Source: Octopus vulgaris
Taxonomy: Eukaryota
Length of the DNA stretch: 64,000 bases
Assembly (NCBI GenBank): GCA_951406725.2
Contig: OX597815.1
Coordinates: 1,054,001-1,118,000, forward strand
Direction of reading: 5' to 3'
The notes under the pieces were generated by a model, which made no database searches, was not told the DNA's origin, and saw only the letters and a program-made list of their open reading frames with translations. Positions 1-64,000 of the stretch are shown piece by piece; position 1 is the stretch's first letter; the number at the start of each line of letters is the position of its first letter. Both the position numbers and the translations under genes were made by a program.

Positions 1-762
1 CCGGCATCTCGTCAAGACAAACAAAAATGTTGTGAAAACGACCGTTAAATAAAGGGAAATTACTATGTGAATGACCGTTATATAAAGGAGAAAAAACTCG
101 AAGGCGAGAAAGTAAAAAACGCTCGTAGAATTTGAGTATGCGTGCATGCACACCCACATACATGTGCCTATATGCATATGCTCACTCACACACACATGAA
201 ACACATACATGTACTTTATCCATGTATATATAAGTTATGGAGGGTGAAGATTTATATAAGGTGAAGAGGACTTTTTAGCCTTGTCAAAAACAGGATGTCT
301 GTGGATGCCCTGGCTAAAGCACCCAATATATTATTTAAAGCTGTTAGAGTTAAGAAGGGCCTCCAAAAGTTAAATCTAGAAGTGCAACATAGTCCCTGAC
401 TTGTTTAGGAGGACAATAACTTTGCATATGGACTGATTTGTACTGTAAAGACTTGTTCAACCCATGCTAGCATGAAAAGTGGATGTCAAACGATAATGAC
501 AAGGGGATAATTACATACACTGACAACTGTTTTATGAAGAGAAAAAGAAAAAAACAAAGACCACAGCAGAGATCACATTTTGTTAAAGAATTAACCGAAA
601 CAGGTTCAAACACAAAAACTAAGTCTTGTGTTCAGAATGACAGGGTTTAGACATAACTGATACACTTGTACAGTGAGTCTCACAGACCCTTTGTAAGACC
701 CTTTCAACAATACATATTCCAAGTAAGATGCTTTGATGAATAATAATAATAGTAATAATAAA

Positions 763-1655
763 ACTAGAACAGCAAAGAACCATGATAAAACGATGGCAAG
801 AAAAGCCCCTTCATGGTAAATACTGGACTAAACTAAATGCAAAAGAAATAGACAAAGAAAAATCCCAGCAATGGTTGAGAAGCTCAGGACTCAAAGCAGA
901 GACAGAGGGATTTTTAATTGCAGCACAAGACCAAAGCCTCCCCACCAGAAATTACCAAAAACATGTAATGAAAAGAAATATTACAAGTAACTGCAGAATA
1001 TGTGGAGATGGACAAGAAACAATAAATCATATTATCTCTGGCTGCCCAGTCCTGGCTAAGAAGGAATATATTCACAGACATGACAGAGTTGGAACCTACA
1101 TACACTGGAAGCTATGCCAACATTATGGAATAACAACAGAAAAAAGATGGTATAGGCACACACCAGAAAAGGTCACAGAAAACGAGAAAGCAACCATACT
1201 CTGGGATATGCCAATACACACAGATAGAGAAATTAAGGCCAACAGACCAGATATAGTTGTCGGAGATTATGAAGAAAAAAAATGCTTTCTAATTGATGTA
1301 TCAATACCGGCAGATGACAATGTGTCTCTAAAAGAAATGGAGAAACTTTCAAAATACAAAGACCTGGAAATAGAGGTAACTAGAATGTGGAACCTGAAAA
1401 CAGAAACAATTCCTATCATAGTAGGCGCATTAGGCATGATAAAAAAATATTCTGAGAAATACATAACAAAAACACCAGGACTTACAAACACATATAACAT
1501 ACAGAAAATTGCACTACTAGGCACTGCACACATCCTACGCAGAACACTTTCCATACAATAACCATCAGAGCATCACAACAAATCACAGCACATATCCAAG
1601 GCACACAGAGCTGCGCTCGGTAGTGAAGTGAAAGCACGCTATAAAAATAAAACTA

Positions 1656-1660
<5 letters not shown>
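763..1660 (+). mobile_element. 5'-truncated R4/Dong-clade non-LTR retrotransposon (3' ORF end 782-1561: CCHC finger plus restriction-like endonuclease)
   Basis: ORF has ETEGFLIAAQDQ, CRICG..ETINHIISGC, RHD, LWD, RPDIVV, IDVSIP, K..KY, IVGALG, KIALLGTAHILR; followed by a 3'UTR, with (TAA)n on both sides. Confidence 0.92.

Positions 1661-1708
<48 letters not shown>
1660..1708. repeat. (TAA)n microsatellite, tail/target of the Dong-like element
   Basis: Read directly. Confidence 0.95.
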
Positions 1709-1709
<1 letters not shown>

Positions 1710-3629
1710 CTGGTGTGTTTAATTTAATGGCCTACCAATGTATACAGTGCATTTCTCTGTCCTAGATGTCAGGAAGACACTCAGCAAGAAATGGAAACAA
1801 TTCAAAGAAAATTATAACGATAACAACAACAACAATAATAATAATAATGATAAATTAAAATTTTGACACAAAGTCAGCAATTTTAAGCTTGGAGATAATT
1901 CACTGACATCAATCCCAGAACTCAACTGGTTCTTTGTAGTGCATAACAATAAGAAGAAGAAGAATCTTCACTGATTTCGGTACAAGGCCAGCAATCTGGA
2001 GGTGGGGGGGGGCATTAGTCAATTTCATTGATCCCAGTATTTTACTGGTATTTTATTTTATTTTATCAACAGTGAAAGGATGAAAAAAAAAAACAAAGTT
2101 GACTTCATTAGGATTTGAACTTGGAACAGAACGAATTGGAAGCAAGACTGCAAAGTATGTCGTGTGAAGTTAAGAGAGGGTAGGGTGGGGTGGGGTGGGG
2201 AGTAAAGTCAATTACATCGACCCCAGAATTTGAGAGCTAACAACAACAACACAAACAAAGGCCACTAAAACAATCCAAAGATTGAGAATTATTTTGTTGA
2301 TTTCTCACTTTTGATAAGCTGAGTAGTGGAATCAGCATCAGTTAAAGACGGTGAAACACCTACCTGGCATCTTGCAGAACTTCGGTAAACATTTACAGAA
2401 TTCTTTACAATATTCTTTACTCCGAGAGAGAAGATCTTCTTGCTTAGGCTACCTGCTACCAATATCAAATGCTTATATAGAATTTCGTCATGTGTGGAGG
2501 GTTGTAGGGATGGTGGGGACTGAGCAGGTAACACTTTTGATACGACAGCAGGTAATACGAGTCAATAAAGGAGTCTTTGTGTGGTTGCAAGAAATAGCAG
2601 TTAAATCTTCCTCAAATTATATCTCACTGGCTTAGTAAAACACACAGTGAATAAAGTGGTCCTGGATGCCTTGCATACAGACAGGATGGTCATGGTTAGA
2701 ACGATTTTGATCATGGGTCTGTTCACTGTAGGTTCACCTGGGGCTAAACAACCTGGTATTGGGTCTGGTAGAAACGACAGAGAAATAGAGGGAAGCTGTG
2801 AGTTGTGTGAAATGGAGAACCGAGTCGAGAAACTGCTGTTGTTGTTGTTGTTGTTGTTGTTTGTGGTTTCAAACATCTTGAATAAATAAACAAACAAACA
2901 AACATATTGGTCGCACAGGAACAGATTCAGCAAAACCTGATACAGCAACAACAACAACAACTTGCATCAAAAAGAAAAGAAATGACAGTAACAGCTTTCT
3001 TTTTTTTTAACAAGAACAGCCTTGGTGACAGCAGCTACCACCACCACCACCACCACCACTACTGCTACTACTACTACTACTACCACCACTGCTACTACTA
3101 CTACAGATTGGAATCAACAACGAGTGTTCATTGGAGGAAGCCTTTATAGGGTGACTCAACCAGGTAGAAATAGCAACCAAACATTCCTTGAAATCACATT
3201 TTAGTCATTCTTTTAAAACAGCACATTGGATAATGTAGTCCTAGGTACACTTATATCCGAGGTCGACTTTGCCTTTCATCCTTTCGGGGTTGATAAATAT
3301 AGTACCAGTTTCGCACTGGGGTTGATGCAATCGACTTAATCCCTTTGTCTGTCCTTGTTTGTCCCCTCTATGTTTAGCCCCTATCCGATAGTTGTGGGTG
3401 CTCCATGTAATCCAGTGGGTGGTTGTTGGCGAGGGAAGGGATTGGGGATTAAACTGACACCCCCACCCTACTCTCACCACCACCAGGTTAGCTGTGTGAA
3501 GGGAGAGGGGAGAGGATGCTAGAAACACAACAGAACAAAAGCATTACCTGTCAAAAGGGGAAGATGACCCCAGCAAAGGGTAGGTAGGAGAGTGGGAGGG
3601 TGCTGGGTACCATTATGACAATTCCCAAG

Positions 3630-3829
3630 GTGGCAAGCTAGCAGAAACCAGCCGAAATGCTTAGTGGTATTGTGTCTGTCTTTACATTGAGTTCAAATTC
3701 GGCCAAGGTCGATTTTGCCTTTCATCCTTTCGAGGTCAATAAATTAAGTACCAGTTGCATACTGGGGGTCGATCTAATTGACTGGCCCCTGCCCCCAAAA
3801 TTTCGGGCCTTGTGCCTAGAGTAGAAAAG
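3630..3829 (+). mobile_element. SINE family B (variant tail) with 10-bp TSD AATTCCCAAG
   Basis: Head GGTGGCAAGCTAGCAGAA, GAGTTCAAATTC box, core GCCTTTCATCCTTTCGAGGTC; TSD at 3620-3629 and 3830-3839. Confidence 0.85.
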
Positions 3830-4749
3830 AATTCCCAAGAGAGTTCCTCATAGCAAGTTGTGGGTATAGACCTTTACAGTAACCCAAGAGAAACACAGGC
3901 CTTAACTATAACAGCCAGTTAATCCCTTTCACTCCCAGATTTCTCTTGAAATCCACGGCTTTTATTTCAATTATTTTTGAAAACAATAAAGAGTTTATTA
4001 AAATAATTTTGTCATTATTAAACTGGAATTTGGGTGCAGATCCCTAAAGTGGGATGCGACATGCTGTGACATGTTCTCTGGCTGCAAACCCAGGTATTGC
4101 AGCCCGTAATGCAGAGAAAGAGGCCTGACTGGCTGCTATCAGTTTGTGGCAACCCCTGTCGAGATGTCTGGTGTTCTTGGACCCTGCTCTGTTGGTTTCC
4201 TTTGCAAAATTGGGATGACTGCAGCCCGTCAGAAAAATAAACCATTCGAGGTGAGATGATTGCTGCAATGAGTGGCACTGGCCATTCTCCATGGCAACAC
4301 ATTTGCAATCATGTCTGTGAGGCTTGACTAAACACACCATTTGTTCTGGGGAGTACAAACTTCTATTCTCTCCCTGCCATCTTCTGCTGCTTCACCCCCA
4401 CCACCTTTTATTTGTTTCCTTGGTGAAGTCGTTAGGAGTTTCTTTGCCTCAGTAATTCCGTCTTTTACACTTTGTTCTTTCTTTTCTTCTGTGAAAATGT
4501 GTTTCCAATAAAATGTCTTTCAGTAAAAGAGCAGAGATTTGCATGGGATTTTGAAGGAAAGCTTTAAATTCAGACCCCTTTAAAACAATAAAATTTTATC
4601 AGAGAAACAGGGTCAGTTTGAGGTGGGTTGGGGTCAAAAGGGTTAATGAGTTCTACTGCTGGTTATATGTGTTATTAGATATGTCCTGGTATGAAGACAC
4701 ACGGCCTGGTGGTCAGGGTAAGAGAGTAGTTTCAATTCCTAGGCCAGGC

Positions 4750-5125
4750 ACAGGCATGGCTGGCTGGTAAGAAGCTTGCTTTCAAACCACATGGTTCCAG
4801 GTTCAGTTCCATGGCATGGTACTTTGGGCAAGTGTCTTCTACTATAGCCTCAGGTGAACCAAAGCTTTGAGTGGATTTGGTAGACAGAAACCATAAGAAG
4901 CCTGTTCAATATGTGGGTCCTTCTGCCTGGGTTTGTCTCCCCCCCCCGCCCCCCACATCACTTGAAAAACTAGCGTTGGTATGTTTATGTCCCCATAACT
5001 TAGTGGTTTGGGAAAAAGAGACTAACAGAATAACTACCGGGTTTAAAATAAGTACAGGGGTCGATCCATTAAACTAGAAATAACTCAAGGCAGTGCTCTA
5101 GCATGGCACATCAAAAAAGATAAAG
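4750..5125 (+). mobile_element. SINE family A (diverged)
   Basis: Co-linear with the 9735-10142 copy: GGTTCCAGGTTCAGT, GGCAAGTGTCTTCTACTATAGCC, GGATTTGGTAGAC. Confidence 0.85.
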
Positions 5126-5377
5126 AGGCAAATTGTTGCATCTTTGAGCAAAACATTAGTGTCTTGATGTTCTGAGTGGTGGCTGAGTAGAGGTGCAGCT
5201 CTCACTCTCACTCTCACTCCAGCTGTCACTTCATAAATGTGTCACTGGGTCAAGGATGGCACAGATGACAGGCTGTCTCTGTCGACACCTGGTGACCAGA
5301 AAAGCACCTTAAAACAATTAGCAAAAACACGCAACATGTTACCAGGCCATAACTCACTTCCATTTCAAATGGGTGGA

Positions 5378-5660
5378 TGTGTGTGAGAGAGAGAGAGAGA
5401 GTGTGTGTGTGAGAGAGAGTGTGTGTGTGAGAGAGAGAGAGAGAGTGAGAGAGAGAAAGATTGTGAGAAAGAGTATGAGAGAAAGAGTGTGAAAGAAAGA
5501 GTGTGAGAGATGGTGTGAGAGAGAGTGAGTGTGTGAGAGAGAGAGAGAGACGGTGTGTCTGAGAGAGGGAGTGAAAGGAAGAGTGGTATACATATGAGAG
5601 AGAGAGAGAGAGAAAGAAAGAGAGAGAGAGTGTGTGTGTGTGTGTGTCAAAGAAAGAGAG
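5378..5660. repeat. Compound (GA)n/(GT)n microsatellite
   Basis: Read directly. Confidence 0.95.
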
Positions 5661-5890
5661 AAGATTAATTGAAGAAACCCCCAAAGTGTATTTGTGTCTG
5701 AAGTAGAGAGAAGTTAGACAAGGAATGGAAACAAAAGCCTGGACTCCAAGTGACAGCAACACCAGTCCTGGCTCTTTACTAAGTCAAAATACTTTTGTTT
5801 TTTTAACAAATATAAAATATGCAGTTTACAACAATATCTGGTTGTCTTTGTGTCCAACCATCTGCCCTTCTCTCTATGCGTTTGTCTATC

Positions 5891-6024
5891 TGTCTATAAA
5901 TCTGTGTCTATCTATCTATCTGTCTATAAATCTGTGTCTATCTATCTATCTGTCTATAAATCTGTGTCTATCTATCTATCTGTCTATAAATCTGTGTCTA
6001 TCTATCTACCTGTCTATAAATCTG
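5891..6024. repeat. 30-bp minisatellite TGTCTATAAATCTGTGTCTATCTATCTATC, about 4.5 copies
   Basis: Units start at 5891, 5921, 5951, 5981 and 6011. Confidence 0.95.
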
Positions 6025-6520
6025 TCTGTCTGTCTGCTGCCTATCAGCTTGTTTATCCTAGCTAGCTAGTTCTGTATCTATCTACCTGTCTGTCTGTCTG
6101 TCTCTCCATCCATCTAACTATGTATCTATGAATCTCGCTCTCCACATATCTCAGATGTCTGTCTATCAGTCTATGTATATATCTATTCATTTAGATATTT
6201 ATCTATCTACCTCTCTCCATCCATTTTCCAGTCCAACCAACCGTCTGTCTATCCATCCATCCACCCATCCAAAATATTCATCCATCCACCTGTCTGTCTA
6301 TTTATAATTTTCCTTTGAGTTTTCTGACGGAAATTATATTTACAATCAACAACATACAATTATAATCACATTGAATATCTTTCATCCTATCCACCACCAC
6401 CACCACCAATATCATCATCATCATCAGCATCGCCACCACCACCACCATCATAATTGTAACTGCCTTCCATCAACATTGCTGTTAACAAGACAGCAAGAGT
6501 GTCTCTATATAATTACTTTA

Positions 6521-6753
6521 AAGGTGGTGAGCTGGCAGAATCGTTAGCAAGCCGGGCGAAGTGCTTAGTGGTATTTCGTCTGTCGTTACGTTCTGAGTTC
6601 AAATTCCGTCGAGGTCGACTTTGCCTTTCATCCTTTCGGGGTCGATAAATAAAGCACCAGTTTCGCACTGGGGTCAATGTAATTGACTTAATGCCTTTGT
6701 CTGTCCTTGTTTGTCCTCTCTATGTTTAGCCCCTTGTGGGTAGTAAAGAAATA
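6521..6753 (+). mobile_element. SINE family B, full length, 15-bp TSD TATATAATTACTTTA
   Basis: tRNA-like head, GAGTTCAAATTCC B-box, core GCCTTTCATCCTTTCGGGGTCGATAAA; TSD at 6506-6520 and 6754-6768. Confidence 0.92.
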
Positions 6754-7090
6754 TATATAATTACTTTATCTGCTAGAAATAACAGTTAACCGTCCTTGAA
6801 ATCACATCTTACTATCTTAGAAAAAAGGAGGGATACATTGGCTAATGCAACTACATGCATTGTCTGTCTCACTCCCATAAAATACAAGAAATTCTCAAGA
6901 TATCTTATACATACATGTATATAACAGTGTAAACACGACAGTGTATATAACACACAGTGTGTGTATATACAAGTGGAAGAGGCAGCGTATATAAGACAGT
7001 GTCTTCATCCTCATTGTTCCGACATCTTTGTTTCCATTCTTGTATGGAACCAAACTGAATTCTGTGAGGCAGATTTTCTACAGACAGGTG

Positions 7091-7127
<37 letters not shown>

Positions 7128-7373
7128 AGATAAGAAAATGGAGAACTACATCTAAGTCAAATATTTGATTTAGATGTATTTCTCCATTTTCTTATTTTGT
7201 ATTAGTAATTTGTGGTAAATCATTTTACCTCTGCCCATATAATACAGTAAATGAATTGATTGCATCGCAATCCTTAACATTTATGTATTAACTTTGTTGG
7301 GTACTTCACTAGCAGTATATTGGATATATGTTATCCCATGGAGGGTTGCATTTACAACCCCTATCTCAATTTG

Positions 7374-7399
<26 letters not shown>

Positions 7400-7414
<15 letters not shown>

Positions 7415-7612
7415 ATTTGTGTGCCTGTGTTCCCCCCACACATCACTTGACAATCAATGTTGGTGTGTTTATGTCCTCATAACTTAGCAGTTTGACAAAT
7501 AAGACTGATAGAATACTAGGCTTACAAAGAATAAATCCTGGGGTCGATTTGCTCGACTAAAGGTGGTGCTCCAGCATGGCCACAGTCAAAATGACAGAAA
7601 CAAGTAAAAGAA
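7400..7612 (+). mobile_element. SINE family A, 3' half
   Basis: Matches the 9950-10140 tail (GGGGTCGATTTGCTCGACTAAAGGTGGTGCTCCAGCATGGCC). Confidence 0.85.
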
Positions 7613-7639
7613 AAAAAAAGTACACACACAAAGACAGAG

Positions 7640-8245
7640 GAAAACTATTCAATCCAAGCCAAGTAGTTACTTAGCAAGGTTAAAAATGCTGACAAACATG
7701 GCCTGCTTTGATTCTTCTCTGATATGAAAATCTTCAATCAAGACCAAAACTCTAACAAGAGAAATGACAGAGGATCATGTGCAGATCCTTCTGATGTCCC
7801 AAAGTGGTTCCAACACCTTGAGTGGTTTTAGGAGTGATGAGCAATGGAGGTCATGTCGTGGTGGCTCACATCTCTCCACAGAGTCTCGGAATTAATGTCA
7901 TGGTCCTAAAGACAGATGTTAATCCCTGGATGGATGAGGTATGCAGTGGAAGGGCATTTACGTTTCACAAAGCCCATAAAGCCTAAGAATGGATGTCACA
8001 CAATCTTTATGATCAGGTAACGCCAAATTTTTGGCCTCCAAACTCACAAAATTTAAATCCCAAGAACTACTACATTCGGAGGATTGTTGAAAGAAAGACT
8101 TATCACCATTCTCACAATAATATAGCTGCACTGAATAGCGCCATTGATGTCTGAAATGGAAAAAGGATCTTTTATTGAGGTCAATGATTCCAGTTCTGCA
8201 TTGAATCAATTGTCAAAGCCAAAGGTGGATTCATAGAATAAGATT
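7640..8245 (+). mobile_element. Degenerate Tc1/mariner-superfamily transposase remnant (maT/DD37D-like)
   Basis: Translated across frameshifts: FFSDMKIFNQDQNSNKRNDR, VLGVMSNGGHV, FWPPNSQNLNP (compare FSDE and WPPxSPDLNP). Confidence 0.75.
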
Positions 8246-8699
8246 ATGAGAAGTTTATTGAGGACATGTACGCACATTCTTAATAGAAATACATTTAATT
8301 TTATAAGACTAGAGTTGTTTTATTAAATTGCCAGATATATCCAGGAATACAAGTTCTGATCCCAAAGTACAGGACTGGTGCCATAAAAAGACAGCTACAA
8401 CATGCATCAACTTGGCATTTAATGTTCTTTGAAGTTGTCCCCTTCTGGAGCCACACACTTTCTCCAGCATCATTTCCATTGATGGCAACAAGTGTTCCTG
8501 GAACTCCTTTTGGGGATAGTGAGCATCTCCCTCATCACATTCTCTTTGATTTCCTTGACATTTGTTCCTTCCAAATGGAATTTGGTTTTTGGAAAGATTC
8601 TTGGTCATAATTTTCAAGCCATGTCTCATTAAACACACACACACACACACACACACATTCACTGTCATGGTCACTGATGGAACGTCTGTGGTGTGCGTG

Positions 8700-8900
8700 C
8701 ACAACCACACTCTACACATTTTACTTTCGAGCACAGCTATAAACAACACAAGGAAGGAGGAGACCGAGGGAGACATGGGATGAAGTGGTAAGGACCGATC
8801 TCAGGAAGTTGGGGCCACATGGGGGAAATGACCATGGACTGAGATGTCTGGCGATATGAAGTTCTTGAGAAGACCTGCCCACATCAGTGAAACTGAGTTC
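8700..8900 (+). mobile_element. RTE-clade LINE 3' coding remnant
   Basis: Encodes ..TWDEVVRTDLRKLG..DVWRYEVLEKT, homologous to the end of the 18.4-kb RTE. Confidence 0.65.
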
Positions 8901-9439
8901 TAGAAGCCCTGTGTGCCCCACCCTCACTTAACAAGAAAACTTCTCACACACTCTACCACAACAAACCAAACTACATTTCTTCTTTTCCTCGCAATTCCAC
9001 TTCATGCACTACGCTTATCTCTCACTCCTCAATCCTGTCCTCTTGGCTCTGTGCCATTGTATCAGTTCTCTGCTAGCTTCTGACCTGTGTGTTCCACCCA
9101 TGACCTGTCTCACTGTATCATTGCATATGCCTGGCACTTTGCCACCATCTCTATCCTGCTGTCTCCCACTCTCTCTCTCTCTCTCTCTCTCTCCTTCTGC
9201 ACTTCCTTCCGGTTGGGTAACCATGTATCTCCTTTGTGGCAGCACACCTGTTTCTTTCCTCATTCCTGATCTCTCCCTCTCTCTCCCCCACCGGTCAGGT
9301 AACCTTGTAACTCATCTACAGCAAGACACCTGTATCTGTCTCACCATAACCTTTCATCATCCAACACAAGATCACCTCTTCCAATGCCCCCTACCCTCTC
9401 AAAAGTTATTTTTCTTTGTTTTGCAAGGTACTTGGTGAC

Positions 9440-9705
9440 CCTGTCAGTGTAGGTGCCACTTAAAAGCACCCAGTCAATACTGTAAAAATGGTTGGTGTTA
9501 GGAAGGGCATCCAGCTGTAAAAACCTTGCCACATAAAAAGCACTAAGTCCACTCTGCTGAGTGGTTGGTGTTAGGAAGGGCATCCAGCTGTAAAAATCCT
9601 GTCAAAACAGTTACAGAAGTTTGGTGCAGGCTCCAGCCTGGCCGGCTCTTGTGAAACCGTCCCACCTATGCTAGAAAGGGAGGTGGGCATTAAACAATGA
9701 TGATG
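9440..9705 (+). mobile_element. Retroposon tail family D with a short internal duplication
   Basis: GGTTGGTGTTAGGAAGGGCATCCAGCTGTAAAA occurs twice; ends in (TGA)n. Confidence 0.8.
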
Positions 9706-9734
9706 AGATGTGTGTATGTATATATGCATACATA

Positions 9735-9905
9735 GGCGTAGAAGCGGCTGCATGGTAAGTAGCTTGCTTACGAACCTCATGGTTCCAGGTTCAGTCCCAC
9801 TGCGTCACACCTTGGGCAAGTGTCTTCTACTATAGCCTCAGGCTGACCAAAGCCTTGTGAGTGGATTTGGTAGACGGAAACTGAGAGAAACCCGCCGTAT
9901 ATATG

Positions 9906-9936
<31 letters not shown>

Positions 9937-10142
9937 ATGTTTGTGTGCCTGTGTTTGTCCCCCCAACATCACTTGACAACCGATGCTGGTGTGTTTACGT
10001 ACCCGTAACGTAGCGGTTCGGCAAAAGAGACCGATAGAATAAGTACTAGGCTTCCAAAGAATAAGTCCTGGGGTCGATTTGCTCGACTAAAGGTGGTGCT
10101 CCAGCATGGCCACAGTCAAATGACTGAAACAAGTAAAAGAGT
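9735..10142 (+). mobile_element. SINE family A, full length
   Basis: tRNA-like head (TGGTAAG..GGTTCAGTCCC), central (TA)(TG)n, tail ..ATGACTGAAACAAGTAAAAGA; many copies in the window. Confidence 0.92.
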
Positions 10143-10887
10143 ATATATATATATATATATCACCACATTTTACATGTGTAAGTATGCTAATCACACCAAT
10201 TTTCTAATGAAGCAGAGGAACATACCACAGACTAATTAGTACATCGTTAGACATTAGTTTTCTTGACTGCTGACTGAAGAGCTATTTCATAAAACATCCA
10301 TCTATGTTTAAATCTCACCAAGGCCAGTCTTTCATCTTTGTGGAATCAGTGAAATAATGAATCCAGTAAAAAAATGGTAAAACCTGAAATAGCATCTCAG
10401 AGATTGAGCTTAAAATCGATGAAAGCCAGCGTTTAGATGTGTTTTGATTAAGGTTTATAGCAACATGACCGATGGCTGACCTGAGACAGGGGCAGATATA
10501 CAGCTGCTGCTGCTACTACTACTACTACTGTTGTATGTAGAACTCGTAAAGTTAAGATTAGAACAATTTTCATGAGAGAGACTGGAAATGAACCAAATCA
10601 TTAAAATTAGCAATCACATTATTGATGGTGATGATAATGATGAGGATGGTGGCGGTGGTGGTGATGATGATGATGGTAAAAGGACATTGACATTTAGACA
10701 GTTCTAAAAAAAAAAAATATCAGTTTTCTACCTTTTCTGAGGTATATATATTCACACATACACACATACATATACATACCAACACACAGACACACATGCG
10801 TGTATACATGTGTGAAGCAGGTAGTGAATGCTAACATATGCAATTTAGTGTGTGTGTGTTCATGTGATTATGTGTGTCCATATATAT

Positions 10888-11080
10888 ATCATCATCATCA
10901 TCATTTAACGTCCGTTTTCCATGCTGGCATGGGTTGGATGGCTTGACTGGGGACTGGCAAGCCAGAAGGCTGCACCAGGCTCCAATCTTGATCTGGCAGA
11001 GTTTCTACAGCCTGATGCCCTTCCTAGCGCCAACCACTCCGAGAGTGTAGTGGGTGCTTTTACATGCCACTGGCACGGAA
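10888..11080 (-). mobile_element. Retroposon tail family D
   Basis: Reverse complement of the 58898-59153 repeat; (TGA)n tail. Confidence 0.85.
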
Positions 11081-11174
11081 GCCAGTTATCCGCTCTTGCA
11101 ATGATCACGCTTTGTCGAACCGCTAAGTGACGGGGATGTGAACTCACCAACATTGGTTCTCAAGCGATGGTGAG

Positions 11175-11352
11175 GGTGACACACACGCACAACAGGCTTC
11201 TTTCAGTTTCCATCTACCAAATCCACTCACAAGGCTTTGGTTGGCCTGAGGCCATAGTAGAAGACCCTTGCCCAAGGTGCTACACAGTGGGACTGAACCT
11301 GGAACCATGTGGTTGGGAAGCAAGCTTCTTACCACACAGCCACTCCTGCACC
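11175..11352 (-). mobile_element. SINE family A, 5' half
   Basis: Reverse complement of the family A head. Confidence 0.85.
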
Positions 11353-11640
11353 CACATTGACTTTCTTTTTTGTTCTTCAGCTGATGTCACTTTACAAGTT
11401 TGATTGTAAATAAATGTTGATAACAGCTGTTCTCTTATCTTTGTATGTGTCGGTCTGTCTATCTGTCTAGCTCTTTCTCTCTCTCTCTCTCTCTCAGATT
11501 GTTAACTACCTCGAAATCCATCAGTCGGTCTACCAATTATCAATTATGTATCTGTCTGTCTATTTGTGGATCTATATTCAATAATGTATTGATTAACACC
11601 TATAAATGCATTCATATAAAGTCATGCTTTCATCTGTGAA

Positions 11641-11825
11641 TATATAGGGAAAGTTTACGAAAAAAAAAACAAAAGACGAAGACAGGTGGTGTAGAAAACA
11701 AATAGATGTATTAGTATAACGCTCAGGAATAGAAAAAGTCTTTTACGTTTCGAGCCTATGCTCTTCTACAGAAAGGGACACAGAAAAAACAAGGAGAGAG
11801 AAAAATGTGTGCAGTGGCTAACGAT
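11641..11825 (-). mobile_element. Probable Penelope-like pseudo-LTR fragment containing a minimal hammerhead motif
   Basis: Minus strand 11775-11740 reads CTTT-CTGTAGA-A-GAGC-ATAG-GCTC-GAAAC-GTA-AAAG. Confidence 0.55.
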
Positions 11826-12102
11826 GTGTGTGTGAGTGTGTGTGAATGTGTGTGTGTACAAACATGCACATATATACATGTGTGTGTGTGTGTGCTATAT
11901 CTGACACAAATGTCTCAGTTATGGCTGGATGTCCATCCTAACACCAGCCATTTTACAGAGGGCACTGGTACCATGGCACCACCACAAGAGACACACTAAA
12001 AGCTCCTCTTTACACTCTCTTGTCGCTGATTAATTCCCAAATTACTTCATTCACTGATATTTTTTCATGACATCAACACTAGTGAGGAGGTTGCCTCTCT
12101 GC

Positions 12103-12145
<43 letters not shown>

Positions 12146-12174
12146 CACACACACACACGTGCATGCGTGTGTGT

Positions 12175-12790
12175 GTGACTGTGTGGTAAGAGGTTTGCAT
12201 CCCAACCACATGGTTCCAGGTTCAGTCCCACTGTGTAGCACCTTGGACAAGTCTTGTACTATGGAAGCACTCCGTCGGTTATGACAATGAGGGTTCCGGT
12301 TGATCCGATCAACGGAACAGCCTGCTCGTGAAATTAACGTGTAAGTGGCTGAGCACTCCACAGACACATGTACCCGTAACGTAGTTCTCGGGGATATTCA
12401 GCGTGACACAGAGAGTGACAAGGCCGGCCCCTTGAAATACAGGTACAACAGAAACAGGAAGTAAGAGTGAGAGAAAGTTGGGGCGAAAGAGTACAGCAGG
12501 GATCACCACCATCCCCTGCCGGAGCCTCGTGGTGCTTTTTAGGTGTTATCGCTCAATAAACAATCACAACGCCCGGTCTGGGAATCGAAACCGCGATCCT
12601 ACGACCGTGAGTCCGCTGCCCTAACCACTGGGCCATTGCGCCTCCACTTCTTGTACTATAGCCCTAGGCTGACCAAAACCTTGTGAGTGGATTGAATAGA
12701 AGAAAACTGGAAGAAGCTCATTGTATATGTGCGTATATATGTATGTGTGTGTATGTGTGTGTGTGTGTGTGTGTTTGTGTCTTTTTGTTT
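12175..12790 (+). mobile_element. SINE family A interrupted by a family C SINE
   Basis: Head at 12175-12262 resumes at 12649. Confidence 0.85.
12263..12648 (-). mobile_element. SINE family C, full length, 11-bp TSD TCTTGTACTAT
   Basis: tRNA-like head GGAGGCGCAATGGCCCAGTGGTTAGGG..GGTTTCGATTCCC; TSD at 12252-12262 and 12649-12659. Confidence 0.92.
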
Positions 12791-12872
12791 TGACACAGGA
12801 TAATGTGGTAAATGAATGTCACTCATTTCCAAGATTCTGTTAAAAATGTCTAACCATTGGGAAATATTACCT

Positions 12873-13100
12873 ATTTCTTTACTACCAATAAGGGGCCAAA
12901 CACAGAGAGAACAAGGACAGGACAAACGGACCAAGTCGATTACATCGACCCCAGTGCGCAACTGGTACTTAATTTATCGACCCCGAAAGGATGAAAGGCA
13001 AAGTTGACCTTGGCGGAATTTGAACTCAGAGTGTAACAGCAGACGAAACACTGCTAAGCATTTCACCTGCCGTGCTAACGATTCTGCCAGCTCACCGCCT
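12873..13100 (-). mobile_element. SINE family B, full length, 17-bp TSD ATTGGGAAATATTACCT
   Basis: Reverse complement of the 6521 copy; TSD at 12856-12872 and 13101-13117. Confidence 0.92.
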
Positions 13101-13499
13101 ATTGGGAAATATTACCTTGCTAGGAAACAGGTCAAGGATGGTGCCAGAAAGGGCATCTGGCCATAGAATATCTACCTCAACAAATTCCATCTGACCCATG
13201 CAAGCATGGAAAAGCAGACTTCACAAGCAATACACACACACACAAACAGGTATGTATATCATCCTTAACATTTTTACATCTGCTTTTCCATGCTAGTATG
13301 GATTGGAAGAGACTTCTCCATCCACAACAGCTCCCTACTTGTTATAGTCTGTGCTCATTTCATTTATCAAATACAACATTATGACACTCAGCTTCCACTA
13401 TTTCTTCCAATGTCTACTTTGGTCTTCATCTTTTACAGGTTCCTTCCATTTAAATTTCTCGACATGTTTTCATGCAACAATGTTTTCCATACACATGAT

Positions 13500-13700
13500 T
13501 ATCATCATTTAACATTCGTTTTCCATGCTGGCATGAGTTGGATGGTTTGATAGAACCCAATAAACTACACGACTAAGCCAAGCTCCAATGTCAGCTTTGG
13601 CATGGATTCTATGGCTGGGTGTCCTTCCTAAGGCCAACCTCTTTGCAAAATGGACTGGAAGCTTTTGATGTGGCACCAGCAGCAGTGAGGTCACCAAATA
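13500..13700 (-). mobile_element. Retroposon tail family D (diverged)
   Basis: TTTTCCATGCTGGCATGAGTTGGATGG homology. Confidence 0.7.
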
Positions 13701-13989
13701 GCTTGCAAAATAAGGACAGAAAAGCACAATTGACTGAGGGTTGGAGAGGCTATTTGAGAAAGGGGGAGGTGGCTTCATGCCAGGTTTTGAAAGGCTAAAC
13801 TACAACAGACAGACAGGTACAGGTATTTTACTATAGAGGAGACATGGCTACTCTGCATTACATAAGAGTGGGCAGTAGTAACTGGAAAGAAGATGAAGAT
13901 GGTGGTGACAGGGTGTGAGAGCAAACTCTCAAGGTAAAAACAGGTGAGTACAAGAGAGAGAGAGAGAGAGTGAAGGTGAATTCTGCTTA

Positions 13990-14600
13990 TCCTCAGATTT
14001 TGTCGCAGTCCATTTGTCGTTCATTAGTCATCCAGCGGAACATTTGCATTTCATTTCCTTCCCACCCTCACATGTGGTTCCATGCTCCATACCACATGAC
14101 TCACAACAATGCAATGACACTCTTTCTACACAAGCAACATTCAACCAACCCAGCACTGAACAATTTCTATTCAAGTCTTGTATCAGCCTCAATTAGGTTC
14201 CCTAAAGAACCCAAGCTGTTAATTACCTTTAGGGGTTGTTCTCACCATTAACCACGCCTGTCCACCTGTCACATACAATCCCCAACTTTGTCCACCTTCC
14301 TCTGGCCCCCACCACATCTCTTGAGTTCAGACAGTTTATGTTGTGTACACCTTATAGAATTCCTACCCCTTCTGAATACAAACCAGAACCCTAAATTCCC
14401 TGATAGGGTCCTGTCTGCTTTACTGATAAATGGTTTTGCTTATTGTGGGTTTACTTTCAGTCTCTCAAAGGGCATACAAAATTCCTTGCAGAAAACCAAT
14501 CTTGAACCCCTCTGATATGACCTGGAGGAACTATAATAAAAAGAAAGGGGCTAAGATCCAAACCCTGTTGGATACCTATCGGCATGCTAAATGTCTTATT
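13990..14600 (-). mobile_element. Highly degenerate RTE-clade LINE fragment
   Basis: Minus-strand GIQQGLDLSPFLFIIV (RT motif) and GRNSIRCTQ, as in the 18-20 kb RTE. Confidence 0.6.
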
Positions 14601-14872
14601 TCTAACTCTCACCTAGTGTCTCTGTGTACATGGCTTGCATGGCTCTCATAAGCTATTCCTTTACACTTAGTTACATAGACATCAAAGGATAAAGATAAGC
14701 TCAGACAACATAGAGTCAAGAAGCCTCTTTAGTCTTAGCAGAAACTGGACAACCTCTCTGGTGCTGGTGCTACAATAACATGCACCCAATGAACTCAGTA
14801 ACATGGTTGGTGTTAGAAAGGGCATCCAGCCATAGAATCCATGTTAAAAATGGAATGTACAAGTGACTTATT

Positions 14873-14918
<46 letters not shown>

Positions 14919-15989
14919 CACAACACAGATAAATGTATATAAATAATCCATACATGCACACACAGGTGTACATATGCATACATACACATGCATACACGAT
15001 GGTGGTGGTGGTGGTGGACATCCATTGAGGTATATAATATTTGGATATCACCTGATTATTAATATAAACTTTCTGTCTTACAATTCTCCTCCTCCTCCCT
15101 CCATTACTCTCCTCTATTACTCATCCCTCCTCACTTCCTTCATCAATTTGCTCTCCTATCATATCTCTGTCTCTTTCACATCACACTACCTGTGTACTGA
15201 CGGCATATACGAAGGCATGTAATATGAGTGTGTGTGTGTGTAGCCATATGGGGTTAAATGTTTTCTAGGTGAGAAACAAACACTTTGGCAATGTTCCCAT
15301 TTCAACAGAGTTGTTGTTTAACCCAAGGCTGGTTTTACACCACCAGACTTAAAAATCAAAGACATTCCAACCAGAGCCATCTGTCTTTTCAATATCCAAA
15401 GCCATATTGTCCACTAGGGCTTTTATTTTTTCAGAAATTAGGTGGTGATTTGAGGGAGATTTGGTTGTCATTTCTAGCAAGTTGGGTGACTATGTAATAG
15501 TCTCTACATTGCATAACTCAGTTCTAGAGATAAATGAGATGCTGTGACATTCATGCCTTTCCCAGCAACGATTGGACTCGAGATTTAATTTATCAGGTTT
15601 TTAACATTTTTGCCATGCTTCGTGTGACAAGAAGGGCCACACCATCAGCATTGTGATTTAAAGGGTCACTGGAGGCGGGGAGGGGATGATGAAGAAACAA
15701 AGGATGAGGGGTTACTACTAACCTCTACTTTAATCCCTTCAACTAACCCAGCTGGGGCTGATATCGCCACAACACAAAGTCATTCAAACTGCTAGAAATA
15801 ACAGCTAACTCTCCATCAAATTACACCCAATTGTCTTAGAAATAGAATATATTATGTAATCTAGTAGTAGTGGCTATACTTACACTTTGTGAAGATAGAT
15901 GGAATGGTCATAGTTGGAACAGCTTTGATTTATAAGCTTGTACTGAGATTAAACATCAACAGCAGCATAAAACTCACTATTATAAAGGA

Positions 15990-16128
15990 AACCATTACCA
16001 CCACCACCACCAACTCCACCACCACCAGCATCATCAACATCAACATCACCACCACCACCACCACCACCAACATCACCACCACCACCACCACCACCACCAC
16101 CACCACCACCATCACCACCACCACCATA
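15990..16128. repeat. (ACC)n-rich trinucleotide tract
   Basis: Read directly. Confidence 0.95.
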
Positions 16129-16520
16129 CATCATTCTTGTTAGGTAAGCTCTAAGCTCAACAACTGTTGTTTTCCTTCCTACAAGAAATACCCCCCTCCA
16201 CCACGACCACCACCACCAAAATGGTGGTTGTTTATATTACTGTGAAATACTACAGGGTGTAGCCGGGGAAGAGGGTTGCAAAGGAGGTGAGGGGTATTTG
16301 TGATAAACAGGTAAATACTGTGGTACCCAGGGTTCTGTGGAAGAGAGAGAGAGAGACTGGAGGGAAGACCAAAAAAAGGGGGGGGGAGTTAAAAACGTGT
16401 ATACATCATCATCATCATCAATCAGCAGCAGCAGCAGTGGATAAGTCCATCAAAAGAAAGATGACAGGTAAATATATGGTTTACCTGTGAAATGAGGATA
16501 TCAAAACAAGCAGGTCTGCC

Positions 16521-16554
<34 letters not shown>

Positions 16555-17968
16555 GAATGGATGTGTGTGAGTGCACTTGCATACCCACCTATGTACACAA
16601 CAGGTACACAACAGGTACACATCTTCGCAGTCTATGATTAATCAACAGAAGTCAGAGAGTGACTCAAACAACGAAACTGGTTCCATGCATTGCCATTTAT
16701 CAAACTGGTTCCAAATGGTGTTTTGAGTTCTATTTTCCTGTTTGTACCACTGAACCATTTCTACCAACATATATTCACACACACACACACATACAGTCAC
16801 AACAATTGTATACACACACACACACACACACACACAAACCCATACAAGCAGACATACAGTTCTTAAGTTTCTTTTAAACATCACAACCAAGTCCAGACTG
16901 GAGCACTATTTTCTGCACACACACACACACGTCTATATATATCAGCCGAAATTGCGAGGATGATCCGGTTCTTGACCGAGGATAAAAGGCTTCGAATGAC
17001 AGCCCTTACATTACAATAATTGTACAATTACTTTATTACTTTGAAAAGTACAGTGAAGCCTATACTTTGATAATGAGAGCATACCATGATTAAAACCTGT
17101 TCAGACTTGACTCTCATACTTGCCGAAATAAAAATGATATTAGTGAAGGACTAATATCATTCTTTTTTCCCCACCATGTAATATTTTCTAGGTAGCTCTT
17201 TAATGCACCATGCATTCTAAAGAAGAACAACCTACCATCTGATTAACATGAAGTTGATCATCAACATACATCTGGTTCAGAGTCATACTATATTATTTCT
17301 GTTTATTTTTTCTACATAGATTAGTGGCCACTGATACTCAGAACTGGCATCATCTCTACTCATGCACTCCTGAGTCACACATCCTTTGGAACTATATGGT
17401 TTCAAAGCAAACTCCTTAAACACACAGACATTCATCCTTTTAGGGTTGATAAAATAAAAGTACCAGTCAAGTACTGGGGTTGATGCAATCAACTACCCCA
17501 CCCCCTAAAACTGTTAACCTTATGCCAAAATTTGAAACAATTATTGTTGTTATTGTTATTGATATTTTACAGATGGGAGGAATGTATGGAGCTATATTCT
17601 GTGTTATATGGCTGGCCAATGATTGGCCTTGTTCGACAACTTCCTGAAGTTTGTATGGTGAGCAAGTCAGTTTCATTTATGACTCTCAACTAATCCATAT
17701 CATTTAGTGCTATTTTGTTATCATTCACTGTTATATTATTATTATTAATATTATAAGTAATATTCTCATATATGTCACAGACTGATTCCAGTTGCTAAGC
17801 ATAAAATTATGTTAATTATAACACTCAAATTGAGTCAATTACCATGTGGGTAATCTTCAACAAACCAATAATTCTTACTGGGCTACTTCATTTGGTACTA
17901 ATTTCATTGTCTACCTTTTTCTTATGATATGATGGAACTGTAAATACATGTACAACTATAAATATACA

Positions 17969-18160
17969 TATGAGGGGCTGCTAAAAAGTTCCTGGCTTTG
18001 GGTAAAAGAAAATACAGGAAGATCAGTTAATTATAGTTTTATCCAGCATAGATCCAACACAGAATCACACACTTGTTGCAGTGGTCCTTCAGTTTTCCTA
18101 AGCCCTGTAAGAGAACTCAGAAAGTTGGGCCTCCAACCTAGACTTTTGCGATACCCTTTG
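17969..18160 (+). mobile_element. Mariner-type terminal fragment
   Basis: TA followed by TGAGGGGCTGCTAAAAAGTTCC resembles mariner TIR starts of the TA-CGAGGG...AAAAGT type; no second TIR seen. Confidence 0.5.
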
Positions 18161-18294
18161 AATGTAGATTTTGTAATATCATATAAGAATATTGAAGATG
18201 AGAAGCTATAAGAAATTAAAGGTTATGAAAAATGAAGACCTACACAGCTATGAAAAGATTTTGATGGTTTTAAATATATTTTGATGTTGATAGA

Positions 18295-20570
18295 TTACGA
18301 TTTTGATTTTCACATGCCTCAACAGGTCTTCACAAGTGGAGTTTTGTGTCCCAAGAAGGAAAGGAATGCATAAGTGGGCAGGTAGAGGCCACGGAATTAT
18401 GGCCTCACTTGTCCTGCCGGGTCTTCTCACGCACAGCATACTTCCAAAGGTCCCGGTCTCTAGTCATTTCCTCGGTGAGACCTAAAGTTCGAAGGTCATT
18501 CTTCACCACCTCATCCCAGGTTTTCCAGGGTCTACCTCTTCCACAAGTTCCCTCAACTGCTAGGGTGTGGCACTTTTTCACACATGCTAGCATGGAGAAC
18601 GGACGTTAAACGATGATGATGATGATCTTCATCCATTCTCGCCACATGACCATACCAGTACAAACGTCTCTCTTGCACACCGCAACTGATGCTTCTTAGG
18701 TCCAACTTTTCTCTCAAAGTACTTACACTCTGTCGAGTATGAACACTGATATTACACATCCATCGGAGCATACTGGCTTCATTTCTTGCGAGCTTACGCA
18801 TATCCTCAACAGTCACGGCCCATGTTTCACTGCCATGTAGCATGGCTGTTCGTACACATGCATCATACAGTCTGCCTTTTACTCTGAGCGAGAGGCCTTT
18901 TGTCACCAGCAGAGGTAAGAGCTCTCTGAACTTTGCCCAGGCTATTCTTACTCTAGCAGTTACACTTTCAGCACACCCCCCCCGCTACTGACTTGGTCAC
19001 CTAGGTAGCGGAAGCTATCAACTACTTCTAGTTTTTCTCCCTGGAATGTGGCGGAAGTTGGTCTCTGCACATTTTCAGTATTTATTGCTCCTGAGCATCT
19101 GCCACAAACAAAAACCATCTTCCCAGTAAGCATTCCTTTGACATTTCTGCAACTCTTATGTGTCCATAGCTTACACTTGGTACATCTTATAGAGTTTCTA
19201 CCCATGCCTTTTCTACAGATCGAGCAGGGCCATCTACCTGAAGGCGATTTGATTTGTCTGCCTTCCTACTTATTAGGACTTTGGTTTTAGCTAGGTTGAC
19301 TCTAAGGCCCTTCGATTCTAATCCTTGCTTCCACACCTGAAACTTCTCCAGTTCTGATAGTGACTCAGCAATTAGAGCAAGGTCATCAGCATAGAGGAGC
19401 TCCCAGAAGCATCCTGTCTTGAATTCCTCCTGTTATTGCCTGGAGAACTATGATAAATAGGAGGGGGCTGAGGACTGAACCTTGGTGAACCCCTACCTCT
19501 ACCCGGAATTCTTCACTGTACACATTGCCAACCTTCACCTTACTAACAGTGTCCCTGTCCATGGCTCGCACAGCTCTCACTAACCATTCATCTATCCCTA
19601 GTTTCCTCATTGACCACCAGATAAGGGATCCAGGGACCCTGTCAAAGGCTTTCTCCATGTCAACAAAAGCCAGGTACAGAGGCTTATCTTTGGCTAGGTA
19701 TTTCTCCTGCAGCTGCCTTACCAGGAATATAGCATCAGTAGTACTTCTCCCTGGCACGAACCCAAACTGCATTTCATCTAAACTGACTCTTTCTCTAATT
19801 AGTTGGGCTATGACCCTCTCCGTAACCTTCATCACCTGATCCAACAGCTTGATACCTCTGTAGTTATTTGTATCTAAGGCGTCACCTTTACTTTTGTAGC
19901 AGTTGACTATTATGCTGCTAAACCAGTCATTGGGTATGACTCATTCGTGTATCACCTGGTTAACTATAGGGGTGACTAGGCTATAGCCGACACTGCCAGA
20001 TATTTTGAGCATCTCTGCAGTAATTCCTGATGGGCCAGGGGCTTTCCCTGTCTTCATACTCTTGATTGCTTTAAGTACCAAGGTACTGTCAATTCAGATA
20101 GCTGGTCCCTCTGTTGGGTCGACATTCGGCAGACTCTCTTTACCCCATTCATTTTCCTCATTCAGCAACCTTTCATAGTGGCGTCTCCAAACCTCTCTCT
20201 TTGCATCCTCATTTAGCACAAGTGAGCCGTCATCCATGCGAACACATTTCTCTCCTACCACATCACGATTCTCTCTCACACACTGTCTTGCAACTCGAAA
20301 TACTTCAAGTCTTTCGTCCTCACGGCTCAGAACATTGGCAAATTTTTTCTTATCTGCTTCCCCTCTGGCTAAATAAACCTGTCTCCTAGCTTCCCTTCTG
20401 GCAGTCTGATACAATTCCTTGCTACCTCCATTCTTCCAGTCCCTTCAAGCCTGTTTCTTTTGTCTAATAGCCCTGTCAACCACATTGTTCCACCTGTTGC
20501 CTTGGGTCAAGATGGGACTTTGCACCAACCACAGATCTGGTTAGTGGCTCTCAGCAGGTTAGTGGCTCTG
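18295..20570 (-). mobile_element. 5'-truncated RTE-clade LINE (RT pseudogene with Cys-rich insert)
   Basis: KAPGPSGI, QFGFVPGRSTTDAIF, FVDMEKAFDRVP, GVHQGSVLSPLLF, LLYADDL, FRYLG, HGSETW, WYGHVAR, RGRPWKTW; stops and frameshifts. Confidence 0.93.
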
Positions 20571-21054
20571 GCTGAAAAAAACTGGAACAAGAATTCTTCC
20601 AAGGGTCCTTGATGCATGACCAGTAAACAAATGTCACCTTAGTCAGCTGGCTACGGACAGTTAACACTTTCCATTATACACAGCAAAACAAGCTGTGAGT
20701 TTCCATATAATAATAATAATAATAATAATAATGATGATGATGATGATGGTGATTTCTTTTATTGGCCAAGACATGGAGGAGAATATCAAAGGACAAGTTA
20801 CAGTATGAAAAAATTACAAAAACTACAACATGTGGGGTTAATATCAATCAAGGAGAGATACTGCCACACTAAAAGATATAACAAAAGATATATAATAGAA
20901 AGTAGAGATATAAATAAATAGAATCCCCAATAGTGGGGCAGTCCACTTAGGGTAATCCAGGATAAACCCCACACAAAAATCCCGAATTACCCTGCCAAGG
21001 CATGGGAAAGTGCCCTCTTCCAGTTTCTTTCCTCCTGCTTGGAAAAGTGTATTC

Positions 21055-21375
21055 AGAGTAGAAAATTTGAAATTGCAAGAATTTGGAATATGAAAAGTGT
21101 AAAGGTTGTGCCTATAATAATAATTGGTGCCTTGGGAACTGTGAGCAAAGATATAAAGAAATGCTTGAAGGAGACTGGAATAGAATGTCCAGAAGAGCTC
21201 CTATAAAAAAATTGCCTTTTAGGGACAGGAAAGATTATCTGGAGGGTCTTAAGCACTTGAAAGACTATTGAAAGCTTGTGATTATCTGAGGTTACTTACA
21301 GGTGGTAATCCGCTACCCACATAAATTCTACTGGGAATAAGAATGAACCAGAGTCAAATCAACAATAATAATAAG
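21055..21375 (+). mobile_element. R4/Dong-clade 3' fragment
   Basis: KFEIARIWNMKSVKVVPIIIIGALGTV..LLGTGKII; ends in AATAATAATAA. Confidence 0.8.
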
Positions 21376-22339
21376 ATACAGGTAACCAAAGAACATCATA
21401 TTGAACACTTTTGAAATTCCATCTTCAATTGAATATAATTCCAGTTCCAACACGGATTTTAATAAGGTTTCTTCTTTCTTCTTTGCAAAGTTTGTGTTCT
21501 GATAATGGAAAACATGTGTTGGAATAGAACAAAAGAGGTTAGAAGATGATTACAATAACCCCCCCCTCTTCTTTCAGTTTAATTTTGTTTTCCATTTCCA
21601 TGCAGCAGTCAACACTCTTGAAAGGAACTGTTAAGGAATCTTGAAGGACCTGTTGTTGCCATTGGAGAATGAATGTTGAAAGCAATGGAGATTTGCAGAA
21701 TTGTTAGGTTTACAACACAAACTGATAATTCAATATTTCATCTCTTTTAAGGATGCTGCCTCTCTTTCTCCTCCTCTAAACAATTTCCAGTCTCCAGCAT
21801 CAACATTCAGTCTGATATATTTACACTGGAATTCCCACCTCGTAATTATTTCAAATAGTTTCTTTTACAAATAATTCTCTCTATGCTAAATATGTGGACA
21901 CAGCCGTAACTATTATGTTTGATGCAAATGGCATTGCTGAGTTATATCTCCTCTTCAGCAGCAGAAACCAGAGAGGGAGACACTGTGAATTGACATGAGA
22001 GACGGGTCCCACCTCTTGATGATATTCACTTCATCGTTCAAAGACTGGTTGAGCTATTCTATGGCTTGCTGTAAATAACATGCACGGTGACAGTGTTAAG
22101 CAATGGTGTGTAGAAATACAAACTTGTTACCAGTTCTAATATGCTTCCGGCATATTTGGACCCGTAAGAAAGCCATTCACTGTATTTTGTCATGGAGAAG
22201 ATTCCTCTCTGCAGACAAATTGGTGTGAATAAAGCGAGACGGTTGTTTAGAAATTATCCTAGCTAGCAATAATGTCTACCACCCAACCAACATTTATGTT
22301 CCTTATTCCTAGAATATAGGTTTAAGACAACATAGGAAC

Positions 22340-22660
22340 TTTTATTCTAGCAGAGAGAACTTTCGGAAACATTTTTTCACACTAAGAGTTGCTGAAGCAT
22401 GGAACAAACTGCCGGCATCAGTTGCTAGTTGTCGGAGCACTGCATCCTTCAAAACTTCCATGCTTCCTGAGATTCGCCAACACTACACCTGATTTTCTCC
22501 CCTCCATACACACACAAGCATATATCTGACTCATACACTGTTCACTTCCCAGACATTTGTACATTACTGCATATGCTTTATATGCACTTTTTGACAAGTT
22601 GTGGTGCACCTGAGCACTGCATACAATAATTTCATTATTATTATTATTATTATTATTATA
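22340..22660 (+). mobile_element. CR1-type LINE 3' end
   Basis: FRKHFFTLRVAEAWNKLPASV..FK motif, 3'UTR, (ATT)n tail. Confidence 0.8.
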
Positions 22661-23199
22661 GAAATATTTGATACAAAAAACAAAATCTCAAGAAATACTT
22701 TTCAAGTTTTATGGCAATTTAGGTTGAAGCCATTTATTATTCGTTTGGTGTAATTTTTAACCTTTCATCTATCATGGATAGACTTGACTCTTCAATATTT
22801 TGGAAACTACCAAATAAGGAACCAAATATATCAAAGAATGAATAAAGAATTGATGGTAATCCTTCCTTAAAGAGACCTTAAGTATTGCAGAGAGGTCTAT
22901 AAAATGAATTAGTATGGTCTTTCATTAATCAGGGACCAATGAATCAGATACCAGTAATATCTAAGGTTAAAAGTACCACCCCACTGTATATCCTTCTCTT
23001 TGCAATATGTCACTGTACCTACCAATGGTGCAACCTCTATGTGACATGACCTGCTAGAAATAACAGCTACTTTTCTTTCAAATCATTCTCTATTCCTGTT
23101 TTAAAAACAGGAGCACACATTAACCATTTAGCATTCAGATTATTTACTTGAATTTCAAATTGTTTTTAATTAATCACCATTTAAGCATGGTGGCACCAT

Positions 23200-23425
23200 T
23201 TAAGTGTGGCCATTGCCAGTACCGCTTGACTGGCCCTCGTGCCGGTGGCATGTAAAAGCATCTACTACACTCTCGGAGTGGTTGGCGTTAGGAAGGGCAT
23301 CCAGCTGTAGAAACTCTGCCAGATCAGATTGGAGCCTGGTGCAGCCTCCTGGTTCGCCAGTCCTCAGTCAAATCGTCCAACCCATGCCAGCAGGGAAAGC
23401 GGACGTTAAACGATAAACGATGATA
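23200..23425 (+). mobile_element. Retroposon tail family D
   Basis: Co-linear with 58898-59153. Confidence 0.85.
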
Positions 23426-23719
23426 ATCATGCATTATTTTGTAGCTTTGATGTGAGTGTATATTTTTAGAATGGCATTGATGGGTAGGTGTGAGAAGCTG
23501 GATGTGGCTGATTAACATATGACACAGGTAGAATATTGGAGCCAGACATGGCCAGTTTAAATGGTAAAAGGTTTAGTAATGTAGTCCAAGATAGACTACA
23601 CCTGGAATAAAGGCAGGATGGTCTCGGCTGGAGTGTCTTCCATTATAAATCAACACAGAACTGGAGTTAATAATCTCAAAAACATTATAAATGGTTTCTT
23701 AAGCACTCAACCAGTTGAT

Positions 23720-24370
23720 TAGTAGAATCGGTAGAGCATCAGGTGAAATGCCTTGTGGTATTTAGTTATTAAGGTTCAAATTCCACAGAGATCGACTTTG
23801 TCTTTCATCCTTTTAGGGTCAATAACAAAATACCAGTCAACTACTGGGGTTGATTTAATATTCTTGCAAGCATGTGGCTTTGGCATTCAGTTCCACTGAG
23901 TGGGGCACCTTGAGCAAGTATCTTCTGCTTTAGTCCCAGATCAACCAATGCCCTGTGTGTGAATCTGGTACATAGAAACTATATGGAAGCCTGTTATGTG
24001 TGTGCTGGTTTGTTTACATCCCTCATAATGTAGCTGTACAGTAAAAAAATATTGATAGAATACGAAGCAGACATTAAAAAATAAATAGTGGGGTGTCTGT
24101 GCGTTTAAGAAGTTTTCTTCCCAACCATATGGTTCCAGGTTCAGTCCCACTGCATGGCACCTTGGACAAGTGTCTTCTGCTATAGCCTCAGAGTGACCAA
24201 AGCCTTGTGAGTGGATTTGATAGAAGGAAACTGGAAGAAGCCCATCGTGTGAGTGTGTGTGTTTGTCCTTTTCTAACGTTTGACAACCAGAGCTATAGTA
24301 TTTACATCCCTATAACTTAGTGGTTCAACAAAAGAGAATGACAGAATAAGCACCAGGGTCAACTAAAATT
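23720..24370 (+). mobile_element. Cluster of diverged SINEs (one family B, two family A)
   Basis: B core at ~23790; A heads at ~23875 and ~24090. Confidence 0.75.
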
Positions 24371-24874
24371 CTTCAAGGACACATTGGGTATCATCATCAT
24401 CATCAAAGGTTCATGTTCCAAGCTGACATGGGTTGGGATGGTTTGACAGAATCCAATGGGTTCAAGAGCCGCATGGTGCTCCAGTATGGGCCTTGGTTTT
24501 GTTTCTACAGCCAGATGCCCTTCCTAATGCCAACCATTTTACAGAGGGCACTGGGTGCTTCTTTCATGCCACCAGCACTAGCAGGGTTGGCATGCAGCTT
24601 GCAAAACTCTCCAAGAGAGGTGGCTTTATACTAGAAAATGAAGGGTCATAGTGTGAGATAAGGGGCCAGAGGAGAACAGGTTTTTTACAAAGGTGGGGCA
24701 GGCCAAATGGTTACTCATACTTTCGAAGAGTGGATGGGGTGGGGGTTCATCAAGAGATAAAAATAGCAGTGTTGAAGTGCCTGTATGGACTGTCAAGGTA
24801 TATCGAATAAGACAGGGCGGTCATGGCTGAACCATATTTGGCTATAAGCCTGTGTCTAAACAACAATATTGGCT

Positions 24875-25175
24875 TATGACGATGAGTGTTCCAGTAGATC
24901 CGATCAATGGATCAGCCTGTTTGTGGAACTAACATGCAAGTGGCTGAGCACTCCACAGACACATGTACCCATGATGTAGTTCTCAGGGAAATTCAGCATA
25001 ACCCACGATGTGACAAGACCAGCCCCCTTTGAATTACTGGTATAATTCATTTTTGCCAGCTGAGTGAACTGGAGCAAGGTAACAGTGCCTTACTTGAGCA
25101 GGACACAATACACCACAGGGAATTGAACTCACAACCTTACAATCATGAGCTGAATGCCCTGACCACTTAGTCACC
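24875..25175 (-). mobile_element. SINE family C-like (diverged)
   Basis: Shares GATCCGATCAA..GTGGCTGAGCACTCCACAGACACATGTACCC with the 12263 copy. Confidence 0.75.
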
Positions 25176-25949
25176 TTCACAGCCATCACTTGCAAGGGAC
25201 TTGATGTGTATTTAGGGTTTGGTTGTGAGAAGTCTTAGGCACCCACTTGATCCTACCACACTTAACTTAGCAGAACTTCAAGGATGAGGACGCAGAAGGG
25301 AGAGAGAGAGAGGACAGCACCAGCACTTGCTTCAGTGGGGCAGATTGGAACAACATGAAATCAAGTACCTTGCTCAAGGACAGAGATTATCACCTGGTGT
25401 AGGAATTGAACACATGGCAGGATGATTGTAAATCCAACACCGTAACCACAAGGCCAGATTCAGTCATTAAACATGAAAATGTGAAAAGACAGAAAGCTCT
25501 AAAGAGGGAGAGTCTTTCTACAAATTGCATGGATAACTTTAGTTTATCAGTTCATAAGCTCACTTAATTATTACGTGAAATCCGATCACCCAACGCCTGG
25601 CTTCGTTAAGCAGTTCTGTCTGGATTTGTGCTGTTGCTTTATAAACAGTCATAATTAACATAATTAATTTAGAGATTAACTTTCAGTGTTATGTATATAT
25701 TACACATGAAAATCTTTTAATTAGGAAGTATATTTAATTAAGATTGTATAATAATCAAATTACAAAGTGCTTTTTAATTAACATCTCAAGTGTTTCAAGA
25801 TGATGAACAACTCTGAAAGTGTGTGTGTGTGTGTGGACATGTATGTGTGTGTGTGGACATGTATGTGTGTGTGTGGATGTGTGTGGATATGTATGTGTGT
25901 ATGTAGAAGTTTCTATGGGAAGGTGTGTGTGTGTGTGTGAGCTTCTGCG

Positions 25950-26110
25950 CCCATGACTTTTGGAACCATTTTTTTCAAGCTCAGAATTGATGAAGCCTGG
26001 GATAAACTATCCACATCAGTTGTTCTTCTGTCAGGACATTGTTTCTTTCAAAAATATTCCATGCTTCCTGAAATTCACCAATTCCTCACTTGGCACCCTT
26101 TTCTCTTTTC
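25950..26110 (+). mobile_element. CR1-type 3' fragment (same family as 22340)
   Basis: FFKLRIDEAWDKLSTSVV; CCATGCTTCCTGA shared with the 22340 copy. Confidence 0.65.
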
Positions 26111-26154
26111 TTTTCAGGTTTTCTTCTCTAAATTCTTTGTTGCTGTCTTTCTTG

Positions 26155-26535
26155 ACTTTACTTATTTCAGTCATTTGACTGTGGCCATGCTGGAGCACCG
26201 CCTTTAGTTGAGCAAGTCGACCCCAGGACTTATTCTTTGTAAGCCTAGTACTTATTCTATCGGTCTCTTTTGCCGAACTGCTAAGTTACAAGGACACTAA
26301 CACACCAGCATCGGTTGTCAAGCGATGTTGGGGGGAACAAACACACACATATATATATATATACATACATACAACGGGCTTCTTTCAGTTTCCGTCTACC
26401 AAACCCACTCACAAGGCTTTGGTCGGCCCAAGGCTATAGTAGAAGACACTTGCCCAAGGTGCCATGCAGTGGGACTGAACCCGGAACCATGTGGTTTGTA
26501 AGCAAGCTACTCACCACACAGCCATGCCTATGCCT
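26155..26535 (-). mobile_element. SINE family A, full length
   Basis: Reverse complement of 9735-10142. Confidence 0.92.
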
Positions 26536-26758
26536 ATACATATCTGCTTTCCATTCCCTCTTTTACACTTTTCCAAATTTTCAGTCTGTCATAGTGCACC
26601 TGAGCACTGTAGACAATAAACTCATTAGTATTATCATTACTATTATCATTACTATTATTATTATAGGTGGTGACCTGGCAGAATTGTTAGCATGATGGGC
26701 AAAATGCTTAGTGGCAGCATTTAAATTATCCCATTACATGATAACATGTTAACAATTA

Positions 26759-26997
26759 AGGTGGCGAGCTGGCAGAATCGTTAGCGCGCCGGGCGAAATG
26801 CTTAGCGGTATTTCGTCTGCCGTTACGTTCTGAGTTCAAATTCCGCCGAGGTCGACTTTGCCTTTCATCCTTTCGGGGTCGATAAATAAAGTACCAGTTA
26901 CACACTGGGGTCGATGTAATCGACTTAATCCCTTTGTCTGGCTTTGTTTGTCCCCTCTATGTTTAGCCCCTTGTGGGTAGTGAAAAAAAAAAAAAAA
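26759..26997 (+). mobile_element. SINE family B, full length, young-looking, A-tail
   Basis: Close match to the 6521 copy. Confidence 0.92.
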
Positions 26998-27708
26998 CAT
27001 GTACATTTTTCAATTCCATTCATTTATTGTATGGATGTAAATACAACAGTTTGGGGTTATAAAAGCATGGAGACGTCTTCACTCTAACAGACAGCCGACC
27101 TTCTTTTCTACTGTTCAATGTCATCAGTGATAAGATAATGACCACCACTAAAACTTCTTTGTACACAACTCACTAATCGTGCAGGGTTATCACATCCATC
27201 CCCAGGAACCATGTTGGCCCTCATGAAGGTAAACAGAAGTTACAGAATTTCCGTTTTGGTGATATTTGCTGCTGTTGTTAAGCAACAAGACGTTTAAGGG
27301 TGATTAGGTGATGGTGGAGGGCTTAGGGGCAGGAGACCCCAGACCTTGGAAAAAAAGAAAAAACTTTGGTCATCTTGTTGTAGTCGAGGGCTCTTCGTTG
27401 ACGCCCAACACCACTGGGAGGTGACCCAAGAAGTCACTGGAAATGGAAATCTCCAGGTCCAAATTCTTGGACGGCTGCTGCTGCAGCTGGGTATATAGTC
27501 CACTGAAGTGTTGTACATGAGCTGTTGTGATTTTAGAAATGTTTAAAAATATCACTAGAAAACACAGCTAAGGTACCTGAGGACACGGCATGGTTGGAGA
27601 GGGAGTGGTGGACCTGTTAATGAATTTATGGGAGTTTACTGGTTGTTACTTTCAGAACAATTTAATTTCACTGTTAAACTGCATCTTCCCTTTAAACCCT
27701 TATAAAAT

Positions 27709-28101
27709 TTACATTATTTACATTTGACGGATATTTGTCCTCATCTCATTTGTTGTTAACACGTTTCAGCTGATCTACCCTCCAGCCTTCATCAGGTGTC
27801 TTGGGGAAATCTCTCATTCCTAAGATATTTTTCGTTATTATTATTATTTATTATTATTATTATTATTCAGGTTACTGCCTGGAATTGAACTCAGAATCTT
27901 GGGGTTCGATTCCAGGCAGTGACCTGAATAATAATAATAATGAAAAATACCTTAGGAATAAGAACTCAGGTTTGCAATTTCCCCAAGACATCTGATGAAG
28001 GCTGGAGAGTATATCAGCCAAAACAACAAACAAGATGAGGACAAATATCTGTTAAATGTAAATAATGTAAATAATTCCTCATCTCTTAAATATAGAACTG
28101 T
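27709..28101. mobile_element. Palindromic non-autonomous element with B-boxes and hammerhead-like cores (Penelope/retrozyme-like), 10-bp TSD CTTATAAAAT
   Basis: Arms ~27707-27893 and ~27900-28072 are inverted copies; hammerhead-like core in each arm (GAAAC intact only in the left arm); TSD at 27699-27708 and 28102-28111. Confidence 0.75.
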
Positions 28102-28859
28102 CTTATAAAATATAATATTATTTTCTTGGTATACTTAGCATCGTAAATTCACAGGATGCATATGTGTGTGTGTGTGTGTGTGTGTGTGTTTACAAGCAAC
28201 AAGACTACCTGTACCCAGGTATTCTAATGTCTGCTCATTAGCTGTGCGAGGTCAGATTTGATGTAAATATCAACATTAAAGTTCTCTACACAACTTCCTC
28301 TTCCAACCTTGCCCACCTCCACTAAATACCAACAATAACATTGTATTCCACAACCTCTGGCAATGTTTATCTTCTGACGTAGGAGCACAGCCATTTTTTG
28401 CTGCTCAAATCAAAACAATTGCCCCCCACACACACATACTGTAATAGAGAAAGTTCACCACACCCTCGAGTGTTTCACCCAGTTTCTGCTGATAATTACA
28501 ATTTACCAAATGAAAGAAAGGCTAGAACATCCACAGAAATGCACACACACACACACACATAAATGTGCACATGTGCACACGCACACACACACACACACAC
28601 ACATACACACGCAGAGCTCACCTGGATTCTCTTTACAGCCACTCTTCACCCCACAGACTTTGACCTTAAAAATCGAGTGATGGGTCTGAAATTTCCTAAA
28701 GTGAAGAAAGGCTCTGTACACGGTCAATCCTACTCGTTAAAGAACTTATGCATTTGTGTCCCATCCCTAAAAGAACCATTCCCCATCAATAGATGCAAAC
28801 AAAGTCACAAGTATTACATCAGTTTCCTTCCTCCTTTACAGATGTCTAAACAAAGACCC

Positions 28860-29380
28860 TCATCATCATCATTGTTCGACCGTGGTCGAGACAATGGAAT
28901 ATACTATGTTACGCCAGACTTTGCGGTCCATCATGGCATTACGGAGGTCCTGTTGCTGGATGCCTGTATCCCTGGAGATTACATCAGGGTAGCAGAGTGT
29001 GCGCCCTCTGGTATCGCGAGCAGATGGCTTCCAGAGGAGAAGAGTAGAAATTACCTCTTTTTCAGCTCTACAACAATGTCCAGCAAACTGGACTCTCCTA
29101 CCTTTCACAAGAGATGACACAGGTGGTAATTTCCCATATATTTGTACTTTGGTTGGATGGCGCTTTCACGAGAGATTTTGAGCTCTCATAAGGAGGCGAG
29201 TGTAGGTTCCATCCAACCGCCTCTCAAGCTTCTTTGATAACGTCCAGGTTTCTGAGCCATAGAGTAGAATTGGTTCAACTGTGGCTTTGAAGATTTTAAG
29301 TTTGAAGTCTCTACTTAGATTTGATGACAAGATCTTATGCATGTCATTACAGGCTGACCAGGCCATACCCTTTCTAGTTA
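28860..29380 (-). mobile_element. RTE-group LINE 3' end (second family)
   Basis: ILLYGSETWTL..LDGTYTRLL..RRVQFAGHCCR..AMMDRKVWR; (TGA)n tail. Confidence 0.85.
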
Positions 29381-29599
29381 GACCAGGGATCTCTCACTCC
29401 CAGCTATTCAATATGGCTGTCGACTCTATGGAGTTTATCTACCCTTTGACAAGTTTTGGTTTTCATCCTGTACAGTGTCCAACAAAAACCACCTTCCTTA
29501 CCAAGAAGGTTTAGTTGAGTTGCTAGTTCAATGACCAATGGGTCAACCATGCAACTGGTTCTGCTGGGTTACATGTCATCAGTAACACTAAAAGTGACC

Positions 29600-29900
29600 T
29601 CATGTGAATGACCATGGGGTTGCACCTAGAAAGTTCCTCTCCGAGGCACAAGTCCAGGCAAGGTTGTTTATGGAAGGCCAGCAGTCGCCCCTGCATACCA
29701 GCCTCCCCTCCCCACACCACTGATGTTACCCAAGGGAAAGGCAAAGGGGCCGATACAACTTGGCACCTGTGATGTCGCAACTCATTTCTACAGCTGAGTG
29801 AACTGGAGCAAGAACACTACACGCAGCCCGGTCCAGGAATTGAACCCACAACCTCATGATCATAAGCTCAATGCTGTAACCACTGAGCCATGTGCCTTCA
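29600..29900 (-). mobile_element. tRNA-headed SINE (C-related head, different body)
   Basis: GGCACATGGCTCAGTGGTTA..GGTTCAATTCCTGG head. Confidence 0.75.
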
Positions 29901-30329
29901 CTGACCTGACATAAGCATGTATAAATACATATACGCATGCATCCACACAAACGCCTCACTCCATCCATGCACATCTAGATACATACATGGTTACATGCAT
30001 GCCTGCTTAAATGCACACATTAATACCTACCCCCTACCCCCCATCATCGTAATCTTAGTGGAATCGGTCGTAAATGAGATTGTGTTTAGGACATTCAACC
30101 TCTAATTAAATGCAGAGCCAGGGGATGTCAAATCAACCAAGGAATTATTTTAATGTCGTATTTTACATACAATTGGTGCATTTAAACATAAATTCCTAAT
30201 GTAGTTCCAGTTGTAACCAGGTGTAGTGAATGGAATTTACCTGACAAACATCAACACCACACATTTTTGCTTTGATTCTTTGAGTCTACATTGGAAGCGC
30301 CAAGTAAAAGGCACCCATGCTGGGTCCAC

Positions 30330-30605
30330 CTATTACGCACTGGTGATGGTGCCATGTAAGAAGCATTCATACTGATGCCACGTCAAAATCTTCTGAGATG
30401 GCACCACACAGAAAGCAACCATGTCAGTGCCAAGTAAAAACACCCAACGCACACTGCAAAGAGACTGGCATTTGGAAGGGCATCCAGCCACAGAAACCAT
30501 GCCAAAACATACAATTGGAGCCCAGAGCAGCTTTCGGCTTTACCAGCTCCTCTCAAACCGTCCAACCCATGCCAGCATGAAAAAAGGGCATTAAATGATG
30601 ATGTT
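30330..30605 (+). mobile_element. Retroposon tail family D (diverged)
   Basis: GGAAGGGCATCCAGCC..CCAACCCATGCCAGCATG..(TGA)n. Confidence 0.7.
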
Positions 30606-30987
30606 GAGGAATAGCTCTCCCACCATCTTTTGATATAAATGTTTTACTCTATAAATAGCAGTGCTTCTGCAGTAAGTTTGGAGCTTATATTTGGTGTTAA
30701 TCCACCCTCTGTTTTCGAGTAGAAATATAAATGTAGAAATTAGCAAGATTGGGCCCCTGTGGGCAGCCCATGGATATGCCATCTTAAATGCACACACCCA
30801 TAAATGCTAAGAGAAATAATTCAGAGCAGAGAGTTTTATATATTTAAAGAAAAAAAGATTAATAAGGATTTATTTTTGAGTTATTGAGATTATCCCAGCT
30901 TCCATGGCCAGTGTCTTCTACTATAGCCTCAGGCCAACCAAAGCCTTGTGAGTGGATTTGGTAAACGGAAACTGAAAGAAGCCTGTC

Positions 30988-31021
<34 letters not shown>

Positions 31022-31885
31022 ATATAGGACATTAAACGATATATATACACACACACACAAACGCATATATTGATGCCTGTGTGTGTCAGCCACGTTCAAC
31101 GACAACTACTCGTCTACCTCCCTCCCACCGCCACCTCCTCAGTTTCCCTGTTGAGTTAATTGGATTAATGAGAGAGGAGCGGCAGCCGTTTGTGTTTACC
31201 AAAAGCCAATCAATCGACATCGTTATGACAGTTCCATGAGAAAGATAAATATTAAACAGATATTGATTGATTCAGATCAATATCTGTGCCAACACGACAA
31301 GCAACGCCACCACTCCTTCTCCTCCTCCTCTTCTTTATAAAAACGAAATTGTGTAGGAAAAAATCCAAATACTTTGGACTTCACACAAGGAGAAGATTTG
31401 CAGAAGATAAACTGCTGTGCTGTGATGTTCATGCGTTTCTGTCAGTCACTGACCAGTGGTAGGATGAAAAAGCAAGAAGTGGGAGATGAAAGTCATCATT
31501 ATGTTTAAGATGGAAGGGAGGGTGACTTGTGATAAAAAATCAATGAGGGAAAACTACATGGTTACAACACTTGCTAAAAATAACAGCCAAATCTATCCCT
31601 CAACACACACATATCATCGTTGAACGTCCATTTTCCATGCTGGCATGGGTTGGACAGTTTGACAGAAACTGACAAGAGAGAGGACTGTGCCAAGCTCCAA
31701 TGTCTGCTACAGCATGGTCTTTATGGCTGGATACTCTTTCTGATGTCAACCACAGGGTGCTTGATGGGGGATGGGGGGGATGGACACTCGTGAGTCACCA
31801 AGTAACTACTATAGGCACAAGGCCTGAAATTTGGGGGGAATTTCAGGCCTTGTGCCCATAGTAGAAATGATTACTAGCTATTACT

Positions 31886-32005
31886 ATCTTCCCACAAATT
31901 TTAAGACTTGGTACTTGCATGTTAAGATAATCAAACACTTAAGCACCAACCTCAAAATCCTAGCAGTCCCCAATAGAGCAGATTTTGGGGTATGCCCTAC
32001 CCTCA
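31886..32005 (-). mobile_element. Short R4/Dong-clade 3' fragment
   Basis: Minus strand encodes KSALLGTARILRLVL. Confidence 0.6.
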
Positions 32006-33363
32006 TTATTATTATGGAGTGAGAGAGCAGTTCATGCCACATATACGGAGCCTAATATACCCATCACAGCCATTGGTGCATGACACACTGATCTCGTATC
32101 AAGATAAACAGCGCATGACTTTGCAAGTGGGACCCCATTAGAATTTTCTTCAAAGAATTCATTATATATATATATATATTATTTCTGCAAAGAATCCCTC
32201 TCAACACATGGCTATGATGCTCCCCACACTACTTCTGCTTGTGATCAGAGATGCACATATCGTCAGCCACTAAGGGAGATGCTCAACTGGTTAAGGTCAA
32301 ACAAGTGACAAGCAAATCTGTGGTATTGAGCAGAACATTTGCTGTATCCCATCTTTTATACCAAGACAAAACAATGTACATGATAACACTTCCAATCAGT
32401 TAAGATCAGAAGCCATGAGAGCCACTGCCTGGTATTGCATCAGGGCATCTAACATTATCGTAAACACGCCGGGCAGAATGCTTAGCGGCCTTTCGTCCAT
32501 CCTTTCTTTCTGACCTAAAATTCAGCAGAGGTCGTCTTTGCCTTTCACTCTTTTGGGATCGGTGAAGTAAATACCAGTTACACACTGGGGTCGATTTAAT
32601 CGACTAGCCCCCTTCCCACAAAAATTTCAGGTCTTGTGCCTCACCATTATTATTCTCGTATCACCTGCATTAATAATTCAGTTTCACTGCTCCAAAACTT
32701 AACTGGTGGGAGGAAGGCCTCGCAAGGCCAATTCTGAAACCTGCAAATGTGAGAGACAAAGCGTCTCGACCAAATCGTTCTTAAACATGAAAGACTATAC
32801 GTGGTTACTTGATCTGCTAGAAATAGCAGTCAAATCTCAAATTACAACTTACTGAGTTAAAAAGCAAAAAAAAAAAAAAAGATATCAACTAAGATGATCA
32901 TAGACTGTAACTAAACAAATGTGATGGTCACGCCTGGAATACCTTTTTTTTTAAAGTCTGTTTGATCATAGATGAAGCGTGACTGGATATGAGCAGCAGA
33001 AATTGTTAATAACTAAAGCATGACTGATTATAATAAATACAAACTCAATCCGTCTTAATCTACTTAACAGATAATTGGAGTATTTATATCTTCCGGTTGT
33101 TTAAATGGAGAGGATAGGATTTGAAGGGTATTTGGCTGCTATTTCTAGCACACTGAACCATCAAGTAACAGGTATTACACACACACACATATATATACAT
33201 ACACACAATTCCTGTAGCATTGTAGATTTTGGCGGGTTTTTTGTAGTTCACTCTGAATACGAAATCTTTCCAAACAATTATTTCGATGATTAACAAAAAA
33301 AAGAAGAAAGACGGAAAACCTTTGTTACTATGATAGCTCCATACATGAACACATGCGTGTGTA

Positions 33364-33396
<33 letters not shown>

Positions 33397-33619
33397 ATGT
33401 ATAGAGAGAGAGGTGATATGTTCAGACACACATTTTCACACATGTAATGTGTGTTGATGAATTAATCATATTTAAAGAAATACAATTTTAATAACAGACA
33501 GGAAAAGATGACGGAAGATAGTTTAGTAATAGTTTAATAATAAGCAAGGAACAAAACAGAGACAGGTCGTCGACAAAGCGAAGTAAAACGCAAAGGCACT
33601 TGCATTTATGTTTGGGTGT

Positions 33620-33825
33620 GCAAGATGTAATCGACTTAATCCCTTTGTCTGTCCTTGTTTGTCCCCTCTGTGTTTAGCCCCTTTGTGGGCAGTAAAGAAA
33701 TAAATATATACTATACACAAAGTACCAGTTTCGCACTGGGGTCGATGTAATCGACTTAATCCCTTTGTCTGTCCTCGTTTGTCCCCTCTGTGTTTGGCCC
33801 TTTGTGGGCAGTAAAAGAAATAAAT
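33620..33825 (+). mobile_element. Two tandem family B SINE tails
   Basis: GATGTAATCGACTTAATCCCTTTGTCTGTCC..AAAGAAATAAATATATA occurs twice. Confidence 0.85.
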
Positions 33826-36085
33826 ATATATTATATACTAGAGACACACACAGTGGACAAATAGAAAAATGTTTGCTAACGAACATAATAGCGAAATGGA
33901 AAGAACATAATAATTACCAGGCATAATTCTTTGAGACTTAATTCTTCATGGAATATCTATACACATCGGCTGTCAATTAATTTTGGGAACTCTACGTGGT
34001 GGTGGTGGGCATCATCGCATGCGTACACATCCATACATTATACATGTATTATGTATTTCGTCTTCTGGTGGTGGCGAGGAGTGCTCGGGGAGAACTTAGT
34101 CTGGCTAACTGACGACTTTGTAAACTGTGAATGCATATATGCACTCATCCACACAAGCATGCGTGGAATTATTCATGCATATATGCACTCATAAACATAT
34201 ATATTTGCATATAAGCCTGCTTATACAATAATGTCGTAATATACGTACGCCTATCATATTCATTATATGTATATATTATACACGCATATTTAACATACAC
34301 ATATATAATATACACACACACACACACACACGTGTGTAGTTAACGTAGATATAACTCTGCCGTTTCTTCTCCTCCTACCTGTGTTCTACCTTGACATTTA
34401 AACGCGCGCAAATGCTACTCACGTTTATATACACAGATATATATACACATCCACACCAATAAAGTTTAAACACCTAACTTTTGTACTTTCATTGCATAAC
34501 CTCTCTCTCTCTCTCTCTCTCAATACATATATTACAGTTTATATATTATACTCGCGCGCGCGCGCCCACGGCCGCCCACGCATATTTCGCTGCCTTGTCG
34601 CTAAACATCAAAGAAATTCCAACAGGTGAACAGGAAAGTATTTTAATATTATTTCATTCTCATCTGAACCATTACAACCAACAGAGAAAAGCATTAACTT
34701 CACCACTTCACATCCTGCCCCATGCATAAATAAGCTTCGTAGATACAAGCTTTAATTATATTAATTTGCAGCAATTAACACAACGGCAATAGGTTCTGGG
34801 AAACGAATGAATGTCATCACTTCTTATAATCTTCCACTTCTAGTTCTGACATCCCTTGTCGAACTATGAAATAATTAACACAAGAAATAATTAAAGGTAA
34901 TTAATATACAAAGAAAGACAGTTGCAGGCTGGAGCCATTTCACTTCGTTTGCATCGAAATGAGAGGCATATAAGCCTCCACATCTCACTTTCCTCTCGCC
35001 TCCATACATCTGTACCTTGTATCGATGCAGTTAATCGATAATGGTTATAGTGAATGACGTATCCAATCACACGCAGAATGTTTTAGGTCAAAGATGCGAT
35101 TATTCACGGCAAACACAAAATCGAAGAATATAAATTGGGGGGAGAAACCTCGGAAGAAGATCCAAGAAGAAGACATGTGCTGCGGGAGGGGGGCGGGGAG
35201 ATTTTATAAAGTAAATTGCACAACTATAATACGAGAGAGAGAGGAAGAAGGTTGAGTAAAATAGATCTGGATATATATATAAGGGTTAAGTATATGGATA
35301 GGGAAATTCGATTATGTTGAACAATGAAATAAGTCTTAGGAACAATAGAGCTTTTTTTAAAAACAAAAACAATTCCTGGAAAACAAAAGGAAAAATATTG
35401 AGAAGGTGGAATCGAATGGAAACTGCTTCGGTTTGCATGTGATTCCGAAATAAAAGAGAAACAGTGGAGAAAATGTTTAAAGAACAACAATAACAGTAGC
35501 AGTGGCCATGGTGGGGGAGGAGCAGAAGAAGAGGAATTAAAAAAAATACAGGAAGAATTTCAGTCTGTGACGATGTTTTAATTGGAATTGAGATAGGAAG
35601 GAAGTAGCAGCGCCAAATATTTGGTTATTTGCGTGTTTTGTTTGTGGAGTGATTCAAAGATGTTTAGTTTTTGGTATTTATGGTGTTGTGTAGCAGGAAA
35701 GATGGTTCTGTAACGTTCATTCATTTCATTTAGAGAGTCCATGTCTTAGAGAAAGAATGTTTTGCAATAATTAACTTGCCCCACCCCACCTTTGTGCATC
35801 CAACAGTTTTCAACAGTTTTTAACTGGAATTGTTATTGTAAAAAAAAAAAAAACAGCTGTGTGTAAGAAAGATAGAGAGATATGGAGGTGGATTCGTGGG
35901 TTGGTATTTGGCTATAAATTAGAACAGAAAGAAGGGATTAAAGAGGAGGTCAGCCTGAAAGAACCAGTCAGGTATGACATATTGTAATGCGACCCAACCC
36001 GTACCCGTTTAACCTTGCCCACCACTGCAACCAACACCATTGTTACAAGAGGAAAGAAGAGAGACATTGAGCGTCGGTCACTTAC

Positions 36086-36263
36086 GGGTATTGGGTGTCT
36101 GACGTCGGTTGGGACTGTTTTTGACTGTTTGTTTACTCCTTTTGTCATCGTGTTGACACGATGGCGACGGTGAAGAGGTGGAAGACGACGAAGTGGACAC
36201 TTGGTGACTGTCACATCTCCCGCCGTCCGTTCTTACATCAGCCACAAACCCTGCAACACTCAT
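36086..36263 (-). CDS. Candidate first coding exon of an unidentified host gene (Ser/Thr/Pro-rich N-terminus)
   Basis: ATG at 36263, 59 open codons in non-repetitive GC-richer sequence, ends at a consensus donor C|GTAAGT (phase 1); no recognisable domain. Confidence 0.35.
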
Positions 36264-36274
36264 AACTGGCAGAG

Positions 36275-36950
36275 CGAGGGACTGAGTAAAGAGAGGGAGG
36301 AGTAGGAGTAGGAGGGAGAAAGTTGGCTGTAGTGGATGGAGGAGGAAGAGAGAGAGGGAGGAGGAGATGGCTGGAGAGAGGTAAATGGATCAGAGAGGGG
36401 AGGGAAAGACGGTGGACTATAGAGTATAGGGGAAGTGATTAGAGAGAGAGAGAGAGGACGACAGCGAGAGGAAAGCGATTAGTGATAGAGATAGATGAAG
36501 AGATAGATAGACAGATGGAGAGAGAGAGAGAGACAGGCAGACAGACAGATAAAGAGATAGATAGATAGATAGATAGATAGCACAGAGAGAGAGAGGAGAG
36601 ACACAAGAAAAATAGAATTGAGTGAGAGATGGAGTAAGAGAGAGAGAGTGGTCTATCAAAGGCGAGATTTGTTAAAAGACAGAGAGGAAGAAAGGGATGT
36701 TGGTTAAGGAATGATGAGGAAGAGAGAGAAAACAGATAGAGATATAGAAAGGAGGGAGGAGGAGGAGGAAAGGGGAGAAGAGGCATTTTAATGAGAGAGA
36801 GGGAGGAATAGAGAAGAAGGAGAGAGAGAGAGTTGATATAAGGACAACGAAAGGAAGAGAATGAGAGAGGAAAGAAGGAAGGAAAAAGAAAGAAAAGAAA
36901 GACTAAGAGAAAAATGAAGGACGGAAGAAAGACTAAGAGAAGAACAAGGT
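36275..36950. repeat. ~0.7-kb polypurine (GA-rich) tract
   Basis: Read directly. Confidence 0.9.
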
Positions 36951-37318
36951 GTAAAGAAGTGTTTCGGCTGCAACAAGCAATTATAATGTGGCGACCGCTT
37001 GTTTCAGCTCAGCTTAAAAGAGGAGAGATCTACGTGGTGGTGGTGGTGGCGGCGGTGGTCGTGGTGGTCGTGGTGGTCGTGACGATACCAATGATGATGA
37101 TGATGATGACGATGCTGTTAATATTAATAGCGTTAAGTGGTGGATATGTTGATTGAGATGGTGATACTGTTCGTGGTGGTGATGGTGAAGGCAGTAGAGA
37201 TGGTGTTGATGGTGGGGGATAATGCTTGTGGTAGTAGTAGTAGTAGTAGTAGTAGTGGTGATACTGTCCTTGATGGTGATGGTGATGGTGGAAGTGGCGG
37301 TAATGCTGTAATGGATTT

Positions 37319-37350
<32 letters not shown>

Positions 37351-37367
37351 TATTATCATCATCATCA

Positions 37368-38225
37368 TTGCCTTTGCACAGCTTCTAACGCCAGAGATGT
37401 ACTACAGTGTCAGCTGTTCGTCACCAGTGAACTAAGATAACAACTCTTATTTTTCGACCACCTTCCAGAGCATTCGAGTGGTTCCAAGCAGTGCTGTTTT
37501 CTGCAAGTGATCCACCCTTATTGCAGCCATTATTTGTTCCACATACTTCTCGAGATTTTTGCTCACTGTTCCCAGGGCTCCGACAATTATTGTTACTACT
37601 GCTACCTTTTTCATCGACCACAACTGCTTAACCTCCCAAGCTAACCTGTCATATCTCTCGACTTTTCTTTCTTCCTTATCGCATACCTTGTTGTCAGCTG
37701 GGCATGCTATGTCTATGATCCAGTATTGTTTGCTTTCTTTCTCAATTAAGACTATGTCTGGCTTCCTATTCTCAATCTTATGGTCACACTGAATCATAAA
37801 ATCCCATAAGATCTTTGCATTTCTACTTTCGACGATACCTTCAGGTTTGTGGTCGTACCAATTTCTTGCTCTGTCAAGTCCATACTTGTTGCAAAGTGTC
37901 CAATGGACAAACCTTGCTATATTGTCGTGGCGTCTCTTATATTCTTTCTGGGCTAGTGACGTACATTGGCTGGTAATATGCCATACGGTTTCACCGTTTT
38001 GCCCACAGATTCTGCACTTACCATTTTCTGCTGTGTTGTCTATTCTGTATTATATGTAGTTTGTTCTTAGTGCTTGCTCTTGGGCAGCACGAATTAGAGC
38101 CTCCGTTTCCGGTTTTAAATCACTTTTAGTCGTCCACAGACATCTTTTTTCTTCCTTGTCTTTTTGTCTAAGCTGTTTAGCTCGTCTACTGTCCATGCGA
38201 TTATCCCTGCTCCATATCTAAGGAG
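37368..38225 (-). mobile_element. R4/Dong-clade LINE 3' part with an internal deletion; (TGA)n tail
   Basis: YGAGIIAWTVDELNSLDKKTRK joined to ETEALIRAAQEQ, CRICG..HITSQC, RHD, RKPDIV, IDIACP, IVGALG, KTALLGT. Confidence 0.9.
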
Positions 38226-38460
38226 TGAATACACACACACAAACACTCCAAAAACACACATAGTTGAACAACCGTTGACTACGTTGTTCCTCCGCCCTTT
38301 AACAGGTCTTATTTTCTGTCCCGTAGTGTATTCAATAAGCACCCACCTCACCAAGCAAGTCTGGTGGGGTTGCCAGTTTAGTCGCCGACCACCCGACCAT
38401 GAAACAGGTTGTACTGGGCTACATGGTACCAGTAGCACTCGAGAGCGACCTGACATACTC

Positions 38461-41400
38461 TAAGGCGGTTAGGTGATGAAGTCCATCATCTCTCCGGCAG
38501 CGCCTGCAGTCCAGTCGTGGCTAGGATGTGTCATCCTGCGTCCCTCCTGGCTAAATCGGCTGGACCGAGAGGGGGATCCTGGGCTTGGGCATCCCAAGGC
38601 CTCCACAGTTCTTTTGCCCAAGATTCAGTGACTCCACCCCCTCTACTTCTTCTTCCAAGTCCTGTGGCGATGGGCGAGTGCTGACGGTGGCAGGTGTAGG
38701 ATGGCGCTGAGAGCTGCTAGCCATGGGCCTGCTCTCGGGTGGTTAGGGCAGGGTGGTCGTTCTGCAGCCTGCCGGGGCAAGGTCATAGTTCGGCAGCCAC
38801 TCTGACGTTGGAGCAGCCCTCTTCAGGGATAGCACTGCTCCCCCCTTAGGGGAAAGGGCCTAAAAAAGGTGACCGAAAGAAAGCTTGCCTCATCTCATCC
38901 TGTCAGCATACCGCAGCTGACTGGTGGTCTACCACGCGGTCGAAACATGAAAGAAATACGAAAGAAGAACCCAAAATCCTCCCGCCGGAAAAGCACTTTA
39001 TGTGTTGGATCCTGGAACATCAGGACACTCGTGAACAACCAAAACTGTGACAGACCAGAACGTCGAACAGCATTTGTAGGTCGTGAACTGAAGAGATACA
39101 GCATTGATGTTGCTGCCCTTAGCGAGACACGCCTTTCCGACACAGGGGAGATCACCGAGGCTGGAGCTGGATGCCCTTTCTTTTGGTCAGGGAAGGCAAC
39201 GGATGAACGCAGGGAAGTAGGAGTTGGCTTTGCCATTCGCACCGCCCTCGTCAAGAACCTGGAGTCCCTCACAAGAGGAATTAGCGACCGCCTGATGGTG
39301 ATGATAATTCCTCTCCAAGGCAAGATTCATGTGACACTCATCAGTGCTTACGCCCCCACCGTGACCTACACTCTGGAGCAGAGAGAGCTGTTCTATCAGA
39401 ACCCCACCAAAGTGCTACGGTCAGTTCCTAAAGACGACAAGCTGCTGATACTCGGGGATTTCAATGCCCATGTAGGCAGAGATGCCCAGTCTTGGCCAGA
39501 TGTCATCGGACATGAGAATACCAATGGTCAACTGCAACTCACCTTCTGCGCTGAACAGAGACTCACAATCACCAATACCTTGTATCAACTGCCTTACACA
39601 TCCACAAGGCTACCTGGATGCACCCAAGATCCAAGCATTGGCACCTGATTGACTATGTGATCACCAGGCGCCGTGACATCTAGGATATTCACACCACTAG
39701 GGCAATGAGGAAAGCTGACTGCTGGACAGATCACCTGCTGTTGAGGTGCAGACTGTCCTTTTTCCATCGTCAGCAGACACAGACGCCAGAAAGCTGATGT
39801 TAAAAAGAAACTGGACGTCCAGAAACTCAATGAACCAAAAACGGAAGGAACCCTCGTTGCCAACCTTGCGAACCAGTTTGAACATCTGCCAGGAGAGGGA
39901 AACCTTGAGAAGGCCTGGGCGAACTTCCGGGATGCAGTGTATGACTCTGCCAACCTTACCCTTGGCCACGCAAAACGGAAACACCAAGACTGGTTTGACA
40001 ACAACAAGGAGATCACCACCCTCCTCCAGGAGAAGAAAGAAGCATTCACAGCCTGGCTCAACGGCAAAGACTTCCAAGCCAAGCACGATCGCCTCCAGAA
40101 CATCAGAGGAATGGTACAGACTGAGCTGCGACAGATGAAAGACGAGTGGTGAGAAAACAAGGCTGCAGAACTACAGCAGTGTGCAGACGAGCACAACTCG
40201 AAGAAGTTCCTTGCCGGCCTGAAAGACGAGTATGGCCCCACGCTAAATGCAATGGCACCTGCGTGCTCTGCCGATGGAACCCTGCTTACTGAGAAGAGTG
40301 ACATCATACAGCGATGGAGTGAACACTTCAGTCAGGTACTACACAGACCTTCCCAGATAGACAAGCAGGCCATCCAAGACATTCCACAGCGCCCAGTCCT
40401 GGTGTTGCTTGATGACCCCCAAAACTGGCAGAAATCCAGAAGGCCATCAAGCAACTACATGTGGGGAAAGCACCTGGTCCTGACGGAATACCCCCAGAGA
40501 TCTTCAAAGAGGGAGGTGAAGCTGTTGCCATCGAGTTGACTGAGCTGATACAGCAGTTCTGGTACGAAGGGTCAGTGCCGCAGGACTTCAAGGATGCCAA
40601 CATCGTGCATCTGTACAAGAACAAGGGGATATAGTTTCATGTGACAACCACAGAGGCATCTCATTGCTGAGCATCGCAGGAAAGATCATGGCCCGTGTTT
40701 TTCTGAACCGCATCACACACCACCTGCTGGACGACGTGGTCTCAGAGAGCCAGTGTGGATTTAGAAACAACAGGGGGACAATAGACATGGTCTTTGCAGT
40801 ACGGCAGATACAAGATAAGTGCCGAGAACAAAACCAGAACCTCTTCATCCTCTTCGTGGACCTGACGAAGGCTTTTGACACTGCCAGCTGAGAGAGCCTG
40901 TTGGATATCTTGTCCAAGCTAGGCTGCCCACCAAAGCTCATGAGGATCATCCAGTCATTTCATGATGGCATGATGGCTCGCATGGTGGAAAACGGAGATG
41001 TCTCTGGTCCATTCCCGGACTCCAATGGCGTGAAGCAAGGACGCGTGAAGGCTCTCACACTCTTCAGCCTCATGTTTACCACCATGCTCTTCCGCGCCCT
41101 GTCAAAGTCTGATGCTGATGTCACTATTCGCTACAGATGTGACGGCCGATTCTTTGACCTCAGACGTCTGAAGGCAAAAACCAAAGTCTTGGACGCCCTA
41201 GTGAGAGACTTCCTGTTTGCAGACGATTGTGCGCTTGCGGCATTGAATGAACCAGACCTGAAAGAACTTGCCACTTGTCTCGCAGAAGCAGCAAAAGCCT
41301 TCGGACTGACCATTAGCCTGCGAAAAACTGAAGTGATGCTTCAGCCTGCACTTAGCCTAACACCTCCTGAGCCTCATATTGAGATTGAGGGCACAACTCC

Positions 41401-42150
41401 GAACAATGTGGAGAACTTTACATACCTGGGAAGATGTCTCCATGAGGCTTGCAAAAACAGAAGCTTCGTTTGGCAGACTTTGGACACGTGTGTGGGCCGA
41501 ACGAGGCATCAGACTTTCCACCAAGCTGGCAGTCTATAGGACCATCGTCATCACCTCTCTGCTCTACGGCTGCAGGACGTGGACGCTGTATAGGAGGAAA
41601 ATGTGAGTACTTGACCAGTTCCACCTCCGCTGCTTGCGACGAATCACGAGAATTTCCTGGGAGGACAGAGTCTCCAACACTGAGGTGCTTCGCAGAGCCG
41701 AAATGTCCGGGATGGAGCCCTCATCATGAAGGCCCAGCTCCCGTGGGTCGGACATGTAGTCCGAATGGACGACACGCGTCTACCAAAGATGATCTTCTTC
41801 TCTGAGCTGGCTTCTGGAGCAAGAAACCCTGGAAGGCCACTGAGGCGATACAAGGACAGCCTGAAAACTTCCCTTGAGGCCTGCGGCATTTCAGCCCGTG
41901 GCTGGGAATCGCTTGCCTCTGACCGCGGTGCCTGGCGTCCAGCTGTCCAAAAGGGTGTTGGGCTGTTCGAGGAAAAGCGCCCCAAGGGCCTAGACCAGAA
42001 GCGACAAGCCCGAAAAGAGAGGATCCCCAACCCTACTTCTGCTGTTACGTGCCCAACATGTGACCGCGTTTGCGCGTCTGCCTTTGGGTTCCGTTCTCAC
42101 TTCCGGCGTCACTGACGTCATTGTCGAACCCCGACAGACTTCCTTTATTC
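38461..42150 (+). mobile_element. Near full-length RTE/BovB-like LINE (APE + RT + C-terminal C2H2), inactivated
   Basis: GSWNIRTL, ALSETRL, SAYAPT, LGDFNAHVG, HLIDY, KAPGPDGIP, QCGFR, FVDLTKAFD, GVKQG, LFADDCAL, CPTC..HFRRH; several frameshifts and stops. Confidence 0.95.
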
Positions 42151-42159
42151 TTATTCCTC

Positions 42160-42445
42160 TGGGCATGGTCTAGTGGTTAAGACGTTGCACTCACGATAGC
42201 GAGATCGGGGTTTCAGTTCCTAGACCGGGCGATGCGTTGCGTTCTTGAGCAAGTCACTTCATATCCTGTTTGCTCCACTATCACTTTGACACCTGATTTG
42301 TGGTACAGCAATTACCTGTTCAGATGACGTTGATCTGATGGAGAACATTTAATCGCTATCAACAAATCCTTCGTGCAGGTTGGTCGGCAAAAGCTGAACA
42401 CTCCGCTGCTCCTACCGCGACCTCTCCGACGGCAGAGTCCAGCAT
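42160..42445 (+). mobile_element. tRNA-headed SINE (C-related)
   Basis: GGGCATGGTCTAGTGGTTAAG..GGTTTCAGTTCCTAGACCGGGCG head. Confidence 0.7.
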
Positions 42446-42469
42446 CGTCATTAATATTATTATTGTTTT

Positions 42470-42836
42470 ATTCTTTTACTTGTTTTAGTCTTTTGCCTGC
42501 GGCCATGCTGGAGCACCGCCATGAAGGTTTTAATTTTTAGTCGAACAAATCGACCCCAGGACTTATTTTTCAAGCCAAGTACTTATTCTATCGATCTCTT
42601 TTGCTAAGTTACGGGGACGTAGACACACCAACACCGGTTGTCAAACGGTGATGGGGAACAAATACGGATACAAGGACACACGCATAGATGTATACATATA
42701 TACACGATGGGCTTCTTTCAGTTTCCATCTACCAAATTCACTCACAAGGCTTTGGTCGATGCCACACAGTATGACTGAACCCGGAACCATGTGGTTGGGA
42801 AGCAAGCTTCTTACCACACAGCCACGCCTGAGCCTG
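42470..42836 (-). mobile_element. SINE family A
   Basis: Reverse complement of family A with a small internal deletion. Confidence 0.88.
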
Positions 42837-42945
42837 AAAAAATATGAAACGCTTCATGACTTTGTTTGTCATCCTTGCACAGGGGCCATACTCATATTTT
42901 CTGGATAGTTCCAATACCAGAACATGGATTGCCGAAAGGCAAGAA
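42837..42945 (-). pseudogene. U6: Full-length diverged U6 snRNA pseudogene
   Basis: Minus strand TTCTTGCCTTTCGGCA..ATTGGAAC..ATGGCCCCTGTGCAAGGATGACA..TGAAGCGTTTCATATTTTTT aligns along U6; the ACAGAGA box is mutated to CCAGAAA. Confidence 0.9.
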
Positions 42946-43142
42946 TCGTGAGCTCGCCGAGCACAATGCTTGGCGACATTTCATCCGTCTTTGCGTTCTG
43001 AGTTCAAATTCTGTCGAGGTCGACTTTGCCTGTCATCCTTTCGGGGGTCGATAAATTAAGTACCAGTTGGGCTCTGGGGATCGATGTTATCGACTCATCC
43101 CCTCTCCCAAACTTGCTGGCCTCGTGCCAAAATTTGAAGCCA
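42940..43142 (+). mobile_element. SINE family B (variant tail)
   Basis: GAGTTCAAATTC, GTCGACTTTGCCTGTCATCCTTTCGGGG. Confidence 0.8.
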
Positions 43143-43179
43143 TTATTATTATTATTATTATTATCATTATTATTACTTT

Positions 43180-43320
43180 TTTTTTTCTTCTTTCAAATTT
43201 GCTTCCAATTCTTGCCGAGTGTCTTCCTGACTCCTAGGGCAAAGAAACTCATAGTATACATTGGTAGGCCATTAAACCAAACTCAATAGTTCGTTCATTT
43301 TTTTAAAAATTAAAATACAT
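43180..43320 (-). mobile_element. Extra 3'UTR copy of the adjacent Dong-like element
   Basis: Near-identical to 43460-43620. Confidence 0.85.
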
Positions 43321-43416
43321 TTTTTAAAATTAAAATACATTTATTTTAAATTAAAATACATTTTTAAAAATTAAAATACATTTTTTAAAATTAAAATACA
43401 TTTTTTAAAATTAAAA

Positions 43417-43420
<4 letters not shown>
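43298..43420. repeat. ~20-bp minisatellite (TTTTTAAAATTAAAATACA) x5
   Basis: Read directly. Confidence 0.9.
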
Positions 43421-43454
<34 letters not shown>

Positions 43455-43455
43455 C

Positions 43456-43958
43456 TTGTTTTTTTTTCTTCTTCCAAATTTGCTTCCATTTCTTGCCGAG
43501 TGTCTTCCCGACTCCTAGGGCAGAGAAACTCATAGTATACATTGGTAGGCCATTAACCTAAACTCACTAGTTCGTTCATTTTTTTTTTTTTTGATAGAAA
43601 TAAAGTTAAATTAAAATACATGAGGTAGTAATAGTTCTCTCATCGACAATGCTCTTCTCAATACGTGTGATGTACCAATTAAGACAATCTTTTGCACTTC
43701 TTGCAGGGATGGTAAGCCAGGGATCATTCTCATATAATTTTCGGTTCCCTTCTTGATCATTCCTAGTGCTCCTACGATCACTGGTATTGTAACCGCCTTG
43801 AGATGCCACATTTTCTCAATTTCAATGAGTAGGTCTTTATATTTTCTGAGCTTGTCAAACTCTTTCGCTGAGATATTATGATCACAGGGGATGCTCATGT
43901 CGATCAATAAGCAAACTTTATTGTTTTGGTCTTTCACAACAATATCCAGTTTATTGGC

Positions 43959-43960
<2 letters not shown>
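43456..43960 (-). mobile_element. 5'-truncated R4/Dong-clade LINE inside (TAA)n
   Basis: ANKLDIVVKD, LIDMSIP, KLRKYKDL, VIVGALG, KIVLIGTSHVLRR; (TTA)n on both flanks. Confidence 0.9.
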
Positions 43961-44019
<59 letters not shown>

Positions 44020-44389
44020 CATTGTTATTATTATTATTATTACTGCTGTTGCCGATGGTGGTAGTGGTGGTCTAAGTACCAGTCAACCACTGAGGTCGAT
44101 ATAAACGGCATCATCTCCTCTCCTTCACCTTTATATCAAAAATTCTTATTGACCTCACCTTGTGATGATGAGGACTAAAACACACTGACCCCCCCCCCCA
44201 GCCAGTGGCTGTTTCAAGCCATGGCCTCAGCGATCGTCCAGCGACCCAACAAGTCAAACGGCTCGATTCTGATCTTTGTATTGCTCTTTAGAGGGCCGAG
44301 TGCAGGGATTTACCTGGGGCCGACAATGCAGTTAAGACGACCCAACCCGCCTCTATTTATTCTGTAGTGTCCACCACCACAGCTGACCT

Positions 44390-44758
44390 TTTAAGAACCT
44401 TGCTTCCCAACTAAATGGTTCCGGGTTCAGTCCCACTGCATGGCACCTTGGGTAAGTGTCTTCTACTATAGCGTCGCGTCGACCAAAGCCTTGTGAGTGG
44501 ATCTGGTAGACGGAAACTGAAAGAAGCCTATCGTGTGTGTGTGTGTGTGTGTATCTTTGGATGCGCTTTTGTATCAGTGTTTGACTCCACCACCGCTTGA
44601 CAACCGGTGTTGGTGTGCTTACGTCCCCGTAACCTTGCGAGATAGAACAAGTACCAGGTATATAATATTAGGTAGTAGAGGCAATTAGTTCGACTAAGCA
44701 CTTCAAGGCGGTGCCCCAGCGTGGCCACACTCTGATGACTGAAACGAGTTAAAGATAT
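44390..44758 (+). mobile_element. SINE family A
   Basis: Homology to the 9735 copy. Confidence 0.85.
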
Positions 44759-45438
44759 CAGCTGTAACCGCCGCCTCCCCCACCTCAGCGGGTCGATAAC
44801 ATAGCGTACCAGTCATATGCTAGGGTCGATGTGAAACTAATCAACTGTTCCCCACTTCCCTAAAACAGGAAGGGGGGTTGGTGATGGTGGTGACAGTGAT
44901 TGGTGGGAGTGGATGGGTTAGTTCAGGTCCAGGGGGTGGGGAGAAAAAATCCTTGTTGATGGTGGTGGTGGTGATGATGATGATGATGGAGGTGGTGGTG
45001 GTGGCGATGGCAACCAGACCCACGTGAACTTTGCAAACTCCTGTCTTAATTCGCCTCATCAAGGAGGAGGCATTCGTTCACCGAAAGAGTTCGTTGCAGC
45101 TAATTACAAATTAGAAATTGGAGCTATTTTGTTTGACACACAAACACACACATGCACACATACGTACACACGCATACACACACATACACACGCACGCACA
45201 CGTACACACGTATACATACATACATATGCAATATACATCCATCCATAAACATATATACACGTATATTCATATCTATATACACGCATATACACAGGCAAAT
45301 AGATATACATGTGTATATTTGTATACATATATGTGCATGCATGCATGTATGTATATATTTATGTATGCGTACACACACACACATGTGTGCGTGCGTGTGT
45401 GCTGGCCCTCAGCCAAATCCAGCAATAACGGTAAACGC

Positions 45439-45555
45439 GATGCATAAAAATAGAGAACGGTGTGTCTACAGACATCGACTGCTTTGAAAGGGGGACGGAT
45501 GGCCTTTAAAAGCAGTCGTTGTCTGTAGACACACCACTCTCTATTTTTATGAATC
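45439..45555. repeat. Inverted repeat, 53-bp arms, 11-nt spacer
   Basis: 45439-45491 pairs with 45503-45555, 5 mismatches. Confidence 0.9.
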
Positions 45556-46107
45556 ATGCTTGTGGCGGCGGCGGCGGTGGTAGTGGCGGTGGTGGTGGTG
45601 GTGGCGGCCGTTGTGGCGATGAAGGTGGTGGTGGTGAGGTGGGATGTCGCTGAAGGATGCCTTTAGGTGGTCTTTTAAAATATTTATAATAGCAGCCAAA
45701 TTCCTCTTTACTATCGTAGAAATCAGACGGATAGGCTGGATTGTGTAATCTGGATGTCTATGGCAAATGGAAAGCATAGAATGCTCTTCATGATAGGTCT
45801 GCCGGATCAGAGCTGACCTAGGGTTAAACAGCAACCAGAAATATACAGTTGCACATCCCTTGGGCAGTGTCACATTAAGAGAATGGCGACACACCTGAAC
45901 ACACACCTGTTGAGTACACCTGAACTAATTTGTGCATAGCTATTTAGTACGTTTCTGTTTGGTAGGCAAGAACACACACGTGTTTAGTACACCTGAATAT
46001 ATACATGATGGGTACAATTGAACTTATTATACCTGAACAAGTACCTGTTTCGTACACCTCAACTTTCATCTATTCAGTACACCTGAATAACAGGGTCTAA
46101 CTACAAA

Positions 46108-46144
<37 letters not shown>

Positions 46145-46194
46145 CACCCAGTGGACTTGCTTTCAATAAAAGTTTCTAGAAATAATTTAAACAG

Positions 46195-46950
46195 CCGCAA
46201 CTATTGAGTATCATACACATATATGGAAAAATAACAAACAGAAAGTGCATTTTCCCTTTTATATGGCAGTTATTTAATTCCAGAGTCTGTTATCAAAGTC
46301 AAATCATTTCAAAATACAACAATACATATTCAAAAACAAATTATTACAACTGATTCTTTTCAAAATACAGTATTACATGTTCCGAAATACGTTACTAGAA
46401 TCATATCATTTCAAGATTACGGACTCCGAGGTACATTCAAATCATTTCAAAATATATTATTAAACACTCCAAAGTCAATAATTACAAAAATACATAATTT
46501 GATATTTCAAAGTACATAATTACAAACCGGTTTCACTTCGTACAGAAGATGCTCATTGCAATGTTTGTGTGTAATGTCATGCTACTAGTCTTCATTTAAT
46601 ATGTAGTGCATCTACCGAAAGTACCTCCATTATAGACTCAGCGGGCCACAAGAGGGGTAATATTGTATACGTTAATAGCTCCAAATTGGGTAAATATTTG
46701 TACAATACGCAAGAGTCTAAAGGCAAATATATCTTGTAAATATTTTTTAAAATTAACTTGTAATAATGTATTTTGAAACAATTTGATGGTGATAATGTGT
46801 TTTTAATACATATTATTGTATTTTGAAATGATTTGACTGTAATAATATATTTTGCAATTTATTAACTGCAAAGCATAAAGAAAATGCATTTCCCTCCTTT
46901 TATCATTATTTTCCCTCCCAACTTGTATGGGATATTTTTAACATTCGCGC
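46195..46950. mobile_element. Old foldback/MITE-like element with long degenerate inverted arms and internal subrepeats
   Basis: AGTCAAATCATTTCAAAATACAA at ~46297 is mirrored at ~46816-46838; flanking arm sequence also aligns. Confidence 0.55.
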
Positions 46951-47134
46951 TCGCATGCGCATGTGTGCGTTAATGCGCGCGTGTATTTGGCAATATGTAT
47001 GGACAGGTTATTTTTCAACCTAGCGTTTATCTGTTACTTGTCACAGTCATTAGATTGCGCCCACACTGGGGCATCAACTTCAAGAATCTTTACTCGTACG
47101 AATCGACTGCGATACATTCTTTAAATGTGGTGCT

Positions 47135-47737
47135 TATTTATGGGATGAGCCAATGCATTAGCTCCCACCACTTTACATTATGTTCTTTATGCAGAAGAGG
47201 TCCACGAGATACATGCTTTTACATATTTTCCTTTTCCAAATTAATCAATGAGTCTCCGTCTATTGTTTCAATCGTTCTAGTGTCTGTTAAGAAGGAAGGT
47301 TCTGGTAAGTACTTCGACATAGCAGCACAACTTGCGAAAAATAGCAGCTAAATCTCTCTGAAATTATACTCTCAATACACGGTGTCTCGTAATAATGTGA
47401 CACATTTTATTAGTAATTCAAAGATCGAGAGTTCTCACCAAAGCTTGTTCCAGTTCTAAATACTTGTTCGTTTTCCAGACATTGTTTTTTTGTTGTTGTT
47501 TATCTCGAGAGGAAACAAAAAGTAAATAAAAAGATTGTTAGGGGATGAATAGTTAGTACATATATACACACATACATACATCCGATGACCGATGCAGACT
47601 TTGTAGAGCTAAACCCGAAGATAGCACCCACATCATAAGCAGTTGTCCTAAAATGTCATCATGGTATTATCAACCGATGAGACATGACGTTGTAGTAGCT
47701 AGGACACCCTAGAATGAAATCCCTTGGAAGGATAACC
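47135..47737 (+). repeat. Inverted duplicate of 62455-63054
   Basis: Near-identical reverse complement; both copies give the peptide MSQCISSHHFTLC.. Confidence 0.95.
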
Positions 47738-47994
47738 TTGTCATCTGTTGGTGTTTTCTCATTCCTCCCTACGCTTGCATCAGAATCACCCATTAAGTTA
47801 TTTTTGTAATGCTTTGGTATCGTAACCTGATCTTGAACTAACGTTTGATGGAAGTGGTGTTCGTCCAGAGCATCAGAAGGTAGAGTTGGTGCATAAACAT
47901 TGATACTCGTTCTGCAATGGATCGACGCTTAAGTTGCATCATTCGTCCGCTGATGCCAACTGGCAGGAGTGAACTGCGATCTAAACTCACTGTG

Positions 47995-50350
47995 TTGTTG
48001 TTGTTGTTGTCGTCGTGGTGGCTTTCCCTCTTTCTTCAGACGACAATAGTCTTCGTTCCAGTCCATGTTGGGTTGTTGGTGCACTCGAAGGTGGATGAAG
48101 AGACCAATTCGGGCTTTGAAGGATCTCCTGAAATGGTCAAGCTGTTCCTTGGGGGAGGTCTAGGCTGGCTTGGAGTTGCCTTTCATTCCTCCACTTTCTT
48201 CGTTTTTTTCTTCTTCTTCTTCCAGTTCTTCATATTTCTTTATCTTGAATGTTGTTGTTCCTTCACAGATGATGGATTTCAAGAAGTTTCAATCATTTGC
48301 CTTTTCTTCCCAGTTGTTGAAGTCGATTTTCCTGTTGACCTTCAACAGGTCCCTGTATCTTTTCTTCTGTCCTCCTTTTTTTCCTTTTCCTTCTTTTCAG
48401 CTGAGAATAGAAGATCTGTTTTGGTAAACGGTCATCGGACATTCCAGACATGCCCACTCCATCTCAGCTGACTCTTAATGATGTCAGCCTCGACGCTTGT
48501 AGTTTTGGCTGTTTTCAAATCGCTGACGGTTGTTCTGTCTTCTCAGCCAATGTTCAGGTTACTTCGAAGACATCTTTGATGAAACTTTTCCAACGTTTCC
48601 AATGGCAACGGTAAGTTGTCCTGGTTTCAGATGTATACAGGAATGTTGGGATGACTCCTGCTTCGTATACAACAATTTTGGTTTCGGTTCTGATGTCTTG
48701 AAATATTCTGTCGTAGAGACGGCCAAAGGCAGTTCCAGCACACTTCAGACGATGCTGAATCTCATTGCTCAGGTCAAGATTTGATGAGAGACGACTCCCA
48801 AGATAAGGAAAGTGGCCCACGCTTTCGAGGGTTGTTTCTCTGAGCATTAGCGTAGCTAGAGTGTGTGCCGCCCCCGGACCCCACAAAAAACCACATATTG
48901 CCTACAGCAAAAGTACCGCCCCTACTCGCCTCCTTCAGCTACGCTGGTGTCTTCAAGCTTGATTAATAGTTCTCTTCTGGCTGTGTCGTTTGGGGTTCGT
49001 TGGCACAGAATCTGGGTCCTCTTAGAGTTGACGGTGAGACCAAGAGTGTTGTATGCTCGGTTGAAGGCGATCAAGATCTGTTGAAGGTCTCGCTCCGAAA
49101 GAGCTGCAATGCAGTTTTCATCTGCATATTGGAACTTGATCAGGGAGGTAGGGGATATTTGGGTTTTGGACTTGAGACGGGCAAGGTTGAAGTTTCGATA
49201 CCTGATGAAAGATCTTCCTTAATGACGAGCAGGATGATAGCGATGAAGATGGCGAACAGTGTTGGGACAATTACACATCTCTGTTTTACTCCTGTTTTTA
49301 CTTGGGAAGGGTCTGATGTTCCTTGGTTGGCCAGGATAGTGGCAAACATGCCATCGTGGAAGAGTCTTAGAATGCAGATGAATTTCGGAGAGTATCCATT
49401 GGTAGAGAGTATATCCCAGAGTTCTCTTGACAAGGAATCGAACGCCTTGGTCAGATCAATGAAGGTCATGTACAGAGGTTAGAATTGTTCACGGCACTTT
49501 TCTTGGAGTTGACGCAAAGTGAAGATCATATCAATGGTTCTCTGGGATGGTCTAAACCCTGTTTGAGACTTCAGAAGAATTTTCTCAGCCAATGGTCTTA
49601 AGCGGTTGTTCATAATCCCTGCAAGTACCTTGCCATCGGTTGCCAACAAAGCGATTCCCCTGTAATTTCCACATTCAGACCATTCTCTCTTCTTCTTCTT
49701 GTAGATAGTCACGATGGCTGAATCTCTGAAGTCAGACGGTATTTCTTCATTGGTCCAAGGAGCTGGCGCAGTTGGTAATGGAGTAAGCTGCCGCTGATTT
49801 TGTAAATCTCTGAGGATCCCGTCCTGCCCAGCAGCACTGTTGTTAGCGATCCCTTTGGGCGCAGTTATCCAGACGTGGTGGAATGAAGCAGACTAATTTT
49901 AGGGCACCTTTTCTAGTTCCTTCCTAATTCAGGGTGAGCAGAGCGGATCCTAAATAGGGCTGTTTAGTAGTGAATATAGCTGCTGAGCACTTATCCTGCT
50001 TCTGTCCAAAAGATGAATGACTGCATCAAATATTCACGCTTTCATGCCAGTTTTTGACTGAGAGCTCCCAGCTACCACTTGGCTGCTCCCGTTGCCCGTC
50101 CCTTATCACTGAAAGATTTGAGGAATGCACTAACCGTACACAGATGCCTGACTGTGAATTTGTTTAGTGTGTAGTGTTGCACTCCAAGAAGCACACGGTC
50201 CTTCACAAATCATCTTGGTTCTCCAGTGGCATGGAGAACCAAGACGATTGGCGTTGATAGATTCATTGCAGCCTTCATCCACCTTCACAGCCATTGAGTT
50301 GATTCACAGACAACTTCCTCCGCCTGATCTACCGCTGAGGACTTGATTTG
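47995..50350 (-). mobile_element. Degenerate, internally deleted RTE/BovB-like LINE
   Basis: CGNYRGIALL, QTGFRP, FIDLTKAFD, GVKQRC, FPYLGS, KARIGLFIHLRVH; (CAA)n tail. Confidence 0.88.
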
Positions 50351-50501
50351 GATGTGGGCATCGACAGTTCAACCCCAACACACCAACTCAATCACATATT
50401 TACAAACACCGGGAAACTCTCTTCACTCAAAAAGTTTTGACGCTTTGTTAGCATCCAGCTTGGACTCTCTCAACAACAACTTAACATGCATACGTATGTG
50501 C

Positions 50502-50553
<52 letters not shown>

Positions 50554-51083
50554 ATGTATATGAGTGTGTGCGTGTGTGTGGAGAGGGTCAACTGAGAGAA
50601 AAACAAGGACATTACACCTTTCTGGTGAGTGCTAGGGGCTTGGTGTACATTTCCCAGCATTCCTATCCAGTGGCGATTGTGACCACATTCCAGGGAGAGG
50701 GAAATGCCGAAAATCCAGTCTGACGGAAATCGAAGCCCCAGGGTGTGCGCCAATAGCTTTTGTTTAGCAGGAGTTAGCTTTTAAACAACAGGGTATTGAT
50801 TGGTAAATACCAGAGTACACCCACTCGGGTAGATCTGCACATTATATCTCTGGAACAACAGAGCACTCTGTTATCGTTTGGGGCGTCTTGGAGTTTTGGA
50901 AGGTGACTTGATGAGGAAGAGGCTGGATCGAGGCTCAGGCAACTAGCACATACACGGAGGGGAGGGGGGTAGCCGGCAGCAGGGTGATGTAAGATGGCTA
51001 CGGATACTGTAGAAGAGGCAGCTAAATCAGCGGCGAATATACTAACACACACACAGCGAGAGGATGGGATGGAGAGACAGAAG

Positions 51084-51151
<68 letters not shown>

Positions 51152-51689
51152 GGGGGGAGTGAGAGAGAGAGAGAATAAAAACACGCATGCTTTAAATAAC
51201 TAAAACATAAAAAATTTGCTCTGTGTGTGTGTGTGTGTGTGTGTTGATAGAGTGCTGAATCTATGTGGTTATGGTGTATAAAAATGTGCGGCAGTCTATC
51301 TTTGAGCAGTTCCAAATGTCAGCGGTTTAATAGGCACAATAGATTCCTGATATCTTCAAAGACGTTTTAATACGTTGTTAAAGAGGAAGTGAGTGAGGGG
51401 GGTGTCAGAGAGAGGGGAGAGAGAGTAAGCAGGGGAGAGGGGAGAGAAGCGGAAACGGAGAGTGTAAGGGAGGGAGAAGGAGAAAAAAGGCGGAGGAAGA
51501 AGAGGAGGATGGAGGGGAAACGTGAGTAGAGCAACTAGTGCTGTTCTAGTTTAGTGAATACTCGGAGTAGAGCAATTAACGATGTAACAGTTTATTGAAA
51601 AAGAATTCGGAGTATAGGGGAGATACTCTGAGGAATCAATAATTCTCCAAAGCTGACTTGCCATAAAGGAAAAGGACAAGCTTATTGTT

Positions 51690-52098
51690 TGGCTATAAGA
51701 GTACAGATGGCTAAAAACATACACCACAGACAAACAGACAGACGAACAGACGAACACATGTACATTTGAGTTAATAGTGTTCCCGGTGTTTGTAAATATG
51801 TGTGTTGGTTGAACTGTCGATGCACACACCCAAGTGTGTACACCTATTCACCAAAAGCAATTGGAGAATTTTTGGAATGTCTTGCAGATACCCACTGTGC
51901 CACCAACAGATTGGATTTGGAGAATCCGCGTCAGTTTCTTTTGTTTCTTCGAAAATCCTATTATATCCATGCATTTATGTATGACATTATTCAGCTTATT
52001 TCAAGATTTCTTGCCAATAGAGAAAGAACCGGTTTCTAACCTAGATCCAAGGTTCCTTCACTGGAATTTCAACATCAACAACAGGGTATTTTTGTTGG
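51690..52098 (-). mobile_element. Two adjacent 3' fragments of (CATA)n-associated R4-clade LINEs
   Basis: 3'UTR shared with 61.8 kb; GFSKKQKKLTRILQIQSVGGTVGICKTFQKF. Confidence 0.75.
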
Positions 52099-52224
52099 TA
52101 TGTATGTATGTATGTATGCATGTATGTATGTATGTATGTATGTATGTATGTATGTATGTATGTATGTATGTATGTATGTATGTATGTATGTATGTATGTA
52201 TGTATGTATGTATGTATGTATGTA
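52099..52224. repeat. (TATG)n microsatellite
   Basis: Read directly. Confidence 0.95.
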
Positions 52225-52371
52225 GGTAGGTAGGTTTATCAGATGTCCATTATACAATTGTCATGTTTGATTTGAGTTTAGATTTTTTAGAATACTTTTT
52301 TTTTATTTCTTAAGAACCTCAAAAGTTCAACAGATTCTACAGCATTTTGTCTTGCAACATAGAGAGGTAAG

Positions 52372-52590
52372 AAGGCGACGGGCTGGCAGAACTGTTAACA
52401 CATCAGGCAAAATGCTTGGCGGTAGTTCGTCCGTCTCTACGTTCTGAGTTCAAACACCAGCAAAGCTGACAATGATTTTCATCCATTCGGGGTCGATAAA
52501 ATAAGTACCATTTGAAGTCGGGGTTCGAAGTAATTGGCTCACCCACTTCCCCGATATTACTGGTCTTGTGCCCAAATTTGAAACCAATAA
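52372..52590 (+). mobile_element. SINE family B (diverged)
   Basis: AGGCGACGGGCTGGCAGAA head; TTCGGGGTCGATAAAATAAGTACC core. Confidence 0.8.
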
Positions 52591-53444
52591 AAAATCGTTT
52601 ATTGTAGCGGTAATGTCATTGATGAGGGATTTGTTAGGATAAAACACTTTAATGCGTTTGGTTAGGCGGACACTTTTAACGAACCGAATAAATGACAGCC
52701 TGTCTGTTTGCTTCCTTCAAACATGAACGCATATCAAATATAATTTATCTATTTTCATCACTAACCAACTCCATTGCAAACCAACACCACTGTTATTATG
52801 ACAAATCTGAAAACTTGCTCTAAGCTGACTTTATGTTAAAGCTTATCGTAAATTCCCAACAGAATATACGAAGACATTGCGTTACTTTCGAAAATTGGAT
52901 TTTAATAGCTTTGTAAGTGGAAGTGATACATTTACAGATTGGAGAGAGACGTGCAGAAAGAAACGACCCGTGCTATTTAGAGATGCTCCTCGCGTTCTGA
53001 TTTCAAGTCTAACTGGGATTAATAATTTCCTTTCGTTCTCCTGGAGTCGATCTCTTTTTTATTTGGTATCACTTTTAGAATACCACTTCAACTACTTTTA
53101 GGAAGTGGTACTTACTCTATTGGTTTCATTTGTCGAATTGCTAAGTTATGGATAAGTAAACTCACCACCACCAGTCGTCAAATAGTAGTGAGGGATAAAC
53201 ACACCCCACACACATGCACGCAGAGATGTGTGTGTGTGTGTATGTCTGTGTTTGTGTGTGTGTATGTCTGTGTTTGTGTGTGTGTATGTCTGTGTTTGTG
53301 TGTGTGTATGTCTGTGTTTGTGTGTGTGTATGTGTGTGAGTGTGCGCGTGTGTGCATGCACGCGTCCGTGTCTGTGTGTGTGTGTCCCACCACCGCTTAA
53401 CAGCTGGTGTTGGTGTATTTACATTCCCGTAACTTATATAAGGC

Positions 53445-53940
53445 CCCAAAATAAAGGGAACGGGCACCAAATGTGAATTCTGTATTACTGAAAAACTTAA
53501 CATTATGCAATCAACAGATAACATCCTAAACACTAAGGATGAAACCTTCTCCCCCTGCATACACAAGCAATAGTTTACACTCAAATACTCCAAAGAAGAG
53601 CCACCATCTGCGACGGTAACCCCATCAGGATAGTCCCTTTCCCGAACGTGAAATCTCAACACACATAGCACACAAACTCCACATACAAAGAAATAATCCC
53701 CAATGACCGACTACCTCAGCACACAAGTATAAGAACACCACATCCAGAACAAAGACAAAATAATGCAAACAAATTGACCACACAACAGTTTGTCCAATCA
53801 TTCAAAAGATGCCACCCAAGAGTAACGTACCTTGAGTCATTGTTTTATTCACGAGAATCTTCGCGAACTAAACGAAACTGCGTTTTCCAAAAAGAAGGTG
53901 AACACCTTTCTCCATGTGATCGGCTTGAAAAATTAAGACA
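53445..53940 (+). mobile_element. Penelope-like element 3' remnant
   Basis: 53457-53573 encodes KCEFCITEKLNIMQSTDNILNTKDETFSPCIHKQ*, fitting the CxxC-xxEK..LN..E..CxH C-terminus of some PLE GIY-YIG ORFs; 3' boundary approximate. Confidence 0.6.
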
Positions 53941-53985
53941 CTAGGATATCTTTCTACTGTTTTTAACATTTACGTGTGTGTATGT

Positions 53986-54038
<53 letters not shown>

Positions 54039-55135
54039 TTTTAAGCACGTTTACGGGAAACGCTTTTGAGCACGCATATAAAAGCTCCTGTTTTATTCAT
54101 TTTGATTAAATATAAAAGAACTAAGCACAAACAAAAACACTCACTGCACCACCCGCAAACCCATACACTAATCACTACACCAGAGCCTTCCTTTCCTGAA
54201 TGCCATCCCTCTGAAATTCCCTCCAACAGGTGTTGACTTAGGTCTATGAGGAACATTAATGACATCAGAGGACCCGAGCAGACATGGGCACTGTCCCCTC
54301 TTTCAACCCATCCATTAAAAAAAAGAATGGAAAAAAGATTTGCTTTTAGACGCGTTGCATTGGAAACAACCATTTTAGCATTTAATCAAGGTTTCTCATA
54401 ATTTCGTATGAATTCCTGGCAGTTGTTTTGGAACAGTGAAGATTCTAAATCTTATCAACGTCGTTTTTATGCTTTCTCTGTCTCATCTCCAATGTGATGT
54501 GATATTGGAGTGTGTTTCTACTTCTTTAAAATATTTTATTGTAGACATTACATCCGGAATTGTAGACTTTTAGGGTTGTGCGTTATCAGTGCGGTGTTTA
54601 TGTTAATTTGTGAATGATGTGTAACAGTGACCCTGTGAATATTTTAGCATTGCCTAATGGCTTATTATTTCCATCCTTGACCTTTTTTTGTAAGAAATTC
54701 TATATTATTGATGTGTTGTTTACTAATGTTTTCCTGTCTAGTTTTGTGTTGTGTGTTGGGGAAGATGGTAGGAATTGTTCTTTGTCAGTTCATGGCAGAA
54801 AATATATGTGAAACTAGAACACGTGATTTCAATGTAACGTGTGTGTGTGTGTGTGTGTGTGTGTTGTTTGTTGTTAGCCATGTTTCAAAGACACGACATT
54901 ACAAGATTACCATTTGACATCAGCTCACAAAATGGAAGACAAAACAATTACATAAAAACGATCATTGAATTCAAACCATTCAATTAGCTTTTATTAAACA
55001 AATGTGTAGCGCATGTACGTGCGTATGTATGTACACATGTATTGTGCGTTTTTAAGGCATATATGTATGTGTGTACAATATACAGTATATATATATACAC
55101 ACACACACACACTTATATATGCATATAGGTATATA

Positions 55136-55177
<42 letters not shown>

Positions 55178-57039
55178 CGCACGCACACACACATACATGC
55201 ATGTATACACACACACACCTAAGCCTACTAATAGCATCAAAGACATTATAAAACTACAAAAGATTTTAAAAATATTTTTCTTGAAACGTTGTCATAGTAA
55301 CATACTTTTAGTGAAGATACATCATCAGAATTTCGTCTTTGATTTCATTGCGATATATGCTTGGATTCTTCTTTTCTCTCTTTTTTATTTATTCATTATT
55401 ATTTTTTTTTTCAATGTTTGGCAAATCCACTTTCTCAAATTCAAAGAAGTATTTCTGAGATTTGAGAAAGTGGATGATAAGTGCAAGGTTAATGGAAGGA
55501 ACAAAATTAATGGACAATTCCAGAGACCACAAGAAGGGGTTTGTTTGCTCAGAAAAGAATATTGTCTAAACAGTCAAAAGGGGGTTCCTTCAAAGAATCC
55601 CTGGAGCAACGTTACTCGGCAGGGTGTGTAGCTGGGAGATCAAGGGGTCTCTCCACACCCCGCTCTTGCTTCTCGGTCACAGTTCTGGTACTACAAACAT
55701 GTGATTAGGATGTCAAAGGAAAGAATCACAAGAAAGATTCTTCAAACGGAGCGAATCGGCAGGAGACAAAGAATGAGATGGTTGGATAACGTCCAAGGTC
55801 TCAGTTGACCATGCTTAGGACTCCAGCCAGAACGTATAATGGTGGTTGATTGTAATAGGATCCTATGAAAGAAATGCCTGGGGGACCAACCTCTACAGTC
55901 CCCCACCCCAGGAATAGTGAATGGAGAAGATAAACGTGTGATGTAATGCAAAAATATCTTAGAAACACCCCAAGGGACTTAATCTTTCTCTTTATTAAGT
56001 GGATGAAATATAAACATTCTCCTGTATAGGATACCTGTCAATCACAGGTAAAGTTCTCTGCCAATTCCAGTACAAATTCGTAATTATTCTTGTAATTATT
56101 CTCAGCAGATTTGTGATCGAAAGTGATGGACAGCAATGTCTTCTGTCCAGAAACACAACCAATAACTTATGGAGGGATTGAACCCTCAACCTATGGGGAG
56201 GTAGTCTAATCTCTTATCCCACAGCCATCTCACATTTTATTGAAACAGTAAAGAAGAAAGGAAGTTGTTGTTGCTGTTTGTTATGGTCATCATCGCCCTC
56301 GTTGTTGTTGTTGTTGTTGTTGCTTAGCACTAGGTCAGTTCTGACCGAGGAAATCTAGAGGTTAAAAGACATTCCATCAATGTCCAGCTCATCTATTATT
56401 ATGGGTTTCATATTTAGTAGATGTGGAACTACGTTGTTTAAAGTACGTTTTCTCCCAAAATAATAGAGTGAGATATGAGGAATTTGGCAGGTGTTTCTAG
56501 CAGATCATGTGACTACGTAGAGGCTCCCTTGTTGAAAGATTTCACTGATGCAGGATGGTAGGGTAGGCGATCAACGTTGGATGGTCTTCGTATCGAAGGG
56601 AAATAGGGGTGGGGCTTAGAATAATCAAAGTTACATTCAACCATTTGATCACAGATTAAGATGAGCCAAAAAAGGAGACTCGGACGCCATTAACCAATCA
56701 CTGTCGGCTGGAATGGAACCTGCGAGAGTCGTAGACTTTAAAGAAAACTTGGATAAACTCCTGCCAAATTATATTTCTGAAGGTTCTAGAAACTTTGTTC
56801 ACGGTTATGGAATGCCAGGGTGTTGAACCTTAAACGAGAACCTCTCTAAATGCCTCGTGGAACTCTGTCATTTGGTTCCAAGTAATGTGTTCCCGATTCC
56901 TTCTATTTGGTTTTGAGTATACATGTTTTTATGGCAAAGAGTAATCAATCTTGTGCTGTAATGCAGACATGCATACATACATAAATATGTACATACATAC
57001 ATACATACATACATACATAAATGCATACATACATACATG

Positions 57040-57600
57040 GTGGCTGCCCCCTCATTATCGAGTATGGCCATTGCATGAAGCATAATCAATGTTGTTATCG
57101 TGCAATGCCTGTGCAAGAAGACTTTTTAAAGTGAGGAAAGGCCGTGCACTGAGTCAATCCCACTCACTAAGCAACAGCAGCCATAATCCGAAAAGAAGAA
57201 CAAGTCAACATCATCGGTAACCACTGAGCCGCAGGTTTTATATCGGAGTTATCCCAGTTACCTGAGCTAGCTTCACCTAGAAGGATGCCCTAACAAAGGC
57301 CAGGAGTCCTTCACTCCCAATGGTTTAATCGCGCGATCGGGTATTCAGTCCGATTATTTCTATGTCCCCACGCATGATACAGCCTTAAGCCTTAAGAAAA
57401 AAAAATTTCACATTTATCGGATGGCCGTTGACTCTCAAGAGTTCCTCCGCCCTTTGACGGGTTTTGTTTTTCATCCCGCAGGGTGTCCAATAAACACCCT
57501 CCTCACCAAGCCAGCCTGGTGGGGTTGCCGGTTTAGTCGCCGACGACCCGACCGTGTAACAGGTTGTACTGGGTTACATGTTACCAGTAGCACTCAAAAG
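57040..57600 (-). mobile_element. Probable LINE 5'UTR-type repeat; module also present at ~29410 and ~38280
   Basis: Direct similarity between the three loci. Confidence 0.5.
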
Positions 57601-57728
57601 TGATCTGACATACATACATGCATGCATGCATACATACATACATACATACATACATACATACATACATACATACATACATACATAAATGCATACATACATA
57701 TATAATGCATACATATATACATACATAC

Positions 57729-58002
57729 CAATTTTGAGGAATTAGGCTCCTCAAAACCAGAAAGGAGAAAGCTAATTTGAAGACTACAGATCCAATCCAT
57801 CACTGGAACTGTAAAAATCTGCAGAACTTTCCAGAAGTTTATCATTTAAATATATATGAACATAAGCAACTATATGTAGGAGAATGCATACATAAAACAA
57901 AACACAAATTTGCACATATACATACATACATACAAACAAAAATACCCTTTGTTGATGTTGAAATTCCAGTGAAGGATCCTTGGATCTATCGAACAGTGAC
58001 AT
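57729..58002 (+). mobile_element. 5'-truncated R4-clade LINE within (CATA)n
   Basis: LQIQSITGTVKICRTFQKFII* plus 3'UTR, same family as 62003-62425. Confidence 0.85.
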
Positions 58003-58840
58003 TCATGCATACATACATTCATGCATACATACATATTCATATCTATATACATGCAAACATCAGTCTCTATAATTACCTGCCTTATTCTGTTTCTAATAAC
58101 TATTCTATCATCATTTTAGGGTCTTCAATTGTAGGGCTGTGGCCATACTGGAGTATCACCTTAACATAATATAGATAACATAATAACTACCTCACACATC
58201 AGTGTTAACTAAAACATTATTTCTATCTTATAAATTGCTATCAAATATGCTTTTCAGTAAAATTTAATTCACTTGTACATTTGCAAAATATATAAATAGT
58301 TGTTATAATGAGTTTTTTTGTCAACATCAACAATTCTGTCCACCTACCTCACCTCAGCGCTGCATTTATAATATTCTTGATGGCCAGGCAAGTTTGTGAG
58401 GAGAGAGTAGGTTAACCTGACCATCCTATTTCTATTTTATCACAGCCATATCAAAGCAGACTTAGTAGAAAGGAATCGGTGAATCTTGGTAATTTATCAG
58501 TTTTCATCAAAGACTTCTCAGGAAACAAATCAGCGAACATGGCAGCTAAAACGGGGTTAATTATGGAACATCTTACAAAAGAAACAGCAGGATTTTAAAG
58601 TTTTATGCTAATATCGATCAGTTCAAATGTGTGTGTGTGTGTCGGGGCAGGGTGGGGTGGTGGGGTATTCGTTATTAGCAACTGGAGCATTATTAGTTCC
58701 GAATGTTAATCTGTATATCTTAAAGGAGATAATGCTGTCAGAATATATCCTCTCAAAGTGAATACAGTATTACGGATTTCTTATAATATATCCACAGTAT
58801 AGGTGTGAGCGTGTATATATATATAAGCCACATAGGTGTG

Positions 58841-58897
<57 letters not shown>

Positions 58898-58900
<3 letters not shown>

Positions 58901-59150
58901 CCGGTGGCACATAAAAAGCACCATCCGTTCGTGGCCATTTGCCAGCTCTGTCTGGCACCTGTGCGGGTGGCACGTAAAAAGCACCCACTACACTCACGGA
59001 GTGGTTGGCGTTAGGAAGGGCATCCAGCCGTAGAAACACTGCCAGATTTGACTGGGCCTGATGAAGCCTTCTGGCTTCACAGACCCCAGTAGAACCGTCC
59101 AACCCATGCTAGCATGGAAAACGGACGCTAAACGACGATGATGATGATGA

Positions 59151-59153
<3 letters not shown>
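58898..59153 (+). mobile_element. Retroposon tail family D
   Basis: GTGGTTGGCGTTAGGAAGGGCATCCAG..CATGCTAGCATGGAAAACGGACG(ATG)n. Confidence 0.88.
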
Positions 59154-59190
<37 letters not shown>

Positions 59191-59194
<4 letters not shown>

Positions 59195-59450
59195 CAGTGA
59201 GCTGGCAGAAACGTTAGCACGCCGGGTGAAATGCTTAGCGGTATTTGTCTGTCTTTACGTTTATTTCGTCTTTAGTCTGTCGTTTCATTCTGAGTTCAAA
59301 TTCCGCCGAGGTCGACTTTGCCTTTCATCCTTTCGGGGTTGATAAATTAAGTACCAGTTACGCAATGGGGGTCAATATAATTGACTTAATCCCTTTGTCT
59401 GTCCTTGTTTGTCCCTTCTGTTTAGTCCCTAGTGGGCAGTAAAGAAATAT
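59191..59450 (+). mobile_element. SINE family B, full length
   Basis: Homology to the 6521 copy. Confidence 0.9.
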
Positions 59451-60082
59451 ATGTGTGTGTGTGTGTAACCACAAATTTATACCAGACTAAACTGTTTTAC
59501 AAAGGACAGGGTCAGAAATTAAACCATTTGTGTGGACTGTTCACTTGTAGTGTCATAGTGTCACATACATTTGCACTCACATACACACACACACTGATGC
59601 ACACACAAATACATGCATACACACACCAAAAGAAAGGAGGAGGTGCTAACAGAGCAAAGTCTACAAACAAAGAAGAAAAAAAGGTCTGCAAATTATACAA
59701 TTGTCTGCTAAAAAGCAAAGTTCTTTCCACAAATAGGTTTTTAATTAACACAATAAAGGGTTGCTAAGAAACCCTTTAACAAGCCTTCAGTCAAAAGCCA
59801 GTGGTACGCAGAAGTATTGTGTACTCCTACAATCACATCTACCCCTACTATAACAGCTCCTGCTCCACTCAAATTGTGAATTATGTATCATTTCAATCCT
59901 CAAAACACTTTCTCTTTTTGGGTTATCGTCATTGTGGGTTTTTCCTTAATCCTAGCCACAATAAGGAATCCATCATTCCTTGAACTGTTCCCCATCGGAA
60001 TTCATTTCCATACTCCAATATTCCCCAGCAAGCATCAATTCCAATTAACAAATCAATCATGCCAACCTCACAATGTTACCCT

Positions 60083-60101
60083 TGTCCACCAGAGGGCGCA
60101 T
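60083..60101 (+). promoter_or_regulatory. Candidate CTCF-binding site
   Basis: TGTCCACCAGAGGGCGCAT matches the CCASYAGRKGGCRS core, in unique sequence. Confidence 0.5.
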
Positions 60102-60195
60102 CTGCAACAGTTACGGCCACTCACCCTCATATTTCGATTTACTAATAATGTATCTAAACTACTGTTGCTGTTGTTGTTGATTGTTTGTTTGTTGA

Positions 60196-60568
60196 GCGAA
60201 GTGGTCTTCGTCCCAGAGCTTGCAAGATCGCGCCTCAGGAGAAGTCCAAAACGTTGTCTTTTGCTATTCGTAAGACCCGCAGAAGAGAAAGCAGGTCAAC
60301 CCCCAACACCGAGAGCATCGACGGATGGATGAATGCGCATCCAGGCTCAGCAATGGCGTAGGAAGTCGGGGACAAGAAACAGGAAGAAAGAGTGAGAAAA
60401 AGTTGGAGCGAAAGAGTACAACAGGGGTCGCCACCATCCCCTGCCGAAGCCTCGTGGAGCTTTAGGTGTTTTCGCTCAATAAACACACACAACGCCAGGT
60501 CTGGGAATCGAAACTGCGATCCTCCGACCACGAGTCCACTGCATTAACCATTGGGCCATTGCGCCTCT
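60196..60568 (-). mobile_element. SINE family C head with an alternative 3' part
   Basis: 60375-60568 matches 12450-12648; the remainder differs. Confidence 0.82.
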
Positions 60569-60987
60569 ACTGTTGTTGCTGCTGTTGTTGTTTAACCCTA
60601 AGCTACTCCCGATCAAACAGACCTTGGGTTAAATCATTCCAGTTATCTATGGCCACCCCGTCTTATTTTCAGGCATAATTTATCTACGATGACATTTACT
60701 AAAATGTCCATCTTTTTTTTAAATATTCGGCTGTTATTGAAATAGACGGAGCTGCTATTTCCAGCAAGTCGATTGATGGTTCACCTGTTTTGGGGAGCCA
60801 AAAGCAGAAAGCGAATGTTACTGTGAATTCAAGTGGACATGGTTCGGTACCTCATTTGTTCGGTACCTCATTATCCAGACAGATATAAATACACAACCCA
60901 ACAATCTATAGACATAAGATCAATAAAATGAGAACTAATAATATACCAAATCGATTCAATCATTCACTTCATTATTTTCTCCCTTCC

Positions 60988-61420
60988 TATAATAATAATA
61001 ATAATAATAATAATGATGATGATGATGATGATGATGATATTAATAACAATAATAATAACAACAACAATAATGATAACAATAACAATAATAATAACAACTA
61101 CAATAATAATAATAATAATAATGATAATAATAATAATAATTAAAACAACAACAATAACAACAACAACTATAATAAGGATAATAATAATAATGTTGATAAT
61201 AATAACAATAATAATAATAGCAACAACAACAATAATAATAATGATAATAATGATGATGATAATGATAATGATAATAATAACAACAACTACAATAATAATA
61301 ACAATAATAATAATAACAGTAACAACAAAAACAAGAAATGGAAGAAGAAGAAGAAGAAGAAGAAGAAGAAGAAGAAGAAGAAGAAGAAGAAGAAGAAGAA
61401 GAAGAAGAAGAAGAAGAAGA
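60988..61420. repeat. Compound (AAT/AAC/GAT)n followed by (GAA)n
   Basis: Read directly. Confidence 0.95.
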
Positions 61421-61462
61421 ACTGGAAACAAAATTGAACAAAAATACATTAATAATAATAAT

Positions 61463-61680
61463 AATCCTTTCTACTAAAGGCACAAGGCTTGAAATTTTGG
61501 GGGAGGGGAACGAGTCGATTATATAGACCCCAGTGTTTCATTGGTCCTTAATTTATTGACTCCGAGAGGATGAAAGGCAAAGTCGACCTCAGCAGAATTT
61601 GAACCCAGAATCTGAAGACGGACAAAGTGCTGCAAAGCATTTTGTCCGGTGTGCTAACGATTCTGCCAGCTTGCCGCCTT
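61463..61680 (-). mobile_element. SINE family B (variant tail)
   Basis: Reverse-complement head AAGGCGGCAAGCTGGCAGAATCGTTAG. Confidence 0.85.
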
Positions 61681-61805
61681 AATAATAATAATAATAATTT
61701 TTTTTTTATTGGCCACTGAGGGTTCATATAAAAAGATTGGGGACTGTAGGGGATAATACAATACAAATAAAGTGGGGTTGAATCGTATATGTATGTATGT
61801 ATGTC

Positions 61806-62609
61806 TGTCAGTGTTCAGTTTTATTTCAAGATTTCTTACCAAAAGAGAAAGAGTCGGTTTCTAATGTAGATCCAAGGCTCCCTCAATGGAATTTCAACAT
61901 CAACAGGGTATTTTTATATGTATGTATGTATGTGTAGGTTTGTATGTTTTATGTATGTGTTCTCATGCATATAGCTACATATCTAGACATGCTCATATAT
62001 ATTTAAATGATAAATTTCTGGAAAATTTTACAGATTTTTACAGTTCCAGTGATGGATTGGATTTGCAGTCTTCGAATTAACTTTCTCCTTTCTAGTTTTG
62101 AGAAGCCTAATTTCTCAAGATTTGTTTTTAGGCAGTGTGTTACATATCCCAGCGCCCCAATAATTACAGGTATAAACCTGAACTTGTAATCTGGATAGAG
62201 TAACTGCAGATTTCTCAATAGTTCAGCATAGGTGTTCTCTTTTTCACTGATCTTCAATTTTAAGTTAACATCCGATGGGCAGCTGATTTCCACAACTGTG
62301 CACAGTTTCTCTTCTCTGTCCCAAAGCATTACATCAAGTCTGTTGTGCTTACATTTTATTGAGGTCTTCACTGGGACATTCCACCAGCACTCCTTTTCAT
62401 TATGAGTGGCTATGGCTTCAACCATATTGTGGGTTCTTATTTCTTTGTCCTCGGGGTTATCCTTCCAAGGGAGTTCATTCTAGAGTATCCTAGCTACTAC
62501 AACGTATGTCTCATCGGTTGATAATACCATGATGACATTTTAGGACAACTGCTTATGATGTGGGTGCTATCTTCGGGTTTAGCTCCACAAAGTCTGCATC
62601 GGTCATCGG
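61806..62609 (-). mobile_element. 5'-truncated R4-clade LINE flanked by (CATA)n
   Basis: CRLC..HIISSC, WWN, HNRLDVML, VEISCP, KENTY, VIIGALG; CATA repeats at both junctions. Confidence 0.88.
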
Positions 62610-63034
62610 ATGTATGTATGTGTGTATATATGTACTAACTATTCATCCCCTAACAATCTTTTTTTTCACTTTTTGTTTCCTCCCGAGATAAACAAAAAAA
62701 AAAACAATGTCTGGAAAACGAACAAGTATTTAGAACTGGAACAAGCTTTGGTGAGAACTCTCGATCTTTGAATTTCTAATAAAATGTGTCACATTATTAC
62801 GAGACACCGTGTATTGAGAGTATAATTTCAGAGAGATTTAGCTGCTATTTTTCGCAAGTTGTGCTGCTATGTCGAAGTACTTAGCAGAACCTTCCTTCTT
62901 AACAGACACTAGAACGATTGAGACAATAGACGGAGACTCATTGATTAATTTGGAAAAGGAAAATATGTAAAAGCATGTATCTCGTGGACCTCTTCTGCAT
63001 AAAGAACATAATGTAAAGTGGTGGGAGCTAATGC

Positions 63035-64000
63035 ATTGGCTCATCCTATAAATATTGCAGTTTTTTCAGTTGCATGAACTAAAAGTCGGAAGGGGACAGG
63101 ATAAACTGCCTGCATCAACTTGCTACAGAAGCAGGTAGTAATATTACCTGGTTCTTATTCTTAGTGCTAATTTTGAAGAGTGCCGTTCGGTTTTAAAAGT
63201 TATTTTTTTAAAGTTATAATGAAAGTAACAAAGGAGCATATTCAGCACATTTTGCTTTCGGAGTTCAATAAAGACAACAACACGACGGAAAGTGCGAGGA
63301 ATATTGATGCAGTATATGGGGATCGGACAATAGGCATAAGCCAGTGTCAACGGTGGTTCCAGAAATTCCGAGCTAGAAACTACAGCCTAAAAGACGAGCC
63401 TCATCCTGAAATATCTGTAGAGCTCGACGAGGACGTCTTGCAAACCCTGGTGGAGCAAAATCCCATTGTTACTGTTGAGAAACTATGAGAGAAGCTTAGA
63501 TTTGGTCATTGAACCATTCATCGACACCTGCATGCCATTGGAAAAGTCAGTAATTCGGGTCAATGGGTTCCTCACAAACTTTCCGAGTGTAATTGTGTGC
63601 AAAGAGTGAATGTGTGCTCTTCTTTGCTGTCACGTCTCATGAATGAACCTTTTTTGGACTGAATAGTGACTGGTGATGAGAAATGGGTTCTCTACAAAAA
63701 TGTCCAGCGCCGAAGACAGTGGGTAGGAAAAGGAGAAACACTGACACCCCAGGCTGAAGAAGGTCTACACCCACATAAGGTGTTGTTACCTGTTTTAGTA
63801 GGATATGAAAGGTTTAGTCCACTTTGAACTTTTAAACCCAAACCAAACAATAAAAAAACGAGATTTACTGTGAGCAGTTTGAGTGGCTTAAGTCAGCACT
63901 AGAAGAAAAACGACCATCTTTGGTTTCAAGACAAAAAGTGTTCTTCCATCAGGATAATGCTTGGCCACATACTGCAAGGATGACATTCCAAAGGTTGGAG
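63035..64000 (+). mobile_element. Mariner transposon with pseudogenised transposase (ATG 63219), runs off the window
   Basis: HTH region (AVYGD..QRWFQKFR), WVPHKL, IVTGDEKW, FHQDNAWPH; in-frame stops; TIR-like ATTGGCTCATCCTATAAATATTGCAGTTTT. Confidence 0.92.

Follow-up and report, generated by a model that had tools for sequence, protein, structure and literature searches.

The inverted repeat at positions 27699 to 28111 of the window (the whole 64,000-nucleotide stretch of Octopus vulgaris DNA analyzed here) is almost certainly a damaged head-to-head pair of pseudo-long terminal repeats (pLTRs) from an abundant retrotransposon of the Penelope/Poseidon type. The pair is probably the product of a single insertion, and the window copy itself is likely an inert stub, debris of a known kind. 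What appears from the sequences to be new in this family is that its pLTR opens with a tRNA-like head carrying A and B boxes. The explanation that we consider best as a whole, and reasonably probable, joins a pair of pLTRs, insertion from two start sites, and an RNA that RNA polymerase III (Pol III) starts.

Anatomy of the inverted pair in the window

The palindrome comprises four ungapped blocks of 37 to 51 nt with 90 to 92% complementarity within 27707-28072, and its inverted arms lie at 27707-27890 and 27904-28072 (Table 1). The palindrome, 10-bp duplication, B-box words, (AAT)n tracts, and two damaged hammerheads reported in the first-pass annotation were all confirmed, the tracts and hammerhead cores being present where it had placed them. 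Its two head-to-head arms of ~180 bp are real as inverted arms, but they are unequal, the right one having an extra tail of ~30 nt. In the numbering of the family majority described below, the arms are joined at nt 37 (left) and nt 53 (right); the left arm is truncated at its 5' end within the tRNA-like head and the right arm at the B box, so that the A box is gone from each. The B-box word given as GGTTCGATTCC is a genuine box, but its GG stems from the other arm across the 3-nt microhomology at the joint, and the family majority reads GAGTTCGATTCC at this place. The earlier finding that the left core lacks the GUH triplet was borne out by comparison with the family majority. The right core was said to have lost one G, and G12 is indeed gone, but the GUH triplet is missing too and stem I lacks its 3' strand. 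Neither of the two A boxes and neither of the two hammerhead cut sites remains in the window copy. In the left arm a deletion directly follows the ATG at the likely start of the open reading frame (ORF), and in the right arm this ATG is ATA (27958-27960). A search of window positions 26500-29500 against Rfam returned only miRNA-type hairpin matches, all under the cut-off.

The presence of CTTATAAAAT on both sides of the pair, extending to 13 nt with one mismatch, supports the earlier proposal that the unit inserted in one event. The proposal that its transcript would be a long hairpin does not follow, because the boxes face outward from the center: a Pol III transcript would span one arm only, and a hairpin would need read-through from a host promoter.

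Elsewhere in the window, a 273-amino-acid open frame at 740-1561 (+) resembles the C-terminal end of a restriction-like-endonuclease LINE and is followed by a (TAA)n tract, and a 271-amino-acid frame at 38833-39648 (+) resembles the AP endonuclease of an RTE-type LINE; both assignments are resemblances only.

Table 1. Features of the head-to-head pLTR pair, in window coordinates
Feature	Position	Strand	Remarks
Left target-site duplication, CTTATAAAAT	27699..27708	.	2-nt overlap with arm end
Left arm, pLTR nt 37-235	27707..27906	-	Tail-less; 84% to family majority
Left hammerhead core	27758..27800	-	GUH triplet deleted; C11.1 to U (versus family majority)
ATG at site of likely ORF start (family nt 110)	27815..27817	-	Putative start
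(AAT)n tract, left arm	27835..27867	-	
B box, left arm, GAGTTCAATTCC	27881..27892	-	CpG-decayed
3-nt microhomology, head-to-head joint of arms	27904..27906	.	Gap -3
Right arm, pLTR nt 53-264	27904..28101	+	Tailed; 88% to family majority
B-box remnant, GTTCGATTCC	27904..27913	+	
(AAT)n tract, right arm	27927..27941	+	
Right hammerhead core	27987..28024	+	G12 to A; GUH triplet lost, as is 3' strand of stem I
Penelope-type tail (~30 nt)	28073..28101	+	Right arm only
Right target-site duplication, CTTATAAAAT	28102..28111	.	

The pLTR family and its coding element

The genome-wide arm search proposed in the first-pass annotation returned 2,493 first-look candidates for the right arm in the 2.8-Gb genome, and the intact hammerhead core pattern matched 2,633 times versus 0 times for the reversed control, which argues against chance. 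The pLTR majority was derived from 27 right arms (30 loci, 3 of which were excluded as not anchoring in register). It is 265 nt long and comprises the tRNA-like head (nt 1-75), (AAT)n, the hammerhead (nt 139-184, with a GUU triplet at 177-179), an AC-rich stretch, and the tail. Stems I and II of the hammerhead fold in the majority, and GAAAC-GUU is intact and an A box present. The tRNA-derived boxes and the hammerhead recognized earlier are therefore genuine, and the alternative of a consensus lacking hammerhead conservation does not apply. The complete core is kept in only 3 of the 27 similarity-selected arms and the median arm identity to the majority is 92%, indicating an old burst. The whole element (30/30 bins) was covered by contigs from four sequencing runs that bear four species labels (A, C, D, and E), which shows its presence there. 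Rfam gave no tRNA or hammerhead match, and a better copy (L021) gave one chance match only.

As described by Cervera and De la Pena (2014, PMC4209133), the minimal hammerheads of metazoan Penelope-like elements (PLEs) share with the octopus hammerhead a type I core, an extra base before stem II, a 5-bp stem I, and a palindromic rudiment of stem III, and are expected to work as dimers. The same account describes many solo copies, and many pairs on opposite strands with 100-700 bp between them, that derive from truncated PLEs. The octopus family differs in its GUU triplet, and the available parts of that paper mention no tRNA-like promoter.

The link to a coding element came from the flanks of two loci (L013 and L054), which translate to a Penelope-type C-terminus; a genome search with such a C-terminus gave 4,980 candidates. 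The arm sequence followed the ORF stop in 35/35 distinct ORF-selected loci (the query's own included), normally after a spacer of 29 nt, so that the search for a PLE with the same pLTR, also suggested earlier, was successful. On the other side of the ORF, the arm ran straight into the ORF 5' end in 17 of 30 loci picked on ORF-start DNA (again including the query's own), the others being cut or inverted before the joint. Two loci carry the pLTR on both sides of the ORF, L138 and L341, the latter a partial tandem of ORF end, pLTR, ORF, and pLTR. The repeat unit thus reads tRNA-like head, (AAT)n, an 835-amino-acid reverse transcriptase (RT) frame, the 29-nt spacer, and the next head, 2,641 nt in all. 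In the majority sequence the ORF opens at arm nt 110 and crosses the hammerhead and tail, the arm encoding its first 52 codons, a conserved N-terminus; a relative at 55% identity retains the hammerhead-encoded peptide. At codon 269 of the ORF the individual copies have no stop.

The 835-codon frame contains the motifs DKG, YGL, SLD, MGS, YVDD, and CVYS..YKGET, with the RT motifs in order, and it has 2,735 relatives at an E value of 1e-30 or less. In one decayed copy, Pfam RVT_1 scored 27.7 bits (E value of 2.7e-6), just under the cut-off of 29.6. Pfam gave no GIY-YIG match for this family, and PF01541 was found in 3 of the 120 relatives listed from the 2,735. CVY..YKG with Cys/His residues stands at the place expected of a putative GIY-YIG endonuclease. 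By four of the five features tested (single RT ORF, flanking pLTRs, inverted copy with tail and target-site duplication, and pLTR hammerhead), the element classifies as being of the Penelope/Poseidon type; this putative clade call was made by eye, from the order of the domains and from a linker that lacks a zinc finger. The arm is thus the pLTR of a Penelope-type RT element, which supports the earlier suggestion of Penelope-type mobilization.

In a search of the genome for sister Poseidon families, all 30 loci returned belonged to the same family, and a second PLE family and other ORFs were used as in-genome controls instead. This second family (L291-L310) is T-rich and apparently younger; a cysteine finger precedes its endonuclease, its open frames reach 806 amino acids, and none of its 20 loci had an A/B box pair. 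A 370-nt internal piece of the PLE with the tRNA-like head recurred with near-equal scores at several places on contig C31 (L358) and one on C7 (L359), and is likely carried within a larger duplicated unit.

Insertion shapes and probable two-strand priming

Palindromic and tandem arrangements were counted, as had been proposed, in a hammerhead-selected set consisting of the first 93 of the 2,633 core matches, all on contig C1, which merged into 87 loci. These comprised 52 head-to-head pairs, 33 single arms, 1 tail-to-tail pair, and 1 other arrangement, with a few pairs carrying one extra tandem piece. The 3' ends of the arms clustered in two groups, at nt 225-240 and 260-270. One tailed and one tail-less arm were found in 37/52 head-to-head pairs; of the remaining 15, which lack this pattern, 3 had neither arm tailed, 1 had both, and 11 had other ends. 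A duplication score of at least 8 was reached by 31/52 pairs compared with 10/260 shifted controls, leaving 21/52 with no clear duplication. In the similarity-selected set, 24/30 loci were head-to-head, 20 of these 24 were one-tailed, and duplications were present in 16/24 versus 2/120 controls. Among individual loci, L009 (1269-1712) has both arms tailed and an inversion running ~50 nt into the flanking DNA, and L057 (1433-1950) has two arms tail to tail.

Head-to-head pairs, a single tail, and duplications are the published Penelope signature. Pen2a of Adineta was described with an inverted pLTR, a 31-bp tail, and a 9-bp target-site duplication (PMC3846280), and a PLE tail of 30-40 bp on one end was reported by Craig et al. 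(2021). According to PMC11167929, the Poseidon protein of the green anole cuts and extends both strands. Its reverse transcription begins at two sites within the ORF start, the tail being equal to the distance between them, and hammerhead cutting is not required in vitro. These accounts of Poseidon_Ac and Pen2a_Av (PMC11167929 and PMC3846280) also give the closest overall likeness to the octopus element: a single ORF between pLTRs that codes for RT and, in the octopus element putatively, an endonuclease, a hammerhead overlapping the ORF start, an inverted 5'-truncated pLTR, a tail of ~30 nt on one end, a duplication of 8-10 bp, and a palindrome at the pLTR 5' end. The octopus pLTR differs from both, as they are described there, in its tRNA-like head with A and B boxes, in that most heads begin at it, and in a sense strand without runs of four or more T's.

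Judging by how the copies inserted and by the results for anole Poseidon, we consider a two-primer origin of the pairs likely. The enzyme of the element would nick both DNA strands and copy the RNA twice from two neighboring start sites, each nicked strand priming one cDNA. With one strand extended from about nt 235 and the other from about nt 265, a tail-less and a tailed arm would result, the staggered nicks would give the duplication of 8 to 15 bp, and the two cDNA ends would join by microhomology, as at the 3 nt that link nt 37 and nt 53 in the window. An alternative for the pairing step is self-priming on an antisense template, as put forward by Arkhipova et al.

Of 151 arm starts, 25 fell at nt 71-90. 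In L040, L047, and L058 (at about 1430), the arms begin at nt 76-80 and lie immediately within (TAA)n tails belonging to other LINEs, so that joining or targeting may make use of the (AAT)n tract as a microhomology.

The tRNA-like head and its possible use by polymerase III

The family majority head carries both boxes intact, an A box at 8 and a B box at 53 in tRNA numbering. Among 27 tRNA sequences of six isotypes from this genome, its best match was tRNA-Arg (z of ~8). The tRNA fold is lost in the head and the acceptor stem is broken; ARAGORN searches of 19 arm loci, the majority head (down to -ps70), and 46 relative loci yielded no tRNA. A tRNA-like stretch after the ORF was present in 0/34 related elements on metagenome contigs with enough downstream DNA (scores of 36-44 versus 64). 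In the literature searched, no description of a tRNA-headed pLTR was found; Repbase, Dfam, SINEBase, subscription papers, and the repeat library of PMC13282606 may list the family.

Copies tend to begin at the head. Of the 151 arm starts, 46 lay between -10 and +10, 5 between -29 and -11, and 13 further upstream. A head-selected set consisted of 40 of the 2,862 matches in the genome, these 40 all lying on contig C1, with 5 loci already in other sets skipped. Among these 40 intact heads, 31 begin at most 7 nt upstream and 9 continue into the ORF-side spacer; the 31 comprise 11 with an adjoining inverted head, 11 with a partner cut further down, and 9 in unrelated DNA, so that 20/40 begin there with no inverted head alongside. 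Genome counts of 23-mers likewise gave 2,862 heads versus 868 spacers. Among ORF-bearing copies, L342 and L353 start at the head, and L138 and L341 reach upstream. The simplest reading of this pile-up of starts is run-off at the 5' end of the RNA. Since the starts lie 0-7 nt upstream and the acceptor stem is broken, a short leader would suit the data better than an RNase P-type cut.

A run of at least four T's is a Pol III stop signal as described in PMC3141230. The sense strand of the 2,641-nt majority unit contains 0 such runs, compared with 4.6 expected from base content and 2.9 under a synonymous shuffle (P of 0.03). The P value was 0.006 when Phe codons followed the other two-fold codons and ~0.06 when scaled to the relatives or to the codon use of this family, giving an overall range of 0.005-0.06 depending on the null. 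Runs of at least four G's are also absent from this strand (0 versus 1.1-3.3, the upper figure from base content). Ten long single copies, which are not independent, contained 16 T runs in 25.7 kb (0.6 per kb). The result is therefore modest, given P values of 0.03-0.06 under the stricter nulls, the missing G runs, and the nonindependence of the copies. For comparison, 27 T-poor relatives had 2.1 T runs per kb (101 versus 103 in shuffles), 1/64 relatives had none, and 40 other ORFs from loci of this genome had 190 versus 205.5 expected. The pLTR is T-poor (0.23), whereas most relatives are T-rich, and T runs occurred in the pLTR of 17/21 relatives and were lacking in 4/21. The closest metagenome relative (L361, 2908-4900; 48%) has no such run in 2 kb of ORF, a T-rich pLTR, and no tRNA-like head.

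In RNA-seq data for organism B, a related label (three runs of one study), 7,747, 6,361, and 5,793 of ~12 million reads per run matched the element. Coverage of the arm was equal in both mate orientations, in libraries that may be unstranded, and arm depth was ~100 times that of the ORF start. No pile of starts or ends was seen on the arm, the cut site included, in these libraries, a type that loses short RNAs. This pattern fits passive transcription of many dead copies. In L138 (at 1408), every run had several hundred reads that pass from the arm into the same flank at a single point, pointing to one highly transcribed host RNA that contains a tail-less arm.

The starts at the head and the missing T runs fit Pol III transcription, and on this sequence evidence we lean slightly toward use of the tRNA-like head by Pol III. 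The element RNA would then begin a few bases before the head, where the polymerase would start, and copying from start sites near the RNA 5' end would yield many ORF-less 265-nt arms without a separate SINE. More tentatively, we suggest as a possibility that this is an autonomous coding retrotransposon that has captured a tRNA-type promoter and is transcribed over its full length (2.6-2.9 kb) by Pol III, with terminators purged from its whole sense strand, and whose own 5' end is copied as a SINE-like by-product, making it both a LINE-like master and a SINE.

The alternative that survives best accepts the same pair of pLTRs and regards the head as a passenger, in the form of an old retrocopy of a tRNA or SINE that was captured in the pLTR together with its (AAT)n tail, in an element read by Pol II, the stops being due to the palindrome, RNA structure, or a processing cut. 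The head with (AAT)n does look like such a retrocopy. A short palindrome spans the first base of the head and could cause stops or fold-back and so part of the pile-up; 11/40 heads have an adjoining inverted head, and Arkhipova et al. attribute inverted junctions to self-priming at such palindromes (PMC3846280). The Penelope promoter of Drosophila virilis is reported to be TATA-less and LINE-like (PMC2377424), and the T-run statistics are modest. Against this, the 20/40 heads that begin there with no inverted head, the spread of starts over 0-7 nt rather than at one base, the broken acceptor stem, the two boxes intact in the majority, and the T-poor pLTR compared with mostly T-rich relatives can be cited, and we consider a passenger head rather unlikely.

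An independent nonautonomous SINE or retrozyme borrowing the Penelope enzyme, as inferred in the first-pass annotation, is largely refuted and in our view very improbable. With 31/40 heads lacking the ORF-side spacer and heads outnumbering spacers by 2,862 to 868, the pLTR in effect spreads like a SINE; however, the head belongs to an ORF-bearing element in 35/35 loci and the arm holds the conserved first 52 codons of the ORF. No donor SINE with the same head was found among the 40 heads, six of which lack the normal body and have no other body in common. A tRNA-derived SINE was rejected because the unit, despite its A/B-box head, is the pLTR and first 52 codons of its supposed partner, and a non-LTR retrozyme because the 87 loci are mostly inverted pairs or single arms (52 and 33) rather than head-to-tail arrays. 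The claim of an undescribed independent system thus ended close to the outcome that its proponent had named as refuting it, a Penelope pLTR. A DNA MITE with long terminal inverted repeats, to which the short palindrome and thousands of copies with duplications might point, has practically no likelihood and was rejected for want of fixed symmetric termini and a duplication of fixed length: the ends differ by 30 nt (225-240 and 260-270), either arm can bear the tail, the center varies freely, duplications range from 8 to 15 bp, 33/87 loci consist of one arm only, and an RT ORF is linked to the arm.

For the Pol III-started RNA that we favor, the nearest parallel for the promoter appears to be the TRIMp3 elements Cassandra, Helenus, and Ajax, which according to Kojima (2024, PMC10886601) have a small-RNA-derived Pol III promoter in the terminal repeat. 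Those are noncoding LTR elements of 311-1,263 bp, in contrast to the 2.6-kb coding unit here; their promoters are proposed there to arise by SINE insertion, their autonomous partners are argued to need Pol II, and coding retrotransposons are taken to use Pol II. The PLE promoters characterized, as reported for D. virilis Penelope (PMC2377424) and Chlamys-3 (PMC8557442), are LINE-like or H3K4me3-marked with an intron. The schistosome SINE-like repeats SM-alpha and Sj-alpha also have a Pol III-type promoter followed by a hammerhead, but they are tandem and noncoding with no ORF link described in PMC6765202, whereas the octopus arms form inverted pairs with a tail and belong to an ORF. Non-LTR retrozymes share short type I hammerhead repeats related to pLTRs but are defined by head-to-tail arrays and circular RNAs (PMC7229834; 10.64898/2026.07.22.740005), unlike the mainly head-to-head or single copies of the pLTR itself found here.

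In vivo, the thousands of one-tail pairs mark the positions of both RT start sites and of the 5' end of the RNA, so that a Penelope insertion model with priming on two strands can be tested directly. Translation of an uncapped Pol III RNA would call for an unusual route. If the head is a working promoter, it would raise the question of how such an RNA comes to be translated, and would reveal a path leading from autonomous element to SINE.
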